Positions 1 through 64,000 of a stretch of 64,000 bases of DNA are shown piece by piece. Position numbers and translations under genes: made by a program. Numbering within the stretch: position 1 is the first letter of the stretch; the number at the start of each line of letters is the position of its first letter. The notes below the pieces were generated by a model. It ran no database searches, was not told the origin of the DNA, and worked only from the letters and a program-made list of their open reading frames with translations. This DNA is from a virus (lineage: Duplodnaviria; Caudoviricetes), in the IMG/VR virus record IMGVR_UViG_3300035520_001173, positions 20,061 to 84,060 of that record. One strand, given 5' to 3'.

Positions 1-48
1 AAAGCGCAGGAATGGCAGTACGAAAAGTTTAATGAACTATGTGATACT

Positions 49-324
49 GTGTATTTCGATGAGGATACTAAGACGTATTATAAGGCCGTTGATGTTGAAA
101 TATCTTGTGATGATACCATCGAAGTTGATTTTATGGCAATTCATCTTCAGCAAAAATCAAACGAGCCCAAATATACCATCTCTTTTGAGGCATATTCTTT
201 GAGCGAAAACGAAATAAATAGAAAACTCAATAATTGGAATACAGTTGATGCCCTTACATTTAGGTATGATTTGGAAAGAGCTTTTGGTTTTGAATTTGGT
301 AAACTTGAAAGACAAGATATGTGA
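49..324 (+). CDS. hypothetical protein (true start may lie upstream)
   Basis: 91-codon ORF from the track, co-oriented with the downstream accessory genes. Confidence 0.5.
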   Translation: MYFDEDTKTYYKAVDVEISCDDTIEVDFMAIHLQQKSNEPKYTISFEAYSLSENEINRKLNNWNTVDALTFRYDLERAFGFEFGKLERQDM

Positions 325-343
325 AATCAAAAAAATAAAAATT

Positions 344-698
344 ATGTTAATAATTACAAATTAATAGCACCGAGGCGTTGCAAAAGTTAATTGCCGAAGA
401 TGCGGAGTTCGGAATCGAAGTAAAATCTGCCGTTATTAACAAATTAGCAAAATCATATGTAAAGTCATTGGAGAACAAAGATATTATTCCTTTCTTGAAT
501 GCACAGCTCAACAAAACTCTGTATGGTACAGAATCATATGGGCAATATATTCGTCAATATTTAGATGGCGGAGTAAAAGAACTGATACATGAGCTTATTA
601 AGGAAGAACTTAAAACTTTTATTCTCGAAGAAATTAACAAGACTGCTGATGAAATCAGAAAGTTTATTTCTGAAAAAAACTGGCGAAGTTGTGACTAA
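344..698 (+). pseudogene. hypothetical protein with an apparent 1-nt frameshift near 358
   Basis: ATG at 344 reads MLIITN-stop. Removing one A from ACAAATT joins it to the 378-698 frame (MLIITINSTEALQKLIAED...). Confidence 0.5.
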
Positions 699-849
699 AT
701 TATTTCCTACCAACTTAGCTCGAACATACCATGATACAATGAGGGCTACACTAAGAGAGATTATGGAAGATGCCCAAAATCAAGTTAACGAGAGTGGCAT
801 TGGAAAGGAGTACGAAGAACTTAAAAATAGTGCCATTAAACAACAATGA
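589..849 (+). CDS. small hypothetical protein (likely start GTG 691)
   Basis: ORF whose stop overlaps the next ATG at 846 (ATGA coupling). Confidence 0.5.
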   Translation: MSLLRKNLKLLFSKKLTRLLMKSESLFLKKTGEVVTKLFPTNLARTYHDTMRATLREIMEDAQNQVNESGIGKEYEELKNSAIKQQ

Positions 850-1361
850 CAACCGAACAGAAAATATGCAGTATTTGTGGTGATACTTTTTTCTACCACC
901 CATCGGGCTATGTCGGTGATTATTATGGCATCTCACTTAATAATCAAGGCGTATGCCCATGCTGTATAAAGGAATTTATTGATTTGAAAAGGGAGAAAAA
1001 TCTTCCAATTAGGAAATACTCTTTTCGTTATAAAGAGGTTTATGACAGTGCCTTAATGGACGATATTCGTGGCCAAATTGAAGAATATCAGGAAAAGGCT
1101 GCCAATGGCAAATTTCCAAGAGCACATACAGTATTAGCTTACTTTGTTGGTGGTAATGATGCTACGGCTGAAGAATTTAAAGTGGTGAGAAATCAGTTTT
1201 GCTACATATATCATCGTAATAATGATGGTACTGAAAAGATTTTCAAACGCATGAAATTTGACATCATTAATAATGAATTTTCCAATGAACCTAATATCGT
1301 TAAAACGAATGACCACGTTATTCCTGTCAGTAGTTATCTCGGAGCGATAATGCCCAAATAA
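846..1361 (+). CDS. hypothetical protein with N-terminal CxxC and CPCC (possible Zn ribbon)
   Basis: 171-aa ORF, CSIC...CPCC. Confidence 0.7.
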   Translation: MTTEQKICSICGDTFFYHPSGYVGDYYGISLNNQGVCPCCIKEFIDLKREKNLPIRKYSFRYKEVYDSALMDDIRGQIEEYQEKAANGKFPRAHTVLAYFVGGNDATAEEFKVVRNQFCYIYHRNNDGTEKIFKRMKFDIINNEFSNEPNIVKTNDHVIPVSSYLGAIMPK

Positions 1362-1471
1362 CTTGTAAATTTATATATTTAAATTATTAGCAAATAATAT
1401 TTCAGAGTATGAAAAACAATGAACAGCAAATAATAGAAAAGATTTTAAACGAATTATAAAAAATAAAGACA

Positions 1472-1888
1472 ATGAGTAATCAACCTAAGAAAAAGAAAAA
1501 TAAAAACAAGGGTTCGAAACTTCTTTATGAGGTTTACCGAAGTTTTACATACAGAGCAAAAAATATTGAATTCCCTGTAAAGGCAGGCGATGAACATGAA
1601 TACATATGCAGCACGTGTGGCCAACGTCAAATCGTAGTAGCGAAGGATGATGGGGCTTTCCCTTCGAAAATCACTTGCACCAACTGCCGAAGTGATGCAA
1701 GCTCTTATGGCGATTTAGTTGAAAATAATCGAACAGGCGTTGTTGTAAGAAATTTAATTAGGCCTAACTTTCAACAATTTGCAAAACTCCCAAAAGGTTT
1801 ACAAAATTTAGTTCTCAATGGACTTTTGGTTTTTGAAGACGAAGTTCAGGATATTTCAAATAAAATTACCAAAACATTCACAGTATAA
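1472..1888 (+). CDS. hypothetical Zn-ribbon protein
   Basis: 138-aa ORF, CSTC...CTNC, followed by a terminator. Confidence 0.7.
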   Translation: MSNQPKKKKNKNKGSKLLYEVYRSFTYRAKNIEFPVKAGDEHEYICSTCGQRQIVVAKDDGAFPSKITCTNCRSDASSYGDLVENNRTGVVVRNLIRPNFQQFAKLPKGLQNLVLNGLLVFEDEVQDISNKITKTFTV

Positions 1889-1896
1889 AGATAATA

Positions 1897-1928
1897 ATAG
1901 TGGTTGTAATCTATGACCACTATTTTTT
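1897..1928 (+). terminator. intrinsic terminator
   Basis: ATAGTGGTTGTA/TATGACCACTAT stem followed by a T run. Confidence 0.7.
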
Positions 1929-1966
1929 GTATATTAGATAACAATTAAATTAATCTCGTAGATAAC

Positions 1967-2533
1967 ATGCAGGATTTGTCTGATAAAGATATGGCAAAAT
2001 TATCTTTGAAACGGATAATTAATGCCATGGGCAAAACAATGGACATTGATCAATATATAACGATTGAACCGTTTTATTATATTAATATCGGCTATTATGA
2101 ACGAGAGATTAAAAATCTCAGCAAGCTTAATGAAGATGAATATAGTAAAACCGACTATGCCCTTAATTCTACTAAAAATAAAAAGTCTTATTTTGACTCA
2201 GATATAGAAGATTGTAAGCGTAAATTAAATACTAATATCACCAATGTTAAAACAATACTTGAATGGAAGTGTCCTAAAAGGTATCTCTGTGTTAAAGCAT
2301 CCCTTTTACGAAGGTATTTTCATCAAATAGTTTGGTATATGAACCGTTTGAATCTTCCCTTATACAGAGATTACGAGATTTCCATAAAGGGTAGTTCTTT
2401 GCAGACATTAAAAGATTACTTTGAGATGAAATTAAAAGGAACAAAAGAAGCTTTGGAAATTTTGCAAAAGATAGTCAAAGTTTGCAATAAAGAAGTAGAT
2501 TCGTTTGCTAAAATGTTAATAGAAATTGAATAA
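1967..2533 (+). CDS. hypothetical protein
   Basis: 188-aa ORF. Confidence 0.7.
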   Translation: MQDLSDKDMAKLSLKRIINAMGKTMDIDQYITIEPFYYINIGYYEREIKNLSKLNEDEYSKTDYALNSTKNKKSYFDSDIEDCKRKLNTNITNVKTILEWKCPKRYLCVKASLLRRYFHQIVWYMNRLNLPLYRDYEISIKGSSLQTLKDYFEMKLKGTKEALEILQKIVKVCNKEVDSFAKMLIEIE

Positions 2534-2535
2534 GT

Positions 2536-3472
2536 ATGGGATGCTTTAATATTACAGGTTTTGCCTCACAATTACCTATTGAAGGCGATGATGAGGTTAT
2601 TGCATTTGTAGGAGTTACGAATGAAATAGATCTTAATTGCTATCCTGACGGTTTAATCAATTTATTTTTCGCTGCCAATATACGCCAAATATGATGAATA
2701 TGGCGGCGTTTATGATATTGTCAATGATGAACATACCAAGTTACTGTGTCAATATTTCAAAATCGAGGAAAATAAGTTAGCCAATTTTTTAAATGACCTC
2801 AATAGCAGTAAGTTGGATGTCTTTAGAGCCGAATGGTTTGTTAGAAATAAAAAGTCTCGACCTGTTTTGTTAATTGAAAATAGGAAGATATATGAGTATT
2901 TATCTAAATTCGTTACAGATGATATGATGGCGGATGATACTGTAGACCCAACTAAGATACTGAAGGATTTTTATTGGGATTTTTTGAGTTATATCGATGA
3001 GTACAAAGATATAATAACGGGGCGTTTAGCTAATCCACTTTGGGGGACATGGCTGCCATTAGGCGCATACATATATGAAACGGCATTCAATGTTGGTAAA
3101 AAATCAGATAGTTCTGAGATAAATAAGATAAACATTGAAAGATTAAGACAGTTAAAGAAACGGACTGATGAATTTCAAGAGAGAATAGATAGTTTAAAAT
3201 GGTGCTTCCCACAAAATCATCAAATAGGCTATTTTACACATCTCTCGTTGTCCAAGCTCTTAAAAGATAATCATTCTTACTTTAAATTTTTGCATGATAA
3301 TGTTGAGGAAATTGTTAAATTGAGTAATTTCTACCGAAATTCTTATCATTGCCAACGTATTTGGCAAGAAGGTTTATGCGGTTCTCAATATTTTGATGCA
3401 AAACAACTAATTGGACTGCATAAATTATGCATTGATGTTTTGAAGAAAAAACTCGAAGAAGAAGGGTTATAA
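2536..3472 (+). pseudogene. hypothetical phage protein with an apparent 1-nt frameshift in the T5 run at 2665-2669
   Basis: ATG 2536 gives MGCFNITGFASQLPIEG... and stops after 52 codons. The +1 frame continues SLPIYAKYDEYGG... straight into ORF 2813-3472. Confidence 0.6.
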
Positions 3473-3539
3473 TAGCCAAAAAATGGTATATTTTAGACGA
3501 TTAATAAAATAATACAAATATAAAAACTTCACTAAAGAA

Positions 3540-5132
3540 ATGACAAACATTAATTTAGAAAAGAAGAGCGGACAATATGGACAAACCTTATTGAATGCGA
3601 TGTTACTTGCTGATGGCTATAAATTGGGCCATAAGACAATGTACCCAGAGGGGATGACTAAACTATTCAGTAATTTTACTCCCCGTGGCAATAAGTACCT
3701 TCCCGAAGCTACAGAAGGTATGGTAGTTTTCGGTATTCAGTACTTGATAAAGAAATATCTTATTGAATATTTCAACGAGAATTTCTTTAATCTTGACGAA
3801 GATACTGTTGTAAAGTCTTATAAAGACTTATTGTTCTCATTCTTGGGCGAGGAAGCTGCGAACAAAATTGGCACTGAGCATATTATAGCTCTTCATCGTC
3901 TTGGATATTTGCCGATTAAGATTAAGGCCCTTCCTGAGGGTTCTTACTGTCCTGTCGGTTGCCCTGTTCTTACAATCACCAATACTCATCCTGATTTTGC
4001 GTGGTTGACTAATTATCTTGAAACATTGATATCCAATGTACTGTGGCACCCGATGACTTCTGCTACGGTTGCCGACGTGTTCAAACGTGAACTCGTAAGA
4101 CATGCCATCAAGACGGGATTTTTTAATCCTAATGATTGGTCTAACATTGAATTTCTTTGTCATGATTTCTCTATGCGAGGAATGAGCACTATTGAATCTT
4201 CTATTGTTTCAGGCATGGCTCACCTTGTTTCATTCTGTGGTTCAGAAACTATTCCTGCCATCAAAATGGTAGAATACTACTACAAGGCAAATCCTAAAGA
4301 AACTTTGATTGCTGCAACCGTTCCTGCTACCGAACATTCCGTGGAATGCACAAATGCTACCAACAATGAAGACGGTACCCCGAATGATGAAGTTTACTTC
4401 AAAGAAATTCTTGAAAAATTCCCCACGGGTTATATTTCAATCGTGGCCGATGGTTATGACTATTGGCATTTCCTTACAACTATTGTACCGAAATATCGTA
4501 AAGAGATTTTAGCCCGTGATGGCCGAGTAGTAATTCGCCCTGATAGCGGAGACCCTGTTAAGATTATTTGCGGAGACCCTACTGCTGAAAACCAATTTGT
4601 ACGAATGGGTTCTTATGAATTTCTATGGAATATCTTTGGTGGCCATTACAATGAGCTTGGCTACAAAGAGCTTGATTCTCATATCGGCTTACTCTATGGC
4701 GATTCTATTAATATAAAACGCCAACGTGTAATTTACGAGCAAATGGAGAATAAATTCTTTGCCTTAACTAATTTGGTGCTCGGTATTGGTTCGTTTAGTT
4801 ACTCTTTGTTGTCAAGAGATTGTCTTGCTCTTGCTTGCAAAGCTACATTCTGCATTGTGAATGGGAAATCTATTGAGATTTACAAAGACCCGAAGACGGT
4901 TACAGGTACTCCAAAAAAATCTCACCGTGGCTTAATTCGTGTTGTTACAGATGAGGATGGTAAGTATCATGTTATTGATAGATGCACTCTCGAAGAAGAG
5001 GAAAATGACAACGAGTTAAAAACTGTATTTGAAGATGGTAAACTTGTCAGAGAGTTTACTTTTGAAGAAATCCGTCAAACTCGCCGTAAAGCCGTACTTG
5101 AATCGTTAGCTGCTCAATTGCCTCATGATTAA
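3540..5132 (+). CDS. nadV: nicotinamide phosphoribosyltransferase-family protein (candidate NARP1 Namat)
   Basis: Motifs LLADGYKLGH, HDFSMRG, PATEHSV, SIVADGYD, VIRPDSGDP, GDSI, KDPKT...KKSHRG. Confidence 0.9.
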   Translation: MTNINLEKKSGQYGQTLLNAMLLADGYKLGHKTMYPEGMTKLFSNFTPRGNKYLPEATEGMVVFGIQYLIKKYLIEYFNENFFNLDEDTVVKSYKDLLFSFLGEEAANKIGTEHIIALHRLGYLPIKIKALPEGSYCPVGCPVLTITNTHPDFAWLTNYLETLISNVLWHPMTSATVADVFKRELVRHAIKTGFFNPNDWSNIEFLCHDFSMRGMSTIESSIVSGMAHLVSFCGSETIPAIKMVEYYYKANPKETLIAATVPATEHSVECTNATNNEDGTPNDEVYFKEILEKFPTGYISIVADGYDYWHFLTTIVPKYRKEILARDGRVVIRPDSGDPVKIICGDPTAENQFVRMGSYEFLWNIFGGHYNELGYKELDSHIGLLYGDSINIKRQRVIYEQMENKFFALTNLVLGIGSFSYSLLSRDCLALACKATFCIVNGKSIEIYKDPKTVTGTPKKSHRGLIRVVTDEDGKYHVIDRCTLEEEENDNELKTVFEDGKLVREFTFEEIRQTRRKAVLESLAAQLPHD

Positions 5133-6156
5133 CAATTTTACATTCTTTCTCGGACTCCCTGGATGCGGAAAATCAACGCATCTTCGGAGTATTCCGAGTT
5201 GTTACAATCTCGTAGAAAAATACTACACGAGGTATGGCTCTTCATTTTCGCTGACTGCATTTTATGATTTTGCGTATCCTCTTTTATCTAATGCGCCTGA
5301 TAATACCTATGTTATCTCTGCGGATGAAATAAAAGAAGGCCTAAAGGGTTTTTCAAATGAGCATCCTGAATCAGTGCATGAGGCCTCGGTTCAAATGGCC
5401 CGCAAAATTATTTGCGACTTAGCTGAAAATAAAACATTTAGTGCCAATGTGCTTCTTGACGGTGGCGGCATAAATAACCATTATAACCTTGAAATTATTG
5501 AATTCCTTAGAAATCATAATGTAAAGAACATTAAATGTGTTTATTTTGACACTCCGATAGATGTATGCCTTAAACGTATTGAACAACGAACACGTAAAGT
5601 TCCTGTTGAAGAAATCTTCAAAAAGAATCTAAGATTGGAGGTTTGCAAGAATCGTTACATCCCTTTGGTTGATGAATTTGAAAAAATAAGCTACTATACA
5701 AACAAATACCTTTTGTTAGATATGGATGGCACTTTGGCTTGCTACGGCAAAGCTAAATATGATATTCATGGTAATTCAGATTTTGTTAGCAGTGAACTTT
5801 TCAAAAACCTTAAACCTGTTCAACATGTGATTGATTATGTGAAAGAGCATTTTGATATGGCTAATGTTTATATCATCACGGCTTGTGCTAATTCAATCGC
5901 ATGGAAAGAGAAAAATGAATGGTTGGATAGGTATTTTCCTGAAATTCCTATTGAAAATAGATTGTTTGTTGGCAATAAAAACTACAAACATGTTTTTATA
6001 GAGCAGTTTGCTGATATGAAAAAATGGAAACGAAATGAAGTAACTCTCATTGATGATTTTCATGAAACGTTAGCAAAGTGTGATGAAATTGGGATAAATG
6101 CTGTACACCCTTCAAATATAACCGCACTTTTTGACAAATACAGTTCCCTGTCATGA
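5125..6156 (+). CDS. P-loop kinase plus HAD phosphatase fusion (PseT/PNK-like layout)
   Basis: GLPGCGKST Walker A at the N-terminus. LLDMDGTL, ITAC and LIDD HAD motifs at the C-terminus. Confidence 0.8.
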   Translation: MINNFTFFLGLPGCGKSTHLRSIPSCYNLVEKYYTRYGSSFSLTAFYDFAYPLLSNAPDNTYVISADEIKEGLKGFSNEHPESVHEASVQMARKIICDLAENKTFSANVLLDGGGINNHYNLEIIEFLRNHNVKNIKCVYFDTPIDVCLKRIEQRTRKVPVEEIFKKNLRLEVCKNRYIPLVDEFEKISYYTNKYLLLDMDGTLACYGKAKYDIHGNSDFVSSELFKNLKPVQHVIDYVKEHFDMANVYIITACANSIAWKEKNEWLDRYFPEIPIENRLFVGNKNYKHVFIEQFADMKKWKRNEVTLIDDFHETLAKCDEIGINAVHPSNITALFDKYSSLS

Positions 6157-6554
6157 ATATTCCGTACAATAAAGAAAGATGTAAACAAAGACTCCTTAAA
6201 GATTATCTCAAGCATGGTAAATTGGTTGTTGCCTTTGATTTTGATAATACAATTTTCGATTATCATTCATTAGGAGATGATTATTCTGATATCATCAGCC
6301 TTTTAAAACAATGCACCGATTTGAACTTTGATTTAATTCTTTTTACTGTCGATACGGATAGTCTTAAGTTGCACAATAAGATTACCTATGTTTCAAAAAT
6401 TTTAGTTACGTCTAATTTTACAGTTAACGAGAGTAAAGTGATGAAAGGCTCTATCAAGCCTTACTACAATATTCTCTTAGATGATAGAGCGGGTTTAGAA
6501 GAAAGTTGTGAAATATTAAAATTTGTAATAGATTATGCAAACAATATACATTAA
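6153..6554 (+). CDS. small HAD-superfamily protein
   Basis: VAFDFDNTI (motif I), LFT (motif II), K...LLDDRAG (motifs III/IV). Confidence 0.7.
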   Translation: MNIPYNKERCKQRLLKDYLKHGKLVVAFDFDNTIFDYHSLGDDYSDIISLLKQCTDLNFDLILFTVDTDSLKLHNKITYVSKILVTSNFTVNESKVMKGSIKPYYNILLDDRAGLEESCEILKFVIDYANNIH

Positions 6555-7389
6555 TTGTAAACCATCAGACCCAACGGAAACTGGGATTGTAAAAACGGAA
6601 ATCCTCACGTTCAACGATGGCGAGAAACATTTAATTCTTGGCGAAATTAATCGAAAAGATTCAGTGAAGGTTGTTTGCCGAATTAAGAGTTCTGATGATT
6701 TATTCATTCTAATGCAGTTGTCAGATATTCTTAAACGACAAGCAATCGAAGTTGGTCATTTTGTAATTCGTTACCTTATGGGTATGCGCTGTGATAGAGT
6801 TTTTGATTTCAATAGACCATTTACCTTGAAAATTGTTGCTGATGTTATTAATTCATTCAATGCCCAAAGCGTAAGTATTATCGAGCCTCATTCGGTTCGT
6901 TCTATAAACGAAATTAAAAATTCAAGTGATTTCGCTATGATTAATTTCATGACTAACAAAGTCAGATTTGATTATAAGAAAGGTTTGGAAACTTGTTTTG
7001 TTGCCCCTGATAAAGGCGCAAAAGAGCGTTACGGCTTGTTTGTTCGCTTTGGTATTGAATGTTCTAAAGTTCGTGATGCGGCTACGGGTAAGTTGTCAGG
7101 TTTTAGTAATGAACTGTTAGATGGTAATCCCGATAAGAGTAATTCCAATTTGGTCGTTATTGACGACCTATGTGATGGTGGCGGTACTTTCTGCGGCGTG
7201 GCTGATATGCTCAAAGAGTACAATCCGAAAGAAACAACACTTATGATTATACATGCTGTAAACTATGCAGGTATTCTAAATGTTGCAAAGAGATTCACCA
7301 ATGTTTATATCACTAATTCGTATGCTGATTATGACAATGGTGAGTATGAATTACCGCCGAATGTGCATGTAGTGAAAGTGCCATTCTAA
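6535..7389 (+). CDS. prs: ribose-phosphate pyrophosphokinase-like protein (candidate NARP1 Adps)
   Basis: TFNDGEKH, APDKGAKER, CSKVRD and PRPP-binding-type loop VIDDLCDGGGTF. Confidence 0.85.
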   Translation: MQTIYINCKPSDPTETGIVKTEILTFNDGEKHLILGEINRKDSVKVVCRIKSSDDLFILMQLSDILKRQAIEVGHFVIRYLMGMRCDRVFDFNRPFTLKIVADVINSFNAQSVSIIEPHSVRSINEIKNSSDFAMINFMTNKVRFDYKKGLETCFVAPDKGAKERYGLFVRFGIECSKVRDAATGKLSGFSNELLDGNPDKSNSNLVVIDDLCDGGGTFCGVADMLKEYNPKETTLMIIHAVNYAGILNVAKRFTNVYITNSYADYDNGEYELPPNVHVVKVPF

Positions 7390-7391
7390 TT

Positions 7392-7440
7392 AAAAAAAAT
7401 AAATACCGCCACTCAATTAAGAATGACGGTATTTTTTATT
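7392..7440. terminator. bidirectional intrinsic terminator between convergent genes
   Basis: A tract, AAATACCG...CGGTATTT stem, T tract. Confidence 0.75.
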
Positions 7441-7449
7441 GTTCTTTTC

Positions 7450-8856
7450 TTAATCCAAGGTAAAAGTCAGTACCCAATCTGATAAATCATCAGGAATATC
7501 TCGTTGCCCTTCGCACATATCAACCCACTCCAAATTCGTATCTCTGATAATTTCAAGAAGCTCAAGTAAATCTTCTTCTAATGAACCCGAACCATTTTTA
7601 CCAAGACTTACAACTGTGTAGTATTGGATTTCATCATTATGGTTTTTAATAGCGATTACATATTTGAATAACTTATTATTCATTATGTATTTGACATGTT
7701 CGACTGGTATTTTTGTCTCATCTTTGAATAATACCGTAATGCTATTCTCCTTACCAATCCTCATAAGATTTTGAACCGAAGGATATTTGTCGATTAATTC
7801 TGCAAGAGCTTGCTTAGATTCTTCGTCGCCGTCTATCGATTCATTTAATTCACTTTTCTCCCAATCTCCGTGGGAAGCATCTTGAGGTATATATCCCATA
7901 TCTTTTAAATTTTGTTTTGAATATCTTATACCATTTGTCCTTGGCATTTTCCAATAGGGAATATCTTTGCTTGTTGATGAAACGTAATTCCTTGGGTCAG
8001 AATCTATTTTTCTTCCGCTTTGTTTTGAAAGGTTTGTATAAAATTCGTTGTTTATACTATCTACTGAATCATCATCAAGTATTTCAATAATTCTAATCTT
8101 GTCAACTATGTACCATGTTTGGTCTTTCGTGGCATTCGAATTGGTTCTATATTCGTAATATTCACTATCGCCTAACTTTTGTAAGCATTGGTCAGCAGGG
8201 GTTTCTGACATAGACCTTGCTTTTTCGGTAGCGTTGATATCAACACAAACTTCAACTTTGCCCCATACTTCACTATTTCTTGTGAATTGGTAGTTATTGC
8301 CCGTGCCTTTCTTTCCATCTTTGACTTTACCATCCCCACGCTGATTACCCCATGGAGTTGTGGTCATGTGCCACCCAGGTCTATAGGCTAAATTGTCTAT
8401 TTTATTGCCATCAGTATCATAACCCCTGCCTACTGTATATAAACGATTATTTTCCGTATTGAGCCAACATTCGCCTTCACCACTTTTATACCATTTCCCA
8501 AGTTGCAAGCCTTGCGGTAAGCCCATATCTCCTTCACTATCTGTTTTTACATAAAGAGGAAATACCATGCCTTTTGAGAGATTATTGCCGTTATTATCCA
8601 ATCTAAGCTTGAATTGTTTATATAGAATAATTGGCTTTAATTTAGGTTGAAAATCGGGTAATTCTTGGTGGGGTGTAGTTCCATGCTGATATTGGTAATA
8701 ATCATATTCCATATGTTTATCTGAACCTTTGCCCACTGAACGGCCTACCCATTTATCTTTAGGGCTTGAAATTCGAAAGTTTTGCCTTTCAGTATCACTC
8801 TTCGCTCTATATTCGTCGATAGCTTCTGCTAAAATGTTCTTAAAAAAATTATTCAT
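7450..8856 (-). CDS. hypothetical protein, probable head-internal protein, with LAYRPGWH motif
   Basis: 468-aa ORF with an acidic N-terminal leader (ILAEAIDE) and internal ELNES. Confidence 0.75.
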   Translation of the reverse strand: MNNFFKNILAEAIDEYRAKSDTERQNFRISSPKDKWVGRSVGKGSDKHMEYDYYQYQHGTTPHQELPDFQPKLKPIILYKQFKLRLDNNGNNLSKGMVFPLYVKTDSEGDMGLPQGLQLGKWYKSGEGECWLNTENNRLYTVGRGYDTDGNKIDNLAYRPGWHMTTTPWGNQRGDGKVKDGKKGTGNNYQFTRNSEVWGKVEVCVDINATEKARSMSETPADQCLQKLGDSEYYEYRTNSNATKDQTWYIVDKIRIIEILDDDSVDSINNEFYTNLSKQSGRKIDSDPRNYVSSTSKDIPYWKMPRTNGIRYSKQNLKDMGYIPQDASHGDWEKSELNESIDGDEESKQALAELIDKYPSVQNLMRIGKENSITVLFKDETKIPVEHVKYIMNNKLFKYVIAIKNHNDEIQYYTVVSLGKNGSGSLEEDLLELLEIIRDTNLEWVDMCEGQRDIPDDLSDWVLTFTLD

Positions 8857-8875
8857 ACTAAAATATACCAGTCAA

Positions 8876-10729
8876 TTATTTAAAAAGCCACATATTAGCT
8901 TTATACGCAGTGGCATTAACGTTTTGTTTTTTATCCATATACAACATTAATGGGAAGCTCTTTCCTTGTGAATTATCAGTTCTTATTGGGTTGTCAACTT
9001 TTACAATACGATTGTTGATATTAATCATAGATTGTAAAATAACCTTGTCTTTTTCTTTAACTTTCATCTGTCTGTTAATAGAAAATTCCATTACAAATAA
9101 TCCCATAGCAAGGCAGGTCAAAGTGTCATCATGGCAACCATCTTTGTGGTCTATACGCCCATTCTTAAAAATCCATGTTGACAATTCATTGATAACCCTT
9201 GAACTTCTAATTTTGAATTGATTTGTCTTAACTAAGTTTGCAAAATTAGACAACATTTGAAAACGGACAGAACTACTATGAAAACCTGGCAAGCCGTCTT
9301 TTGTAACCTTAATAGGCGATGCCTCATTCTGAGCTGTGTAGGTTTTTAGCGTTGGGTCATCATAGTACAAATTGTCATATTTCAGGTTGAGTAAAGTGAG
9401 AAGTGTAGCGCTACCATAGCCACCGATATCCTCGACAATGATATAAGCTTCATTATAAATCATACCGTAATTATAAGCGATTTCGCCAACAGCGTCACCT
9501 GTAAGTTTTCCGTTATATTCGGCTACTTGTTCAATAACAGGCATTCCATTTTCATCTACACCGTCAATATCAATAATTTCAAGTGCCGTGGCATCGTCTG
9601 AACCGCCAGTGGAGTTGTCAATAGACATTAGATATCTATGTCCTTCAATGGGTAGTTTCCATATCCATAATTCATCCAAAACGTTATCTTTGTATTCTGG
9701 ATTTGGTTCTCTAACATTGAGGGTTCTTTGCATTTCAATAAATTCAGGGGCAACTACAGTAGAATCAGAACCAAGAAATGATACGTCGAGCTCTTGTGCT
9801 ATCTTTTGAGAATTGTTGTTAAATTTCTCACACATCCCAACATACCAAGGAGAACGAGGTTTATAGCCCTTTGAAAGCATATCATTCCAATGCTCATCGT
9901 TCCACTCGATATTACCTTTATCGTCTAAGGTTTGTTCCTTTACGATATCGTATTCGCCTGTTTCATCATTCTTTTTAGTCCATTCCAAGAATTTGTTATA
10001 ACGTGGGTCTTGATACCATCGCATCTCAACACAAGTATAACCATTTTTATTCTCTAATGCTTGACGATAAGTTTCGTAATACAATTGGTCTTTACCATTA
10101 GGAGTAGAAATCATTACAATGTGGCCACCTGTTGAAACGGTAGCTACGGCTGACGAATAAACGTCTTTGCCATTCTCAATGAATGCAGCCTCATCGAATA
10201 TGAGCCAAGAAACACCACCAACACCACGAGAAGCATCAGGGCCTGAAGAACGGGCTACAATTCTACAACCATTAGTCAAAACTAATTCTTTTGTATTACA
10301 AATTTTGTATATGGACTTTTTATTCTTATCTGATTTTTCATCTTCAGACCAATAATCTGTTCCGAAAAACCATCTTGGAAATTGATTGATAAAGTCACGA
10401 ATTTTTGTGACCATTTGTTGTGCAAGGTCAAGAGTGTTGCCAATAACGAGAATAGTAAGAGGGGATTCGGGGTCTGCAAGAACACATTCGCAGGCCATAA
10501 ATGCACCTGTTGTAGTTGTAATACCACTCTGACGTGGTTTAAGAGTAATAATGTTACTGCCAATACTCAATGTTTGACAAAGTGCTTGTTGCCTTGGAAA
10601 TAAATTATATCGGACTTCTCGTTTTTGAGTTGCGTCATAAGTTTTCAGATAATTTGAAATCATGTAGATTCTTGTTTTATCTGAAAGACATTTAACATAT
10701 TCTTCTGATATATGATTAATATCTACCAT
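8876..10729 (-). CDS. terL: terminase large subunit (T4 gp17-like)
   Basis: KPRQSGITT Walker A, LIFDEAAF Walker B, MISTPNG coupling motif, nuclease SIDNSTG and HDDTL. Confidence 0.95.
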   Translation of the reverse strand: MVDINHISEEYVKCLSDKTRIYMISNYLKTYDATQKREVRYNLFPRQQALCQTLSIGSNIITLKPRQSGITTTTGAFMACECVLADPESPLTILVIGNTLDLAQQMVTKIRDFINQFPRWFFGTDYWSEDEKSDKNKKSIYKICNTKELVLTNGCRIVARSSGPDASRGVGGVSWLIFDEAAFIENGKDVYSSAVATVSTGGHIVMISTPNGKDQLYYETYRQALENKNGYTCVEMRWYQDPRYNKFLEWTKKNDETGEYDIVKEQTLDDKGNIEWNDEHWNDMLSKGYKPRSPWYVGMCEKFNNNSQKIAQELDVSFLGSDSTVVAPEFIEMQRTLNVREPNPEYKDNVLDELWIWKLPIEGHRYLMSIDNSTGGSDDATALEIIDIDGVDENGMPVIEQVAEYNGKLTGDAVGEIAYNYGMIYNEAYIIVEDIGGYGSATLLTLLNLKYDNLYYDDPTLKTYTAQNEASPIKVTKDGLPGFHSSSVRFQMLSNFANLVKTNQFKIRSSRVINELSTWIFKNGRIDHKDGCHDDTLTCLAMGLFVMEFSINRQMKVKEKDKVILQSMININNRIVKVDNPIRTDNSQGKSFPLMLYMDKKQNVNATAYKANMWLFK

Positions 10730-10754
10730 GTTAATCTATGAAGTTATCTATACT

Positions 10755-10761
10755 ATAAATA
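10755..10761 (-). promoter_or_regulatory. putative late promoter TATTTAT (terminase)
   Basis: 25 nt upstream of the start. Orientation is ambiguous because the locus is divergent. Confidence 0.5.
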
Positions 10762-10805
10762 GTCCCTAATTCTCTATTTAGCTTGATTAATTGACGATTA
10801 AGAGG

Positions 10806-10812
10806 TATTTAT
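10806..10812 (+). promoter_or_regulatory. putative late promoter TATTTAT
   Basis: 28 nt upstream of ATG 10841. Confidence 0.55.
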
Positions 10813-10840
10813 TAAAGAAGAAAGATTAATCTAAATAAAC

Positions 10841-12865
10841 ATGCTTAGAGAGATTAAAGAAGATTTAGCATCCATGTATTCCCTTATGGAGAGGATGGAT
10901 AAACATATGACATCATTCCAAGCCGAATTCAACAAAGACAATTATCTGAATGAAGCTTTATATGAGATAGATTCTAATGGACATTTACAACCTCGTGCCA
11001 ATATCGCTATGCAGGCCGACCAAAGTAAAATGCTTAGGCAAATTAAAATAACAATTGGCCCTCTTTATCCACAAGATATTACAAGTGTTGTTCAACGTTT
11101 TGCAAGAATGAAAGGTGATACTAATTGCCAAGCTGTTACTTTAAAGAGTGGCGGTAAAGGAGTGGCCCTTGTTAAATCAATTCCTTTCAATGGACGACGT
11201 GGTAAAAAATTACCTGAACCAACCGTAGATGACGCCACCGACACACAAGCTACTCCTGTAAATCAACCACAGCTGCAGGACCAACCTCAACAACAAACTG
11301 CGCAGCCTGATGTTTCGAGTAATGCAATGGCTGCTACGCCTAAAGTCACAGGTTCATTGAGTAGTAAACTGTTGAATAGATTGCGTAATCGCAATACAAA
11401 CAATGGAACTAATAACAATGGTAGTGTGCTAAACGAAATCTCTTTAGCACAAAGATTGGCTGCGAAAGTTCAACCTCAACAACAAGTACAAAACACTGCA
11501 CTGCAAGCTGCTCAAACACAAACCATTGATACCCAACAAAGTGCGGCTCCGTCTGATAGTTTAAAGGGTACGGATGCTTCTATCTATTCATGGCTTCAAG
11601 GCGGATATATGGATGCGGTAAATATTATCGCTAAAAATAGGTCTTACGACCAATCTGCAATCGCTGAATTAAAGAACATCAATAAAATATACAATAAGAT
11701 TTGCGGAGAGCCTACATCTGATGAAAAACTTTATGGCCAAATTAGCCAAGAAAATATCATAAATGAAATTGGCACTGCTATAAAAAATGGTGATTGGGCT
11801 AACAATATCCCTCAAATTGTTGCTAATATGGGTATTAATCCTGCCAATATAGAGTCAATTATTTATGGCAATATTCTTTCTCATAAGAACACTGCTATTA
11901 TCACTAATATTTGTGCGGATGCAGGCATTAAACCTGGTGACCCTAATTTCCCAACTTTGGTGTATGCCCCTGGTGTATGGTTAGAGAAGTTCAACCGTAG
12001 GATTGTGGACAATCCTAAGATGAGATATCCTATTTTTACCCCAAAGGCAATAAGTGGTAAGGGCACTTCTTTAGGTAAGGGTACAGCAGGCCACGTACAA
12101 GCATTTGCTACTAATACTAATGGCTTTCAACAAGTAATTGCATATGATATTTCAGACACAGAGCCTGCTGACCCCAATGATACTACTGACTACATCAACG
12201 GTATGCCAGGTATTTTGAATTCATTCACAGGTGAATTGAATAATGCTGCAATTCAAGATAAAGCTGAGCGTATGGCTTCTAAAGAAGCTAAATTAACCGA
12301 CGCACAAAAAGAACTTATTACAAAAGCGGGTACCGATGAAGGTAAGGCTGAAATTTTCAACGATGCATTAATGAGTTTTGTTTCGGCTAATAAAAAACTT
12401 GGTTCTCTCAAATTTGCAGACGTTGCCAATTCTCAAAACCCTGTAGCTGATTATGTTCAGAATGTTGTTACAATGGCTAATTTCTTCGTAACAGAATTAG
12501 GCTTTGCCAATCCCGAAATTATCAAGCCCATGGTTGCTGTATCTTCTTTTGCTATTTGCCACTACACTATTGGCGAATCGGCAGCTTTAGCTGTGTGCGG
12601 TTATAGCAATTACACTATTACACCTCAAAAATTGCATAAAGAATGGAAAGAAAACGTTAATAATGTGATTAAATTTATTGATAATGTTATTAACCAAATT
12701 CAAAGTTATCTTTCTGTAATCTGCACAGGTGAATCTTCAGAAGATAACACCCAAAATCAGAAAGTTATTGCCCCTGCTGTCGCCCCAAGTGCTCAACCTG
12801 TGAATGAATCCAAAAATAATATTTATTCAGAGATTGAAGCTCTGTTAGAAGAATTCATGAGATAA
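10841..12865 (+). CDS. hypothetical protein, probable head-internal protein, Q/N-rich linker
   Basis: 674 aa with YLNEA, VLNEI and PVNES motifs. Confidence 0.75.
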   Translation: MLREIKEDLASMYSLMERMDKHMTSFQAEFNKDNYLNEALYEIDSNGHLQPRANIAMQADQSKMLRQIKITIGPLYPQDITSVVQRFARMKGDTNCQAVTLKSGGKGVALVKSIPFNGRRGKKLPEPTVDDATDTQATPVNQPQLQDQPQQQTAQPDVSSNAMAATPKVTGSLSSKLLNRLRNRNTNNGTNNNGSVLNEISLAQRLAAKVQPQQQVQNTALQAAQTQTIDTQQSAAPSDSLKGTDASIYSWLQGGYMDAVNIIAKNRSYDQSAIAELKNINKIYNKICGEPTSDEKLYGQISQENIINEIGTAIKNGDWANNIPQIVANMGINPANIESIIYGNILSHKNTAIITNICADAGIKPGDPNFPTLVYAPGVWLEKFNRRIVDNPKMRYPIFTPKAISGKGTSLGKGTAGHVQAFATNTNGFQQVIAYDISDTEPADPNDTTDYINGMPGILNSFTGELNNAAIQDKAERMASKEAKLTDAQKELITKAGTDEGKAEIFNDALMSFVSANKKLGSLKFADVANSQNPVADYVQNVVTMANFFVTELGFANPEIIKPMVAVSSFAICHYTIGESAALAVCGYSNYTITPQKLHKEWKENVNNVIKFIDNVINQIQSYLSVICTGESSEDNTQNQKVIAPAVAPSAQPVNESKNNIYSEIEALLEEFMR

Positions 12866-12870
12866 GTTTT

Positions 12871-15207
12871 ATGCAAGATAAATTTTCATTCTTAAAACAA
12901 AAAATAAACGAATCTATTTCAGAATTATCAAGTGATTATGATAACTTTGATGATTACAAAAAAGGGGTTTCAAATTCTCAATGTTTTGTATATAGTCAAG
13001 TAGATTCTGAAAGTATTCCTAATATATGCCGAAATGGTACTGATGGAGCTAAGGAATTCGTTAACACAATGATAAGGGGTCGTGGTATATATACAGTTTT
13101 GACTCTTAAGGAAGCATTAAGCTATAATAGATGTGATGCGATTGTTAAATATGCTGTCAGAAAAGGTGCCTGCAATAATTTTTTAATATTCGATGGCGCT
13201 TTAAAAAAAGCTCTCAAAGATATGGGTGCATTAACAATTGATGAAACTTTTTCTCAAACTTGCCGTCGTTTATTCGACGACGGAATGTATAACTATTTAG
13301 ACAAGCATCTTCATGGTGGGTTTAAAGGCTATGATGAAAAAATAAACAGTTGTAAAGAACTCTGTAAAAGCGGCCATGAACATAGCCCAAGTGACAGTTT
13401 ACAAGCTTCATTTCTTTACCTGATAACACAAGGCGAAGACCGCATTGAGCTTAGAAAGGGAAAATCTTTTAGCTCTGAACGGCGTTTGGACATTTCCAAT
13501 GTAGATGGATGGGCATTCCATTACGGATATGGTAACACGTTGGTTTTTAGGACAACCGACTTAATAATGCCTATTAGCTATTGCCTTAACCCACGAAGTT
13601 CTAATCCAAAATGGGAATATTGTTTTAAGAACCCCGAAAGTTTTGACTATGCAAACAATAGAATAGATGCATTTAGACGGGCAAGGCTAAAATATCCTGA
13701 TACAAACTATACCGAAAAAACAGTTTGTGGCTTTTCGTTAGTAAAAAACGGCAATAAGTTTAATTTGATGAGTGCTCGTGATGGCTCATATTTTTCGCCT
13801 ATTGATTTTGATTCTTGTACAGTGTTTGACCCGATTGACAATGAGGCTGCATTTACAATAAAGTCAGAAGAGGACAATGTACTTATCAAGTTTATTATTA
13901 AATCAGAAAATTATGGCAAGCGTATTCAATTGTATTGCAGTTTTCCTGATGAAAGTGGTGAGTATTCAAGCTTTGATGAGATATCATATGATACCTTTTT
14001 AGAGGTAATGAATAGCGTTGAATCCGAACCAAGTGTAGTTAACGAGTCTGTTGAAGAAGTATATACTCACAAGGATTTTAATACATTCAAAAAAGGTCTA
14101 AATAACCCGAAAAATGTTATTTTATATCGTGCTTCAGAGCCACCAGTTGCTAAAAGTGAGTATGAAAACGGCCCTAACTATGAATATACTGGTACTGGTG
14201 GGGACGATAGTCTTTATTATGGTTTTGGAGTTTATACTGTTAGGAATCCGAGAAGCATACTTGGTGGAAAATACGGGTATGGAATTTGCAAATATATTCT
14301 AAAGGACGGATATAAAGATTTTATCATCTTTGATGATAGGGTAAGGGCGATACATGACCCAGGAGCTACTGTTTACGATGAGCTTGTTAGGTTGGTGCCT
14401 GAGAATATATTAAAAATTATTGATAAAAAACTTAAAACTGATACTCCATATGTGCGTAATGGCCCTACACGAAGGCAACTCGCAAAATATGGCGTTGAAG
14501 GATATAAGAATATCAGTATATCTCCGATGGGTGACATCTTTAATACAGCTAGTTTTGCCCGTGCCCTATACCTCACTCTCCAAGGCCGCAATTTGGGTGA
14601 TAGTCTGGCTAAACATGCATTCCAAGAAATCCTTATGACAAAAACAAAAATCAGAGGTTTCGTTTATAATGGAGGTGCTGATGGTGAATGCACATACGTC
14701 AGAGATTTTAACTCATTGATGCCTATTGCATATTCTATGGATGGTGGAAAGCATTGGATAAGTGAGGATGACAATGAAGAAAGATTTAACAAAATCAACC
14801 GAAAAGTTCATCCGTGGTATCAATATAGAGGCGAATATGAAAATATTAAGTTAAGAGATAAGCCTGTTGGCAATTTTTCATTGGTTAGTGGTAAACAAGG
14901 CTATAACTACAAAGATATTTGGTTTCATAGACCTTTATTACCTATAGACGTTGAAACCGCAACAAATTTTGACCCCCTATCGGATACTGCTACTTTCAAT
15001 TTCTGTGGTTTTGAATTTGAAATTAGCGTGGATGATGATATGAATGCAACTCTTTTCTTCCGTGATGATGATGGTAGTTTTAAAGAATGTTCTTATAATG
15101 ATTTAATGGAACTTATTGAAACGGCTAAGCAAGAGAATATAATTTCTAAAGACGTAAAGATATATCAAAATAATCTTCTTAACCCTAACAATGATAGAAA
15201 AAAATAA
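12871..15207 (+). CDS. tandemly duplicated protein with ADP-ribosyltransferase-like domains
   Basis: Two ~390-aa homologous halves. The second has LYRAS...GTGG...YYGFGVYT...KYG and GEC; each half ends in a beta-repeat-like region. Confidence 0.6.
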   Translation: MQDKFSFLKQKINESISELSSDYDNFDDYKKGVSNSQCFVYSQVDSESIPNICRNGTDGAKEFVNTMIRGRGIYTVLTLKEALSYNRCDAIVKYAVRKGACNNFLIFDGALKKALKDMGALTIDETFSQTCRRLFDDGMYNYLDKHLHGGFKGYDEKINSCKELCKSGHEHSPSDSLQASFLYLITQGEDRIELRKGKSFSSERRLDISNVDGWAFHYGYGNTLVFRTTDLIMPISYCLNPRSSNPKWEYCFKNPESFDYANNRIDAFRRARLKYPDTNYTEKTVCGFSLVKNGNKFNLMSARDGSYFSPIDFDSCTVFDPIDNEAAFTIKSEEDNVLIKFIIKSENYGKRIQLYCSFPDESGEYSSFDEISYDTFLEVMNSVESEPSVVNESVEEVYTHKDFNTFKKGLNNPKNVILYRASEPPVAKSEYENGPNYEYTGTGGDDSLYYGFGVYTVRNPRSILGGKYGYGICKYILKDGYKDFIIFDDRVRAIHDPGATVYDELVRLVPENILKIIDKKLKTDTPYVRNGPTRRQLAKYGVEGYKNISISPMGDIFNTASFARALYLTLQGRNLGDSLAKHAFQEILMTKTKIRGFVYNGGADGECTYVRDFNSLMPIAYSMDGGKHWISEDDNEERFNKINRKVHPWYQYRGEYENIKLRDKPVGNFSLVSGKQGYNYKDIWFHRPLLPIDVETATNFDPLSDTATFNFCGFEFEISVDDDMNATLFFRDDDGSFKECSYNDLMELIETAKQENIISKDVKIYQNNLLNPNNDRKK

Positions 15208-16109
15208 TGAGAAACATTTTATTGACTGAATCTCAGCTTATTCATATAATGTGTGAAGGGGTTCATGTAACGAGAAGCAAACAAACTTATGGAGATTTAA
15301 TTCTTGATTTAATACCTATAGAACAGCAACTTAATAGTGTTAACTTGTCTTTATTCCTTAACGCTCAATCTGTTAATGAACTGCAAGAGGTTGCTGAATA
15401 TATAGATACTTTAACAAGCAAAAAGAAACAACAAGCAATTAATGAATTTTTAACCACTGATTATTTCAAGGATAATGAGGCTGTTGCTTTTGCTGAATCA
15501 AGAATACGGAAAATTCCAATTAGAGGTGTGAACAAATATTCAAACGCCCTTTCTGATTTGGTAAAACCTGATATGGTTTCAAGAGAGAAAGAACGTGCTT
15601 CAAGACATGATGCAAATTTAAGCATGGGGGAAAAGATAATTAGGAATACATTGGCCACAAAAGACATTAATTTCAATAAAAAGTTTCCCATGCAAATGCC
15701 TGATGCATACAACTATTTTGATAAGTGGGAAGGTGGTGAATTACCGATTGACGCAACTCAGTATGGAAATATTGAGGAATTAAATACAGCTTTGCAACCT
15801 TATTTTGAGAAATCAAAAGGCTATCAAAAATACATGACAATCGTTAACCTATGTAAGAAATATAGCAAAGAGGGCACATCAGCGTCTGCTGTCAGATATG
15901 TTTATGATGGAGATTCTGTCTATTTCCCAGCTAAAACTAAAATTGAATTATCAACAACAAGGGCTAATACTGTAGGTAAATTTACAGTTATACCTAATGG
16001 GTTAAAAGAGGTACGAAGTGGTATAAGGACTCTTGGATTTGATTGCGGTGCATTGAATATTTCGGGTGAAGATAAATCTAATATGACTATTTATTTCAAA
16101 GTTTCGTAA
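15207..16109 (+). CDS. hypothetical protein with LTESQL leader
   Basis: 300 aa, MRNILLTESQLIHIMCE. Confidence 0.75.
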   Translation: MRNILLTESQLIHIMCEGVHVTRSKQTYGDLILDLIPIEQQLNSVNLSLFLNAQSVNELQEVAEYIDTLTSKKKQQAINEFLTTDYFKDNEAVAFAESRIRKIPIRGVNKYSNALSDLVKPDMVSREKERASRHDANLSMGEKIIRNTLATKDINFNKKFPMQMPDAYNYFDKWEGGELPIDATQYGNIEELNTALQPYFEKSKGYQKYMTIVNLCKKYSKEGTSASAVRYVYDGDSVYFPAKTKIELSTTRANTVGKFTVIPNGLKEVRSGIRTLGFDCGALNISGEDKSNMTIYFKVS

Positions 16110-16127
16110 TTTATAAAAAATACTAAT

Positions 16128-16165
16128 AAAAAAAAGGAAGTCTATTAAGATTTCCTTTTTATTTT
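16128..16165. terminator. bidirectional terminator
   Basis: AAAAAGGAAGTCT/AGATTTCCTTTTT stem between convergent genes. Confidence 0.7.
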
Positions 16166-16183
16166 ATTGAATTGCCTAATTAT

Positions 16184-16987
16184 TTAGTAGCCTGAAGTGT
16201 CTACATTTGAATATAAGATGAATTTACCATCGGGATTGAAGTGGACTGTTTGAAAGAAGCCCTTATCGGGAAAGAAGTTTCTATTTCCTCTTTTATCATT
16301 TTCAGCATCAAATACCATTAAGTCTTTTACCATTTCGGGGATATAATTCATATAACCATCCTTAATCATAATATGAAGTCCGCCACTTGGTGAAGTAAAT
16401 TCTCTTTCGATAATATCGGGGCCATAACTATTAATTATAGCTTTAGTTATACGCCATACTCGTTTATCTTTTGTGTCAATATCAAGCATACAACGTTTTC
16501 TATCGGGGAAATTAACTGGGTCATGTTTGGCTTGTCCTGCTAATATTTCGGCAGCATGTACTGCACGTGGGTCGTTAGGGTCTTTAGAACGCTTTTGATA
16601 AGTAGGAATAAAGGCGTTAATTGCTGACTCTGAACGTGGATTTGAAGTTATATAGGCTCTTGCATTATTATCATCGCAATATTGTACTATTTTTGGTTTC
16701 AAATTCATTAAATCTTGAGCAGTTTTTACCTTAAATGCTGTGCCTTTAGAATATTCTCCGAATTCACCGCCGCCATGGTAATTACCTGCTTTAGACATTC
16801 CTTTATTATCTTTATAACGTTTAATAACTTGGACAAAGAAGAATTGGTCTGGGTCTGTGCAATTCATTAATTTTGCCCATTCGTCAAAATAATCCACTTT
16901 ATTCCTAACTTCTTGAAGTAGCTGTTCTTTAAGAACCTCTCTAATAACAGAGCGGAGTTCGGATTCGTTTATTTTTAATCTTTTCAT
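16184..16987 (-). CDS. AEP/prim-pol-like protein with head-protein-type leader
   Basis: MLDIDTKD (DxD) and SPSGGLHI (GxH) motifs; leader MKRLKINESELRSVIREVLKE. Confidence 0.55.
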   Translation of the reverse strand: MKRLKINESELRSVIREVLKEQLLQEVRNKVDYFDEWAKLMNCTDPDQFFFVQVIKRYKDNKGMSKAGNYHGGGEFGEYSKGTAFKVKTAQDLMNLKPKIVQYCDDNNARAYITSNPRSESAINAFIPTYQKRSKDPNDPRAVHAAEILAGQAKHDPVNFPDRKRCMLDIDTKDKRVWRITKAIINSYGPDIIEREFTSPSGGLHIMIKDGYMNYIPEMVKDLMVFDAENDKRGNRNFFPDKGFFQTVHFNPDGKFILYSNVDTSGY

Positions 16988-17014
16988 TTTTTAAATTCAA
17001 AAAGTACTTTAATA

Positions 17015-17021
17015 ATAAATA
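17015..17021 (-). promoter_or_regulatory. putative late promoter TATTTAT
   Basis: 27 nt upstream of the start at 16987. Confidence 0.5.
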
Positions 17022-17052
17022 CTTTTTAATTGAACAATAGAGCTTTCTCCAG

Positions 17053-17059
17053 TATTTAT
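17053..17059 (+). promoter_or_regulatory. putative late promoter TATTTAT
   Basis: 21 nt upstream of the neck gene. Confidence 0.55.
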
Positions 17060-17080
17060 TATTAAACAAATTAGTTTGCA

Positions 17081-18199
17081 ATGACTGAAGAAATTAAAGA
17101 ACTTTTTAGGAAATGTAGGCTTGTATTAGGAGGTGACATAATGGAAGTCGAATTAACCGACGACCAATTATGTGCCATTTTGTCATTTGCAATCGAAGAT
17201 TATGCCGAAAAAGTTCAAAATTGGATTATAGAACAGAATTGGTCTAATTTATATGGCAAGAATTTATCAAATATAGATTTAGCATTTGCACTTTCAGTGA
17301 GAACCTTTGATATGTCGAAAGAATTTAGTTATTGGTTTTCAAAGGATGCAGGCTTGCAACATCGTGGTCCGTGGGAATTAAAAAAAGACTTTTTCAAGGT
17401 AGAAGACGGTAAACAAAATTATTTGATACCTGCTGGCCGTGAAATTAATAGGGTGCTTTATTGCAATCCGCCAACAACTCAAGCTGCTTTGTTCGCCAAT
17501 TATGGTGGTCTTGATACATTGGGGTTCGCAGGCGGTTATGGTTCCTTAGGCGGCGCATCTTACGGTGTTTGCGGTGGTTTCTATGTTGCACAGGCTATGG
17601 ATATTGCTTACATGGCAACTGACTTAGCCTATAAAAATAGATTGCTACGAGGTGATTTAACTTACAAAGTAACTGCAGGCCCTGAAGGAACAAGGATTAT
17701 TCATTTATACTCAACTCCTGGCTCAAAGCTGACATTTAATAGAACTGTAAACCAAATGGGTGGCTTAAGTCTTGTCGGTACTGAGGTGTGGTACACATAT
17801 TACAATACCACTGAAAGTGATGTAGACGAATGCCGTAGATTGAATCCTGATGTTATTCTTTCTCCTGACCAAATCCCATTGAATAAAATGGATTATTCAC
17901 TATTGAATGAACCTACTAAAACCATTGTTCGTAAGTTGTTTATCGCCAAAGCAAAGCAAACATTAGGGTTAGTAAGAGGTAAATTTAGCGGTGTTATTTC
18001 AATCCCTGAGGCAAGTGTCACAATGGATTATAATATGCTAATTGCACAGGGTAAAGAAGAATACGATGATGCAATGAAGTCATTAACAGACAGGCTTGAT
18101 AGAATGTCCCCTTGGAATGTTCTTAAAAATCAAGCCGAAATTGTTGATAATATGACGAAGATTATAGGCCAAAAGCCTTTACATATGATAGTGGTTTAG
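17081..18199 (+). CDS. neck / head-completion protein (T4 gp13-like)
   Basis: LGGDIMEVELTDDQL N-terminus and AKAKQTLGLVRGKF C-terminus typical of the gp13 family; lies next to the portal. Confidence 0.8.
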   Translation: MTEEIKELFRKCRLVLGGDIMEVELTDDQLCAILSFAIEDYAEKVQNWIIEQNWSNLYGKNLSNIDLAFALSVRTFDMSKEFSYWFSKDAGLQHRGPWELKKDFFKVEDGKQNYLIPAGREINRVLYCNPPTTQAALFANYGGLDTLGFAGGYGSLGGASYGVCGGFYVAQAMDIAYMATDLAYKNRLLRGDLTYKVTAGPEGTRIIHLYSTPGSKLTFNRTVNQMGGLSLVGTEVWYTYYNTTESDVDECRRLNPDVILSPDQIPLNKMDYSLLNEPTKTIVRKLFIAKAKQTLGLVRGKFSGVISIPEASVTMDYNMLIAQGKEEYDDAMKSLTDRLDRMSPWNVLKNQAEIVDNMTKIIGQKPLHMIVV

Positions 18200-18232
18200 T
18201 TTCCATAATTTTGAATTAGTTTTTGATTTGGT

Positions 18233-18266
18233 TGTAGGCTTCTCATAATGAGGGGCCTATTTTCTT
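18233..18266 (+). terminator. intrinsic terminator
   Basis: TAGGCTTCTCAT/ATGAGGGGCCTA stem followed by Ts. Confidence 0.6.
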
Positions 18267-18307
18267 GACTATTTAAAAACCATGAGGTAGGTTTTAGTAG
18301 CTACAAA

Positions 18308-18314
18308 TATTTAT
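18308..18314 (+). promoter_or_regulatory. putative late promoter TATTTAT
   Basis: 28 nt upstream of the portal ATG at a non-divergent locus. Confidence 0.6.
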
Positions 18315-18342
18315 AATAAAAGTTTGTTTGATTCCAAATTAA

Positions 18343-20313
18343 ATGGCAAAAAACAATAAAACAATATTCCAAAAGTTAACAGACGTTATTATTGGTACCA
18401 CGGGCTCGAATTTACAAACAAAGTCTATTGCAAATTATACTCTGAACGCCAATAATGATGTATTATATACATTTGGTTCAAAAGAGGAAAGAGATGCAAA
18501 GCTCAGGCAAATAAAACAAGAAAAACTTTTAGCACATCAATGGGCTAAAATCGGCTACGATACAAGCATGGAACAAATGGCAGGCGCCAATCAAGTTCGT
18601 GTTATGTATCGTGATTGCGACATGATGGATGCTTGGCCTGAAATTGGCTCCGCTCTTGATACTTATGCCGAAGAAGTTTGCAATATAGGCAAGAAAGGCA
18701 CTATCCTCAATATAAAATCCAAATCACCTCGAATTGTATCAATACTTGAAGATTTATTTGTGAACCGATTGGATATAGCTGTAATGCTTCCAATGGTCAC
18801 TCGTGCCACATGTAAATATGGCAACGAATTTATGTTTTTGAATATTGATGCTGAAAATGGCATTCTTGGATGGAGGGAATTACCGACTAAGGAAATTAGG
18901 CGTGTTGAAGATGGTATGATGAACGCCTATTCGGGTAATTACTCGGCATCGGCAACCAATCTCAAAACAAATGAAGTGAAATTTGTTTGGGAAGGCCATG
19001 ACGAAAGCGTTCCGTTTAAAAACTGGCAAATTGCCCACTTTAGGCTCATTAAAGATTCTATCTACTTGCCATACGGTGCCTCTGTTATGAATAAGGCAAG
19101 AAGACATTGGAGAATTCTATCAATGATGGAAGATTCAATGCTCCTTTATAGGCTTGAAAAAAGTGTTGAAAGGCGTATCTATAAAGTTAATGTTGGCTTG
19201 ATTGATGACCAAGACGTTCCTGCCTTCTTGCAGGAATTCATGAATAATGTAAAAAGGGCGCCTATTATTGACCCTCAAACAGGCCAAATAGACTTAAGAA
19301 AAAACTTCCTTGATGTTAGTGCAGATTACGTTATTCCTGTCAGAAGTGGGCAAGACCCGACGAGTATAGAGGTTTTGCAAAGCAATCAAAATCAACTTCA
19401 GATGTCTGATATCGAGTATATGCAAAATAAAGTACTTGCAGGTATGCGAGTGCCAAAAGCCATGCTCAACTATAGTGATGCACAAAACAAAGCCCAAAAC
19501 TTCTCTTTAATTGATATCAGATTTAATCGTGTGGTCAATAGCATACAACAGGCCATTATTATGGAGCTTAACAAGATTGCTATTATTCACCTTTACATAC
19601 TTGGTTTTACTGATGAATTGACTAATTTCACTTTGACGATGAATAATCCATCCAACCAAATTGAGATGTTGGAGCTTGATAATATGTCAAAGAGGATTAG
19701 TAATGCTACTGCTGCTTTAGCAGAGCAAGGTGGTGGTATTCCTCTAATGTCATGGCATAAAGTTCAAAAAGAAATCATGGGTTTAACTGATTCTGAAATA
19801 TCAGATATGCTTAACGAAATGAGGCTTGAAGTTGCTATTGCTAAGGAGCTTGAGAATACTCCTCAAATTATTAAAAAGACTGATTTATTCAAACAAGTAG
19901 ACCGAATTTACGGAGAACCTGGCGCCCATTATCAAGAAACACAAACTGAAGATGACGGCGGACAATTCGGCGGTGGTGGCGGAGGAATGCCCTCGCTCGG
20001 AGGTGGTGGTTTTGGAGATGATTTAGGTGATTTGGGAGAACCTGGCGCCGAGCCTGAAGGTGACATAGGCGGAGAGGAGGGCTCAGCTGATTTACAATCC
20101 ATGGGTGGAGACGAAAGCGGTGGTGGACAGCCGCTTAATGAGCGTTCTCAGCGCTTTCTAACCCTTTTGAATGAGTATAGTGCCTTAATTAATAAAGACG
20201 ATAGTGATAAAAAGAATATAGACATATACGATAAAGGTTTCTTAATTAATGAGTCATTAGATTCTGCAATAAAAAGTTTAGGAAACGGTGAAATAAAAGA
20301 GATTTTGAAATGA
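18343..20313 (+). CDS. portal protein (T4 gp20-like)
   Basis: MEDSMLLYRLEKSVERRIYKVNVG, DYVIPVR, DIEYMQNK...RVPK, DIRF motifs; Gly/Glu-rich C-terminal tail. Confidence 0.93.
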   Translation: MAKNNKTIFQKLTDVIIGTTGSNLQTKSIANYTLNANNDVLYTFGSKEERDAKLRQIKQEKLLAHQWAKIGYDTSMEQMAGANQVRVMYRDCDMMDAWPEIGSALDTYAEEVCNIGKKGTILNIKSKSPRIVSILEDLFVNRLDIAVMLPMVTRATCKYGNEFMFLNIDAENGILGWRELPTKEIRRVEDGMMNAYSGNYSASATNLKTNEVKFVWEGHDESVPFKNWQIAHFRLIKDSIYLPYGASVMNKARRHWRILSMMEDSMLLYRLEKSVERRIYKVNVGLIDDQDVPAFLQEFMNNVKRAPIIDPQTGQIDLRKNFLDVSADYVIPVRSGQDPTSIEVLQSNQNQLQMSDIEYMQNKVLAGMRVPKAMLNYSDAQNKAQNFSLIDIRFNRVVNSIQQAIIMELNKIAIIHLYILGFTDELTNFTLTMNNPSNQIEMLELDNMSKRISNATAALAEQGGGIPLMSWHKVQKEIMGLTDSEISDMLNEMRLEVAIAKELENTPQIIKKTDLFKQVDRIYGEPGAHYQETQTEDDGGQFGGGGGGMPSLGGGGFGDDLGDLGEPGAEPEGDIGGEEGSADLQSMGGDESGGGQPLNERSQRFLTLLNEYSALINKDDSDKKNIDIYDKGFLINESLDSAIKSLGNGEIKEILK

Positions 20314-21197
20314 GTAGGTTTGATTTAACAACTTCGGACGGTTTAGTAAAGTTTCAGGAGACTCTGAACGCCGTTATAAACAATAAAATACAAGAATCTA
20401 AATTGAATGAAGCTTATAAAGGCTTCAATTCTCTATCTTTAGGTTGCTTAAATGCCTTATTTGAGTCTATTTCAGACAAATTGTATGAAACCAAAAAAGG
20501 TAAAAACCTTATTAAGGAATATATTAATTCAATTAAAAAGAATAGTAGCTTACAATCTAAATACACTCTATTTGAAAGTGTAAAAAACTGTTCTAATGAC
20601 ATTTCACACCCTGAATTATTTCTTTCTGAAGCATCTAAATTGAAAGGGCATTTAAAAGAAGCAAAGATTGCTACCGTTGCTAATATTCTTAAGGAGTGTT
20701 TCAGTGAAGTTAAGATCAATGCTGATGAAATCAAGGCTGTGATTGATGCGTATAATAAAAGTGTTTGCCCGTCTATAGACTATATTCTCGAAAATAAATG
20801 TACGCCCAAAAATATCGTTGAATATCATTCAAATATGAGCAAAGTGCTTGAATACATCAAGGAAAACGTTCAATATTCAACAGAACTTAAAGAAATTCGT
20901 CCTGTAAAGGATGTAATGAATGATATTAAAAATTCACTTTCAGAGGAAACTGAGAAATATATTAGCAATGTGCTAAATGATATCTATTATTCAGGTAAGA
21001 ATATAGAAGAACTCTTTGAAACGTACAAAACAAGATGTATTGATATTCTCTCTGAAAGCGTAAAAAATGGTTCAATCGAAGAAGCAAACCGTTTATCAGC
21101 ATTGAAAGAAAGACTTTCAACAAAAGATTATAATAAAGAGACCGTTAATGAGGATTTGCTTAGATTATCTGAATTAATTGAAACGCTCTCTAAATAA
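20310..21197 (+). CDS. hypothetical helical protein (possible prohead core/scaffold)
   Basis: Coupled to the portal by an ATGA overlap; KLNEA motif. Confidence 0.6.
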   Translation: MSRFDLTTSDGLVKFQETLNAVINNKIQESKLNEAYKGFNSLSLGCLNALFESISDKLYETKKGKNLIKEYINSIKKNSSLQSKYTLFESVKNCSNDISHPELFLSEASKLKGHLKEAKIATVANILKECFSEVKINADEIKAVIDAYNKSVCPSIDYILENKCTPKNIVEYHSNMSKVLEYIKENVQYSTELKEIRPVKDVMNDIKNSLSEETEKYISNVLNDIYYSGKNIEELFETYKTRCIDILSESVKNGSIEEANRLSALKERLSTKDYNKETVNEDLLRLSELIETLSK

Positions 21198-21219
21198 TAG
21201 CAAAAAGGAGACTTGTTAA

Positions 21220-21648
21220 ATGGCTAAAATCGTAAAACTAACTAAAGATAACGTACAGGTTTATCCTCAAACTATTACTGAAGCAGTTGCTGATATTGAG
21301 ACTTCAATGACACTCGCTGATTGGATGAAGCAAACTACCACAACTATTGACAATTTGGCTAATTCAGAGAGTGGTGACGTTACAACAATTAATACAAATA
21401 TTCAGCAACTTCGTGAGGAATTAAATGAATTAAAACTTATGCTTGGCATTGGAACTGAAAATACCGAGGGTATTGATAATCTATCAGAGTTATTAACCTT
21501 CTTTAATGGTATTAGAGATTCCGAAACATTTAAGGGCGTAATGGATAGCTTACGTGTTGAAATTGAGGGCTCTGCATTAACAGCTGATAGTAATGAAGGC
21601 GAGTATGCCGACTTTGATACCATTTTGAGTGGGCAAACTACCAATTGA
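21220..21648 (+). CDS. small structural/fibre-associated protein (MAKI...YPQT family)
   Basis: MAKIVKLTKDNVQVYPQTITEAV, short coiled coil. Confidence 0.65.
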   Translation: MAKIVKLTKDNVQVYPQTITEAVADIETSMTLADWMKQTTTTIDNLANSESGDVTTINTNIQQLREELNELKLMLGIGTENTEGIDNLSELLTFFNGIRDSETFKGVMDSLRVEIEGSALTADSNEGEYADFDTILSGQTTN

Positions 21649-21664
21649 ATTTGATTTTATGCAC

Positions 21665-21671
21665 TATTTAT
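21665..21671 (+). promoter_or_regulatory. putative late promoter TATTTAT
   Basis: 14 nt upstream of ORF 21686. Confidence 0.5.
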
Positions 21672-21685
21672 CATAAAAAGGTAGG

Positions 21686-21871
21686 ATGATAACTACTAAT
21701 ATAAAATCTTCTTCAATTAATATTAATAATATTGATGCGAAGATTGATAAAAATGCAAAAGAATACGAGGATTTTAACTCAATAATTGGGCTAAAACCCT
21801 CTTTAGATAAGGGCATTGAATTAAACAATGTCACAAAGAAGCCTAAAAAGACTTCAGAGAAACAAATTTAA
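21686..21871 (+). CDS. small hypothetical protein
   Basis: 61-aa ORF behind a TATTTAT motif. Confidence 0.5.
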   Translation: MITTNIKSSSININNIDAKIDKNAKEYEDFNSIIGLKPSLDKGIELNNVTKKPKKTSEKQI

Positions 21872-21897
21872 AGAACAATTAAAATATTTTAATTAGA

Positions 21898-23655
21898 ATG
21901 GCAAAAATTAGTCAATTAAAACTTAATGGTCAAGTAATTTACGCACAGACCATTACAGCTGCGATTGCCGACTTAAGAGAAAAGAAACTTCTTTCCGATA
22001 TTCTTCAAGAGATTAGGGAAGACGTCGCCTCTGAGAAAGCAAAATTCGCTAATTCTGCAACTATTGCGCAAGTTGGCGTAGGCGAATCTGCTTCTTATGA
22101 GACTCAACTTAGTCTCGTATATCATGCAAAAGGTACCCACACCGTAGATGGTGTTGAGGTTGACCCCATTCCTGCCCACATATCATTAACCGATAAGAAC
22201 GGCAAAGAGCTTTCTGTTGTTAATGTATCTGACATTGTAGGTAATGGTGTCCTTGACTCTTCTTCTTACAGTGAGGATACTGGTATCTTAACTCTTAACT
22301 TCAAACAAGCTGACGGCACAACTAAGGCTGCCGAAATCGACCTTAAAAAGATGCTTGACATCAACGATATGTCAATTGCATCTGATTCTACCAATTATTT
22401 AACAGTTACTCTCTCAGGTGAAGCTGCCGAAGATGGTAAATCTCAGGCTGTATTCGGTGCTAAGCTCGTAAAAGTTGCTGACGCTACTGAAGATAACACA
22501 GGCCTTGTTGATGCTCTTGATGTTAAGGCTTATGTAGATAATAAATCTTCTGACCTTGCAGTTACTGCAGAAGGTGATGATTATATAGGTGCTAAAGTTG
22601 ATGCTGATACAGACAATAAGCATGTCATTGTTGCCGCTAATGTAAAAGACGTTACCGCTACCGCAGGTACGGTAGGAACTTGGGCTGTTGCCGAAGATGG
22701 CATCGCAACCCTCGAAGGTGATGTAGCTCCTACACTTGAAGGGGTAGAAAAGACTCTTGTTGACGGTAAGCAAGGTGCCGAGGCCGTTAAAACTTACGTA
22801 GATGGTAAGGTTGCTGCTGAAGCTGCTCGTACTGATGCTAAAGTCCTTGCTGCTGTAAAAGCTCTTGATAAGGTTGCCACTACTACCGATGGTACTAATG
22901 TACACGTTACAATTAGTGAAGTTGACGGTATTGTAACTGTTGATTCTGTAGTTGAAGACTATACGACCGTTAAGGTTGAAAAAGCCGAAGATGCTGATGA
23001 AACTACAATTGTAGTAACTGACGAATCTAAACTTGCTACAGGTAAGGATATCAAGGCCGTTAGTGAATACGTAGACGCCCGTCTTGATGAGGTTGCTGCT
23101 GACCTCGCTGTGACTGCTGCAGGTGATGATTATGTTGAAGCTAAAGTTAGCGAAACCGACAACAAGAAAATCGAAGTATCAGCTAATGTTAAGGCTATCG
23201 CAGCTACCGAAGGTGTTGCTGCCGAATTTGATGCTGAGGGCGCAGAAACTACTGCTGCTACCGCCCCAACAATCTCTGCAACAGAAAACTCTCTTGTAGA
23301 CGGTAAAGCTGTGGCCGATGCTATCAAGACTTACGCTGATGGTGCTGTAACAATTGAGGCCGCTCGTGCTGATGCTAAAGTTCTTGCTGCTGTAAAAGCT
23401 CTTGATGCTGAAGTAGAAGGTAGCTCAACTAACGTTAAAGTTACCGTAACCGAAGTTGATGGTGTCGTTTATAAGGTTGAAGTGGAAGAGACCACTGCCG
23501 CTGTTGCTGATGGCGAAACTGCTCTCACTACTGGTGGCGAGGTTTACAAATTCGCTGTAACTGCTGCTGAGGCTGAAGCATATACCTATGGTGATAATGA
23601 TGCTGAGGCTACTGAAGCTCTTGTAGATTCTATTTTTGGCGGTGCTGCTGAATAA
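21898..23655 (+). CDS. acidic Ala/Val/Thr-rich structural protein with a 183-aa tandem repeat
   Basis: MAKISQLKLNGQVIYAQT start; duplicated DLAVTA.GDDY...DAKVLAAVKALD...EVDG. Confidence 0.8.
   Translation: MAKISQLKLNGQVIYAQTITAAIADLREKKLLSDILQEIREDVASEKAKFANSATIAQVGVGESASYETQLSLVYHAKGTHTVDGVEVDPIPAHISLTDKNGKELSVVNVSDIVGNGVLDSSSYSEDTGILTLNFKQADGTTKAAEIDLKKMLDINDMSIASDSTNYLTVTLSGEAAEDGKSQAVFGAKLVKVADATEDNTGLVDALDVKAYVDNKSSDLAVTAEGDDYIGAKVDADTDNKHVIVAANVKDVTATAGTVGTWAVAEDGIATLEGDVAPTLEGVEKTLVDGKQGAEAVKTYVDGKVAAEAARTDAKVLAAVKALDKVATTTDGTNVHVTISEVDGIVTVDSVVEDYTTVKVEKAEDADETTIVVTDESKLATGKDIKAVSEYVDARLDEVAADLAVTAAGDDYVEAKVSETDNKKIEVSANVKAIAATEGVAAEFDAEGAETTAATAPTISATENSLVDGKAVADAIKTYADGAVTIEAARADAKVLAAVKALDAEVEGSSTNVKVTVTEVDGVVYKVEVEETTAAVADGETALTTGGEVYKFAVTAAEAEAYTYGDNDAEATEALVDSIFGGAAE
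22552..23655 (+). repeat. two-copy in-frame tandem repeat, unit about 549 nt
   Basis: GACCTTGCAGTTACTGCA at 22552 versus GACCTCGCTGTGACTGCT at 23101; near-identical GATGCTAAAGT(C/T)CTTGCTGCTGTAAAAGCTCTTGAT in both copies. Confidence 0.85.
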
Positions 23656-23676
23656 TAAATTCTAAATAACTTATAG

Positions 23677-23736
23677 GCCTACTAACGTTGCAGTGCCAAA
23701 TAACTTGACATTTAATTGTTAGTAGGCTATATTTTT
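23677..23736 (+). terminator. long imperfect hairpin / terminator
   Basis: GCCTACTAAC/GTTAGTAGGC outer stem followed by a T-rich run. Confidence 0.5.
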
Positions 23737-23773
23737 AATAAGCGAAAATTAAAAATAATTTAATAAGAAGAGC

Positions 23774-24019
23774 ATGGCTAAAATCAGTAAATTAACATTG
23801 GATGGACAGACGGTATATCCACAGACTGTTGATACCGCAATTGCAGTTCTCAATTCTCAGAAAACACTTTCCGAGAAACTTAAGGATATGGACACAACTA
23901 TTGGCGGCAAACAACCATCAATGAGTGCTATTGATAATGTAACTATTGACACATATATAGAGCAGGCTCTTTTTGGTATTGAGGCAGAAGATTCTGAGAA
24001 TGAGGACTCTCAAGAATAA
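23774..24019 (+). CDS. small MAKI...YPQT family protein
   Basis: MAKISKLTLDGQTVYPQTVDTAI. Confidence 0.7.
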   Translation: MAKISKLTLDGQTVYPQTVDTAIAVLNSQKTLSEKLKDMDTTIGGKQPSMSAIDNVTIDTYIEQALFGIEAEDSENEDSQE

Positions 24020-24155
24020 TAATTGCCCTCTAAAGCAAAAGTGAATAAAGTAATTTTATTGATTAGTTGAATCTCGTTTCATTATGTGCAGAAGTTACGT
24101 CGTATGGTTCAATTTGACTATGCCATGTTATTTCTGCTTTTTTATTCTGTTAAAC

Positions 24156-24184
24156 TTGACTTTATAAAAGCAATAAAATAAATT
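24156..24184 (+). promoter_or_regulatory. putative promoter TTGACT-N17-TAAATT
   Basis: Member of a six-copy motif with exact 17-nt spacing. Confidence 0.55.
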
Positions 24185-24238
24185 ATAGATGAAGATTTTT
24201 CTAATTCATATTTGCTTAAAACAATTTCATAGAAGAAG

Positions 24239-24427
24239 ATGGAGAGTTACTTAGATTCTAACGGTACGAAATACCTTATAGAGAAAATAGTCGATGGTAC
24301 ACTTCGTGCAGGTTCCGCATTGATTGCGAAACAAGATGAAGAGGGAAATGCCATTGTCGAAACATATATAAAGAAAATTGATATTGTCAATATTAGCGAT
24401 GAAGAAATAGATTCACTTTTTGACTAA
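24239..24427 (+). CDS. small fibre-module protein (YLD..G and ISDEEIDSLF motifs)
   Basis: 62-aa ORF. Confidence 0.65.
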   Translation: MESYLDSNGTKYLIEKIVDGTLRAGSALIAKQDEEGNAIVETYIKKIDIVNISDEEIDSLFD

Positions 24428-24480
24428 TCTGTTTTTTTGCAATTTGTTTTCGGTCCTTGGCGCTTTCGAAACATTGGAAA

Positions 24481-24487
24481 TATTTAT
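24481..24487 (+). promoter_or_regulatory. putative late promoter TATTTAT
   Basis: 22 nt upstream of ATG 24510. Confidence 0.5.
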
Positions 24488-24509
24488 TTTAAACAGGTCA
24501 TTTTTGAGA

Positions 24510-24722
24510 ATGGATAATAATTACAAAAAGGCTTATGAGGCCCCAAGATTCTTTGAAAAAACCGTTTCAACAGATGTTCCACTATCCAACGACAGAGAAC
24601 AGTATTACTCGGATTATGATGAGATAGAGGACGGTGTGTATTGTGATGAGTATGATTGGCTCTTCACTGAAGCACAAAATACCGTAGTAGATTTTAATAA
24701 AACAACATTGCGAAAGGTTTAA
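24510..24722 (+). CDS. small acidic protein with KKxYxxP leader-like N-terminus
   Basis: Internal ATG of track ORF 24420-24722, preceded by TATTTAT; MDNNYKKAYEAPRFF. Confidence 0.5.
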   Translation: MDNNYKKAYEAPRFFEKTVSTDVPLSNDREQYYSDYDEIEDGVYCDEYDWLFTEAQNTVVDFNKTTLRKV

Positions 24723-24725
24723 AGC

Positions 24726-24962
24726 ATGGCAATAATTAGAAAAATAAAAAAAGACGGAATTGTCATTTACCCAAGAACTGTTACGGATGCCGTAGTGTAC
24801 AATATCGGTGAGGGCGAAATCCTTACTTCGGTAGTAACCAAGTCTTTAAATAGGATTGGCGATAACGAAGAAGCTATCTCAGGCATTCTGCCAAGGCTTG
24901 ATGAACTCGAAACTCCTATTAGTAACGAAGAAATACAAGTTTTGCTTAACATTTTCGACTAA
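24726..24962 (+). CDS. small MAKI...YPxT family protein
   Basis: MAIIRKIKKDGIVIYPRTVTDAV...RLDELE...ISNEEI. Confidence 0.7.
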   Translation: MAIIRKIKKDGIVIYPRTVTDAVVYNIGEGEILTSVVTKSLNRIGDNEEAISGILPRLDELETPISNEEIQVLLNIFD

Positions 24963-24970
24963 GCTAATGG

Positions 24971-24999
24971 TTGACTTTATAAAAATAAAAACCTACATT
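24971..24999 (+). promoter_or_regulatory. putative promoter TTGACT-N17-TACATT
   Basis: 20 nt upstream of ATG 25020. Confidence 0.6.
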
Positions 25000-25019
25000 T
25001 TACATAGTAATTTTCATAA

Positions 25020-25502
25020 ATGAGTGAACATTATTTAAACCTTGAAGGGTTGACCACTTATACTGAAAAAGTCAAAGAGTTTGTTGAAGGCAGCGTTACT
25101 ACTTCGAAAGAATATTTGGAGCAACAAGACGCAAATCTTAGCAGCCGAATAGACCAATTGGATAACTTAAATTCAATTGACTTTGATGGTTCAGGGTTGA
25201 CTCTGACAACAGATATTGATTTGGAGAATACCTCTTCAGTTGATATTCCTACTGAGGGTGCTGTTGCAATGGTTGTCAATGATACTATTGATGATTTGAA
25301 AGATAGATATATGCTATATGAGGATTTCCGAAATATATATCCTAAAGAAGCACGTGTCTATTACATTGCTAAAGATGAAAAAGACCTCAAATTAGGTAAG
25401 ATTTGGAGAATTTATTTTAAGAATCAAAAAATTGCGGAACGTACTGATGACGAACGAGTTAATTGCACGTTCCCTTTAAAATTCCCATTCAAATTTGGAT
25501 AA
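25020..25502 (+). CDS. fibre-associated hypothetical protein
   Basis: YLNLEGLTTYTEKVK, RIDQLD. Confidence 0.7.
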   Translation: MSEHYLNLEGLTTYTEKVKEFVEGSVTTSKEYLEQQDANLSSRIDQLDNLNSIDFDGSGLTLTTDIDLENTSSVDIPTEGAVAMVVNDTIDDLKDRYMLYEDFRNIYPKEARVYYIAKDEKDLKLGKIWRIYFKNQKIAERTDDERVNCTFPLKFPFKFG

Positions 25503-25530
25503 ATAATAACGTAAGTTTACTTAAAAATAA

Positions 25531-28500
25531 ATGATTAACGAAGAATTTACAGACCTTAGTGGATTGTTCCCTAAGAAGGACAACGATGACGCATTAGACC
25601 AAATCGAGGCTGATAGCACGGAGTCTGATGAGTATCTTAGTTCCGATGAGTGGAATAAGTTAGGCAACTTCCTTACGCAGGTAAAAAAGCGTATTACTGA
25701 TATTGAGTATAACGCTATTTATGGTATCCGTCAAGGTGCTACTACCTTCTATGCTGATGACCATGAAGTTACCTTAACAGAAAATATTGCCACAATCCCT
25801 ACTCAGGGTACATCAATAAGCGTTGTATTTAAAAATACAAATGCAAATTTCGTAAGTGTAAACGGAGAATGCAAACTTGAGTTTAAGGCAATCTCGGTTA
25901 AAGAGGGCTCTAACTTCTCTGAAACCGTTGCTGTTGAAGTATTGACTGCTCCTACGGGTTCAACAAACTGGACTTCGAGAGGCACTGTCAATGTTAACTC
26001 TCGTGGTGATTCATCAACCCAATATGATAGCGTAACTCTTACTTCTGATAGTACTGCTACAGGTGATGGTTATATCTATGTTGGTTCAGGTACTCGGCAG
26101 TTGAAATTAGTTGGTGTTGGCCAAAGTAGCCGTGTTGAGGGTAGCTCTGATATTGCTACAATATCATTGACTTCACTCAAGCTTGTCAACAAAATCAACT
26201 ATAATACCCCTATTGATGCATCTAATGCTATCTTCCCCATTTCTTACCAAATTTATGGTGGTATTAACAAGACTTTACATGTAGAGATTACAGGTAGTAC
26301 AAGTACATATAGTACAACTTATACTATCGGCACAACTCAGTATGATACAGAGAATTTCTCTCGTAATATTACTGACCCAAATAATGCCAACGGTATTCTC
26401 TCTCATGGTGTCCATACAGTAACTGCGTGGTTGACTGCTTTAGATGGTGATGGTAATGAGGTTTCAAGTGATAAGCTTGTCAACCAATTCATGGTCATCA
26501 ACAATGATACTGCAACCGTTTCTGAACGTACACAACCTTATCTCATGCTGCAAGGCATGGGCGCAACTACTGAAGTTACCAACTATGTGCAGGCTAATCT
26601 CTGCAACTATGCAGTATTCGTCCCTAAGTATGTAGATGGCAAAATCGTAGCTGATACTGATAGTGAAATCAATCTTAAATTCCTTATCACTTCATATTCG
26701 GAAAATCCTCTGAATGATGATAATATGGTTACTTACTTAACTGTAAGCGAACCCGTTAAGGGTGGTGTTCAATATAATCTTACCACTACCGTAGAAATTG
26801 AACCTGCAAGTGAGTCTGAAGCTGAAGCTACTTCTTATGACGCTTATTTCCGTGTATGGCGCTATACAACTAATAACGAAGGTGATGTAGTTGATACATT
26901 TGACTTCTTGAATGAAAGTTCAGGTTTCACATATCGTAAGATTGATGTTGATAACTCTGATTCATTTACCCCTACAAGCGGTGCGTCATTCTTGATTAAT
27001 CCTAAAGTACGAAGCAATTCGGAAGCCGATTTTAAACGCATATACAACGCCAAGGCTGATAACGCCGAAATTGAATCTGTATGGACTGGTTTCAGTGGTG
27101 TGAATGACGGTTGGATTACAAGCTCAGATGATAGTCAACGTGTGCTCCGTGTGCTTGCTGGTGAAAAACTCACAATTAAATATAACCCGTTTGCACAATT
27201 CCTTTCAGACCCGAATACGTCATTGACATTTGAAATGGATTATAAAGTCCGTAATGTTTCTGACCCTGAGGATGAACAAATTATTGGTATTAATGAAACT
27301 GTCGGCGGCAGTACTATTGGTTTGGTAATGTCATCAATTCGTGCTTACCTCTTAACTAAGAGTAATCAAGTTTCTGAAAACCAAGATTGGCAATGGCAAG
27401 AAGATGCTCGTACCCATGTAAGTATCAATATCTGCAATGATGTAACTTCAAAAGAAGGTGCTAATAGTCTTGCTCTTGTTCGTGTATTCATTAATGGTGT
27501 CCTTAACCGTGAGTTTACCTTTAACAAAACAGATAAGAATGAATTCTGTACAGCAGCTTTGAGTAATGGTGGTATTGTAATCGGCTCAAGTTCGGCTGAT
27601 ATTGATATTTACTCACTTCGTTGCTACACAAATCAAACTCTTTCTCCGAGAAATATTGTTAAAAACTGGATTGCTACACTTCCGACTTCCGCTGAGAAAT
27701 TACAAGCTCGTGAAGATAATGATATTCTTGATTCTGAGACAAATCTTATCACCGTTTCAAAACTCGCAGAGCATAAGAAACGTTGTTTGATTTGGCACGG
27801 TGTTGAGCCTTATCAGATGCTTTCTTCTAAGCAGCCTGGTTATTGGGAAATTCGTCAATACAATGACGATGGCTCTATCAATAATGAAATTTCAGGTACA
27901 ATCGGCAAGGAATCTTATCTTGCATATTTGAAAGACAGCTCTGTTAACTGTTTGGTTGCCTCTCGTCAAGGTTCTACAGCTAACACTTATTATTGGTCTA
28001 ATATGCAGACCAAGATTAAAGACTTGAAGAATAAAATTACTGTTAAACTGTCAGATTTTCACTCTTCAATTACGGTCGTTGTTAATGATGACAATACTGC
28101 AACAATTACAGGCGGTAATATTGATGGCACTTACGAATTAGTTGACAACGAAACCGCTGTACAAGTAGTCGATGGTTGGGTTGATTTCAATGGTAAGTAT
28201 CACGGCAACGGTTTCCAAGTGGCAACTACTGTTCCTCTTGGTCAAAAAATGGTTAATAAGATTAACTACGCTTCTTCAATGCAAAGTCACCTTTGCGGTG
28301 GTGTAGCTTCTTATAACGATTTGCATACTGCTATTGTAGGCAAGAATGACTTACAAGTTGATACACCTAACGCTCGTGTGTCAAAATATACAGAACCTTT
28401 CTTCTTCTTTGTACAAGAAACTGAAACCGCTGAACCCGAATACCGTGGTCCTTCGACATTTGGCCCAGGTAAGATGGATGATGTAACTTGGGGTCTTAAG

Positions 28501-31500
28501 AAGAAAGTTCACAAATATTTCGCAATGATTGAGGGCGCAGAAAATAACTACCCCTTGACCGATATGCGTGTTCCTTTTGACGAGAACGTAACTGCTCACT
28601 TCGATAGTGGTGAACAGGACGGATGGAATGACCCTGTTAAAGGTGATGTCGCAATTGATATTGATAAGTTTGCATCTTCGGCAACCGACTCTGAAGGTAA
28701 TTCAATTCCAAGTGAAGAAATTACTAACAAGATTAAAGCTGCATGGAACTTCTTATATTGGCACAATCCTCGTATTACTTACTATTCTAATGCATACGAG
28801 ACATTCTTGACTGACGATTCTCTTGATACCACTATGGCCTATTGGTTTACGAGCGGTACTAGGAAATATCAACTTGTACGTTATGCAGGTGAAAAATTAG
28901 GTTGGGTTGATGCAGGTATGCTAAGCGGTAGTACTTATGCGGTTCGTGACCTTTCTACTGATACTATTACAAAGTCGGCATTTAGTGATTCTTCAATTGC
29001 AGGTGATTACTCTAAGATGAACTCAGCTATCATTGCTGCTCTTGCTGCTGATGCTAAATTACATATTGGCGAATATTTCAATGTGGAATCATTGAAATTC
29101 CACTATGCATATGTAAATCATTTCATTGCAGGTACTGATAACTGTTCTAAGAACACTTATTATGTTCTTGCTCCGAGGACTAAGGATGGCGTCACTACAT
29201 GGTTAATTGAGCTTCACCAAGATGACCTTGATACTATCTTCTCAACTGATAATACAGGCCGTCAAACTAAGCCTTACTACATTGACCGTCAACATCCGTA
29301 TGCTGATGGTAAGCCTAACGATATTCTTTACGAAGGTAGTGCAAATGTTCTGTTTAACCTTGTAGAATTGATGTATGAAGATAGTAAGGAACTTCAAACA
29401 ATGCTCCACAATATTTTCACTACAATGTGCGAACTTGTTGGTAAAGAAGATGATCTTGTTGGCCTTACTAACAATGAAACTAAGAAAACGCCTTGGGGTT
29501 TCTTGCACAAATATTATTTCAACGTACAAAACTATTTCCCCGCTATAGCTTGGAATGAAATGGCACGTATTCGTTACGAATACCCTGCTTCAACAGGCTT
29601 CGTTTCAACAGGTGGTCGTAGTGTTCCCCCGTTGACTCAATCTTTGGGTAATCAACTTGAGGCTGAAAAGCAATATATGAAACGTAGGCTTATCTACGCT
29701 GCTTCATATGCTGCTTGGGGCGATTTTGAATACGCAACAACAGGTAGCGTTGGCATTTCAGATGTAGCAAGTTCTTTCGGTTTTCAAGGCTACAAATTGC
29801 CCAATGGTCAAACTGCTTCATATAAGATTAGCGTAACTCCTCACCAATACATCTATCCGACGGGTAACACAGGTAGTAATACTGTTGACCCACATGTTCG
29901 CCTATCTCCTGGCCAAACTTATAAGTTTAACCTTGGTACTGTTGATGGAGATACTGGTGTTGCAATCTTTGCAGCTAACTATTATCGTTCATTCGGTAAT
30001 GTCGGTGATTTATCTTGTAAAGCTGATGCACAGTTTACTCTTACAGGCAAACGCTTAATTGAATTTACCGCCGAACCCACCTTATTGTATGATGGTCAAG
30101 CCGCTTTCCGCCCTAAACAGTTTGCTATCAACGGCGCTAATGCTCTGAAATCTTTCAGCTTGAAAGGTTGCGATGGCATTAAAGGTAGTCTTGATTTAAG
30201 CGAATTGATTCGTGTTAAGACAATTGATGTTTGCGGTACAGGAATTACGAGTGTAGTTCTACCTGAAAGTGAGAACCTTAAGAAAGTTTGCTTACCTGCA
30301 AAACTTACTGAATTAACTCTTGATGATGTTCCCAATCTCAATGACCTTACTCTTGAAGGCTATTCTGCATTGAAATCAATCAAAATCAGTGATAATGTAG
30401 GCGCTCTTAATACTCAAGCGATTATTAGTTCTTGTTACGATAACAACGCTCCTTTGGAAAGTGTTAGCATTGCCAATATTAATTGGACTAATGCATCGGC
30501 TACTATTTTGGATTGGCTTCTCGATGTTAAGTCTTTATCTCTATCAGGTAGAATTGAATTAGCAAGCAATGTGGCTATCTCTTATAGCACTAAGATGAAG
30601 CTTGTATCTCTTTTCGGCAATATTGATTCTGAAACCAACTCTCTGTATATTAAGTATAAACAGAACGGTATCAATACAATTGAGATTGCTTGCCCCACTG
30701 AGTTTACTAAGGTAGGCACCTACACCGACTTCTCAATTTCAACATTGCCTACAACAGGTAATAACATTAAGATTAATAATGATGGTACCCCTGCAATCAC
30801 TTGGTCTATCAGTTCTGAAGCTGCTGCTTATGCCGAATTCACGGATTCTGCTAATGGTGTATTCAAGGTTAAGCAATTGGAGCAAAGAGACTCTAACTCT
30901 TACCACACTGTAACTGTTAGTGTTGAGCTTCTTAGCGGTAAGACTCTGACTGCTTCAACTAGGATTCACTTGTTTAGACGTATTCCTGAAGTGGGTGACT
31001 TTGCATGGCATGATGGTTCATTCAGCAATGCATTCACAACTTTGAAAACTCTTGTTGGTATTGTATATCGTGTTGTTAAAGTTTCCGACGCTGAATATAC
31101 AGTTCATATTGATGCTGCAAAGACTGTAAACGTTAAGAACTCAGCAGGTACTGTAAGCGCTGGCTCTACTCTTCCTTGGGGTCTTTTCAATTCAACTGAT
31201 ACCAATGGTTTCTCAACCGATGTTGCTACTGAAATCATGAACGCCACAGGTTGGTCTTCTACAGGTAGTGTATTTGATATTGCTGAATTAACCAACTACA
31301 CTTCAACAGGCTTAGGTAATGGCTCAGTTCATAGCAGCGGAGGGTATCTTGAAAAAGATAACTACATTGATGAAACAACTGATGATGGCTATAAGACAAT
31401 TTCAAGTGGTTCTGTAACTGATTTCAACCATAAGTCCAATACTGATAAAATTGTTGCCCATGCTAATGCAATCATTGATAAGTATCTTGATAAGTCTCGC

Positions 31501-32049
31501 CCCGAAACTACAGAGGAACTTGCTGACTTGATGTATTGGTGTCAACAACAAGACCAAACAGGTAATATGTACACCAAGTATTGGCAGTTATGCTACCCTG
31601 CTGCTTATGCTTGCCGTGTATATGCCCCTACCGTTGCTGATGGTCAAGTCTTAGACGATGCTTATAAGGCAGGCTCTTGGGATTTGCCCGCCACAGGTGA
31701 TGCAGGACGCATTTATAACTTCTATCACGCTTCACGTAATTATGTAGAAAGTAGTACCCCTACTTCAACTTACGCCGTGGATGAAGATTCATTCAATGTT
31801 ATGCAAGAGGCCCTTAAGCCTGTTTTTGCTCAAGCATTGAAACGTATGGAAGATGCAGGAGTTACCTCGTCAGGCTATGGTACGTATATGACGCTGCACA
31901 GCAACAGTTACCACTGGTGTTCCACAGAGTGCGGCTCGAACGGCGCTTGGAACATGTACTTTACCAATGGTAACTGCAACGGCAACGGCTACGGCAAGGG
32001 CAACCGTTGCGTTGTGCGGGCAGTTGTCGCATATCCCTTTACCCTTTAG
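25531..32049 (+). CDS. giant receptor-binding/fibre protein, DGR target (LamG-like, CotH-kinase-like, LRR, Ig-like and C-terminal CLec-type VR domains)
   Basis: 2172 aa. LVRVFINGV...IGSSSADIDIYSLRCY; DNCSKNTYY...HQDDLDT; LRR-like LxxLxL tract; C-terminal YHWCSTE..AW...FTNG....K....VRAV. Confidence 0.85.
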   Translation: MINEEFTDLSGLFPKKDNDDALDQIEADSTESDEYLSSDEWNKLGNFLTQVKKRITDIEYNAIYGIRQGATTFYADDHEVTLTENIATIPTQGTSISVVFKNTNANFVSVNGECKLEFKAISVKEGSNFSETVAVEVLTAPTGSTNWTSRGTVNVNSRGDSSTQYDSVTLTSDSTATGDGYIYVGSGTRQLKLVGVGQSSRVEGSSDIATISLTSLKLVNKINYNTPIDASNAIFPISYQIYGGINKTLHVEITGSTSTYSTTYTIGTTQYDTENFSRNITDPNNANGILSHGVHTVTAWLTALDGDGNEVSSDKLVNQFMVINNDTATVSERTQPYLMLQGMGATTEVTNYVQANLCNYAVFVPKYVDGKIVADTDSEINLKFLITSYSENPLNDDNMVTYLTVSEPVKGGVQYNLTTTVEIEPASESEAEATSYDAYFRVWRYTTNNEGDVVDTFDFLNESSGFTYRKIDVDNSDSFTPTSGASFLINPKVRSNSEADFKRIYNAKADNAEIESVWTGFSGVNDGWITSSDDSQRVLRVLAGEKLTIKYNPFAQFLSDPNTSLTFEMDYKVRNVSDPEDEQIIGINETVGGSTIGLVMSSIRAYLLTKSNQVSENQDWQWQEDARTHVSINICNDVTSKEGANSLALVRVFINGVLNREFTFNKTDKNEFCTAALSNGGIVIGSSSADIDIYSLRCYTNQTLSPRNIVKNWIATLPTSAEKLQAREDNDILDSETNLITVSKLAEHKKRCLIWHGVEPYQMLSSKQPGYWEIRQYNDDGSINNEISGTIGKESYLAYLKDSSVNCLVASRQGSTANTYYWSNMQTKIKDLKNKITVKLSDFHSSITVVVNDDNTATITGGNIDGTYELVDNETAVQVVDGWVDFNGKYHGNGFQVATTVPLGQKMVNKINYASSMQSHLCGGVASYNDLHTAIVGKNDLQVDTPNARVSKYTEPFFFFVQETETAEPEYRGPSTFGPGKMDDVTWGLKKKVHKYFAMIEGAENNYPLTDMRVPFDENVTAHFDSGEQDGWNDPVKGDVAIDIDKFASSATDSEGNSIPSEEITNKIKAAWNFLYWHNPRITYYSNAYETFLTDDSLDTTMAYWFTSGTRKYQLVRYAGEKLGWVDAGMLSGSTYAVRDLSTDTITKSAFSDSSIAGDYSKMNSAIIAALAADAKLHIGEYFNVESLKFHYAYVNHFIAGTDNCSKNTYYVLAPRTKDGVTTWLIELHQDDLDTIFSTDNTGRQTKPYYIDRQHPYADGKPNDILYEGSANVLFNLVELMYEDSKELQTMLHNIFTTMCELVGKEDDLVGLTNNETKKTPWGFLHKYYFNVQNYFPAIAWNEMARIRYEYPASTGFVSTGGRSVPPLTQSLGNQLEAEKQYMKRRLIYAASYAAWGDFEYATTGSVGISDVASSFGFQGYKLPNGQTASYKISVTPHQYIYPTGNTGSNTVDPHVRLSPGQTYKFNLGTVDGDTGVAIFAANYYRSFGNVGDLSCKADAQFTLTGKRLIEFTAEPTLLYDGQAAFRPKQFAINGANALKSFSLKGCDGIKGSLDLSELIRVKTIDVCGTGITSVVLPESENLKKVCLPAKLTELTLDDVPNLNDLTLEGYSALKSIKISDNVGALNTQAIISSCYDNNAPLESVSIANINWTNASATILDWLLDVKSLSLSGRIELASNVAISYSTKMKLVSLFGNIDSETNSLYIKYKQNGINTIEIACPTEFTKVGTYTDFSISTLPTTGNNIKINNDGTPAITWSISSEAAAYAEFTDSANGVFKVKQLEQRDSNSYHTVTVSVELLSGKTLTASTRIHLFRRIPEVGDFAWHDGSFSNAFTTLKTLVGIVYRVVKVSDAEYTVHIDAAKTVNVKNSAGTVSAGSTLPWGLFNSTDTNGFSTDVATEIMNATGWSSTGSVFDIAELTNYTSTGLGNGSVHSSGGYLEKDNYIDETTDDGYKTISSGSVTDFNHKSNTDKIVAHANAIIDKYLDKSRPETTEELADLMYWCQQQDQTGNMYTKYWQLCYPAAYACRVYAPTVADGQVLDDAYKAGSWDLPATGDAGRIYNFYHASRNYVESSTPTSTYAVDEDSFNVMQEALKPVFAQALKRMEDAGVTSSGYGTYMTLHSNSYHWCSTECGSNGAWNMYFTNGNCNGNGYGKGNRCVVRAVVAYPFTL
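31905..32032 (+). repeat. DGR variable repeat (VR)
   Basis: Aligns to TR 33202-33323 with 15 substitutions, 14 at TR adenines, plus a 6-nt insertion. Confidence 0.95.
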
Positions 32050-32055
32050 CCCTTT

Positions 32056-32078
32056 GTGAGTAGCCTTGCGCTGCTCAC
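32056..32078 (+). other. DGR-type hairpin/cruciform downstream of VR/IMH
   Basis: GTGAGTAGC-CTTGC-GCTGCTCAC, 9-bp stem with one G:T pair, 23 nt after the end of VR. Confidence 0.7.
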
Positions 32079-32130
32079 TATAGAACATTTAAATAAACTC
32101 GTTTAGTGGGGCAGTAAGCAACTACGCTAT

Positions 32131-32173
32131 GAATAACACGGGTAACCTTCTTCTTATCCGTGTTATTCTTTTT
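32131..32173 (+). terminator. intrinsic terminator after the DGR target
   Basis: GAATAACACGG/CCGTGTTATTC stem followed by Ts. Confidence 0.75.
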
Positions 32174-32194
32174 ATACTGTTTTACTACTATAAC

Positions 32195-32223
32195 TTGACT
32201 TTTTAAAACCCGTATAATATATT
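32195..32223 (+). promoter_or_regulatory. putative promoter TTGACT-N17-TATATT for the avd-TR-RT operon
   Basis: Same motif class as 24156, 24971, 47184 and 48477. Confidence 0.55.
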
Positions 32224-32462
32224 TTATTAGACATAAATTCGAAAACAACTTAAACTGTTTAACAGATTGTCTTGAGGTACAGAGCAGGCAATGCCAAAGA
32301 AATAACAGTCTCTTCTTGCTAAGCTTTCTGAAACTGTTTATTTTGTTTAAAATTATACCAATTTTAAAAAATATGTTTAAAAACAGTATTTTTTAGCATA
32401 TTGATATATTTATTAATATAAATAAAAATAAATAAGAGAATAAAAAAACAGCAAACAAATTT

Positions 32463-33059
32463 ATGGCGTTCAACGAAAAGAACGAAGACAAATTAAAATA
32501 TGATGTTAATTTTAGTGGTCTTAAGAACTTGAGATATAGCGATGATAAAAATCGCATGATGAGAATTAAGGACTTAAACGACGATGGTGGTTGCGTTATA
32601 CTCCCCTCTGATTCTGTAGAACGGAGCAACTACCTGAAAGAAGTAATGGGACAGAAAGGCGTTTGCCGATTACCTGTATTTAAAGAGATGGGTAATTTGA
32701 TTTATACTATAGTTGAATTGTTACCAATCGCCCCTCACGCCTCTAAGCCCTATTTCGATTCAGTTATTCTTTTGGCTAATGATATTTTAGCGAAAATTAC
32801 ATTAGCTAATGAGATATTAAGCGCTGACGCTGAAAAACGTGCCGACCTTATTAGTCAGTGTATTGCGTTAGTGCAGGCATTAAACATCCACTTAGTGATA
32901 ATTTCTCGCCTTCATCAGCAAGGCAAGGGCAGTCACCTTCTTTTTAATAGAAAGAGCTTGTCGCAAGTGGTCAAAAGGTCCGAGAAAGTTGCCAAACAAT
33001 TGTATGGATGGCGTAGTTACACTCTCGGCCTGCGCAAGGGTCATAATGATGTTGTATGA
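32463..33059 (+). CDS. avd: DGR accessory variability determinant (bAvd-like four-helix bundle)
   Basis: LPVFKEMGNL...QLYGWR; located immediately 5' of TR and RT. Confidence 0.8.
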   Translation: MAFNEKNEDKLKYDVNFSGLKNLRYSDDKNRMMRIKDLNDDGGCVILPSDSVERSNYLKEVMGQKGVCRLPVFKEMGNLIYTIVELLPIAPHASKPYFDSVILLANDILAKITLANEILSADAEKRADLISQCIALVQALNIHLVIISRLHQQGKGSHLLFNRKSLSQVVKRSEKVAKQLYGWRSYTLGLRKGHNDVV

Positions 33060-33201
33060 TTATGAGAATGCGTAAGAACCCATCATATGGGCGGTTTACT
33101 TGTAAGAGCCACCAAACAAAATTTAAAAGGTTAATTCCGATGAACAATAAAAATTTATTCTCGGTTCTCATAAGTTACGAAGTTGCAAAACCGCAATCGG
33201 G

Positions 33202-33323
33202 CAGTAACCACTGGTGTTCCACAGAGTACAACTCGAACAACGCTTGGAACATGAACTTTACCAATGGTAACTACAACAACAACAACAAGTACAACCGTTA
33301 CGTTGTGCGGGCAGTTGTCGCAT
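33202..33323 (+). repeat. DGR template repeat (TR)
   Basis: AAC-rich copy of VR located between avd and RT. Confidence 0.95.
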
Positions 33324-33405
33324 GTGGTGATGGTTCAAATAGTAAATCTTCTCAATTCCTTGAGAATAAATTAAGAAATTATTTCTTTTTGCCATAGTTT
33401 ATTTA

Positions 33406-34722
33406 ATGACCGAAGAAGATAAGTTCATGGACTCCGTAATTTATGCTTATTACGATTGTCTTAGAGGAAAGAGAAGTAGCGTTGAGGCTGTGCATTATCA
33501 AAATATTGTTAGGCACGACCTTCCGATTTTAGCCAAAAGCATGTGGGATGGCACTTATTCTCCATCACCAAGTACTTGCTTTATGGTTCATAAGCCTAAA
33601 GACCGAGAAGTCTTTGCGGCAAATTTTAGAGACAGAATTGTCCACCACTGGATATGTTTGAGGCTTGAACCTCTGTTCGAGAAACATATTTTTGTGCCGA
33701 TGGGAAATGTCTCTTTCAACTGCAGAAAGGGCTTCGGCACCACTGCGGCAGTCAATTACATTGAGAAGAATTTAGTAAGGTTGACAAATAATTATCAAAA
33801 AGAAGTTACTTACTTTAAAGGAGATTTATCTGGTTTCTTTATGAGTATCCTAAAGCCTCTTTTGAATGCAAAGCTTAAAACCTTTATTGAAAAGTACTAT
33901 CATGGAGATTATAAGTCAATCTTGCTAAATTTAACTCAAGTAACTGTTTTGCACCACCCTGAAAGGAACTGTATTATTAATTCAGACGCTAAAGAGTGGC
34001 TCAAGTTGCCAAAAAATAAATCTCTATTCTATTCTGAAGATAGAGGTATGCCAATCGGCAATTTGACTACTCAACTTTTTGCTAATTTCTTTATGTCGGA
34101 GTTTGATGCTTTTGTAAGGAAATACTTTAAAGAGCAAGATTATGCATATGCACGTTTTGTTGATGACTTCATAATCCTTTGCCGTAATAAAAAGTTCTTA
34201 AAAGAGTCAATACCTGTACTCGAAAATTTCTTATGGGAAGAGTTAAGTTTAACACTTCACAAGAATAAAAGAAGTATGCAGAAGGCAACTCGTGGAGTTT
34301 TGTTCTGTGGAACATATTTAAAAGTAAAAAGGAAGTATTTATCTAATAGAACAGTTAGTAACTTTTATAGTAGAATCCATGGCTTCAATGAAGATATCAA
34401 AAATAAAGAGCCAAATATGTTTGAGCTCGAACATATGGTAGCAACTATGAACTCCTATCTTGGATTCTGCAAAGGATTAAAAACATTCAAACTTCGAAAG
34501 AAAATATTTGAGCAATTTGACAAAGAGAAATTTGATAAGTATTTTTTAATAGATGAGAATTTAAGTAAAGTACAACTTAAAGATGAATACAAACCTATTG
34601 CTAATAGAGATTACCAAAAAATAGGACTTATAAAGAATAAAAATAAAAAGAATAAAAAGAGACGATGGAGAAAGTCAAATACAGTGAATACCCTTCGGTC
34701 ATCACCGCAACCAAATTCTTAA
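33406..34722 (+). CDS. DGR reverse transcriptase
   Basis: PKDREVFAANFRDRIVHH, KGDLSGFF, GMPIGNLTTQLFAN, YARFVDDF. Confidence 0.95.
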   Translation: MTEEDKFMDSVIYAYYDCLRGKRSSVEAVHYQNIVRHDLPILAKSMWDGTYSPSPSTCFMVHKPKDREVFAANFRDRIVHHWICLRLEPLFEKHIFVPMGNVSFNCRKGFGTTAAVNYIEKNLVRLTNNYQKEVTYFKGDLSGFFMSILKPLLNAKLKTFIEKYYHGDYKSILLNLTQVTVLHHPERNCIINSDAKEWLKLPKNKSLFYSEDRGMPIGNLTTQLFANFFMSEFDAFVRKYFKEQDYAYARFVDDFIILCRNKKFLKESIPVLENFLWEELSLTLHKNKRSMQKATRGVLFCGTYLKVKRKYLSNRTVSNFYSRIHGFNEDIKNKEPNMFELEHMVATMNSYLGFCKGLKTFKLRKKIFEQFDKEKFDKYFLIDENLSKVQLKDEYKPIANRDYQKIGLIKNKNKKNKKRRWRKSNTVNTLRSSPQPNS

Positions 34723-35096
34723 CAATGGATTCAACATCCATAAACATTGCCGTGGCAAAACAGGAAGCTGAAAATGATGAAACTCCTCAATATGAAGCTT
34801 ACACCACTAGTATCTCAAAGGCTACTATTGTAGATGTATTAGCTGCAATTGTAGAGAGTGAATTACTTGAGAAGTGTACTACTGATGAGCTTAAAGAAAT
34901 TTTTAATCACTTCAAGATAGATAGCTACGATGAAGCCGTTACCGCTCTTGTGCGCAGTAAATATTCAGCAGACAAAGTTGAAGCTATCTTATGCAATAGA
35001 GGTGACAATAACGCTGAACACGAACAAGAATATACTCAATTTCAAACGTGGAGAACCTATTCAAAAGAATTATCCTCAAAGATTTTCGATAGGTAA
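34665..35096 (+). CDS. hypothetical protein (possible fibre-assembly type)
   Basis: 143 aa, overlaps the RT 3' end; C-terminal EYTQFQTWR. Confidence 0.65.
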   Translation: MEKVKYSEYPSVITATKFLTMDSTSINIAVAKQEAENDETPQYEAYTTSISKATIVDVLAAIVESELLEKCTTDELKEIFNHFKIDSYDEAVTALVRSKYSADKVEAILCNRGDNNAEHEQEYTQFQTWRTYSKELSSKIFDR

Positions 35097-35179
35097 AAAA
35101 TTACACAAGGTAACTACTTAATGCTTTTCCCCATAGTAATGTTATACAACAAAGAGCATTTTTAAGCAACAACAACTCG

Positions 35180-35215
35180 AAAGCACTCAGTCTGAGAAGA
35201 TAGAGTGCTTTTTTA
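35180..35215. terminator. bidirectional terminator ending the DGR operon
   Basis: AAAGCACTC/GAGTGCTTT stem followed by Ts. Confidence 0.75.
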
Positions 35216-35218
35216 ATT

Positions 35219-35479
35219 TTAATAGTTGTTGATTTTTAGCTTTTCGATAACCGCTTCTGCTAACTCTAATGAATAAGACGGATGCGTTTCTTCTAAAATG
35301 TTCCATGCTTTTTTGTACTGTTTTATTGTTAACCAAAAGAAGCCATATCTTCGTGCTTGAATGACATATTCATTTAAAGCTGAAAAGTTTTCTCTACCTC
35401 GCTTATTTTTAATACGATAAGGAATCTCATCATTAAAACGTATTGCGAAACTCTGAAACCATTTATTGAGCATTTCCAT
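35219..35479 (-). CDS. hypothetical protein
   Basis: 86-aa ORF. Confidence 0.6.
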   Translation of the reverse strand: MEMLNKWFQSFAIRFNDEIPYRIKNKRGRENFSALNEYVIQARRYGFFWLTIKQYKKAWNILEETHPSYSLELAEAVIEKLKINNY

Positions 35480-35561
35480 TTATTCCATTTAGTTAATAGC
35501 CTCAATATACAAAAATATGGTCTACTTTCACAAGCAAACCATATTATATTGAGTTTGATTT

Positions 35562-36119
35562 TTAACTCAAATATAGAGTTCCTTTTTTGGATAATTTATC
35601 CAAGATGTCTTTGGCATCATTGCTTGAATAGGCAACTTTACCATCGCCGTCAATGATGCAAATTTTATCCTTTTGCAGTTCATTTTTACTTTCATTGAAA
35701 TGTTCTATAGAAAGAGGATTGTTTGAATTTTCAGTGCTTGTAACCCATCTTAGATTAGAAATCCTGTTATCATCTTTAATCGTATTGATATGGTCTACTT
35801 CACTTTTGTTTTCAGGATTATCAATGAAAGCCTTAGCAACTAATCTATGAACTGATATTAACTTATCATTAAGTTTTACTTTTACATACGAATTGTAATA
35901 GTGGCATTTCAAAATTTTCTCTTGAATATCGAATGATGAACGTTTGTCACTTTCTATTTTTCGTCCCTTTGATAAGACTCGGCCATATGAGCTTATTTTA
36001 TAATTTCCATTATAGCCTTCAATATCTTTCCACTCTTCCCCTTCTAAAGTTTCGGTTGAAAACCATTCGTCTGAGTTGACTATAGGGACTTGATAATATT
36101 TCTCTTGAGTTGTTGTCAT
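35562..36119 (-). mobile_element. NUMOD4-HNH homing endonuclease
   Basis: EEWKDIEGYNGNYKISSYGRV (NUMOD4) and VHRLVAKAF...VDHINTIKDDNRISNLRWV (HNH). Confidence 0.9.
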
Positions 36120-36182
36120 TTTTGCCTGTTGTTTTTAAATCAGTTATAAATTCAGTTGGATATTTGCTTAAATTCAACGATG

Positions 36183-36213
36183 CAAAGGTACAAACTTTTT
36201 CTGTCATTCCAAA
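36183..36213 (-). promoter_or_regulatory. Bacteroidota-type promoter TTTG-N19-TACCTTTG
   Basis: Full consensus match upstream of the HNH gene. Confidence 0.75.
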
Positions 36214-36906
36214 AACAAATTGATTATTTTTTTTGATAAAAATCCATTGAAGTATTATGCTTTTTTTAGGCCGCTACCGCCCCAAATTTCTATTTATTTT
36301 TCTTTTTCACTTGAATTCAATTCATTTTAACCGTAACTGTCTGATTTTCATTTTTGTCTTTTTATTTTTAATTTTTCTTTTTTTTATTAATAATATTATT
36401 CTAGAATAAATTAATTTATTAATAATTTATTTTTATATATAATATTATAAATTAGTTTATATTCTAAAGAATATAAACATTATAACTCTATAGAGTTATA
36501 ATATATTATTATTAATTTTAAAATAAAAAATATAATTAATTAATTTAATATTATACTAGTTATAAGTTTAATTGATTATAAAAGTAAAACAATTAAACTT
36601 ATAACGTACTGGAGTTAATAAGGGAAAAATAAGCAAACGAAATAACAAAAGCAAGTAATTTCCCTATGTTTTAAAGTTTATTAACTCAATATAGCCAAAA
36701 ATAATGCCATCTATAACTAAAATTAACTTTTAACTCTATAAAATGGTTGATTTTTGATTGATCAACGAAAAATAAATAATCTCTATGAAGAAAAATAATC
36801 AATCAAACAGAGATGGTAAAGAAAAAGTCAGTATATTTGAAACGCAGAGATTGAAGAGTCAACCTGCAAATAAAAAAAATAAATTTGCTTTAACTTCAAC
36901 ACAAAC
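36214..36906. other. very AT-rich non-coding region with palindromes (candidate origin)
   Basis: No long ORF; 24-bp perfect palindrome at 36479-36502; 16-bp inverted repeat at 36559-36574/36590-36605. Confidence 0.5.
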
Positions 36907-37377
36907 TTGAAAAAAGAGGACTTTGACTTCGATAAAGAGCTTGAGGTAGAACTACCTGATGATTTATTCAATCTCTATGTAGGAACAACCGACAAGTACA
37001 ACCCAAGAACATTTTTCATTGAAGGTACAACATTCACAAATCCACCTGACTATGAAGAGGGGGTAAAGTATGATACTGAAATAAGGCGAATAAAGGGGGC
37101 GTTTAGATATGCAGTTAATACTGAATTAACAACAAACCATCTCTATGAGAGAAGTGCTTTTGTTATCAATCTCGGTCTTATGAATATCGATGAGGAAATA
37201 GAAGCCGAAACTAAAGTTCTCTATTTCGATGTTACCTTTGTTCAAAAAAACAAACCGATTTTATCTATTGATGAAGTTTTGCCTAATATCAAGGAATTGG
37301 CTTATAAGTTCTTGGAATTGATAAAACAGCGAATAGACGATGAAGGTTTTGAAATCTTCAAAAACATAGAAGAATAA
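36907..37377 (+). CDS. hypothetical protein
   Basis: 156-aa ORF. Confidence 0.65.
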   Translation: MKKEDFDFDKELEVELPDDLFNLYVGTTDKYNPRTFFIEGTTFTNPPDYEEGVKYDTEIRRIKGAFRYAVNTELTTNHLYERSAFVINLGLMNIDEEIEAETKVLYFDVTFVQKNKPILSIDEVLPNIKELAYKFLELIKQRIDDEGFEIFKNIEE

Positions 37378-37378
37378 C

Positions 37379-37385
37379 TATTTAT
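37379..37385 (+). promoter_or_regulatory. putative late promoter TATTTAT
   Basis: 24 nt upstream of ATG 37410 at a non-divergent locus. Confidence 0.6.
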
Positions 37386-37409
37386 CAACAGATAAATAAA
37401 TAATTAAAA

Positions 37410-37802
37410 ATGGCTCAAACTTTTTATATACGCAAAGGTGCTACACTGCCGACATTAAGAATAGAATTAATTATGGATGGTCGATATGATTTTTTAAAAT
37501 CATATAATTTCAACAATGCTATTCAAAATGCAGACATAGCCTTTTCAATGAAGAGAATGAGTGATGGTAAAAAAAAAATAATAAACAAACCCGCCATAAT
37601 TGTAAAAAGCGAGCAAAGCTCATGTGAGGAACGATATATTATCGAATATCAATGGACAGAACATGATACATTAGAAGAAGGAGAATTCATAGGGGAATTC
37701 ACAATTAATTTTAAAGACGATTTATACGAAAAAGATAATTCATACCAAGGCGGGATATTACTTAGTCCAATTTCTGAAATTTTAAATATCATTATCCATT
37801 GA
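37410..37802 (+). CDS. BppU N-terminal-like structural protein
   Basis: IRKGATLPTLRIEL...YQW...GEFIGEFTINF beta-sandwich pattern. Confidence 0.55.
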   Translation: MAQTFYIRKGATLPTLRIELIMDGRYDFLKSYNFNNAIQNADIAFSMKRMSDGKKKIINKPAIIVKSEQSSCEERYIIEYQWTEHDTLEEGEFIGEFTINFKDDLYEKDNSYQGGILLSPISEILNIIIH

Positions 37803-37852
37803 CAGTAAAATTTATATCATATAATTTATTTTTGAGACTTTACACAGCAGAA

Positions 37853-37888
37853 GAGAACCACTCGTGAGAGCAGTTCTCTTTTTTTTAG
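37853..37888. terminator. terminator between convergent genes
   Basis: AGAGAAC/GTTCTCT stem followed by a T run. Confidence 0.65.
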
Positions 37889-37891
37889 TTT

Positions 37892-38242
37892 TTACCACTC
37901 GTTAAGTTTAACAACTCGAATGGGTATTTGTTTGTTTTTTGCACTATCAATGATAATATCAATATCTTTTAAGCCTTTATTGAAAGCTATAAGTGCATTA
38001 CAATCTTTTAACATTTCAGCATTGCGAATTTTAAGCGCACTCTTGCCATGCTTATTCCAATTAGTAGAAAATACACGAACATCAATTCTGAATTTCTTAG
38101 CAAAATTCTCAACATTACTATCGCCTGTTGAATAGATGGTAATCCCTTCGGATGCTTTTTGTCGGAGATATTTGACACATTTAGCTTCAAAGAAGCGGCT
38201 ATCTTCAACGTCTTTTCCTCCAACTATGAGTACTTTAAACAT
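37892..38242 (-). CDS. SLOG-superfamily (DUF2493/YspA-like) protein
   Basis: IVGGKD...WNKHGKSALKIRNAEML..CNALIAF. Confidence 0.75.
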   Translation of the reverse strand: MFKVLIVGGKDVEDSRFFEAKCVKYLRQKASEGITIYSTGDSNVENFAKKFRIDVRVFSTNWNKHGKSALKIRNAEMLKDCNALIAFNKGLKDIDIIIDSAKNKQIPIRVVKLNEW

Positions 38243-38286
38243 TGCTCTTTTTTCTATTTAAAAATTTAACATTGTTTTCTTTACCG

Positions 38287-38318
38287 CAAATATAATCAAT
38301 AACAACGAAATGGGCAAA
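38287..38318 (-). promoter_or_regulatory. Bacteroidota-type promoter TTTG-N20-TATATTTG
   Basis: Full consensus match upstream of the SLOG gene. Confidence 0.7.
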
Positions 38319-38323
38319 TATTG

Positions 38324-38330
38324 TATTTAT
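38324..38330 (+). promoter_or_regulatory. putative late promoter TATTTAT
   Basis: 20 nt upstream of ATG 38351. Confidence 0.55.
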
Positions 38331-38350
38331 TATAAAATGGTTTTTCAATC

Positions 38351-39751
38351 ATGGTAATCAGAACACTTATAGATAAATGCACTACCATAGTAAAGGATAG
38401 TAATGATAATTATGGCCTTAATCCAATTATAATGCTCAATTATGGCTATATTACATCTCGTGCATTGATCAATTTCAATATAGATAAAATCAAAGAAGCT
38501 TTTGGTAATAAAGAATACGAAATAAGTAACAATGTAAAACATACCTTACATTTAACTAACTGTGGCTCAATAGAAGAGAGGAAATTCCACAAATATATAA
38601 CATCTGATGACATTAACACTGTAAAAAAGAGAGCAGTTTCTTTTGATATAATTCTATTCAAAATACCTTATCAATGGGATAGAGGTGTTGGTTTTGACAA
38701 CTCCAATGATTTTTGGATTAGAGGTGATGCCGCAACTTCAACAGATGGCTGCAATTGGTTTAACTGTATGAGTGGAATTAAATGGAATACAGAGGGTATA
38801 TATTCAAAAGATGAACTCTGCACTGAGGTAGATAAGTTTAATAATAAAGAAGAAAGCCAAATAATTGGAATTCAGCATTTTGATATTGGTAGTGAAGATT
38901 TATCTATAGATATTACAGATTATGTTGATGATTTAATTGATGGGGTTGAGTTGAACTATGGGATAGGCATTGCATTTTCTCCATATTGCGAAGATATGGA
39001 AACCAAAATAACAAAGTATGTTGGTTTCTTTAGTGATAAAACAAATACATGTTTTACCCCTTATATCGAATCAAGAACAATTGAAGCTATTAATGATAGC
39101 ACCTATAATGTTCTTTTGAATAAAGAAAATCGAATTTTTCTCTTCTCTAATTTCTATGGCGAATATAAGGATTTAGACGAATTGCCTATATGCACCATAG
39201 ATAACTCCAATTACGAGGTGCATCATTTTGATAAAGGGATATATTATGCCAACATAAAACTATCAAGAGATGATTTCTTTGAAGACGCTATCTACGATAT
39301 AAAGTGGAGCAATCTATACTATAATGGCGAAGAATTACCTGACGAAACGAGGGAATTTGCAACAGGAAAAGAAGAGAGACATTTGAGTATTGGAAATATC
39401 GTTTCTAAGCCACCAAAGTACTCTGTGGTAATAAATGGTATATCTAATAGAGAAAAGCTCAACCACGGTGAAATTAGAGGCCTCTACGTCCATTTTAGAC
39501 AACCGTATTCCAATGTTACTATATTACCAAACAAAAACACATACTACCGTCTCTATATTATGAGCGGAGAAAAAGAATATACTGTGATTGATTGGGATTT
39601 TGTCAACACAATTGCAAAAGATGGAATATTCTACGTAAAGACAGATGAATTATTACCAAATCATTATTTAGTTGACATAAAAACGACTATTGATAATGAA
39701 ACAAGGATATTCAAAAGAGAATTAGAATTTGATATTGTTGGTGTGAAATAG
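38351..39751 (+). CDS. hypothetical structural protein (beta-rich)
   Basis: 466-aa ORF behind the late motif. Confidence 0.7.
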   Translation: MVIRTLIDKCTTIVKDSNDNYGLNPIIMLNYGYITSRALINFNIDKIKEAFGNKEYEISNNVKHTLHLTNCGSIEERKFHKYITSDDINTVKKRAVSFDIILFKIPYQWDRGVGFDNSNDFWIRGDAATSTDGCNWFNCMSGIKWNTEGIYSKDELCTEVDKFNNKEESQIIGIQHFDIGSEDLSIDITDYVDDLIDGVELNYGIGIAFSPYCEDMETKITKYVGFFSDKTNTCFTPYIESRTIEAINDSTYNVLLNKENRIFLFSNFYGEYKDLDELPICTIDNSNYEVHHFDKGIYYANIKLSRDDFFEDAIYDIKWSNLYYNGEELPDETREFATGKEERHLSIGNIVSKPPKYSVVINGISNREKLNHGEIRGLYVHFRQPYSNVTILPNKNTYYRLYIMSGEKEYTVIDWDFVNTIAKDGIFYVKTDELLPNHYLVDIKTTIDNETRIFKRELEFDIVGVK

Positions 39752-39778
39752 AAAAGAGGGGCTTTAATGCCCCTCTCT
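39752..39778. terminator. bidirectional terminator
   Basis: AGAGGGGC/GCCCCTCT stem. Confidence 0.7.
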
Positions 39779-40691
39779 AATTTATACGTATATTCTTACT
39801 TAAGAAGTCGTTTAGATTATATTTTTGCAAGGCAGTGTATGATGAATCTTGCACGGGAGGTAACTGCGAATACTTGTGCGTATGATTATTAAAAGCTGTG
39901 ATTAACGTGTGTAAAAACTCAATCAACCTGTCACCATAAACCATTGGGTGTGCATTTTCAATAAATTTTTTCAGTTCATCATCAGATAAACCTTCATTCC
40001 CCTTATTTTTGTCGGAAAAGCTACTTACATCACTATACGATGTATTAATATAAGGGTCACCATCAATACTAATTAGGTTGATTTCTTGGCCAACAAGATT
40101 AACAGAAGACTCAACTGTTTCAGTTGCGGATTGAGCTTGCCATGTATTTGCCCTCCATTCCTTTTTATTTACTGAAATAGGTGTTTCGTGATATTTTAAT
40201 TTGATAAAAGATGGATTTGTTTTATTAAATGCAATATCAGTAGTATCTCTGTTATCAGTTAAATGGGCACCGCAACGTATTCTTACATCACTATCACCTA
40301 ATATTATATCAGAGTTTTTACGGCCATATATTGCAATATCCTCATCTGTTGCAAACGCACCATTAGCTTTAGGAATATTACTAACGGCCATATCAGGGTC
40401 ACCGCTTCTTCCAAGTAGGCGTAATGCACCAAGTTCATAATTATCTTGGTACATTTCTTGATATTGAGAAATAATTGGTCCTAAATAAAAGCGTTGTAAC
40501 TGAGGATTGTCATTGACACAAAATATAATTACGGCCTCACCAATCTTGGGCTTAACATGAAGAGTTTTAGGCAACAAGGGGAAGGCATACGGTAATTCTG
40601 TATACCTATCATCTACATTTTTAATTCTTGCTTTTATCCTTTCGCCATCGAATTCATCAGAAAGGCTTTCTACTTTACCTATATAGAACAT
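39777..40691 (-). CDS. baseplate hub / gp5-like OB-fold protein
   Basis: IGKVESLSD..DGERIKARI...FPLLP...KPKIGEAVIIF; C-terminal HTH motif. Confidence 0.65.
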   Translation of the reverse strand: MFYIGKVESLSDEFDGERIKARIKNVDDRYTELPYAFPLLPKTLHVKPKIGEAVIIFCVNDNPQLQRFYLGPIISQYQEMYQDNYELGALRLLGRSGDPDMAVSNIPKANGAFATDEDIAIYGRKNSDIILGDSDVRIRCGAHLTDNRDTTDIAFNKTNPSFIKLKYHETPISVNKKEWRANTWQAQSATETVESSVNLVGQEINLISIDGDPYINTSYSDVSSFSDKNKGNEGLSDDELKKFIENAHPMVYGDRLIEFLHTLITAFNNHTHKYSQLPPVQDSSYTALQKYNLNDFLSKNIRIN

Positions 40692-40694
40692 AAC

Positions 40695-41087
40695 TTAGCC
40701 AACTATACCGTCCCCGTGGGGAATATTAACATTAAAACCTTGTACAACAACAGGGCCACCAGCATTAGAACCAGTACCCATAAATTGAATGCCACCGATA
40801 GGAATACCAACCTGTACTCTTGAGTCTAATTTAAGAGCACTTACCATTTCTTCAACTCTGATACGTTCCATGGCTTCGGCAACATTAGCCGTACCATCAG
40901 CAGCAGGGCCAAATGGAGCACCTGCTTCAGACTGTCTTTTTATAATGCGTGAAGCAATCATCATAGCCGATAACCCTGGGCGAGAAATAGCACTACAAAT
41001 TAATAGGATAGAAGGTATTGTTGCTAATGGGGCACGAGCCTTTTCAATACCTGATTGTATAGCGTCGCAAATGCTTTGAATATTCAT
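40695..41087 (-). CDS. hypothetical structural protein
   Basis: 130-aa ORF in the baseplate operon. Confidence 0.65.
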   Translation of the reverse strand: MNIQSICDAIQSGIEKARAPLATIPSILLICSAISRPGLSAMMIASRIIKRQSEAGAPFGPAADGTANVAEAMERIRVEEMVSALKLDSRVQVGIPIGGIQFMGTGSNAGGPVVVQGFNVNIPHGDGIVG

Positions 41088-41099
41088 TATTTACAATTT

Positions 41100-42902
41100 T
41101 TAACAAGAACTACTTGGTTTAGTTTGTGTTGGTACAATGTCTGCATAGTTTACATTATCAATGTAAGTGTCAGCAGAAGAGCCACCATTAAGAATGGGTA
41201 ATACGCAAGAGCTTACTAACTGTTTCAACAAGGTACGATAATCATTAATAGTCTCAAGAAGTATTTTAGATACAAATAGTTGCAATAAAGGTTGAATCTG
41301 AGACATTAACCATTTGTATAATTGTTGCAAAATTAAATCCTTTAATTCTTTTACAAGAGCAACAATAAGGTTTTGAAAGTTCTTTATAAAGGCTTCCCAA
41401 CTATTAAAGATATCTGATTTCCAAGTTTCACTCTGTGGGTCAATATCACCCATAACAATTGAATTCACTTTAAATAGTATAGCAACTTTAGGACTTAAAA
41501 CTTGCATAACAATTTGAGTGATTGTCTCTTCCAAAAGTTTGTAGATAATATCTAAACCAAATGAAAATTGGTCTTTAGAATAAACCTCTCCATTTTGCGC
41601 CAAAGTTACTGATACGTCGGTAAACACATTGCTAATAGCAGTAATTTGTTCATTCAATGTTGCGGCATCACTAATAGAGTTGATAGAATCTAAAATAGAA
41701 GAATAATCAACATCAATTTCAGTATCATTGTAGGTATATGTACCATTATGTTTTTTAGTAGCCTCGGATAACAATCTATCATATTCTTCATTACTGAAAG
41801 AGAAAAAACAATCATCTACCTCGGTGTCATCAGATTCTATAATATTTTTTACAATAGAACCAATTTTACCTGCTACAACTTCTTCCATAATGGAATAGTT
41901 GAGAGATATATTAGCCGATATGCCTAAAAGGGCATTTACAATATTCGCAACAAGGGTTTTACTGTCGAAAAGCTTAAGACTATATATGTAATCATAATTG
42001 AATTCAAAAATAGTCTTATTCATCCTATATTGAAGATTTTTAATCTTCAAGGTTCTTGTTTGATAGTATCTTTTTGAGTTAAGCCATATTTTCAGTATAT
42101 CAGTACCACCGTTAAGTTCAGAGCTGCGTTCAACGTACTCGCAATAAATAATTTCTTTTTTATTGGCTTTTTTATTTGAGCCGTAGCTTATAGTTGGATT
42201 AGGGTCTATATCTGAACCATGCGCATTGAAAAATTCAGTTTTCAAACTTGGATATTCCTTGAATGTATCAATATATTTAACACGGTTATCCCACATTAGT
42301 TTAGATTTTTGCCCATTTACACTTGTGCCCTTATTAATAACGTACCATAAAAATGCATTGAAGTCAGTAGACTTCCAAAGGTCATTGGGATGATAGAATG
42401 GGGTATTAGCTTCAAAACCCGTTTCTTCGTCTTTATTTATTGATTCATAAGCATCAAAATAAAAGACGCCACCTTCACGATTAGATGGGCAGTTATTTAA
42501 AGTGCCGTATAAATCTATTGCATTTAAGTTTAGTTCAATACCTTTTTGCCCAACTACTTGATTGCTTGTGTTTGTTGTATAATCCATTAACCAATCGGGT
42601 AGTAATGGATTAATTGAACATGTAAACATGTTTTTCACATTGGCTAATAATGCTGCCTTTAAGGTATTCTCCAAAACATATAAAAAACCGTCAGTACCTT
42701 TGCCTGCCAATAGTTTTGCAACCCATTCAATAATATCAGTTTCAGAAACACCAAGAATAGCCAAAACATCAAGCATAAAACTAAACGAAGTGTTTCCACC
42801 GATAGAATCAATGGAAGATAGCACGGGGTAACGTTCAAGCAACGTTTGAATTGCCGAAATTGCACCTAATGTTTTAGATTTGGTATCCGAAAGAGATGAC
42901 AT
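41100..42902 (-). CDS. hypothetical structural protein
   Basis: 600-aa ORF in the baseplate operon. Confidence 0.7.
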   Translation of the reverse strand: MSSLSDTKSKTLGAISAIQTLLERYPVLSSIDSIGGNTSFSFMLDVLAILGVSETDIIEWVAKLLAGKGTDGFLYVLENTLKAALLANVKNMFTCSINPLLPDWLMDYTTNTSNQVVGQKGIELNLNAIDLYGTLNNCPSNREGGVFYFDAYESINKDEETGFEANTPFYHPNDLWKSTDFNAFLWYVINKGTSVNGQKSKLMWDNRVKYIDTFKEYPSLKTEFFNAHGSDIDPNPTISYGSNKKANKKEIIYCEYVERSSELNGGTDILKIWLNSKRYYQTRTLKIKNLQYRMNKTIFEFNYDYIYSLKLFDSKTLVANIVNALLGISANISLNYSIMEEVVAGKIGSIVKNIIESDDTEVDDCFFSFSNEEYDRLLSEATKKHNGTYTYNDTEIDVDYSSILDSINSISDAATLNEQITAISNVFTDVSVTLAQNGEVYSKDQFSFGLDIIYKLLEETITQIVMQVLSPKVAILFKVNSIVMGDIDPQSETWKSDIFNSWEAFIKNFQNLIVALVKELKDLILQQLYKWLMSQIQPLLQLFVSKILLETINDYRTLLKQLVSSCVLPILNGGSSADTYIDNVNYADIVPTQTKPSSSC

Positions 42903-43312
42903 TAATTTTTGGTTTTATAAACTTGGGTTTCACCTGCACTATTAGTTGAAGCGTCACGGGCCAGTTCTCTTAACTTATTGATATCAAGAGTCGTGGGTAC
43001 AGATTTACTTGCATCTAATGCCCCTTTTATATCCCCATTATGCTTGATGATTTCACTCATAAGTTTAGCAATATCAAGTTTTTGTGCAACGGATTTTTGT
43101 TGGAGAGCAATATAGTTATTCATAACTTTCCCATACTTCTCCTTGCCATCAATATCCAAATTGTTTAATGGGGTTGAATTTGCAATCTTGTTTATTTCGT
43201 TTTGTATCTGTGTATACTGCTGACAAGCTAAATCGTAAGTCTCTTGTAGGAGCGCTTCAATTTTGTCGATATTATTAAGTCTAACAGAATATTTTTTCTT
43301 TGCTAAATCCAT
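42902..43312 (-). CDS. hypothetical helical protein
   Basis: 136-aa ORF coupled to the next gene. Confidence 0.65.
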   Translation of the reverse strand: MDLAKKKYSVRLNNIDKIEALLQETYDLACQQYTQIQNEINKIANSTPLNNLDIDGKEKYGKVMNNYIALQQKSVAQKLDIAKLMSEIIKHNGDIKGALDASKSVPTTLDINKLRELARDASTNSAGETQVYKTKN

Positions 43313-43339
43313 GAAAAACTACGGTTTATTGATAAATAG

Positions 43340-44062
43340 TTACTCAATCAAATATCCCTTAATTGTAAAAAACTCGTTTTTGAATTTCTTCATATTATCT
43401 CGAATACCTTTAGTATCAAGACCTGTTTGCTCTCTCAAAAAGAACAGAATGGCATTTTTATTAAGCTTATTACTACCATCAGTAGAAAGAACATAGTCCC
43501 AATTTTCTAATAAGTTTTTAAGAGCAGTTCCGAGTTTAATTTCATTATCCCTAAGGCTGTAGCCTTTAGGGTTATTGAGCATCTCACCTATTTTTTCAAT
43601 AAGCATTTCTACTGCTTCAGACATGATTTTAGGCGCTCGTTCAACTTCATCCGAATATTTAATATCGTTAATGAATTCGGGCACAGCATCATCATATGCT
43701 TGATTTCTTAACAGACTTTTATTGTAAGATTGAATTCTACCAATAAGGTAGTGTTTACATACGGTGCCGTAATAAGAGTAAGCTTTATATTTACCAGGCT
43801 CGAATTTATCGGCCTTCATTAGGAGAAATGACAGTGCATCGTTAAACGTAAAGTCCATCGACTCCCCTGGTACATATAGTTTGTAACGACGGATAATAGA
43901 TTCTACCATCTTTTTGAATGCAGGCCGTAAAATTTCATTATAAATTTCGTTTTTCCTCTCTGCGTCATTACAGTTGAGATATTCTACGACTGCAGCTTCT
44001 TCTTCGTCACAAAAATAATTCTTCTTTTTATCAGGATTTGGCTTGCGGCCTCTTTTTCCCAT
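43340..44062 (-). CDS. phage sigma factor (gp55-like, sigma70 region 2)
   Basis: KNYF...RNEIY...FKKMVESII...DALSFLLMKADKFEPGKYKAYSYYGTVCKHYL. Confidence 0.7.
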   Translation of the reverse strand: MGKRGRKPNPDKKKNYFCDEEEAAVVEYLNCNDAERKNEIYNEILRPAFKKMVESIIRRYKLYVPGESMDFTFNDALSFLLMKADKFEPGKYKAYSYYGTVCKHYLIGRIQSYNKSLLRNQAYDDAVPEFINDIKYSDEVERAPKIMSEAVEMLIEKIGEMLNNPKGYSLRDNEIKLGTALKNLLENWDYVLSTDGSNKLNKNAILFFLREQTGLDTKGIRDNMKKFKNEFFTIKGYLIE

Positions 44063-44239
44063 TTGTATAGTTAATCAATAATAATAGGATGATTTATCTT
44101 ATCAAATTGATTTTTCTGCAATTAAATTGCTCATACCATATCGCATTAATAGTTTAATGCCATTCAACAATATTGATAACAAAATCTTGAGAGCAGTAAT
44201 TTAATTTTAATTACCACTCTCAATATGTATAGTTTAAGG

Positions 44240-45046
44240 TTACTCCTCCTTAGTATTAGGAGTAAAGGCTAAATTTCGGCTCTCTTTGTATTTATACTCT
44301 TCACGAGCTGTATCAATAAGCCATTTACCGTGTTCGCTTGTAATATCTTTAATAGCTTCAGTTAGATAACTTCCTTCACGATTAACTGTATGTCTGTAAC
44401 CTGCTTTAGGAACAACATAAATATTCTTACCGTTGTTAGTTACACGAAGCAAAAATTCATACCAAGCAGCAATTAGCATAGAAGGTTTAAGTCCACCTAC
44501 AGAAATAAAGTCTTCGGTTTTAATGATGGAGCCAGTGACATTGAAGTCCATGAAACTCATTAAACAATCAGTATCAAGATAGCCAAGTTCATCGCCTGAG
44601 AAAGAAGTCGCCCAAGCAATCTCGTTTTCAAAGCCTACAATCTTATCGTCTGTATTGACAAGCTCTACAATAGGTAAATATACCGCAACATCTTGGTTGT
44701 ATTCTTGATATCTCAAAAATTCATCAAACCAAATATTAGTATATGCATCGTCAAATTCGAGAATTGAAAAATAAGGTGTAGTACATGCAAATACAGCCTT
44801 GTTTATTTGAGTGTAAACATCAGTATCGTTATTTACGACAACTGCAGTTATTGGCAATTCACCTATGTGGTTTTCTTTATAAAAAGCAATTGCTTCAGTG
44901 CAAATATCTTGAGGGCCAACAAAAAGAACTTTAGAAACAGCTTCAGGGATAGTCTCAAACGCTCTCTTTGCATAGGTATGCATTTCCTCAGTAAATTCCT
45001 TAAGAGGTATAATAATTGTAATATCTTCCATTGCTTCTTTAATCAT
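44240..45046 (-). CDS. glycosyltransferase, GT-A fold (GT2-like)
   Basis: ITIIIP, FSILEFDD (DxD-like), YEFLLR...YRH. Confidence 0.75.
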   Translation of the reverse strand: MIKEAMEDITIIIPLKEFTEEMHTYAKRAFETIPEAVSKVLFVGPQDICTEAIAFYKENHIGELPITAVVVNNDTDVYTQINKAVFACTTPYFSILEFDDAYTNIWFDEFLRYQEYNQDVAVYLPIVELVNTDDKIVGFENEIAWATSFSGDELGYLDTDCLMSFMDFNVTGSIIKTEDFISVGGLKPSMLIAAWYEFLLRVTNNGKNIYVVPKAGYRHTVNREGSYLTEAIKDITSEHGKWLIDTAREEYKYKESRNLAFTPNTKEE

Positions 45047-46139
45047 TTTCTTTAGTTAGGGCTAAGAGCTGAGTGAATTCCTTCTTTCTATTTTCAAGAA
45101 GTTCATTAATGTATGTGTTTTCAACTTCTTTGATGAATTTTTCCCTGCTACCATATTCATTGGCCGTAATTTCCATCTCATCGGCAATAACAACAGGAAT
45201 ATCCGAATGGATAAACATTTCTACAAGCTGAGCGACCAAAGAATGTACTTGGCTGATATTATCAAACCAAATAGCATTGTCCCTTAGGACACCATCTTTA
45301 CCTATGGCCCAATCACAAACATCTTGTGGTATTTTGGCAAGTAATACACTACCTGCTGAAATCGCTTCAAGAGCTGAGTAGCCAAAACTTGCAGTTTCAT
45401 CAACCCAAATTGTAGCGAATGACTCTTTCAAAACATCAGCAAACTCATCACGAGGTATATCCATTACATGACGAAAAGCAACCCATTTGTATGTGGGATA
45501 TTTCCAAAAAAATTCCTTTACAATACGATTAACAATGCTTCGGTCTTTAGTCACAATGTTAACAATCAGTTTTTTAGGTCTTGCATCTTTCTTAAAAGAA
45601 GAGTCAATAAAGGGCTTAACTACATTAACATTCAACTTCTTAAATAATTCTGAAACTTTTCTTTTTAACATTTCGGATGAGGTAATGCAAATATCAATTC
45701 CATAATCCTCCCATGATACGCCAGGCTGAATAACTTCGGTCAAATAATTGAAGTTATGAAGTAAAATTACCCTTTTACAAGGAAGTTTTTTGGTTTGAAA
45801 CATAACATTTGAAAAGATTTCAGGAATAATAAGAAAATCAGAAGGAGAGATTCTTACACCATCTGTTTCAATGTTAGAATGAGGCAAAGACGAGTATTTT
45901 TTGCCAAGCCATGCTTCCACCCCAACAAAATCCTTCTCAGCATGAAGTATTTCAACATTGTATCCTAATTCTTGAATGGCAAGCGCTGTCTCATAAAGGT
46001 AGGTAAGTTCGCTATTAGGCTTTCCCTTTGTATCTAAGGTGAAGAAATAGAACTTACATTCCTTGTTGTCAATTTTGGAAATCTCTTTTTGAATATTTTC
46101 TTTAATAATTTCCGCTTTGGTCTTATTTTCAGTAGCCAT
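45039..46139 (-). CDS. glycosyltransferase-like protein, GT-B fold
   Basis: FADVLKES...DETASFGYSALEAISAG donor-binding motif. Confidence 0.7.
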   Translation of the reverse strand: MATENKTKAEIIKENIQKEISKIDNKECKFYFFTLDTKGKPNSELTYLYETALAIQELGYNVEILHAEKDFVGVEAWLGKKYSSLPHSNIETDGVRISPSDFLIIPEIFSNVMFQTKKLPCKRVILLHNFNYLTEVIQPGVSWEDYGIDICITSSEMLKRKVSELFKKLNVNVVKPFIDSSFKKDARPKKLIVNIVTKDRSIVNRIVKEFFWKYPTYKWVAFRHVMDIPRDEFADVLKESFATIWVDETASFGYSALEAISAGSVLLAKIPQDVCDWAIGKDGVLRDNAIWFDNISQVHSLVAQLVEMFIHSDIPVVIADEMEITANEYGSREKFIKEVENTYINELLENRKKEFTQLLALTKEND

Positions 46140-46165
46140 TTTATGTATTTGAATTCAAAAAGTTA

Positions 46166-46549
46166 TTATTCTTGTTCTTCAATAGGAATTGAGATTAGAA
46201 GTCCCTCTTTCATTAAGGTATTCATACAAATCATAGTACCAGTATTGAAAACCTCTGAAACAGAGCCATCTTCACCCTCTGCCATTCCATCAGAATCAAG
46301 AAGGTATTGGATAAGTGTTTTTACGAGGTCATAGCGTATATTATCATTTTGAATATCACCTTGAGCCGTAAATTCTTTAATAGTTTTTTGTTTCAATGAT
46401 GCCTTTTTGCCATCATTTACATCATAAACTTCAGTGATGTCTTTATTACGACGCTCGTTCTTTGCAGAGTGTTCTACAAACCTAAGAATGTTATTTAAGT
46501 CGAAGTAATAAATTTTATCACCGATAGGAAAAAGGTCAGTCATTTCCAT
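46166..46549 (-). CDS. hypothetical protein
   Basis: 127-aa ORF. Confidence 0.65.
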   Translation of the reverse strand: MEMTDLFPIGDKIYYFDLNNILRFVEHSAKNERRNKDITEVYDVNDGKKASLKQKTIKEFTAQGDIQNDNIRYDLVKTLIQYLLDSDGMAEGEDGSVSEVFNTGTMICMNTLMKEGLLISIPIEEQE

Positions 46550-47132
46550 TGTATAATTTCTTCAAAAGTTCTTTATCTTCTAAAAATTGTGACAATTTGC
46601 AAAATGAGTAGTCTGATTCAATATCTTTGTTATAATCAGTTTCAATTTTAATTGTAATCTTACCTTCAGGCTTATTTTCAAGCAATGTTTTGTCGGCAGT
46701 TACCAATACATCACAATTATTCCAAATAGTAGAGGAATCAGAAGGGAAATAGAATTTCCTTACACGAGTAGCCATTCTTGATAGGAAGAAACAAGTAAAA
46801 CCAATTGAATTGTTAAACTCAAACGGATTGGCAATGCTCAATTCTATATCACCATCATACTCATCGGTAATAGAAATATGCCAAAGATTAAGCATTTTGT
46901 CAAGCATTCGTTCAACAATCGAAGCCTCACCAAAGATTTCATAAGCATAGTCGGTATAAAGGAATTTCTCATAGTCCTTACGGCTTTCAAAGCCAAGCAC
47001 CACATCGATATCCGATTCAGAAAAATCAAGCGATTCCAAATCAATACCATTATCAACATATTTTTTATAAACTTTGCCTATTTGAGCGGTTTTAGCCCTA
47101 ATGACATCATCCAAAGTTATGCAGATTCTCAT
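46536..47132 (-). CDS. HAD/5'-nucleotidase-like protein with degenerate motif I
   Basis: ICITLDDVIR; CDVLVTAD...K.TIKIETDYN. Confidence 0.55.
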   Translation of the reverse strand: MRICITLDDVIRAKTAQIGKVYKKYVDNGIDLESLDFSESDIDVVLGFESRKDYEKFLYTDYAYEIFGEASIVERMLDKMLNLWHISITDEYDGDIELSIANPFEFNNSIGFTCFFLSRMATRVRKFYFPSDSSTIWNNCDVLVTADKTLLENKPEGKITIKIETDYNKDIESDYSFCKLSQFLEDKELLKKLYNGND

Positions 47133-47155
47133 CTTTACGTAAAATCGTTTATTAA

Positions 47156-47184
47156 AAGTTATTAATTGAAATTTAAAAAGTCAA
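47156..47184 (-). promoter_or_regulatory. putative promoter TTGACT-N17-TAACTT
   Basis: Upstream of the start at 47132. Confidence 0.55.
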
Positions 47185-47191
47185 GCAAAAG

Positions 47192-48424
47192 CTATTTGTT
47201 TGCATGTTGCACCATATTTCGATAGGTTTCAGCCCTTAAATCACTTATTACGCCCAAATTATATTTTGAAACAAGTGTATTCTGTAAATTACTCTGTAAT
47301 TTCTTGATTAATGAAGGATTATTAACTAACAGAGTAATATACTTAGCCCAATCACCCTCGGAATTAGGTTTAATTAAAATTGCATTACCTTTTTCATTGA
47401 TGCTACCATCAGAATTAATCATATTGGTTAGGTCTATTTGATATGGGCCGTAATCGGTAGCTATCAAAGCCGTTGTGGAGAAAGCACATTCAATAGCCTT
47501 AAGCTGAGACTTAACCTTGTTAAAGGTTTTTACTTCCAACGGGGCAAAAAGCACATCTATATTATTATAATGTTTGAAATAATGGTCTATATCCTTGGTA
47601 AAACATCTACGGTAGTGTTCATTATTGATATTCGGGTATTCCAAATCAGGAATAAACATATCCAAGAACATTTTATAATCATCAGAGAGAATTTTACCAT
47701 TATTGGTAACCATTTGTTCATATCTATGCCATACCGTCTCTTTTGGTTGCACAGGCCTTGACTTTTGTTCTTTAGTTATGGGGTCTGTATAGAAAACCTT
47801 ACCTTTTAAATCAAAACCACATAAAACTATTTCAATTTTATCAAGCACATCTGTAGGTAATTTTTCAATAAAATTACCCATAGTTTTAAGGTCGTATTCA
47901 TGGGTAGAACCCATAACAAACCCAAATCTTAATTTATCTGATTTAGCCTTGTTAATATGAAAACGTTCATCCGATGGGTCAATAGCATTCGGAAGCACAA
48001 TTACATGCTTATTGTATTTGAAAATCTCTTTAGCAAAGATTGGTGTTGTAGTGGTTACATAATCAAAAATCTTCAAATTGCTTGTGATTACATCGCTAAT
48101 GCCGAATCTTTTATGGAATTGGTACTGAGGGTGGGTGGGAGATAATTCCCAACTATCATCAATATCCATTACAGTCACGGTATTTGTGGTTTTAAGATAG
48201 ACAATGGCTTGAAAAAAAGCCTTCATATCATTAAAAATACCACGATGAACGTGAATAATATCATATTTGGAAAGCTCCTCATGATTATTCCAATCAGGGT
48301 TTACCGAATACTTTATTTCAAACTCATTACCATAATTTTTCGACAGGTATTCATGCGGTTGAAACGAGCGGTAAAAACCTACACCCCCAACAGTATCAGA
48401 CGGTACAACTAAAACTTTTATCAT
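47192..48424 (-). CDS. glycosyltransferase, GT-B fold
   Basis: GGVGFYRSFQP, MDIDDSW, VLPNAID, APL..FNKVKSQLKAIE...ATDYGPY. Confidence 0.8.
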   Translation of the reverse strand: MIKVLVVPSDTVGGVGFYRSFQPHEYLSKNYGNEFEIKYSVNPDWNNHEELSKYDIIHVHRGIFNDMKAFFQAIVYLKTTNTVTVMDIDDSWELSPTHPQYQFHKRFGISDVITSNLKIFDYVTTTTPIFAKEIFKYNKHVIVLPNAIDPSDERFHINKAKSDKLRFGFVMGSTHEYDLKTMGNFIEKLPTDVLDKIEIVLCGFDLKGKVFYTDPITKEQKSRPVQPKETVWHRYEQMVTNNGKILSDDYKMFLDMFIPDLEYPNINNEHYRRCFTKDIDHYFKHYNNIDVLFAPLEVKTFNKVKSQLKAIECAFSTTALIATDYGPYQIDLTNMINSDGSINEKGNAILIKPNSEGDWAKYITLLVNNPSLIKKLQSNLQNTLVSKYNLGVISDLRAETYRNMVQHANK

Positions 48425-48448
48425 TCAGTTTAATTAATAACTAAAAAA

Positions 48449-48477
48449 AATATACATAAGAAAAAATTAAAAGTCAA
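48449..48477 (-). promoter_or_regulatory. putative promoter TTGACT-N17-TATATT
   Basis: Upstream of the start at 48424. Confidence 0.55.
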
Positions 48478-48545
48478 CAAAAAAAAGCTTCTGCCAAAAA
48501 AAAATGACAGAAGCCTAAAAAATACAAAATAGCTAAATTTTTCAA

Positions 48546-49124
48546 TTACGATTCTTTTTTCTTTTTCAGCTTTAACAAGCCTTCATATAAATTACCTTTG
48601 GAGTCTAAAACTTGGATTTTATTACCATTGGAAATCTTGACACCCCTCAAAGTAGATTCATTCAATAAGCTCTCTTTAATTGAAGTAATGTGTTTAGAAA
48701 TACTCTCATCAATCAAATATTTGATGTAATTGTAATCAATTGAAGTATTTGGGGTATAGGAAGTATGTTCATTTAATTGTTGAGGTTGTGCAATGGCAGC
48801 AGGTTTAATTGCTAAATCACTTGCAATAGAATCAAGTATCCCACCTGAAGGGCTATTAATTTGAATAGGCGGAGTCTTCTTAAATGATTCACGAATAGCA
48901 GGAGGCAATTTTTCGAATGCTTCTTCATTAATAAAATCCCGTGAAGAAGGTGTATTGGTAGGTATAGCAAATTGCTCACTTGCCGAAGGCTTTTGAGTCT
49001 TAGGAGTATATATTCGACCTGACTCTTTGGCCGCTCTCTGTTCTACTTTTTCATTGAAATCTTCATTTAGGATTAGAGCTTGCGCTCCTGATATCATTTG
49101 TTTAAATCTTTCTTCTTTGTTCAT
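48546..49124 (-). CDS. hypothetical protein
   Basis: 192 aa with QLNE, LIDES and LLNES motifs. Confidence 0.7.
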   Translation of the reverse strand: MNKEERFKQMISGAQALILNEDFNEKVEQRAAKESGRIYTPKTQKPSASEQFAIPTNTPSSRDFINEEAFEKLPPAIRESFKKTPPIQINSPSGGILDSIASDLAIKPAAIAQPQQLNEHTSYTPNTSIDYNYIKYLIDESISKHITSIKESLLNESTLRGVKISNGNKIQVLDSKGNLYEGLLKLKKKKES

Positions 49125-49944
49125 TGTAGTTTAAATCATTTTCTTCATCATCAATTTCATCTTCCGTAGGCGGTTGATTTATTTCAGTGTCTTTATCTTT
49201 ATACATTGGGCCGTTGTTGGAAGCATTAATATAAGTTGAGTTATTCTGTGCCTCTCCTGGCTCAGTAATCTCAGCATTGTTTTTTCTTACAGGTCCAACA
49301 GTTTGGGCCTCTTGATTATCACCAAAATTGGCAGTTTTAGACATATCATATACCGAACTACCATTACCCCTAAATTGTTTAGCAGCTTCAGAATTTTGCC
49401 ATGCATCAAGGTTTTTCTTAATATAATCAACATTGCTAACGTTAACCGATTTTTTCATATTACGTTTCATATTATAATATGGGTCAGTAGCAACCTTTTC
49501 GATATTGCGCTTTTTATTATAGTTGAAAATATTATCATTCTTTTTACCGTTGAAATTGGCAACAAGATATACTTCAGCCATAGTGTTATCACCTTTGCTA
49601 TTGAATTTAGCGGGGTCATTCCATTGCTCGGCAGGTGGCTCACTAAATTTTCTATTTTTAAGTGGATTCCACTTTTCGATTCTATCCAAACGGAACATTT
49701 TCCAATGCGGGGCCTTTGTTTTAGTATCACCAAAAGGTTGATATGCACGAATAACTAAGTTTCCGCTTTTAGTCTTACCATATGCGACAGGTTGAATTAA
49801 GCGGTAACCAGTTCCCTTCTGTTCGCCACTACCATCGCTGTAATTGATTTCAACCTCGTATCTTTTCTTGATTGCATCAATTACATCAACCTGCCTTGCT
49901 TCCTCTCTAAGTAATGATTTAAGAACTGATTTTAAGTAATCCAT
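49102..49944 (-). CDS. WYL-domain-like protein with head-type leader
   Basis: INY...RLIQPVAYG...VIRAYQ...WKMFRLDRI. Confidence 0.7.
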   Translation of the reverse strand: MDYLKSVLKSLLREEARQVDVIDAIKKRYEVEINYSDGSGEQKGTGYRLIQPVAYGKTKSGNLVIRAYQPFGDTKTKAPHWKMFRLDRIEKWNPLKNRKFSEPPAEQWNDPAKFNSKGDNTMAEVYLVANFNGKKNDNIFNYNKKRNIEKVATDPYYNMKRNMKKSVNVSNVDYIKKNLDAWQNSEAAKQFRGNGSSVYDMSKTANFGDNQEAQTVGPVRKNNAEITEPGEAQNNSTYINASNNGPMYKDKDTEINQPPTEDEIDDEENDLNYNEQRRKI

Positions 49945-49950
49945 CTATCT

Positions 49951-50334
49951 TTAATTTACAGTGTACTGACCGTCTAATACATTTGCACTTGTATCAACAG
50001 AATCAAGGCCATAGGCATTATTTTCGTTGTACAAATTCATAGTTTTGAGTAAGGTTCTGCCACCTACACCATTCCTGCCTTCAATATCATACAAACCACC
50101 ACCATTACGAGTGTCTATATTGCTATAAGAAATCGTAGTGAGAGTTGTTTCACCAGGTAATTTAGCAACACCGAGGGGCACACCCGTACCTTTACCAAGA
50201 GGGTCACCGTCGCTTAATGCGTCAGGGTGATTTTCATTATATTCGGTAGTATCACCATGTTGATAATCGTTATATGAAATAAGGTCTTTTCTCTTTTCTA
50301 AACCTTTAATCTCAAGTCTGCTTTGTTTAGCCAT
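49951..50334 (-). CDS. hypothetical structural protein
   Basis: 127 aa, Gly/Asp-rich. Confidence 0.65.
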   Translation of the reverse strand: MAKQSRLEIKGLEKRKDLISYNDYQHGDTTEYNENHPDALSDGDPLGKGTGVPLGVAKLPGETTLTTISYSNIDTRNGGGLYDIEGRNGVGGRTLLKTMNLYNENNAYGLDSVDTSANVLDGQYTVN

Positions 50335-50375
50335 TTCTATTACAAAATATAAACTAAAATATTTTATTTGTCAAA

Positions 50376-51023
50376 TCATGATTCAAAAGAGAATGTCATG
50401 TCCCCTTGTTTTTGAGTATGGGCTTTTCCATTACCGTATTGTTTTGTACCACCGCTTTTTTGGAAAGCATTTTGAATACCGCATTCTTTTTTGACTTTCT
50501 TAGAGTTGTAGGAATTATTTTTAGCCGCTTTAAGCTTTTGTTGGATTATGCGTTGCAGCTGTTTGCCATTAATTCTTTCGTAACGTTCAGGGTCTTCCTC
50601 CTTCATCTTCTCAAGACGATTGTTTCTTGTATAGGCACAGTTAGCTGTCATATTCTCATCAGACGCCATGTTATTAAGCATCTTGTCATTAGGAGAATCT
50701 GAAGCCACCTGTTTTATACTATTATTAGCTGATTTACCAAGATTAAAACTCTTGCCTAAGTTATCTAAATCTTGGTTTGACTCGGCTAATGTTTGGCTTG
50801 AACGATACATAGTATATTTAGGAGACCTTGATTTAGCAAACCTGTCAGTAGTTACAACATCAGTTGCATCCCCATTAGAAGTTTTATCACTAACAGAGAC
50901 TTCCGTGCCATAAGATATGCTTGATTCTTCACTTGCATAGTTAGCTTTAGGCAAATAGGTTTCAAAATTTTCACCTAATAATGACCTTAATTGGCCTTCA
51001 GTAAAAAGTACTCTTCTCATCAA
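50376..51023 (-). CDS. hypothetical protein with FTEGQL leader
   Basis: MRRVLFTEGQLRSLLGE, LAES. Confidence 0.7.
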   Translation of the reverse strand: MMRRVLFTEGQLRSLLGENFETYLPKANYASEESSISYGTEVSVSDKTSNGDATDVVTTDRFAKSRSPKYTMYRSSQTLAESNQDLDNLGKSFNLGKSANNSIKQVASDSPNDKMLNNMASDENMTANCAYTRNNRLEKMKEEDPERYERINGKQLQRIIQQKLKAAKNNSYNSKKVKKECGIQNAFQKSGGTKQYGNGKAHTQKQGDMTFSFES

Positions 51024-51041
51024 TCGAGGTTACATTTACCT

Positions 51042-51048
51042 ATAAATA
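51042..51048 (-). promoter_or_regulatory. putative late promoter TATTTAT
   Basis: 18 nt upstream of the start at 51023. Confidence 0.5.
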
Positions 51049-51088
51049 GTTTAAATACATAAAAAGAAGCTCTTTTAGCCAACTAAAC

Positions 51089-51095
51089 TATTTAT
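51089..51095 (+). promoter_or_regulatory. putative late promoter TATTTAT
   Basis: 15 nt upstream of ATG 51111. Confidence 0.55.
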
Positions 51096-51110
51096 AGAGA
51101 AAAGCTTTTA

Positions 51111-52733
51111 ATGTCAATTCTAAACAATTATAAGCGCCCAAAAAATTGTCTTGCATTGGTAAAAGATAAGTACTACGACTTCGTACTGTCAAATGATACA
51201 ACGGAGTCTATTAATATATCTGATGCCATGACAACCGATGGATTATGCGGCTATATTGATTTCACTAAAAACGAGTGTGTGAGTGGCAGTACATTTATGT
51301 CGCTCCCAAACTATACATGGGAAGACGCAATCAATAGTGGTGAGACAATGCTTAATGTGGGGTTTACGGGTATAGATAATGGTTTCATAAAGTACAACTC
51401 AAATATATCAGATGTAGAGTTTTACAACATGATAGTTGGCTCAGAATATCGATTAGAACCAAATGATTATAAAATGCATGTATTTCCCGTTAATGGCAAT
51501 ACTGAAACATTCTCCTATGATTATTCATACAAGCCGAATGAATACATCTCACTTTATGGTGGTTTTTTACAAGGTATTTTCAAAGCGTACGGGTATGACT
51601 ATCAAATTCTACCAACAGTGATTGAGGATGCTTTAGAAATCGAATTTGTTTTAAGGCCGAAAGATTACGAGGAACGTTCAAATACATTAAATTCACTTTA
51701 CCCTGAGAATAAAGGCATATTTTTCTATATGGGCACAAGAGCCGAGAATAAATTTGTTGAATTATATGGCGCTGATTTATCCGAATATCCCTATAGAGGG
51801 GTTGTTTCAGCTTCAACAAATGAGTATGTGCATGACTATATAGAGGAATTTATCAATGATAGCAGTTCAACCGCCAATAGTGGCATCACAAGCGAGTTTG
51901 ATTTAAGTGGTACAACGATTTTAGATTCAAATGGCGAAGATATAGCTAAAGAATACCCAAAGGAAGTGGCAACTGACAACAAATTCATAACCTTTAATCA
52001 TACTCCAAGTGGATTTACGGTTAATAACTATTATGAAGATGCTGATGTGGTGATTCAATTTGATAAAAAAGAGGCTAAAGAGAATTTATTCTTATTAATG
52101 AATCACACAAAAACAGGATTGACTGTTAATACAATAAACAAATACATAGAAGAAACTACTTCATTTGATTATGATACCATATCTGATATTCAAAATAACA
52201 GTTTTGCCTTAAAACTGAATGAGGATATGAGTATTGGCTATAGATATCTTGTGAAAGATTGTGATAATGAAAACGGTTATTCTGTAAAAGAGGAAAAAAC
52301 CGTTCCAAATATTATTTCAAAAGATAAATGGAGCGTTATATCGGTTAAAATTAAAATCTTGAATGGAGCTACTGACCAATGTGGAAATCCGTTATCAAAA
52401 AGAAAAATGAAAATCTTCATTTATGTGAATGGCTACTTGAAATTAGTATCTCAAGAATTAGATGAATTTAATTTTAAGGAATTAGATGACAACTATACAA
52501 GACAGGAACTTGTACCGTTTAGTATTTCAATCGGGGGAGGAAGCCAAGGTCTATGCGAAAGCATTAATTTAACAAACCGAGAGCATTTTCAGCGAGTTTT
52601 ACCGATAGAAAAGAATTTTGCAGGAAGCTTTATTGGTGACATACGTTCATTCAAAATATATTCTAAGGACTTACAATATAATGAGATAAAAAATAACTAC
52701 TTACACGAAATTAATAGCTTCAATCATGATTAA
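51111..52733 (+). CDS. structural protein with C-terminal LamG/ConA-like domain
   Basis: KWSVISV...IFIYVNGYL...ISIGGG...FIGDIRSFKIYSKDL. Confidence 0.7.
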   Translation: MSILNNYKRPKNCLALVKDKYYDFVLSNDTTESINISDAMTTDGLCGYIDFTKNECVSGSTFMSLPNYTWEDAINSGETMLNVGFTGIDNGFIKYNSNISDVEFYNMIVGSEYRLEPNDYKMHVFPVNGNTETFSYDYSYKPNEYISLYGGFLQGIFKAYGYDYQILPTVIEDALEIEFVLRPKDYEERSNTLNSLYPENKGIFFYMGTRAENKFVELYGADLSEYPYRGVVSASTNEYVHDYIEEFINDSSSTANSGITSEFDLSGTTILDSNGEDIAKEYPKEVATDNKFITFNHTPSGFTVNNYYEDADVVIQFDKKEAKENLFLLMNHTKTGLTVNTINKYIEETTSFDYDTISDIQNNSFALKLNEDMSIGYRYLVKDCDNENGYSVKEEKTVPNIISKDKWSVISVKIKILNGATDQCGNPLSKRKMKIFIYVNGYLKLVSQELDEFNFKELDDNYTRQELVPFSISIGGGSQGLCESINLTNREHFQRVLPIEKNFAGSFIGDIRSFKIYSKDLQYNEIKNNYLHEINSFNHD

Positions 52734-55365
52734 TGGAAGTGGCATAACAACATATAACCTGAATACCAACATAAATGGTGATATTGCAAAGGGAAGTCCA
52801 TTGACAATCAACGAAATGGACTCAAATTTTGCATTTTTACGTAAGAATGATATTGAGAGGATAGACTATGATTATTCCCAAGATGCTTTCTTATTTACAA
52901 AGGCCAATGGGGAGGTAATTGCAGTTAAAGGCGTTAGAAATTACATTGTAAATGATGTCAAAGACCAAATATCTACGGTCAAAGATTCGCTTGATAATAT
53001 GAATAACCTCGCCGAAAATATCTCAAACTCTCTTGAGGATACATATCTTGAGATAGATAAATCAAAAGACGAGCTTAAGGCATATGTAGATGAGCAAGAT
53101 ACCGTATCTGGTACCAAAATTAGCGAAGTAGAAAAAACAATCAAAAATTATGTTGATTTAGTTAATGATACCAATAGGGCTCTTGTCGAGAGAATTACTG
53201 ATATCGAAGAAAACGTCAGACATATAGATGGCAATTTAAGTGGCTCGACAACTTCCATTAGTGAAATGCTTGAATCACTCACATCACAAGTAAATTTTGA
53301 AATTCAGAAGCTCAAAGCTGTAGATGATACAATAAAAAGTAATATAGCAGCTATTGATACTAATCTAAGTAATACTGTGGTTGTGTTAAGAGATAGGATA
53401 GAGTCTATTGAGCCGCCAATAGCTGAAAGTATTGACGCAATTAACACCGATATTTCTTCTATCAAAAAAGAAATTGAGTCCAATAGGATTTCTATAGACA
53501 ATTCCCTTAATAAAGAGGTGAACAAACTCAATAATAGTATAACAGCAATCAAAGCTGCCAACACTACTGATTTAAACAAGTTGAGCGAAAATCTTGATGC
53601 TAAAATAGACGAAGTATCTCAAAGATTGGAAGATATACAGTCACCTATTGTTGTTAAGTTTAACGATGTAGATGGGCAAATTAAAATTGTTTCCGACAGA
53701 GTAGATTCGAACTATTCCGAAGCAATAGGCTTGATTAGCGAGATAAATTCTTCGTTTGTAAAACAGATAAATCAGATTATAGTATCACATAATTCTCAAA
53801 ATTCCCAAATTGAAGGTGAAATAAATGACTTAAATACCAAAATAGAACGTTTGAATGACGCTATTGCTAACTATAACACCGCTATTAATAACGTTAAGTC
53901 TGATTTAAGTGATAGATATAACGAATTATTGAATTCACTTAACAACCTTGAAGCATCTTTTGATTCTAAATTAAATGGCATTACTGAAAGGGAGAAGAAA
54001 GTTGCAAATGGATTAGTTGGGGCAATAAAAGAGGTTGACACTAAGATAGACGCCTCAATTAAAACCGTAAACTCTGAAATTCAAAAAAATAGCAAATCTA
54101 TAGACTATTTGGAAGATAAAATTGACAAACAAGTTAATGGCTTATATGATTCTTTCTCAGATTTAAGTGATAAAACCGATGAGTACAATTCAAGGGCAAA
54201 CGATTTATATGAATCCCTCAAAGATGATTTAGAAACTAACATTGGCACTATAAATACGGCATTTAGCAGAAGGTTTACTTCAACAGATGCAAGAGTGGAT
54301 GAGTTATCTAATAAGATAGGCAATTTATATGAAGATGAAGAGGTATTCGAACAGAATATTACTAAACAAATAGCCGCCACAGTAAGTAGTCTAACTGCAT
54401 TAGATACAACTATTAATACATTAGCCACAGAACAAAAAGAAAGCATTGATAATCTTTCAAAACTCTCTAACAAACGGTATTCTGAATTGAGGACTTCAAT
54501 AGACGCTAATAAAAAAGATGCAGATACCAACATTGTAGGCATCAAAGCCTCTATTGAACAAACTAATGAGGAGCTTATTGTTTTTGAAAAAGCGCTTGCT
54601 GCCTCAAATAATTCATTTGAGAATCAGATAAACGATTTAAGCGAAAAAATCTCAGATGTAGATAGTAGAATCACTGATACACTTGAATCATTCGAAGATG
54701 AAATCAAATCCACCGATGAAGTATGCAGCGGTAGGGTAAATACATTATCTAAGTCATTAGAGACAAATATAGCTCGTTTAGATAAGTTAATTTCTGCACA
54801 AAATGCTGATTTAGAAGAACTTGATAAAAAAGTAGATAATAATACTGAAACCACAAATACGGCAATTCAAGCATTAATAAAAACAGATGGAGAATTAGAT
54901 ACTAAAATTACCGATAGCTCTAATGTACTTCAAAAAGATTACAATGCTAAAACTTCAATATTAGATAGCAAAATATCCAATCTATCCGATTTTTTTGCAA
55001 ATTATGTTACAAAGTTTACAGATGAAGTTAATATCTTAAAAGAGAAAGACGCAAACCTTGAAACAGTTTCTACTGATGAATTTAAAACTATCAATAAACA
55101 GATAGATGAACTTCAAGAAAGTGTAGTTGACATAAATTCAAGGCTAACAGACTTCTTCGATTCTATGGAGAATGATGTTTCTTCTAATGATGAAAAAGTA
55201 AACAACTGCATTACTACCGTAAACAGTATTAAGGACATTGCAAGTGATATGTCCGATGAGGTAGAGGCTCTTAGAAGTGAAATAGACAATAGAATAAAAG
55301 TTATTAATGCCCGTCTTGATGTGATAGAATACAAGTTAGGGATTTCAACAAAAATAGAGGACTAA
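52726..55365 (+). CDS. very long coiled-coil fibre/whisker-like protein
   Basis: KGSPLTINEMDSNF N-terminus followed by ~800 residues of heptad pattern with RhxxhE motifs. Confidence 0.75.
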   Translation: MINGSGITTYNLNTNINGDIAKGSPLTINEMDSNFAFLRKNDIERIDYDYSQDAFLFTKANGEVIAVKGVRNYIVNDVKDQISTVKDSLDNMNNLAENISNSLEDTYLEIDKSKDELKAYVDEQDTVSGTKISEVEKTIKNYVDLVNDTNRALVERITDIEENVRHIDGNLSGSTTSISEMLESLTSQVNFEIQKLKAVDDTIKSNIAAIDTNLSNTVVVLRDRIESIEPPIAESIDAINTDISSIKKEIESNRISIDNSLNKEVNKLNNSITAIKAANTTDLNKLSENLDAKIDEVSQRLEDIQSPIVVKFNDVDGQIKIVSDRVDSNYSEAIGLISEINSSFVKQINQIIVSHNSQNSQIEGEINDLNTKIERLNDAIANYNTAINNVKSDLSDRYNELLNSLNNLEASFDSKLNGITEREKKVANGLVGAIKEVDTKIDASIKTVNSEIQKNSKSIDYLEDKIDKQVNGLYDSFSDLSDKTDEYNSRANDLYESLKDDLETNIGTINTAFSRRFTSTDARVDELSNKIGNLYEDEEVFEQNITKQIAATVSSLTALDTTINTLATEQKESIDNLSKLSNKRYSELRTSIDANKKDADTNIVGIKASIEQTNEELIVFEKALAASNNSFENQINDLSEKISDVDSRITDTLESFEDEIKSTDEVCSGRVNTLSKSLETNIARLDKLISAQNADLEELDKKVDNNTETTNTAIQALIKTDGELDTKITDSSNVLQKDYNAKTSILDSKISNLSDFFANYVTKFTDEVNILKEKDANLETVSTDEFKTINKQIDELQESVVDINSRLTDFFDSMENDVSSNDEKVNNCITTVNSIKDIASDMSDEVEALRSEIDNRIKVINARLDVIEYKLGISTKIED

Positions 55366-55380
55366 CAGAAAAAATGATGT

Positions 55381-55420
55381 AAAAAACGAGTGGCCGAAAT
55401 TAATCAGTCACTCGTTTTGA
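55381..55420. terminator. bidirectional terminator
   Basis: AAAACGAGTGG/TCACTCGTTTT stem between convergent genes. Confidence 0.75.
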
Positions 55421-55450
55421 TTTTAATATATGTTACAAAAAGAATAGGTT

Positions 55451-57390
55451 TTAAAAACCAACAGCCTCACTACGTTCAATTTCACCAATGGTGTCTTGTT
55501 TTTTGTTTTCCATTGCATCAAGGATATCACGAAGTGTACCAATGCAGATTTCGGGATAAGTTTTTGACATCAAATCAAAAGAAGATGGGTCTAAGTCGGC
55601 AATTTTGAGAATTGAATTGGGTACAGTACCTTCCTCGATAAACTCAGATAATTCAGAAGAACTTAATTCATAGATAGCCTGCTCTAAACGCTGTTTTTCC
55701 TTATCAATGCCAAGCTCTTGTTCACGTTGCATCCTATTGTTATAGTCAGCAAGAATATCTTCCCACTTGCCCATACCACAAGGTTCAAGGAAAGGTGGTG
55801 TTAAACCATACTTAGACCAAAACTTAATCTCTTTATCTTCCATAGTCATAAGTTGCTCGTAAGTATCTTGATCACCAGGTTTATTTGGCTCACCATGAAC
55901 TAATGCGCATTCCTCTTCAGTGAAATATTTCCTGTCATCAGGATTGCTAACAAGAATTTTATCACGAATTTCTCGGCTAAAGCAAACCAATAAAGGGGTA
56001 ATGCGCTTGTTAAATGCGTCAATATACTTAACAGAGTTATACTCAAAACCTTCGTGGCAATAGACGTCTTCATCAGAGTCAATTACATCACGAGGCACAA
56101 GAACACAGTTAAGAATGATTTCTTCATCAACTCTTGCTGTTGGATAGTTTGCGGTTAACCACTCAGCCTTAGCAAGTTTGCGTTTGTTACCTTTATTTTC
56201 CTTATTGTATTTGTTGTACGCACGGTCAACCTCTTTTGAAATCTCGGTTCCGTCGGCATCGTAGTAATGAGTAACCTTTTTGACATCAGGATGAGATTTC
56301 AATTTGCCTGTATTGATATAATAGATGGTATCACCAGTATTAACTTCAAGACCTTCTTTTAAAACAAGCTCATACCAAGCCTGTCTTGATTTAGGCCTAC
56401 CTGCCTTGGTGATTTCTTTTATATCTTTTTGATATTGGGCAATAGTCTTTTTGATTTTACCTTTAGACGCAATATCCCTAATAGGAATTTTATAATTGTA
56501 TAGTTTTTCTATGTAATCATAATATTCCTTGATAAATGCCTTTCCATTGCCTTGCAAAAGGTATAGAATAGCCTTGTCCAAGAAATTTGCTATATAAGCA
56601 TTTAACCTCTTAGACTTTATAGTATTGCCCACGAGTTTCTTATCTTTTCCTGGCGGATTCTCAGGAAAGTAATCCGCATAATTCTTTCGTGCAAAGTTAA
56701 TGGTTGAAGCTACCACTTCATCGCTTTAATCAATGCCTTTTTCTATTTGCATTGTCAGACTATATCACCACCCTCAGCATTACCTGTTAGGGGCCTCCCG
56801 TTTCCACTATAAGATTCTACTTACAATGTACTCTACTAAGTGTAATCTCTTACCTGTTCGATAGTCGTTGAACCTTCATCTTAAAAAAGATGCTTGGATG
56901 CTTTTAGTTGATCTACCCACAATTAAGGTTTTTACGATAGAATAAGCATTACCTTATCTTCTTCATCAATGTCACCATAATAAAGTCGTACTCAATTGTT
57001 CGTTATGGGTTTTACCAGCAGTTAAAGAGGTTATTGCCCTAATGTTTCCATTAGGCGGCACCGTGTAAGCTAATGCCAAGTCCCATTTTTTGCACTCCAT
57101 CAGGGCTGTAGACATCCTTCATGTATAAATCATTGAATTCTGCTACATCAGCCTCGAAGCCTGTATATTCTTTACCGAGTTTTACTTCACGATTAGACCC
57201 CTTGCCAATGTAAGGGTTATCTTTCGTGTATCGGTATTTGCTTTCATCGGGGAGTTGGAAATTAAAGCCTTCAGCCATCGGTATTCTTGCATACCAACCC
57301 TGTATAAGCATCCACAAAGGTGCCATCCAAGGATATATCGTACACAAGAGTACCGATGCTTCCTTTTGCAATTTTTTTAGATGTTGCCAT
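55451..57390 (-). CDS. polB: family-B DNA polymerase, C-terminal half, fused to a split-intein C-fragment. Composite reading 57390-57274, 57266-57073, 56723-55451 (527 aa)
   Basis: Joined sequence gives ...VCKN/TDGFNFQLP...ADVAEFND...MGLGIDEVVASTINFARKNYAD..., i.e. PolB motif C and the K-NY motif followed by the thumb region. Confidence 0.8.
56724..57072 (-). mobile_element. group I intron (IA-like, 349 nt, no internal ORF)
   Basis: Exon ends in U, P1 GGCAU/GUGCC with U.G pair, P2 with GAAA loop, P4 UGCUGG/CCAAGCA, P7 GACUAU/AUAGUC, P9, terminal G. Removal restores GGC-ATC-GAT (GLGIDEV) in frame. Confidence 0.92.
57283..57390 (-). other. split intein C-fragment (36 aa)
   Basis: MATSKKIAKGSIGTLVYDISLDGTFVDAYTGLVCKN followed by T(+1)DG; block F VYDISL and terminal Asn. 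Confidence 0.8.
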
Positions 57391-57425
57391 TTATTATTTT
57401 ATTTATTGCGTTAAACAATTCACGA

Positions 57426-57433
57426 CAAAGATA
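57426..57433 (-). promoter_or_regulatory. Bacteroidota-type -7 element TATCTTTG
   Basis: 35 nt upstream of the intein-C/polB ATG; no clear -33 element. Confidence 0.55.
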
Positions 57434-57447
57434 CAAATATTAAATCA

Positions 57448-58548
57448 TTAATACCATGTGTTCTCAATCCAATTTTTAGACAGATATGGTAATTCTTGGA
57501 ATTTAGCTTGAACCGTGTATCCTGTCAACCATTTTATCGCACGAACATCTGTCGTTGTAATCTCATCATCTATTTTAATCACAGTTCCAGATATATTCAA
57601 ACAATCATTAGATGGGAATTTACATAGACCTGCTTTCAATAGGCCACATTGGTATTTTACACCATGGATTAACTCATAATTAAAGGGGATTTCAATATTA
57701 AGTTCAGCTTTTGTTTCATGGGATTTCTTATAACTCATACATTTATCTTTCATTGGGCAATCCCAACATCCAACTTCATTCGGCCTATAATAATGTGCAT
57801 TAGGGTCTCTTTGGAGATTATGAGTATACGCAATTAAGCATGAAGTCTTTCTAAAAATAGGAATATTATAAGACTTAGCAATTTCTCTCAGTCTATTATC
57901 TCTCTCATCAGATATAAATTTCTTCAATCCAAACTCATGTCCATCATACGGTTTGAAATGAATATCTTGACTTTCTAAATATTGTTTTAGTGAGGGGTTG
58001 ACCTGTAATCCTGAATACCCAATAGATGTTTTATATTCAGAAGCAGTTCGACATACAAAGTCAAAGACATCATCAGAGTCATTTACATCACGAATGATTG
58101 GTCTGAACTCAATGTTATACTTGTAATTGCTTTGAGAAATGACATCGAGATTGTGAATAAACCGTTTTAATGCATTGCCATCATAAGGAGAATCATAACC
58201 AAAAGTAGATAATCCAAAATGAAGGTTCAAGTCAAAAGTTTCCAAAATAGGAAACTTTGATATATCTCCTTTGGTAATTATGATAACTGGGCCTGTATGA
58301 CCAACACTTTCCAATCTCCTAAGTTTCTTTACAGTATCATCAACTTGCAAAAGAGGGTCACCATACATAAGGTTAATAGCAATAGGAAAACTTTTGAAGA
58401 TAGGATTGATTTCTTCTGGCAAAATATCATAGTTTAATTTGTCGGTTTCAATAGCTCGACAATACTTACAACCAAAACATTTATTTAGGCCATGTGAATA
58501 ACTGACGAAACTTTTTGTGAAATATAAATCTTTAATTAAATTGTCCAT
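57448..58548 (-). CDS. radical-SAM/SPL-like Fe-S protein with atypical CX2CX2C motif
   Basis: KCFGCKYC, YGDP, ITKG, RPII and a further Cys cluster at the C-terminus. Confidence 0.6.
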   Translation of the reverse strand: MDNLIKDLYFTKSFVSYSHGLNKCFGCKYCRAIETDKLNYDILPEEINPIFKSFPIAINLMYGDPLLQVDDTVKKLRRLESVGHTGPVIIITKGDISKFPILETFDLNLHFGLSTFGYDSPYDGNALKRFIHNLDVISQSNYKYNIEFRPIIRDVNDSDDVFDFVCRTASEYKTSIGYSGLQVNPSLKQYLESQDIHFKPYDGHEFGLKKFISDERDNRLREIAKSYNIPIFRKTSCLIAYTHNLQRDPNAHYYRPNEVGCWDCPMKDKCMSYKKSHETKAELNIEIPFNYELIHGVKYQCGLLKAGLCKFPSNDCLNISGTVIKIDDEITTTDVRAIKWLTGYTVQAKFQELPYLSKNWIENTWY

Positions 58549-58618
58549 AGTGTTGTATAATTAAGTTATTTTAATAAAGTTTTCAAATTTATATAGTATC
58601 TTTTTATCATAGTGTTTT

Positions 58619-59524
58619 TTAATATTTAAAGTTTTCAATATCACTCATAAAAAATTCTAGTTCACCACTGAGAATCGGATATTTCTTTTCCACTTTTACG
58701 GACTCTTCAAAACGTTGATATACTTCATTTAAATTAATATCATTTGGATATTTTATCTTATATAATTCATATGCGTTTTTATACTTTCGAAGCAGTCGGT
58801 TCTTGGCGAAGTGTATTCTATACATGAAGTTTTTATGGCTAATGCCATATTGGTTTATGACTTTACATACATTTTCATCAGATGATTTTTTAATATAATT
58901 TTCAGCATTCGTAAAGTGTGCAAATATAGTTTTATTTAGTGTATGTTCAAAACATTTTTTACTTTTGTTATTTATCAAATCCTTATAATATTGATGCACA
59001 AAAGCATCTTGTTCATGTTTAAAAGAGCAATACAAACAATAACCTATAGCTTGAGTTAGTGCATTTCTACTTGACGCTAACTTAATTGAAATATCATATA
59101 AATCTATATTCTTCTTAAGTCCTTGGGAATACTGGTACAAATGTGTCAATTCGTGAGCTATTGTCGATTTAAAGTTTGATATCATTTCACTATTAATCAT
59201 TATTGAAACAATATCAATCGACGCTGATTCATAATCTGCTTGCGAGTTAAAATTTATTCCTGAATACTTATATAATTTACTATATTGCTTTTCATCCGTT
59301 ACATATATAACATAACGAACAACGGTATTTTTCAAGTATTTAGAAAACCTACTTAAATCAAATACAAACCTGCCTTGTACAAATGGTATTTTTAAACCGA
59401 AATTGCTATTATATAAAACACTTCCGAATTTAATTGTATTATTAACTTCAGTGGTTATTCTGTTTGACAACATATCCGTAAAATTAATCACCACTGATGA
59501 TACGCTTTTCTCTTCTTTTATCAT
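58619..59524 (-). CDS. putative zincin-like metalloprotein
   Basis: IAHELTHLYQ (HExxH) and downstream HEQDA. Confidence 0.6.
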   Translation of the reverse strand: MIKEEKSVSSVVINFTDMLSNRITTEVNNTIKFGSVLYNSNFGLKIPFVQGRFVFDLSRFSKYLKNTVVRYVIYVTDEKQYSKLYKYSGINFNSQADYESASIDIVSIMINSEMISNFKSTIAHELTHLYQYSQGLKKNIDLYDISIKLASSRNALTQAIGYCLYCSFKHEQDAFVHQYYKDLINNKSKKCFEHTLNKTIFAHFTNAENYIKKSSDENVCKVINQYGISHKNFMYRIHFAKNRLLRKYKNAYELYKIKYPNDINLNEVYQRFEESVKVEKKYPILSGELEFFMSDIENFKY

Positions 59525-61014
59525 ATTTTAATATTTTTGTTATTCCAAATATATCTTATCAAACCGCAATCATATATCCTATATGCACCGATTTTATCTA
59601 CCATTTCAGTTTCGGTCATGCTCATTGGCAAATTGTACTTTTTACTTAAAATATTCTTTCTGAAATTGAATTTATGATATCGTTTTAAATTGAAATAATA
59701 ACTATATGTCGGTGTTGTATAGCCATCAAAACGAAATCCTAAATTAAGATAAACATTACTATTTTCATTAATGGTCCATCTTCTATCTGCAAAGGATTTA
59801 ATATAAGAAGGTTTATAGTTCTTAACGAAGTAATTAAAAAGTTTACCACCAATACCTTGACATATATAATGATAATCGGAAGCAAAACGTGTTAACTCCC
59901 ATCTATCACTACCTTTATACTCGCTCCTAAAGGACATTACGCCTATTAAAGCATCATTATAAAAAGCACCAAGATATATAGTCGCAGAACCGCATCCTTG
60001 AATGTGATATGTATCTAAGAATTCCTTACAATCTTTATGTGATAAAACCTTGATAACACACTTTCTACCCATAATTTTAGGTAATTCGTCAGAATGCTTT
60101 AGAAGATGCTTAATTTTATTTAAAACGATATCCTTATGCTCGGCATATTCGTCCTCAAAGATTTGAATTAATTTAATACCCTTCTTTTTGCACTCTTCAG
60201 TTTTTCTAATATGGTAGTGTTTATCTTTATTCATAGAACAATGCCAATAAAGTCCATTATATTCAATAGCAATCTTTTTATCGGGAATATACATATCAAG
60301 TTCTAATGGTGATATTATTGTTCTATCTCTTTGAATTGTTAATGATTCTAATGATTTAACATATTCAAATATTTCATTTTCAGCTTGAGATGAGATATTA
60401 GCGCATAAAGGACAGCCATGACCACGCATGTGACTATGAGGAGTTTGATAAAAATCACCATGTACGGGGCACGTCACCACAACTTTACCATTATCATCCT
60501 TATTATCTAAATCTGTTTTATTATAGAAATAATAACCGTTATGTATTTCTTTTGCTCTACTGATAAATTCCTCGGTATTCATTTTATTTATTTTAGAGAC
60601 TTTTTCAGCCATACATTTGGGACAACCATGGCCTTTCAGATGGTCATGAGGAACTTGCTTAAAGAGTCCATGCTTAGGACAGATTATTTCAATCGAGGTG
60701 TAAGCATTTTTGTATTCTTGTTTTGGATATGTATAAAAACTTTGATGAACGTTATTTGCTTGGCCTACAAACTCTTCAAAAGATTTTTTAGTTTTACTTG
60801 CACATACATCTCGTCCGCATTTAGTGCAGCCATGACCTCTTAAATGATTTTTCGGAGTTTGCCAAAACTCTCCATGTATAGGACAAATAATACAGACTTT
60901 CTCAGTATTATTCTTATACTCTATTTTAGAGTAATCATATTTATCACCGTGAAGTTCTTTAGCCTTTCTTAAAAAATCTTGTACTTTTAGAGCTTTAGTC
61001 ATGTTTATTGTCAA
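59521..61014 (-). mobile_element. putative homing endonuclease: 3 Zn-finger repeats, PD-(D/E)xK-type nuclease and GNAT/Mom-like C-terminal domain
   Basis: CPxHG...H..GxGCxxC x3; ELDMYIP..KIAIEYNGLYWH; ELTRFAS...SFADRRW...LGF. Confidence 0.75.
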
Positions 61015-61100
61015 GATAGTATTATTTCTTCGAAATATACAAAAAGTTGTATAGAAGGTTCTTTTAACTAGGTAGCTTGAAAGAAAATAATTGATAGCGG

Positions 61101-61107
61101 TATTTAT
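61101..61107 (+). promoter_or_regulatory. putative late promoter TATTTAT
   Basis: 78 nt upstream of the tail tube ATG. Confidence 0.45.
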
Positions 61108-61185
61108 TATAAAAATCCAATAAGGTAAAATACCTTAAAATTGAATTGATAATAAGTACTTAAAACAATAAATTAGTTAACTATC

Positions 61186-61674
61186 ATGGCAGATTTGCTT
61201 TTAAACATGCCCTTGCAGTTCGAGCCATTAAAGAAAAACCGTTGGGTTGTGCGCTTTCCAAGTGACCTTGGTATTTCGGAATGGATGTTAAAATCTGCTG
61301 CAAGGCCTAAAATTAATCAAAATGAAAAAGAAATCCAATTCTTGAACACCTCTACTTGGGTAGTTGGTCGTTATACTTGGGATAGCTTAAGTTTGACCTT
61401 TCGAGATGCAATTGCTCCATCGACCTCACAAGCTCTCATGGAATGGATACGCTTACACTCAGAATCTGTAACAGGCCGTCAAGGTTACGCTGCAGGCTAT
61501 AAACGAGATTTAGAGTTGGAAATGCTTGACCCAACAGGTGTATGCGTTCAAAAATGGATTTTGAAAAATGCATGGATTGTCACTACAGACTTCGGTAGTC
61601 TTGATTATGGCGATGATGAATTGGCAGACATTACAGCAACAATCCGTATGGACTATGCAGTTCTCTGTTACTAA
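61186..61674 (+). CDS. tail tube protein (T4 gp19-like)
   Basis: FEPLKKNRW...ARP...FLN..WVVGRYTWD..LTFRD...MEW...LEMLDPTG...W.LKNAW...FGSLDY. Confidence 0.88.
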   Translation: MADLLLNMPLQFEPLKKNRWVVRFPSDLGISEWMLKSAARPKINQNEKEIQFLNTSTWVVGRYTWDSLSLTFRDAIAPSTSQALMEWIRLHSESVTGRQGYAAGYKRDLELEMLDPTGVCVQKWILKNAWIVTTDFGSLDYGDDELADITATIRMDYAVLCY

Positions 61675-61727
61675 TACATAGATTATCTCAGTTCTTTATC
61701 ATAATTTCGTTTTTTTTTGACGGTTGG

Positions 61728-61764
61728 GAGGTGAAAGTTTTTCAGACTTTCACCTCTTTTTTTT
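61728..61764. terminator. terminator after the tail tube gene
   Basis: GAGGTGAAAGT/ACTTTCACCTC stem followed by T8. Confidence 0.8.
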
Positions 61765-61766
61765 GT

Positions 61767-63458
61767 TTATTTAAATTCCATTTTATAGCATAAACAGCCA
61801 CAGTCGTATATTCTGAACCACCCTTGTGATTTACAGAATTCACGTTCTGACATTTCAGGAGGGCAGCCGAATTTTTCTATAAGGACTTGTTTTCTGAAGT
61901 TAAAACGATAAACTCTTTTGCCTTTGTAAATATAGTAATAATTAGGCTTGGACTTGTTATATAATTCAAAACCTAATTTTTCATATAAGTTACCATTTGA
62001 CCATCTTCTATCTGCATAACTAACAAGACTTGAGGGTTCGTAATCTTCGATGAAATGCTTTAATAAACGGCTTGCCCCACCGATTACGTTTGTATTTAGC
62101 TTATTGCAGAATCTGAGTAATTCCCATTCAAATTTGCCACTACCCACAAAATGTCTTGACTTACCAAATGTCATCAAAGAAACTAATTCATCATTAAAAT
62201 AAAGCCCTAATTTAACCGAAGAGCCACAAGCACCCTGTAAGTGATTTGAATTTAAGAAGGCTGTGGCATCGGAAGCCGAAACTTCTTTGATGATACAATT
62301 TCTTGCATAAATATGAGTTTCAACTTTAGCTAAAATACTACAAATCATAGATTTAACAATTTCAGGCTTATTTTTCCATTCATCTTCGAAAATATGGAAA
62401 AGTCTAATGCCCCGTTCTTCACAACGGACAGTTTTCTTTAAATGAAAATCGAATTCTTTACGGGCGTCAGAGTGCCAATACAAGCCGTTATATTCAATAC
62501 CAAAATTACATGAAGGAACATAGATGTCTATTTCGTCACCTTTTAGTATTCTCCTCTCACGTTGCTTTACATTTTCGGAACCTATCAACTCGCATATAAA
62601 GTTATATAGCTCATCTTCCCCTCTTGAATGTGCGAAAGAACAAGAAGGGCAACGATAACCAAGAAATAGATGGTTTGCAGCGTCCATTTCAAATGGCCCA
62701 TGTTTTTTACAGACAATAGTTACTTTTCCACTTTGGGACGTGTAACTATCAGGTAGATATTCATACTCATTATTATGGGCGGCTTTTGCTCTTTGCACAT
62801 ACTCCTCAAAAGGTATTGTACGAGTTTCAGCGCATTTTCTAATTCCGCATTTTGGACAACCCTGCTTGCCTTTTATATGGTTATTAAATGTCTGGTAAAA
62901 TATTCCATGTTCGGGGCATATTATTGGGTATTTAATTCTATCGTTCTTATATTCAGTTATTTGTGAATAATCATATTTGTTATTATGGGTTTCATTAGCA
63001 ATTGCAACAACTTCTTCGATTGTCCGTCGTTTACTTGAAGCCGATTTTATATAGCGGCATTTAGGGCAACCCTGCCCACTCAGGAGGTGTCCTGGTGTTA
63101 TTTCAAAATCCCCATGCTCTTGACCGTTTTCTTCTTTGCAATGGCATGTAATAACAACCTTTGCGTGGTTCGTTTTGTACTTTGTTTTTTCAAACGTAAA
63201 ATTTGAACAATCTACCTTTTTCCTTGCCTTATCTATAAATTCCTCGTTAGTGTATCTTTTTCGGCCTGAACACTCAGGGCAACCCTGTTTCATGTTTATA
63301 TGTTTCTGAAAAGACTTATAAAACACACCGTGCTCAGGGCACCTTATGGGTACTTTCTGTTTTCTCATGGTATAAGTAGCCTCATCGATTAGAGAATAGT
63401 CATATTTATCGCCATGAATTGTTTTCGCTATAGCAATATCTTCTTTTAAATTAGCCAT
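61767..63458 (-). mobile_element. paralogous putative homing endonuclease: 4 Zn-finger repeats, nuclease and GNAT/Mom-like domain
   Basis: CPEHG...GCPxC repeats; EIDIYVP..FGIEYNGLYWH; ELLRFC...GGASRLL...SYADRRW. Confidence 0.75.
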
Positions 63459-63486
63459 CTTTAATATTTTGGTTTTATTTTCAATG

Positions 63487-63518
63487 CAAAATTACAAATA
63501 AGCACCAATAAAACCAAA
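63487..63518 (-). promoter_or_regulatory. Bacteroidota-type promoter TTTG-N20-TAATTTTG
   Basis: Full consensus match upstream of the start at 63458. Confidence 0.7.
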
Positions 63519-63566
63519 GAAAAAGTTTAAAAATTAGTTAAAAATAAGGTACTTATTTAAGATATT

Positions 63567-63768
63567 TATATATCCACGGTCATACAGTCTATTGAATTCA
63601 TTCTTATTTCATACATAAGCAAATTTTGGCTTAGTATAGGTTTGAATTTTAACCCCATTATCTAAGGACATATTATCACTGTTCAAAATCCACCGCCTAT
63701 CAGTGGTAGTACATCACTTTAAAACTTGAAGTGTCGGTTTGTTTAACAGATAATCTATTTTTGGCCAT
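63567..63768 (-). pseudogene. degenerate remnant of a third GNAT/Mom-like endonuclease C-terminus
   Basis: Broken frames read TDRRWILNSDN...GVKIQTYTKPKFAYV*...RLYDRGYI, matching ADRRW...GF...P...RIYDCG of the two intact paralogues. Confidence 0.55.
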
Positions 63769-63777
63769 AATAAGTCT

Positions 63778-63999
63778 TTATTTTTTCCACAAATATTCTT
63801 CTCGTTGCCGTCTAACAAAATCACTCCAACTCGTCATTGACGTTGTACCTTGACGATACGCCATATAGCCATTAGCATCAAGCCACTTATAACTGTTAAC
63901 CCAACGATGATAATATTTTTTTATCTTACGATTGGACGTTGAATATTTTGCCCATTTATTAAAATAATATTCAAACGTTTTACGCTCTTTAACGGCTTT
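63778..63999 (-). CDS. partial hypothetical protein (3' end; runs off the window)
   Basis: 73 open codons from the window edge, KAVKERKTFEYYF...EYLWKK-stop. Confidence 0.55.
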   Translation of the reverse strand, partial: KAVKERKTFEYYFNKWAKYSTSNRKIKKYYHRWVNSYKWLDANGYMAYRQGTTSMTSWSDFVRRQREEYLWKK

Positions 64000-64000
64000 A

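Follow-up and report, generated by a model that had tools for sequence, protein, structure and literature searches.

A putative short-range translational bypass (stop-hop) in the split-intein DNA polymerase gene of an uncultured jumbo phage

The window, the whole 64,000-nt stretch of viral DNA analysed here, encodes the C-half of a family B DNA polymerase (PolB), which is interrupted inside the catalytic motif C (VGD/TDGFNF, with the slash at the splice junction) by the sequence GGC TGA A GGC (minus strand, 57276-57267). Programmed short-range translational bypass, or stop-hop, is in our estimate the best explanation of this arrangement, with a probability of about 0.8. The original prediction had proposed a hop between the two matched GGC codons that yields TDG-FNF, and this reading gains support from the comparison of sequences: a gap of the same type occurs in 13 loci of ~6 intein lineages, is followed by intact downstream frames and is accompanied by a hairpin that appears tuned through codon choice.

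Read codon by codon on the minus strand, the site consists of GGC (57276-57274), TGA (57273-57271), a single A (57270) and a second GGC (57269-57267), followed by TTT (57266-57264). It lies three codons past the end of a split-intein C-fragment (IntC), 9 nt from the protein splice junction. The 40-codon open reading frame at 57390-57271 (-), which reads M...VYDISLDGTFVDAYTGLVCKN/TDG and a stop, comprises this fragment and three extein residues, and the +1 frame past the gap continues FNFQLPDESKYRY... As expected of a split-intein C-fragment, ...VYDISLDG...VCKN/T lies within VGD/TDG, and a terminal Asn is followed by a +1 Thr. The penultimate IntC residue in the window is Lys, not His.

Table 1. 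Features of the polymerase locus in the window and sequences of the 13 putative hop loci
Feature	Position	Strand	Sequence, gap or basis
Split-intein C-fragment IntC, 36 aa, ending ...GLVCKN	57283..57390 (ATG 57390-57388)	-	Aligns with IntC of >60 homologues (VYDISLDG...xN/T)
RNA hairpin in IntC coding sequence, upstream of take-off codon	57288..57344 (core stem 57332-57298)	-	Candidate 5' stimulator of the putative hop
C-extein start ACC GAT GGC (T-D-G, PolB motif C)	57274..57282	-	T, D and G invariant in homologue alignment; GGC 57276-57274 is the proposed take-off codon
7 nt missing from homologues: TGA + A + second GGC	57267..57273	-	Placement arbitrary, as GGC is repeated; no in-frame homologue has them
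C-extein exon 1, resuming at TTT (FNFQLPDESKYRY...MGLG + AT)	57073..57266	-	tblastn 85% identity to P0003 residues 37-104
Probable ORF-less group I intron, 349 nt	56724..57072	-	RF00028 match spanning the whole model; 16.5 bits (below the gathering score of 50), E 0.14
C-extein exon 2, polymerase thumb/C-terminal region	55451..56723	-	421-codon open frame; at least 1260 homologues, longer ones carrying PF00136 (DNA_pol_B)
Hop locus WIN (window)			GGC TGA A GGC; 7-nt gap
Hop locus L002			GGC TAA A GGC; 7-nt gap
Hop loci L005, L120, L171, L173			GGC TGA AT GGT
Hop locus L057			GGC TGA AT GGC
Hop locus L064			GGT TAA AT GGT
Hop locus L066			GGC TGA AA GGT
Hop locus L141			GGC TGA CA GGT
Hop locus L172			GGC TAA CA GGA
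Hop locus L017			GGT TA(G)GT; 5 nt, stop overlaps landing codon
Hop locus L163			GGC TAG TTA GGT; 9 nt, in frame

The interruption noted in the original prediction is real. A Logan contig from a public run, made with another assembler (SRR11794512_73570, L001), is 100% identical over 56700-57588, the 7 nt included, so the gap cannot be blamed on one faulty assembly. Homologues read TDGFNF in a single frame, either as ...HN/TDGFNF... (intein form) or as VGDTDGFNF (unsplit form), and the window thus has exactly 7 extra nt. The homologue pool comprised at least 1260 members, and our locus counts come from the matches listed, among 171 + 288 loci. Plain TDG-FNF without a gap was present in >110 non-redundant homologous loci; among the matches listed, in-frame TDGFNF was found in 54 intein and 21 unsplit loci, and in 36 and 35 more, respectively, in a second survey. 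The original prediction had taken a plain GGC TTT in all close relatives as evidence against a hop. The closest ones do read so (P0002 and P0003, 66-67% identical), but this is not decisive, since the trait is sporadic. The 7-nt gap resembles an imperfect tandem duplication (GATGGCT/GAaGGCT), which is probably how it arose.

Related genomes, in which the original prediction proposed to look for the 7 nt, carry a gap of the same type, 5-9 nt long, at 12 other loci; this recurrence, with a stop each time enclosed by two Gly codons in the same position, goes beyond chance. All 13 loci follow one grammar: a Gly codon, an adjacent stop, a spacer of 0-3 nt, a second Gly codon, and FNF or MNF. In 13/13 loci the stop immediately follows the take-off codon (TGA in 8, TAA in 3, TAG in 2), and the take-off codon itself is GGC in 11/13 and GGT in 2/13. 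Taken together, 25 of the 26 take-off and landing codons are GGY, the only exception being the landing GGA of L172, compared with 63% GGY in in-frame intein loci. Gaps of 5, 7, 8 and 9 nt correspond to frame changes of +2, +1, +2 and 0, covering all three frame relations, and resumption after the landing codon yields TDG-FNF or TDG-MNF for every gap length. Thus, no single frameshift value or readthrough fits, and only a Gly-to-Gly hop would give TDGFNF throughout. The exact pattern of the 7-nt form (ACNGAYGGNTRRNGGNTTYAAYTT) was not found in the viral contig collection; the 7-nt locus L002 came from a Logan contig.

Near-identical inteins can carry different gaps, the downstream frame following the landing codon. 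L002 and L005 share 91% nucleotide identity of their inteins, yet have 7- and 8-nt gaps, while L057, L066 and L163, with 86-92% identical inteins, have gaps of 8, 8 and 9 nt; the in-frame locus L051 is 91% identical to the hop locus L057. Hop loci are dispersed over the polymerase tree, and on the C-terminal tree 7 loci with the trait require 7 changes, of which supported branches enforce at least 6. Of the 10 loci whose post-landing frame was checked (all but L171-L173), 8 have it open for 481-516 codons, and in the window and L120 it is open as far as an intron-like interruption. A frame break of another kind was seen in L091, a record whose name gives a coverage of ~2.5: this perfect 7-nt duplication, with neither stop nor hairpin, shows what an accidental break would look like.

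A hairpin is predicted in the IntC coding sequence of the window, with a minimum free energy of -14.7 kcal/mol (z = -2.9 versus synonymous recodings, but only z = -0.96, not significant, versus dinucleotide shuffles). In 13/13 hop loci the 58 nt upstream have folding energies between -14.5 and -18.4 kcal/mol, whereas in 68 in-frame intein loci the same segment folds at -14.2 kcal/mol or weaker, with a mean of -8.9 (U = 0, P-value = 2e-7, 10 versus 68 loci). The mean z against synonymous recodings is -3.3 in hop loci and -0.3 in in-frame loci (P-value = 2.5e-7). Judged by these calculated energies, the upstream hairpin appears to be tuned by synonymous codon choice in hop loci. The in-frame locus L168, which has the window's own intein type, still has a stronger hairpin (-18.4).

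The window's own polymerase fragments have no direct Pfam or PHROGs match, and the family was recognised through unsplit homologues (P0013, P0049), which carry PF00136 and read VGDTDGFNF; megablast and tblastn searches against the phage collection returned no match. The 349-nt insert between the two exons is probably a group I intron. It has U at -1 of the 5' splice site and G (omega-G) at its 3' end, and joining of the exons (GGC AT/C GAT) gives MGLGI-DEVV, as in homologues; nothing in the window reaches the gathering threshold of Rfam. An N-half with IntN was not found on the 84-kb contig (24% complete according to CheckV) in PF00136 and PF03104 profile searches, and tblastn of the contig with unsplit homologues gave the C-half only. 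N-halves are intact in three hop-bearing relatives, where they end in ...PIVGD/SFTGDTPLF (IntN). The original prediction had envisaged three sequential events, RNA self-splicing, ribosome hopping and protein trans-splicing, as a prerequisite of active polymerase. This scheme is partly supported, by the probable intron with its 16.5-bit Rfam match and by the N-halves of the relatives. Several relatives have endonuclease-like genes with DUF723 immediately ahead of the C-half gene. ARAGORN detected no tRNA on the contig.

According to the mechanism that we propose, translation of the C-half would start with the 36-aa IntC and then add T-D-G, placing peptidyl-tRNA-Gly on GGC in the P site with UGA, slowly decoded, in the A site. 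The tRNA would then unpair, the mRNA would slide by 7 nt, and the same tRNA would re-pair with the second GGC. The skipped stretch would be TGA + A, while the landing GGC would add no residue, and decoding would restart at UUU to give ...N/TDG-FNFQLP... with nothing gained or lost; the predicted product spans ...NTDGFNFQLPDESK. Forward movement is probably helped by the hairpin that the IntC coding sequence would form immediately behind the ribosome. The probable group I intron would then have to be spliced out of the RNA, and the hopped product would have to be trans-spliced to the N-half for VGD-TDGFNF to be rebuilt.

Termination at TGA could alternatively be final, with IntC-TDG trans-spliced to give ...VGDTDG and the remainder of the C-half started separately at the ATG 57279-57277 (MAEGFNF...) and joined non-covalently. 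The window indeed has ATGGCTGA, with a start overlapping the stop; P0024, P0030, P0042, P0052 and P0080 begin with an unrelated N-terminal extension and are apparently split nearby without an intein; and split PolB enzymes exist, the example mentioned in PMC2677866 being that of Methanothermobacter. We nevertheless consider two polypeptides improbable. In L005, L017, L057 and L066 the FNF frame offers no start codon (ATG, GTG or TTG) ahead of FNF, and such an arrangement would account neither for a stop that always adjoins a Gly codon, nor for a second Gly codon always just before FNF, nor for the codon-tuned hairpin accompanying the gap. Even less credible is a conventional +1 frameshift at GGC-UGA with no distant re-pairing, in which GAA GGC would be read and TDG-E-G-FNF made, with two extra residues. 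In its favour, the classic +1 context, known from CUU UGA of prfB, is a P-site codon followed by a stop in the A site, and the shift would restore the frame for the 7-nt gap as well. However, relatives with 5-, 8- and 9-nt gaps would need -1/+2 shifts or readthrough, 2-3 varying residues would be inserted beside the invariant DTDGFNF, GGC to GCU re-pairing is poor, and the conserved second Gly codon would be left unexplained.

The original prediction had itself named an inactivating duplication or an assembly artefact as the alternative to a hop. A dead or erroneous allele of this kind, arising in a defective genome or through sequencing or assembly error and making no full-length C-half, is very unlikely as well: two assemblers produced the same sequence, the grammar is common to twelve diverged loci from other samples, stop adjacency and hairpin are found in 13/13 loci, and the window's C-half, which sits on a long terminal branch (0.47 changes per column), keeps 72 + 421 open codons and the residues that are invariant in the family. 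The likeness of the gap to an imperfect 7-nt tandem duplication, and the accidental-looking one in the low-coverage L091, are what speaks for it. Stop-codon reassignment was rejected, since the site has TGA, TAA or TAG depending on the locus and readthrough would not restore the frame; removal of 5-9 nt at the RNA level (intron or editing) was rejected, as no mechanism for it is known.

Several observations count against the stop-hop as well. Origin by the short tandem duplication could account in part for the matched codons, and the ATG in the FNF frame that overlaps the stop in the window would permit independent initiation. The landing on GGA in L172, the hairpin of in-frame L168, the shuffle-based z of the window hairpin and the contig without an N-half belong here too. 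A replicative polymerase is presumably needed in quantity, and synthetic stop-hops are inefficient, as Weiss reportedly found in E. coli in 1987.

Far more tentative than the stop-hop itself is the idea that the gap is a selected device travelling with the split-intein cassette, which either gates polymerase output or keeps a homing endonuclease of the intein site from attacking the allele. In a gate, the hairpin and release-factor competition would determine how efficiently ribosomes hop, and ribosomes that fail to hop would set free IntC-TDG peptides, which would cap N-halves through trans-splicing. As protection, the gap would shield the allele as the gene 60 gap does against MobA.

Translational bypassing is among the rarest decoding events, the accepted natural cases being T4 gene 60 with its homologues and the byps of yeast mitochondria. 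The grammar of the hop loci agrees with established bypassing rules, since matched codons flanking a stop are the rule both of synthetic stop-hops and of T4 gene 60 (PMC5009743; 10.1101/2022.08.31.505936). Like T4 gene 60 and its MobA-cassette homologues (10.1101/2022.08.31.505936; Huang 1988), the polymerase loci have matched Gly codons, a stop 3' of the take-off codon and a predicted upstream stem-loop, and they share with gene 60 an essential phage replication enzyme and a sporadic, apparently mobile distribution beside selfish elements. In contrast to the 50-nt gap, GGA codons and topoisomerase of gene 60, the gaps here are 5-9 nt long, with GGC/GGT codons, and lie in PolB, 3 codons past a split-intein junction, with neither sequence homology nor a MobA. 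Where the gene 60/MobA cassette combines a ~50-nt gap, a take-off stem-loop, an adjacent mobA and a topoisomerase gene, the window has a 7-nt gap in a PolB gene; the site is best described as one that would work like gene 60 but outside its cassette family.

Synthetic E. coli stop-hops (Weiss, Dunn, Atkins, Gesteland 1987), in the account given by the review PMC5009743, likewise have identical or cognate codons flanking a stop and re-pairing a few nt downstream (+5, +6 and 9-nt cases), but these are laboratory constructs of low efficiency, whereas the polymerase sites are natural, recurrent and associated with a predicted hairpin. According to the same 2016 review, the existence of shorter counterparts in nature, with matched codons, had long been presumed, and an in-frame stop-hop was not known from nature. 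The Magnusiomyces capitatus mitochondrial byps (Lang/Nosek), as far as they are described where PMC5009743 cites them, are similarly short non-coding inserts, many in number, in essential genes, bypassed with matched codons; they are 27-55 nt long, GC-rich and mitochondrial, while the polymerase gaps measure 5-9 nt, belong to phages and occupy a single fixed position. Fractured genes with split inteins (Dassa et al. 2009, PMC2677866) and the Nanoarchaeum equitans split PolB intein (Choi 2006) resemble our locus in that a natural split intein divides PolB at motif C, other genes separate the halves and trans-splicing is needed. The endonuclease-like genes ahead of the C-half in several relatives belong to this likeness too. 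Those systems differ in having no translational gap.

We found no paper on a stop-hop in a split-intein PolB. The replication gene of the window would stack three interruptions, a split intein, a hop and a probable intron. If the gap is a selected device, be it gate or protection, these loci would constitute a natural family of short (5-9 nt) stop-hops whose stimulator is defined, the first of its kind. They would offer more than 12 natural variants of a minimal hop, with 5-9-nt gaps, three stops, varied spacers and a tunable hairpin, and, placed in an essential enzyme, would make a ready-made mutational series for take-off and landing. Genomes with a hop-split polymerase could also be misscored as lacking an intact one. 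Gene callers split or truncate such polymerase genes, as seen in P0009, P0011, P0053, P0068 and P0095.

Twelve loci besides the window are interrupted at one and the same spot, between the TDG and FNF of a polymerase motif, whereas TDG is followed by FNF (MNF in one clade) without a gap in every in-frame homologue (75 IMG/VR and Logan loci, 71 metagenome-contig loci). At all 13 of these hop loci a stop lies directly 3′ of the Gly codon of TDG (take-off), a second Gly codon (landing) lies directly 5′ of FNF, and the downstream frame is that of the second Gly codon. The window itself, which on the minus strand reads AAT ACC GAT GGC TGA A GGC TTT AAT TTC, has exactly 7 nt more than in-frame homologues. 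The original prediction had noticed this GGC-TGA-A-GGC, and it is present in a second assembly as well: positions 56700-57588 are 100% identical, 7 nt included, in the L001 contig (public run SRR11794512, different assembler).

Hop loci, with the extra nucleotides relative to in-frame homologues
Locus	Take-off, stop, spacer, landing	Gap
Window	GGC TGA A GGC	7 nt
L002	GGC TAA A GGC	7 nt
L005, L120, L171, L173	GGC TGA AT GGT	8 nt
L057	GGC TGA AT GGC	8 nt
L064	GGT TAA AT GGT	8 nt
L066	GGC TGA AA GGT	8 nt
L141	GGC TGA CA GGT	8 nt
L172	GGC TAA CA GGA, then TTC (371-400, ENA ERZ28653447)	8 nt
L017	GGT TAG GT, stop's G shared with landing GGT	5 nt
L163	GGC TAG TTA GGT	9 nt, in frame

The gap lengths call for +1, +2 or 0 frame changes, yet a jump from one Gly codon to the next always gives TDGFNF. 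Because of this, a hop of peptidyl-tRNA-Gly would account for the common product of the 13 loci, as no single frameshift or readthrough would. The GGC-to-GGC hop over TGA that was originally proposed thus gains support from the grammar of the twelve further loci, from frames that follow the landing codon and from an associated hairpin. We put the probability of a hop across the stop in the window's polymerase at about 0.8; it is the supported reading. All 13 hop loci carry an intein, and no gap was found in 46 non-redundant unsplit loci.

Features of the window around the site
Feature	Position	Strand	Basis
First GGC (take-off)	57276-57274	minus	sequence reading
Stop TGA	57273-57271	minus	sequence reading
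Spacer A	57270	minus	sequence reading
Second GGC (landing)	57269-57267	minus	sequence reading
40-codon ORF: 36-aa peptide ending ...VYDISLDGTFVDAYTGLVCKN, then T-D-G and stop	57390-57271	minus	
+1 frame past the stop, FNFQLPDESKYRY...	open to 57073	minus	
421-codon frame completing the protein, beyond a 349-nt interruption	56716-55451	minus	
ATG (candidate start)	57279-57277		
Self-complementary GGCU GAA GGCU	57267-57277	minus	
366-aa ORF	57448-58548	minus	
301-aa ORF	58619-59524	minus	
Two large paralogous ORFs	59521-61014 and 61767-63458	minus	

A large protein collection contains 1260 homologues of the 421-aa piece. Because full-length C-halves (~520 aa, single frame) read M...VYDISLDG...xN|TDGFNFxLP...MGLGIDE...INFxRKNY..., with the intein C-fragment (IntC) before TDGFNF, and longer unsplit homologues read ...PIVGDTDGFNF... 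and contain PF00136 (family-B DNA polymerase domain), we assign the window's gene to the C-half of a family-B polymerase (PolB) split within catalytic motif C (VGD|TDGFNF) by a natural split intein. The window's contig is an 84-kb IMG/VR record, 24% complete (CheckV), and relatives lie on contigs of 240–412 kb; its source is therefore a jumbo phage. In six C-halves (P0024, P0030, P0042, P0052, P0080, P0081) an unrelated N-terminal extension of 25–35 aa (e.g. MNKKYKITINGK..SLPKYY...) replaces IntC-TDGFNF, which suggests another, intein-less split of this polymerase near motif C.

RNA self-splicing and protein trans-splicing had been predicted alongside the hop. The 349-nt interruption, which follows MGLGI, is probably a group I intron: U precedes its 5′ splice site and G stands at its 3′ end, in keeping with group I rules, joining GGC AT|C GAT across it gives MGLGI-DEVV as in homologues, and the Rfam group I model is matched from end to end, though with only 16.5 bits (E 0.14). 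The partner for trans-splicing, the PolB N-half, was not found on the window's 84-kb contig; in three hop-bearing relatives it is an open frame of 836–871 aa, a few kb upstream, that ends ...PIVGD|SFTGDTPLFIKY..., an intein N-fragment with Ser1. Dassa et al. (PMC2677866) describe split inteins whose halves are separated by other genes as ‘fractured genes’.

A 58-nt segment ending 10 nt before the take-off codon was folded for each locus. Among 74 non-redundant loci, the eight most stable folds belong to seven hop loci and to L003, a locus with one extra base. When metagenome loci were added, ten hop loci spanned –14.5 to –18.4 kcal/mol, as against –0.7 to –14.2 kcal/mol (mean –8.9) for 68 in-frame intein loci (Mann-Whitney U = 0, p = 1.9e-7); three hop loci found later gave –16.9 to –17.8. 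With 150 synonymous recodings per locus, mean z was –3.3 for the hop-type group (the seven hop loci then known and L003) and –0.3 for in-frame loci (p = 2.5e-7). Since hop-type z lies so far below synonymous recodings, the stem is made by codon choice, not by protein sequence. The consensus hairpin from RNAalifold has 17 pairs, five of them showing compensatory changes, and its 3′ edge is ~12–16 nt ahead of the take-off codon, near the ribosome's mRNA exit, where refolding of the stem may pull the message forward. One account of gene 60 (10.1101/2024.12.09.627546) proposes such a forward pull by refolding of its 5′ stem-loop.

The window's IntC is of a different lineage and its hairpin is unlike the consensus; its z is an unremarkable –0.96 against dinucleotide shuffles, although –2.9 against synonymous recodings. 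Three of four in-frame alleles of this IntC type fold weakly (–6.8 to –8.8); the fourth, L168:325-382 (Logan SRR24925870; protein P0005), has no gap and a hairpin of –18.4 kcal/mol, and may be a pre-adapted allele or a recent loser of the gap. The self-complementary GGCU GAA GGCU of the window (G.U, G-C, C-G, U.G) could let take-off and landing codons pair, forming a very small hairpin that holds the stop in its loop, too small to evaluate and reminiscent of the take-off stem-loop of gene 60.

Take-off codons are GGC (11) or GGT (2), and landing codons GGT (9), GGC (3) or GGA (1); at in-frame intein loci the same Gly codon is GGT 30, GGA 18, GGC 13 and GGG 7 times (63% GGY, 19% GGC). GGY codons are read by one tRNA-Gly, with anticodon GCC. 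Their near-exclusive use at hop loci would fit tRNA re-pairing, an argument of modest weight because short tandem duplication partly predicts matched codons and the lineages are not independent. The exception, the landing GGA of L172, may mean that strict third-base matching is unnecessary.

In the window, where the ATG overlaps the stop, the C-half could have a start of its own. However, the FNF frame offers no start codon ahead of FNF in L005, L017, L057 and L066, and such a start does not explain why the stop adjoins the first Gly codon, why a second one follows or why there is a hairpin. A plain +1 shift fits the 7-nt class only, and would put E-G beside the invariant motif. Reassignment of the stop is ruled out, since each of the three stop codons is represented and the frame would stay wrong.

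The original prediction had also weighed an inactivating duplication or artefact. A dead allele, like a sequencing error, conflicts with twelve other loci with the same grammar, open frames, intact N-halves, independent origins or spread, and a co-evolving hairpin. Beyond the landing codon, 481–516 codons stay open in 8 of 10 loci checked (L171–L173 outside this count); in the window and L120 the frame stays open as far as the intron-like interruption. N-halves are intact wherever contigs of hop loci extend to them. Although its terminal branch is long, at 0.47 changes per column, the window's C-half retains the residues that are invariant across the family alignment. A useful negative contrast is L091 (ENA human-gut contig NODE-12576, coverage ~2.5 by its name), with a perfect 7-nt tandem duplication, TTCAACT|TTCAACT, just past TDG; no stop adjoins its Gly codon, the RNA upstream folds weakly (–7.7), and the break resembles an error or a dead allele.

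A different break is seen in L003:82-110 (Logan SRR12177864_2358; protein P0053), GAT GGC TTT C AAC TTT AAA, with one extra base past TTT. Read without a shift, it encodes TDGFQL*; if tRNA-Phe slipped by +1, from UUU to UUC, exactly TDGFNFKLP would result. Its upstream hairpin is strong as well (–15.5 kcal/mol), so this may be programmed +1 shifting and not an error.

A maximum-likelihood tree built from ~400 C-terminal residues (83 loci) requires seven changes to place the seven hop loci known at that point, at least six of them forced by well-supported branches. By IntC nucleotide identity ten loci fall into about six groups: the window; L002/L005; L057/L066/L163; L120/L141; L017; and L064. 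The gap differs among close relatives: IntC is 91% identical between L002 (7 nt, TAA) and L005 (8 nt, TGA), and 86–92% between L057 and L066 (8 nt) and L163 (9 nt); L057 also shares 91% identity with L051, which is in frame. This argues that indels within the gap are tolerated and that the coding frame tracks the landing codon, as a hop, and not a fixed frameshift, would predict. L066 has almost the same extein as L030 and L033–L035, whose IntC types are others; since IntC type and extein phylogeny conflict, the intein-plus-gap segment appears to move by recombination.

Synthetic stop-hops (Weiss et al., 1987) and T4 gene 60 (GGA-UAG...GGA) follow the same grammar as these loci, and the site is quite probably a natural, recurrent, minimal stop-hop. 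Shorter natural counterparts have long been presumed, and no natural in-frame stop-hop was known as of a 2016 review (PMC5009743); gene 60 homologues are reported only from the MobA cassette in topoisomerase genes (10.1101/2022.08.31.505936). A full-text search of an incomplete body of literature, which cannot prove absence, turned up no publication describing a hop within PolB or beside an intein. A failed hop would release IntC-TDG, which could still trans-splice and cap the N-half with TDG alone. Because N-halves could be wasted in this way, the hop presumably must be efficient, or its by-product serves control.

Just upstream of the IntC gene, the 366-aa ORF carries CFGCKYC, a CxxCxxC motif, close to its N-terminus and has no Pfam or PHROG match. 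The 301-aa ORF, with weak, below-cut-off matches to SprT-like/HExxH metallopeptidases, sits upstream of the C-half gene, where relatives have genes parting the two polymerase halves. The two paralogous ORFs combine repeated treble-clef/DUF723/CapR-like modules with a GNAT/Mom-like C-terminal part; DUF723-containing genes adjoin the C-half gene on its upstream side in relatives too, and the two are likely homing-endonuclease-like selfish genes linked to the fractured polymerase.

Follow-up and report, generated by a model that had tools for sequence, protein, structure and literature searches.

Fractured genes, in which the two halves of a split intein flank a free-standing homing endonuclease gene, have been described previously (Dassa et al., 2009; PMC2677866). 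Family-B DNA polymerases (PolB) also carry inteins, and one of their insertion sites, pol-c (xxD|TDx), is common to the archaeal, Mimivirus and Nanoarchaeum equitans enzymes (PMC549080). In phages, split PolB inteins include Aes123 PolB1 of the T4-like phages of Aeromonas, consisting of parts of 120 and 39 aa (PMC11923092), the intein of jumbo phage MIJ3, where an HNH gene is located between the halves (PMC6892783), and PolB16 OarG from a sheep gut metagenome (PMC10189870). Two of these, Aes123 PolB1 and PolB16, already serve as tools. In the Jug (jumbo gut) phages of Bacteroides/Phocaeicola, which have genomes of 360-402 kb, group I introns, inteins and stand-alone HNH endonucleases frequently interrupt genes, among them that for DNA polymerase (PMC12880540). 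That paper reports the gene splits and is not known to cover halves of split inteins or the three allelic states discussed below.

The stretch of DNA analysed here, hereafter the window, constitutes the final 64 kb of an 84,060-bp linear IMG/VR contig, which is estimated to represent ~24% of a phage genome. On its minus strand, a 39-codon open reading frame (ORF; 57390-57271, stop codon included) reads M-A-T-S-K-K...V-Y-D-I-S-L-D-G...V-C-K-N-T-D-G-stop, of which positions 57283-57390 are precisely the 36 codons from Met through Asn. This segment is well supported as IntC, the 36-aa C-terminal fragment of a naturally split class-1 pol-c PolB intein, with which the gene for the C-terminal half of a jumbo-phage PolB starts. 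In the favoured explanation, which as a whole has a probability of roughly 75%, the polymerase gene is a fractured gene, whose partner, the N-half gene, would be located upstream beyond the contig end, and the two products would be joined by trans-splicing. From the contig end inwards, the locus contains the following features:

63778-63999, minus strand: 5'-truncated ORF of 73 aa at the contig end, neither IntN nor PolB.
61767-63458, minus strand: second HNH-type endonuclease gene with GNAT/Mom-like features, 563 aa (phrog_559, E 7e-144).
61186-61674, plus strand: tail tube gene within the spacer, oriented opposite to the IntC gene.
59521-61014, minus strand: free-standing gene for an HNH-type endonuclease of 497 aa, whose C-terminal domain is GNAT/Mom-like (phrog_559, E 2e-120).
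58619-59524, minus strand: gene of 301 aa, a distant relative of which lies between IntN and IntC in locus L013.
57448-58548, minus strand: gene of 366 aa with a radical-SAM/SPL-like appearance, which is a lead only; no Pfam match.
57391-57447, minus strand: intergenic leader that precedes IntC and contains TATCTTTG (57426-57433).
57283-57390, minus strand: IntC, starting with Met and ending with Asn (36 codons); VYDISLDG constitutes block F, GLVCKN block G.
57274-57282, minus strand: start of the C-extein, with the codons for Thr-Asp-Gly, which form the latter part of motif C of PolB (xGD|TDG).
57270-57273, minus strand: 4-nt break (TGA+A, a stop codon plus one base) between two GGC codons.
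57072-57269, minus strand: C-extein segment 2, 66 codons (GFNF...MGLGI), up to 82% identical to relatives.
56723-57071, minus strand: 349-nt interruption, a candidate group I intron with a weak match to Rfam Intron_gpI.
55451-56722, minus strand: C-extein segment 3 (exon 3), 423 codons plus stop, the C-terminal region of PolB.

ORFs of the size of IntC are common, with 94 ORFs of at least 30 aa within 14 kb of the window, and length alone is not significant; therefore, the content of the frame was tested instead. For this, seven contiguous PolB inteins from related phages were used to build a hidden Markov model (HMM) that covers the 30 C-terminal residues of the intein and no extein residue. 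Among the 1,644 open frames of the window, the IntC frame was the sole match (E 9.8e-8, 28 bits), the runner-up having an E-value of 0.84, and the alignment stops exactly at the terminal Asn36. This unique match bears out the preliminary description of the ORF, in which a split-intein C-fragment with blocks F and G, a terminal Asn and a Thr at the +1 position in PolB motif C had been recognized, and the proposed alignment of the peptide to both blocks holds as well. By tblastn, the IntC peptide was found immediately before TDG-FNF at >25 related loci. In an alignment of 23 IntC sequences (A1), V16, D18, S20 and T24 as well as the T-D-G after the junction do not vary, and the terminal Asn hardly does. 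Together, the unique HMM match and the conservation among relatives rule out a chance ORF. In split alleles, purifying selection acts on the core of IntC (pooled pN/pS 0.25, with pS near saturation).

Searches of the 39-aa peptide against Pfam, NCBIfam and PHROG models gave no match because the peptide is too short. When the A1 profile was compared with the whole PDB sequence set, the top match was NEQ528, with the IntC of the split N. equitans Pol intein. This match is weak (E 0.09), as is expected for a profile that spans 38 positions. With NEQ528 as the top match and the same pol-c site in use, the comparison with N. equitans that had been drawn earlier is apt.

At the junction, the terminal Asn of IntC is followed by Thr at position +1 (...C-K-N|T-D-G). 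The penultimate residue is Lys in the window, whilst the relatives mostly have Ser and some have His. In class-1 inteins, a penultimate His is common, not obligatory. The block G of the window is the most diverged of the family, with an identity of 37-54%. The combination of Lys and +1 Thr was previously put forward as a potentially new tool for trans-splicing. Of this proposal, the unusual nature of the Lys stands; however, Lys is also present in L027, a +1 Thr is standard for this allele, and, as mentioned above, tools based on phage split PolB inteins exist.

The IntC gene starts with an ATG at 57390, and the stop codon of the upstream gene is located at 57448-57450. In 15 of 15 distinct IntC genes, a Met is present 33-36 aa ahead of the N|TDG junction with a stop codon just upstream. 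The start codon assigned to IntC at the outset is real. The accompanying claim of a host-type promoter fared less well: a match to TATCTTTG is indeed present in the leader, but the motif is not enriched in the window (98 occurrences vs. 94.8 expected by chance), so that a promoter function of TAnnTTTG upstream of IntC is unproven, and the claim is neither supported nor excluded.

For comparison, 80 viral contigs with relatives of exon 3 were collected, several of which are 345-393 kb long, and the N-extein, IntN, the LAGLIDADG part, IntC and the exons were mapped on all related loci. Intein-less relatives read PIVGD-TDGFNF across motif C, with TDG directly after VGD, which places the intein insertion between the Asp and the Thr of this motif (VGD|TDG). 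Contiguous and split inteins alike are located exactly between these residues. By its site, the intein of the window is thus a PolB pol-c allele.

Three allelic states were found among the related loci: 49 contain no intein, 8 a contiguous intein and 19 a split intein, the latter corresponding to 16 distinct rows in a tree of exon 3. The contiguous forms P0004 and P0005 contain PolB exonuclease and polymerase domains together with LAGLIDADG_3 and Intein_splicing domains. Their inteins, of 355-358 aa, start with Ser1 and contain a block B with the sequence TEDH, two LAGLIDADG motifs and VYDIS, and they end with HN|TDG. P0004 scores above the cut-off of TIGR01445 (intein_Nterm), and its match to PF14890 is below the cut-off of that model. 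The nearest solved relative of the contiguous-form intein is PI-PkoII, to which the match is weak (E 0.0034). In the exon 3 tree, the three states are scattered, and at least 11 changes are forced for the split state. Such a distribution would suit an element that is actively moving or frequently lost. The exteins of L024, which has a contiguous intein, and of L022 and L026, which have split inteins, are nearly identical. Together with the series of three states, this contrast is a direct illustration of gene breaking as modelled by Dassa et al.

What the missing half of the polymerase may look like can be deduced from 12 distinct split loci where both halves are available. There, the N-half is a separate ORF, which encodes an N-extein of ~650 aa ending with xVGD (mostly PIVGD) and an IntN of 175-192 aa. 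In these IntN sequences, Ser1, R-H and T-x-D-H (TEDH) are invariant (12/12), and the R-H corresponds to the R/K-H "NX" motif reported for Ser1 inteins (PMC10189870). In an alignment, the ~75-aa tail of IntN corresponds to the second LAGLIDADG region of contiguous inteins. In all 12 loci, the N-half is located upstream on the same strand, with 1.0-7.5 kb between the stop codon of IntN and the ATG of IntC; in the complete genome of 392.8 kb behind L018, for example, 2.1 kb separate the two halves. The spacers of 10 of the 12 loci each contain between one and three relatives of the genes for the 497-aa and 563-aa HNH proteins of the window, the exceptions being L007 and L013.

In the window, only 6.6 kb separate the ATG of IntC from the contig end. 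The two HNH-type genes in this segment are intact, and they belong to the family that is found between the halves in the relatives. A decayed copy of an HNH gene is presumably present between the gene for the 563-aa HNH protein and the truncated ORF at the contig end. A search for relatives of this 73-aa ORF found none, and a search with an exact 30-mer near the contig end in metagenome and viral contigs revealed no overlapping contig. The reported absence of an N-half or an intein-N from the window, including the 6.6 kb upstream, was confirmed and extends to the whole contig of 84 kb, which was searched using PF00136, a 776-aa N-half as query, and, over all frames, unfiltered HMMs of IntN and the N-extein.

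From this absence, it had been concluded that IntC is an orphan, in contrast to typical fractured genes of phages. This conclusion is not upheld, as the contig stops 6.6 kb upstream and two HNH genes are present in that interval, while the N-half in L010 is 7.5 kb away, across a spacer with three HNH genes and a tail tube gene on the opposite strand, which has the same position and relative orientation as the one in the window. Considering that the contig ends within 6.6 kb and covers ~24% of the genome, the orphan status is most likely a truncation artefact, and, by analogy with the relatives, the missing N-half most likely lies just beyond the contig end. Perhaps the halves have become truly unlinked, with the N-half at a distant position in the genome as in N. 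equitans PolB or cyanobacterial DnaE. An N-half is indeed lacking over at least 6.6 kb upstream and anywhere in the 84 kb, the spacer in the window is already near the largest among the relatives, and uncoupling has been proposed as the final step of gene breaking (Dassa et al., 2009; PMC2677866). We nevertheless consider this unlikely, because the halves are close together and on the same strand in every relative in which both were found, the spacer in the window is syntenic with that of L010, and the contig is a fragment that ends inside the spacer. Split inteins of the Neq Pol/DnaE type have their halves at distant, unlinked loci with no intervening endonuclease; in the window, endonuclease genes are present upstream of IntC, and the contig ends before any N-half.

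A different question is whether the intein halves splice at all, or whether they merely function to hold two polymerase chains together non-covalently. The absence of a penultimate His and the diverged block G of the IntC in the window would agree with the latter possibility. However, the block F Asp, the terminal Asn and the +1 Thr are kept in the window, Ser1, the NX motif R-H and T-x-x-H are kept in the IntN of all 12 relatives, and selection acts on IntC, as described above. Furthermore, the catalytic DTD motif would be divided between two chains. Since all splicing residues are kept, such a non-covalent arrangement is disfavored, and we regard it as distinctly improbable.

The C-half pieces downstream of IntC, including exon 3, did not match any Pfam or PHROG model, so that the identification as PolB rests on full-length relatives. 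Among 1.8 billion representatives, 337 relatives of exon 3 were found, which fall into three length classes of ~1,070-1,190 aa, ~1,430-1,610 aa and ~490-575 aa. In the full-length PolB proteins (1,070-1,600 aa), the match corresponds to the C-terminal 400 aa, and in the proteins of ~490-575 aa, it begins near residue 100. No match was obtained when exon 3 and the IntN of a relative were compared by tblastn with cultured phage records.

Segments 2 and 3 are separated by the 349-nt insert, where Rfam Intron_gpI gave a weak match at 56743-57081 (16.5 bits, E 0.37). Where the insert is located, the sequence of uninterrupted relatives is GLG[IV]-DE, whilst a gap of comparable length is present in L006 and L027. 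When rebuilt from its three segments, the C-extein comprises 3 + 66 + 423 = 492 aa, compared with 490-501 aa in uninterrupted relatives. Three interruptions (the split of the intein, the break of 4 nt and the insert of 349 nt) are present within 2 kb, and one could argue that mobile elements have destroyed the polymerase gene, of which the C-half would be a non-functional remainder, particularly as the contig contains no N-half. Yet, all coding segments of the C-half are open, of full length and 54-82% identical to intact relatives, and the same interruptions recur in diverged relatives. As the exons are all open and conserved, a decaying relic is disfavored and, in our estimation, hardly probable at all.

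The 4-nt break directly after TDG shifts the frame of segment 2 relative to IntC by the four bases TGA+A. Equivalent breaks of 2-5 nt are present in L003, L010, L031, L032 and L033, all of which are split-intein loci, and in every broken allele, the break sits between two GGY codons, as would be expected for the take-off and landing codons of translational bypassing. Of the 17 distinct split alleles, 6 have a stop codon directly after TDG, compared with none of 50 non-split ones (Fisher p 1.2e-4). Because of this stop codon, the covalent connection of IntC to the remainder of the C-extein depends on bypass, which is unproven. If the stop codon were obeyed instead, the 39-aa IntC-TDG product could trans-splice three residues onto the N-terminal chain, thereby completing motif C, whilst the C-terminal region would be a separate, non-covalently bound third chain. 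The association of the stop codon with the split state is consistent with this scenario, and in the window, an in-frame ATG (M-A-E-G-F-N-F) that could start such a third chain overlaps the break. This ATG was considered as an independent start of the C-half and rejected, since it is not conserved among the other broken alleles. Because a nearby in-frame start codon is missing from four of the six alleles with a break, and because the invariable location of the break between two GGY codons is what bypass predicts, synthesis of a separate C-terminal chain is very unlikely.

According to the fractured-gene explanation, an ancestral contiguous LAGLIDADG intein at VGD|TDG would have been broken at the position of its endonuclease, and free-standing HNH-type endonuclease genes together with some cargo genes would now be located between the halves. 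A gene on the same strand upstream, past the contig end, would encode an N-extein of ~650 aa (...PIVGD) followed by an IntN of ~185 aa with, as predicted from the relatives, Ser1, the NX motif RH, TEDH in block B and residual sequence from the LAGLIDADG region. From the ATG at 57390, IntC-TDG and the remaining ~490 aa would be produced, for which bypass of the 4 nt and removal of the 349-nt intron would be needed. IntN and IntC would then dock into one HINT fold, and Ser1, Thr+1 and Asn36 would carry out class-1 oxyester trans-splicing. In the spliced product, ...PIVGD-TDGFNF..., motif C would be complete, with the two catalytic aspartates in one chain. Speaking against this explanation are the absence of the own N-half from the contig, the penultimate Lys and the diverged block G, the stop codon after TDG, the lack of a domain-model match for the 39-aa peptide and the marginal E-value of 0.09 for NEQ528.

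The locus in the window has the known layout of fractured genes, together with the site and chemistry of Neq Pol. The fractured genes of Dassa et al. are likewise interrupted at the position of the intein endonuclease, with an IntC of ~35 aa that has its own start codon and with free-standing endonuclease genes upstream of the C-half in phage-like DNA. In contrast, the endonucleases in the window are HNH-type proteins with a GNAT/Mom-like domain, whereas those of Dassa et al. are Vsr-like; several endonuclease copies and cargo genes (tail tube, radical-SAM-like) are present in a spacer of at least 6.6 kb; the IntN of the relatives retains the ~75-aa LAGLIDADG remnant; and the host gene is that for PolB. 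With Neq Pol (NEQ068/NEQ528; PDB 5OXX/5OXZ), the locus shares the pol-c or position III site xxD|TDG (PMC549080), the Ser1/Thr+1 chemistry, where Ser1 is taken from the IntN of the relatives, and a short IntC. Neq Pol, however, is archaeal and thermophilic, its halves are unlinked, it has no endonuclease gene, its penultimate residue is His, and the sequence similarity is marginal, as noted.

As is predicted from its relatives for the intein studied here, Aes123 PolB1, MIJ3 and PolB16 are naturally split, cysteine-independent inteins that start with Ser and occur in phage genes for family-B polymerases. PolB16 differs by an atypical split into 15 and 168 aa and by a site that is two residues further on (GDTD|S), whereas the junction in the window is D|T with a +1 Thr. 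Unlike these phage split PolB inteins, the one in the window has a penultimate Lys, and no BLAST similarity to the cultured-phage records was detected. PI-PkoII, the Pol intein of Thermococcus kodakarensis (PDB 2CW7), resembles the contiguous form in having a LAGLIDADG domain and the C-terminus YVYDLS...AHN, but it is contiguous and archaeal, and, as mentioned above, the match is weak. The length of the relatives of the window (345-393 kb) is similar to that of the Jug phages, which does not imply that the contig belongs to that clade. Thus, what is distinct here is the sequence family, the endonucleases of the HNH/GNAT type, the long spacer with cargo and the LAGLIDADG remnant on the IntN of the relatives, as well as the penultimate Lys and the recoding gap three codons past the junction.

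With these results, a place in an essential gene is assigned to an ORF of 39 codons that had been unannotated. They also explain why polymerases of this kind are overlooked by gene callers and domain models, as the C-half has no Pfam match. Cysteine-independent split inteins are rare and are wanted for protein engineering (PMC11923092), and, judged by its sequences, the family would add >15 natural Ser1/Thr+1 variants with the canonical split position. For the biology of these phages, the relatives constitute a natural series at a single site, leading from the absence of an intein via a contiguous LAGLIDADG intein to a split intein with free-standing HNH genes.

The polymerases of L022 and L026, two related viral loci with a split intein and a free-standing HNH/GNAT gene, are nearly identical to that of L024, which contains a contiguous LAGLIDADG intein (e.g., L024:6761-11281), and the identity in the N-extein is 98%. 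In these loci, the states before and after the fracture of an intein can thus be compared in a natural pair. IntN, the N-terminal intein half encoded on a separate N-extein ORF, measures 175-192 aa in the relatives (e.g., L018:7033-7608), rather than ~100 aa. The extra residues form a C-terminal tail of ~75 aa (...DRVP..LN....F..FMEN....YSKTCLAGLQYLK), to which the contiguous intein aligns with its second LAGLIDADG region. Judging by this alignment, IntN retains a degenerate endonuclease remnant. The complete 392.8-kb genome to which L018 belongs (G001) contains one more IntN-like match, a weak one (C1:61005-61199; E 3e-5), ~55 kb from the polymerase, and this match probably represents an intein in another gene.

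In the split allele of L027 (9331-9438), TDG is preceded by Lys-Gln instead of x-Asn, and the terminal intein residue is, hence, Gln. As the gaps of ~340-350 nt between exons 2 and 3 of the C-extein in the split relatives L006 (9664-10000) and L027 (9637-9988) share the site of the 349-nt insert in the window, the candidate group I intron is recurrent in other lineages.

The spacer upstream of IntC, the C-terminal intein half, contains the following gene:

Window 57448-58548 (-), 366-aa gene directly upstream of IntC, with a CxxCxxC motif

Its product has no match in Pfam, NCBIfam or PHROG, and no relative was found among the 80 related loci. In the ESM Atlas it groups with radical-SAM/spore-photoproduct-lyase-like proteins (score 0.99; TM 0.86 to viral clusters). 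Two diverged phages have a T4 gp19-like tail tube gene between the polymerase halves, with HNH/GNAT genes on both sides:

Window 61186-61674 (+), tail tube gene
L010 7267-7755 (-), tail tube gene

The homologues in L005 and L062 are located elsewhere relative to the polymerase.

Directly after TDG, between two GGY codons, a short, stop-containing break is present at six loci:

Window 57270-57273 (-), break
L003 650-654, break
L010 9795-9796, break
L031 9822-9826, break
L032 9792-9796, break
L033 670-674, break

It was found in 6 of 17 distinct split-intein alleles, mostly those with the IntC subtype ...SKK...VVYD, vs. none of 50 contiguous or intein-less alleles (Fisher p 1.2e-4, kinship ignored). 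In T4 mobA/gene 60, the bypass moves together with an endonuclease cassette and, by analogy, the break may be co-transferred with the intein/endonuclease cassette. If it does move with the cassette, the break might protect the target site.
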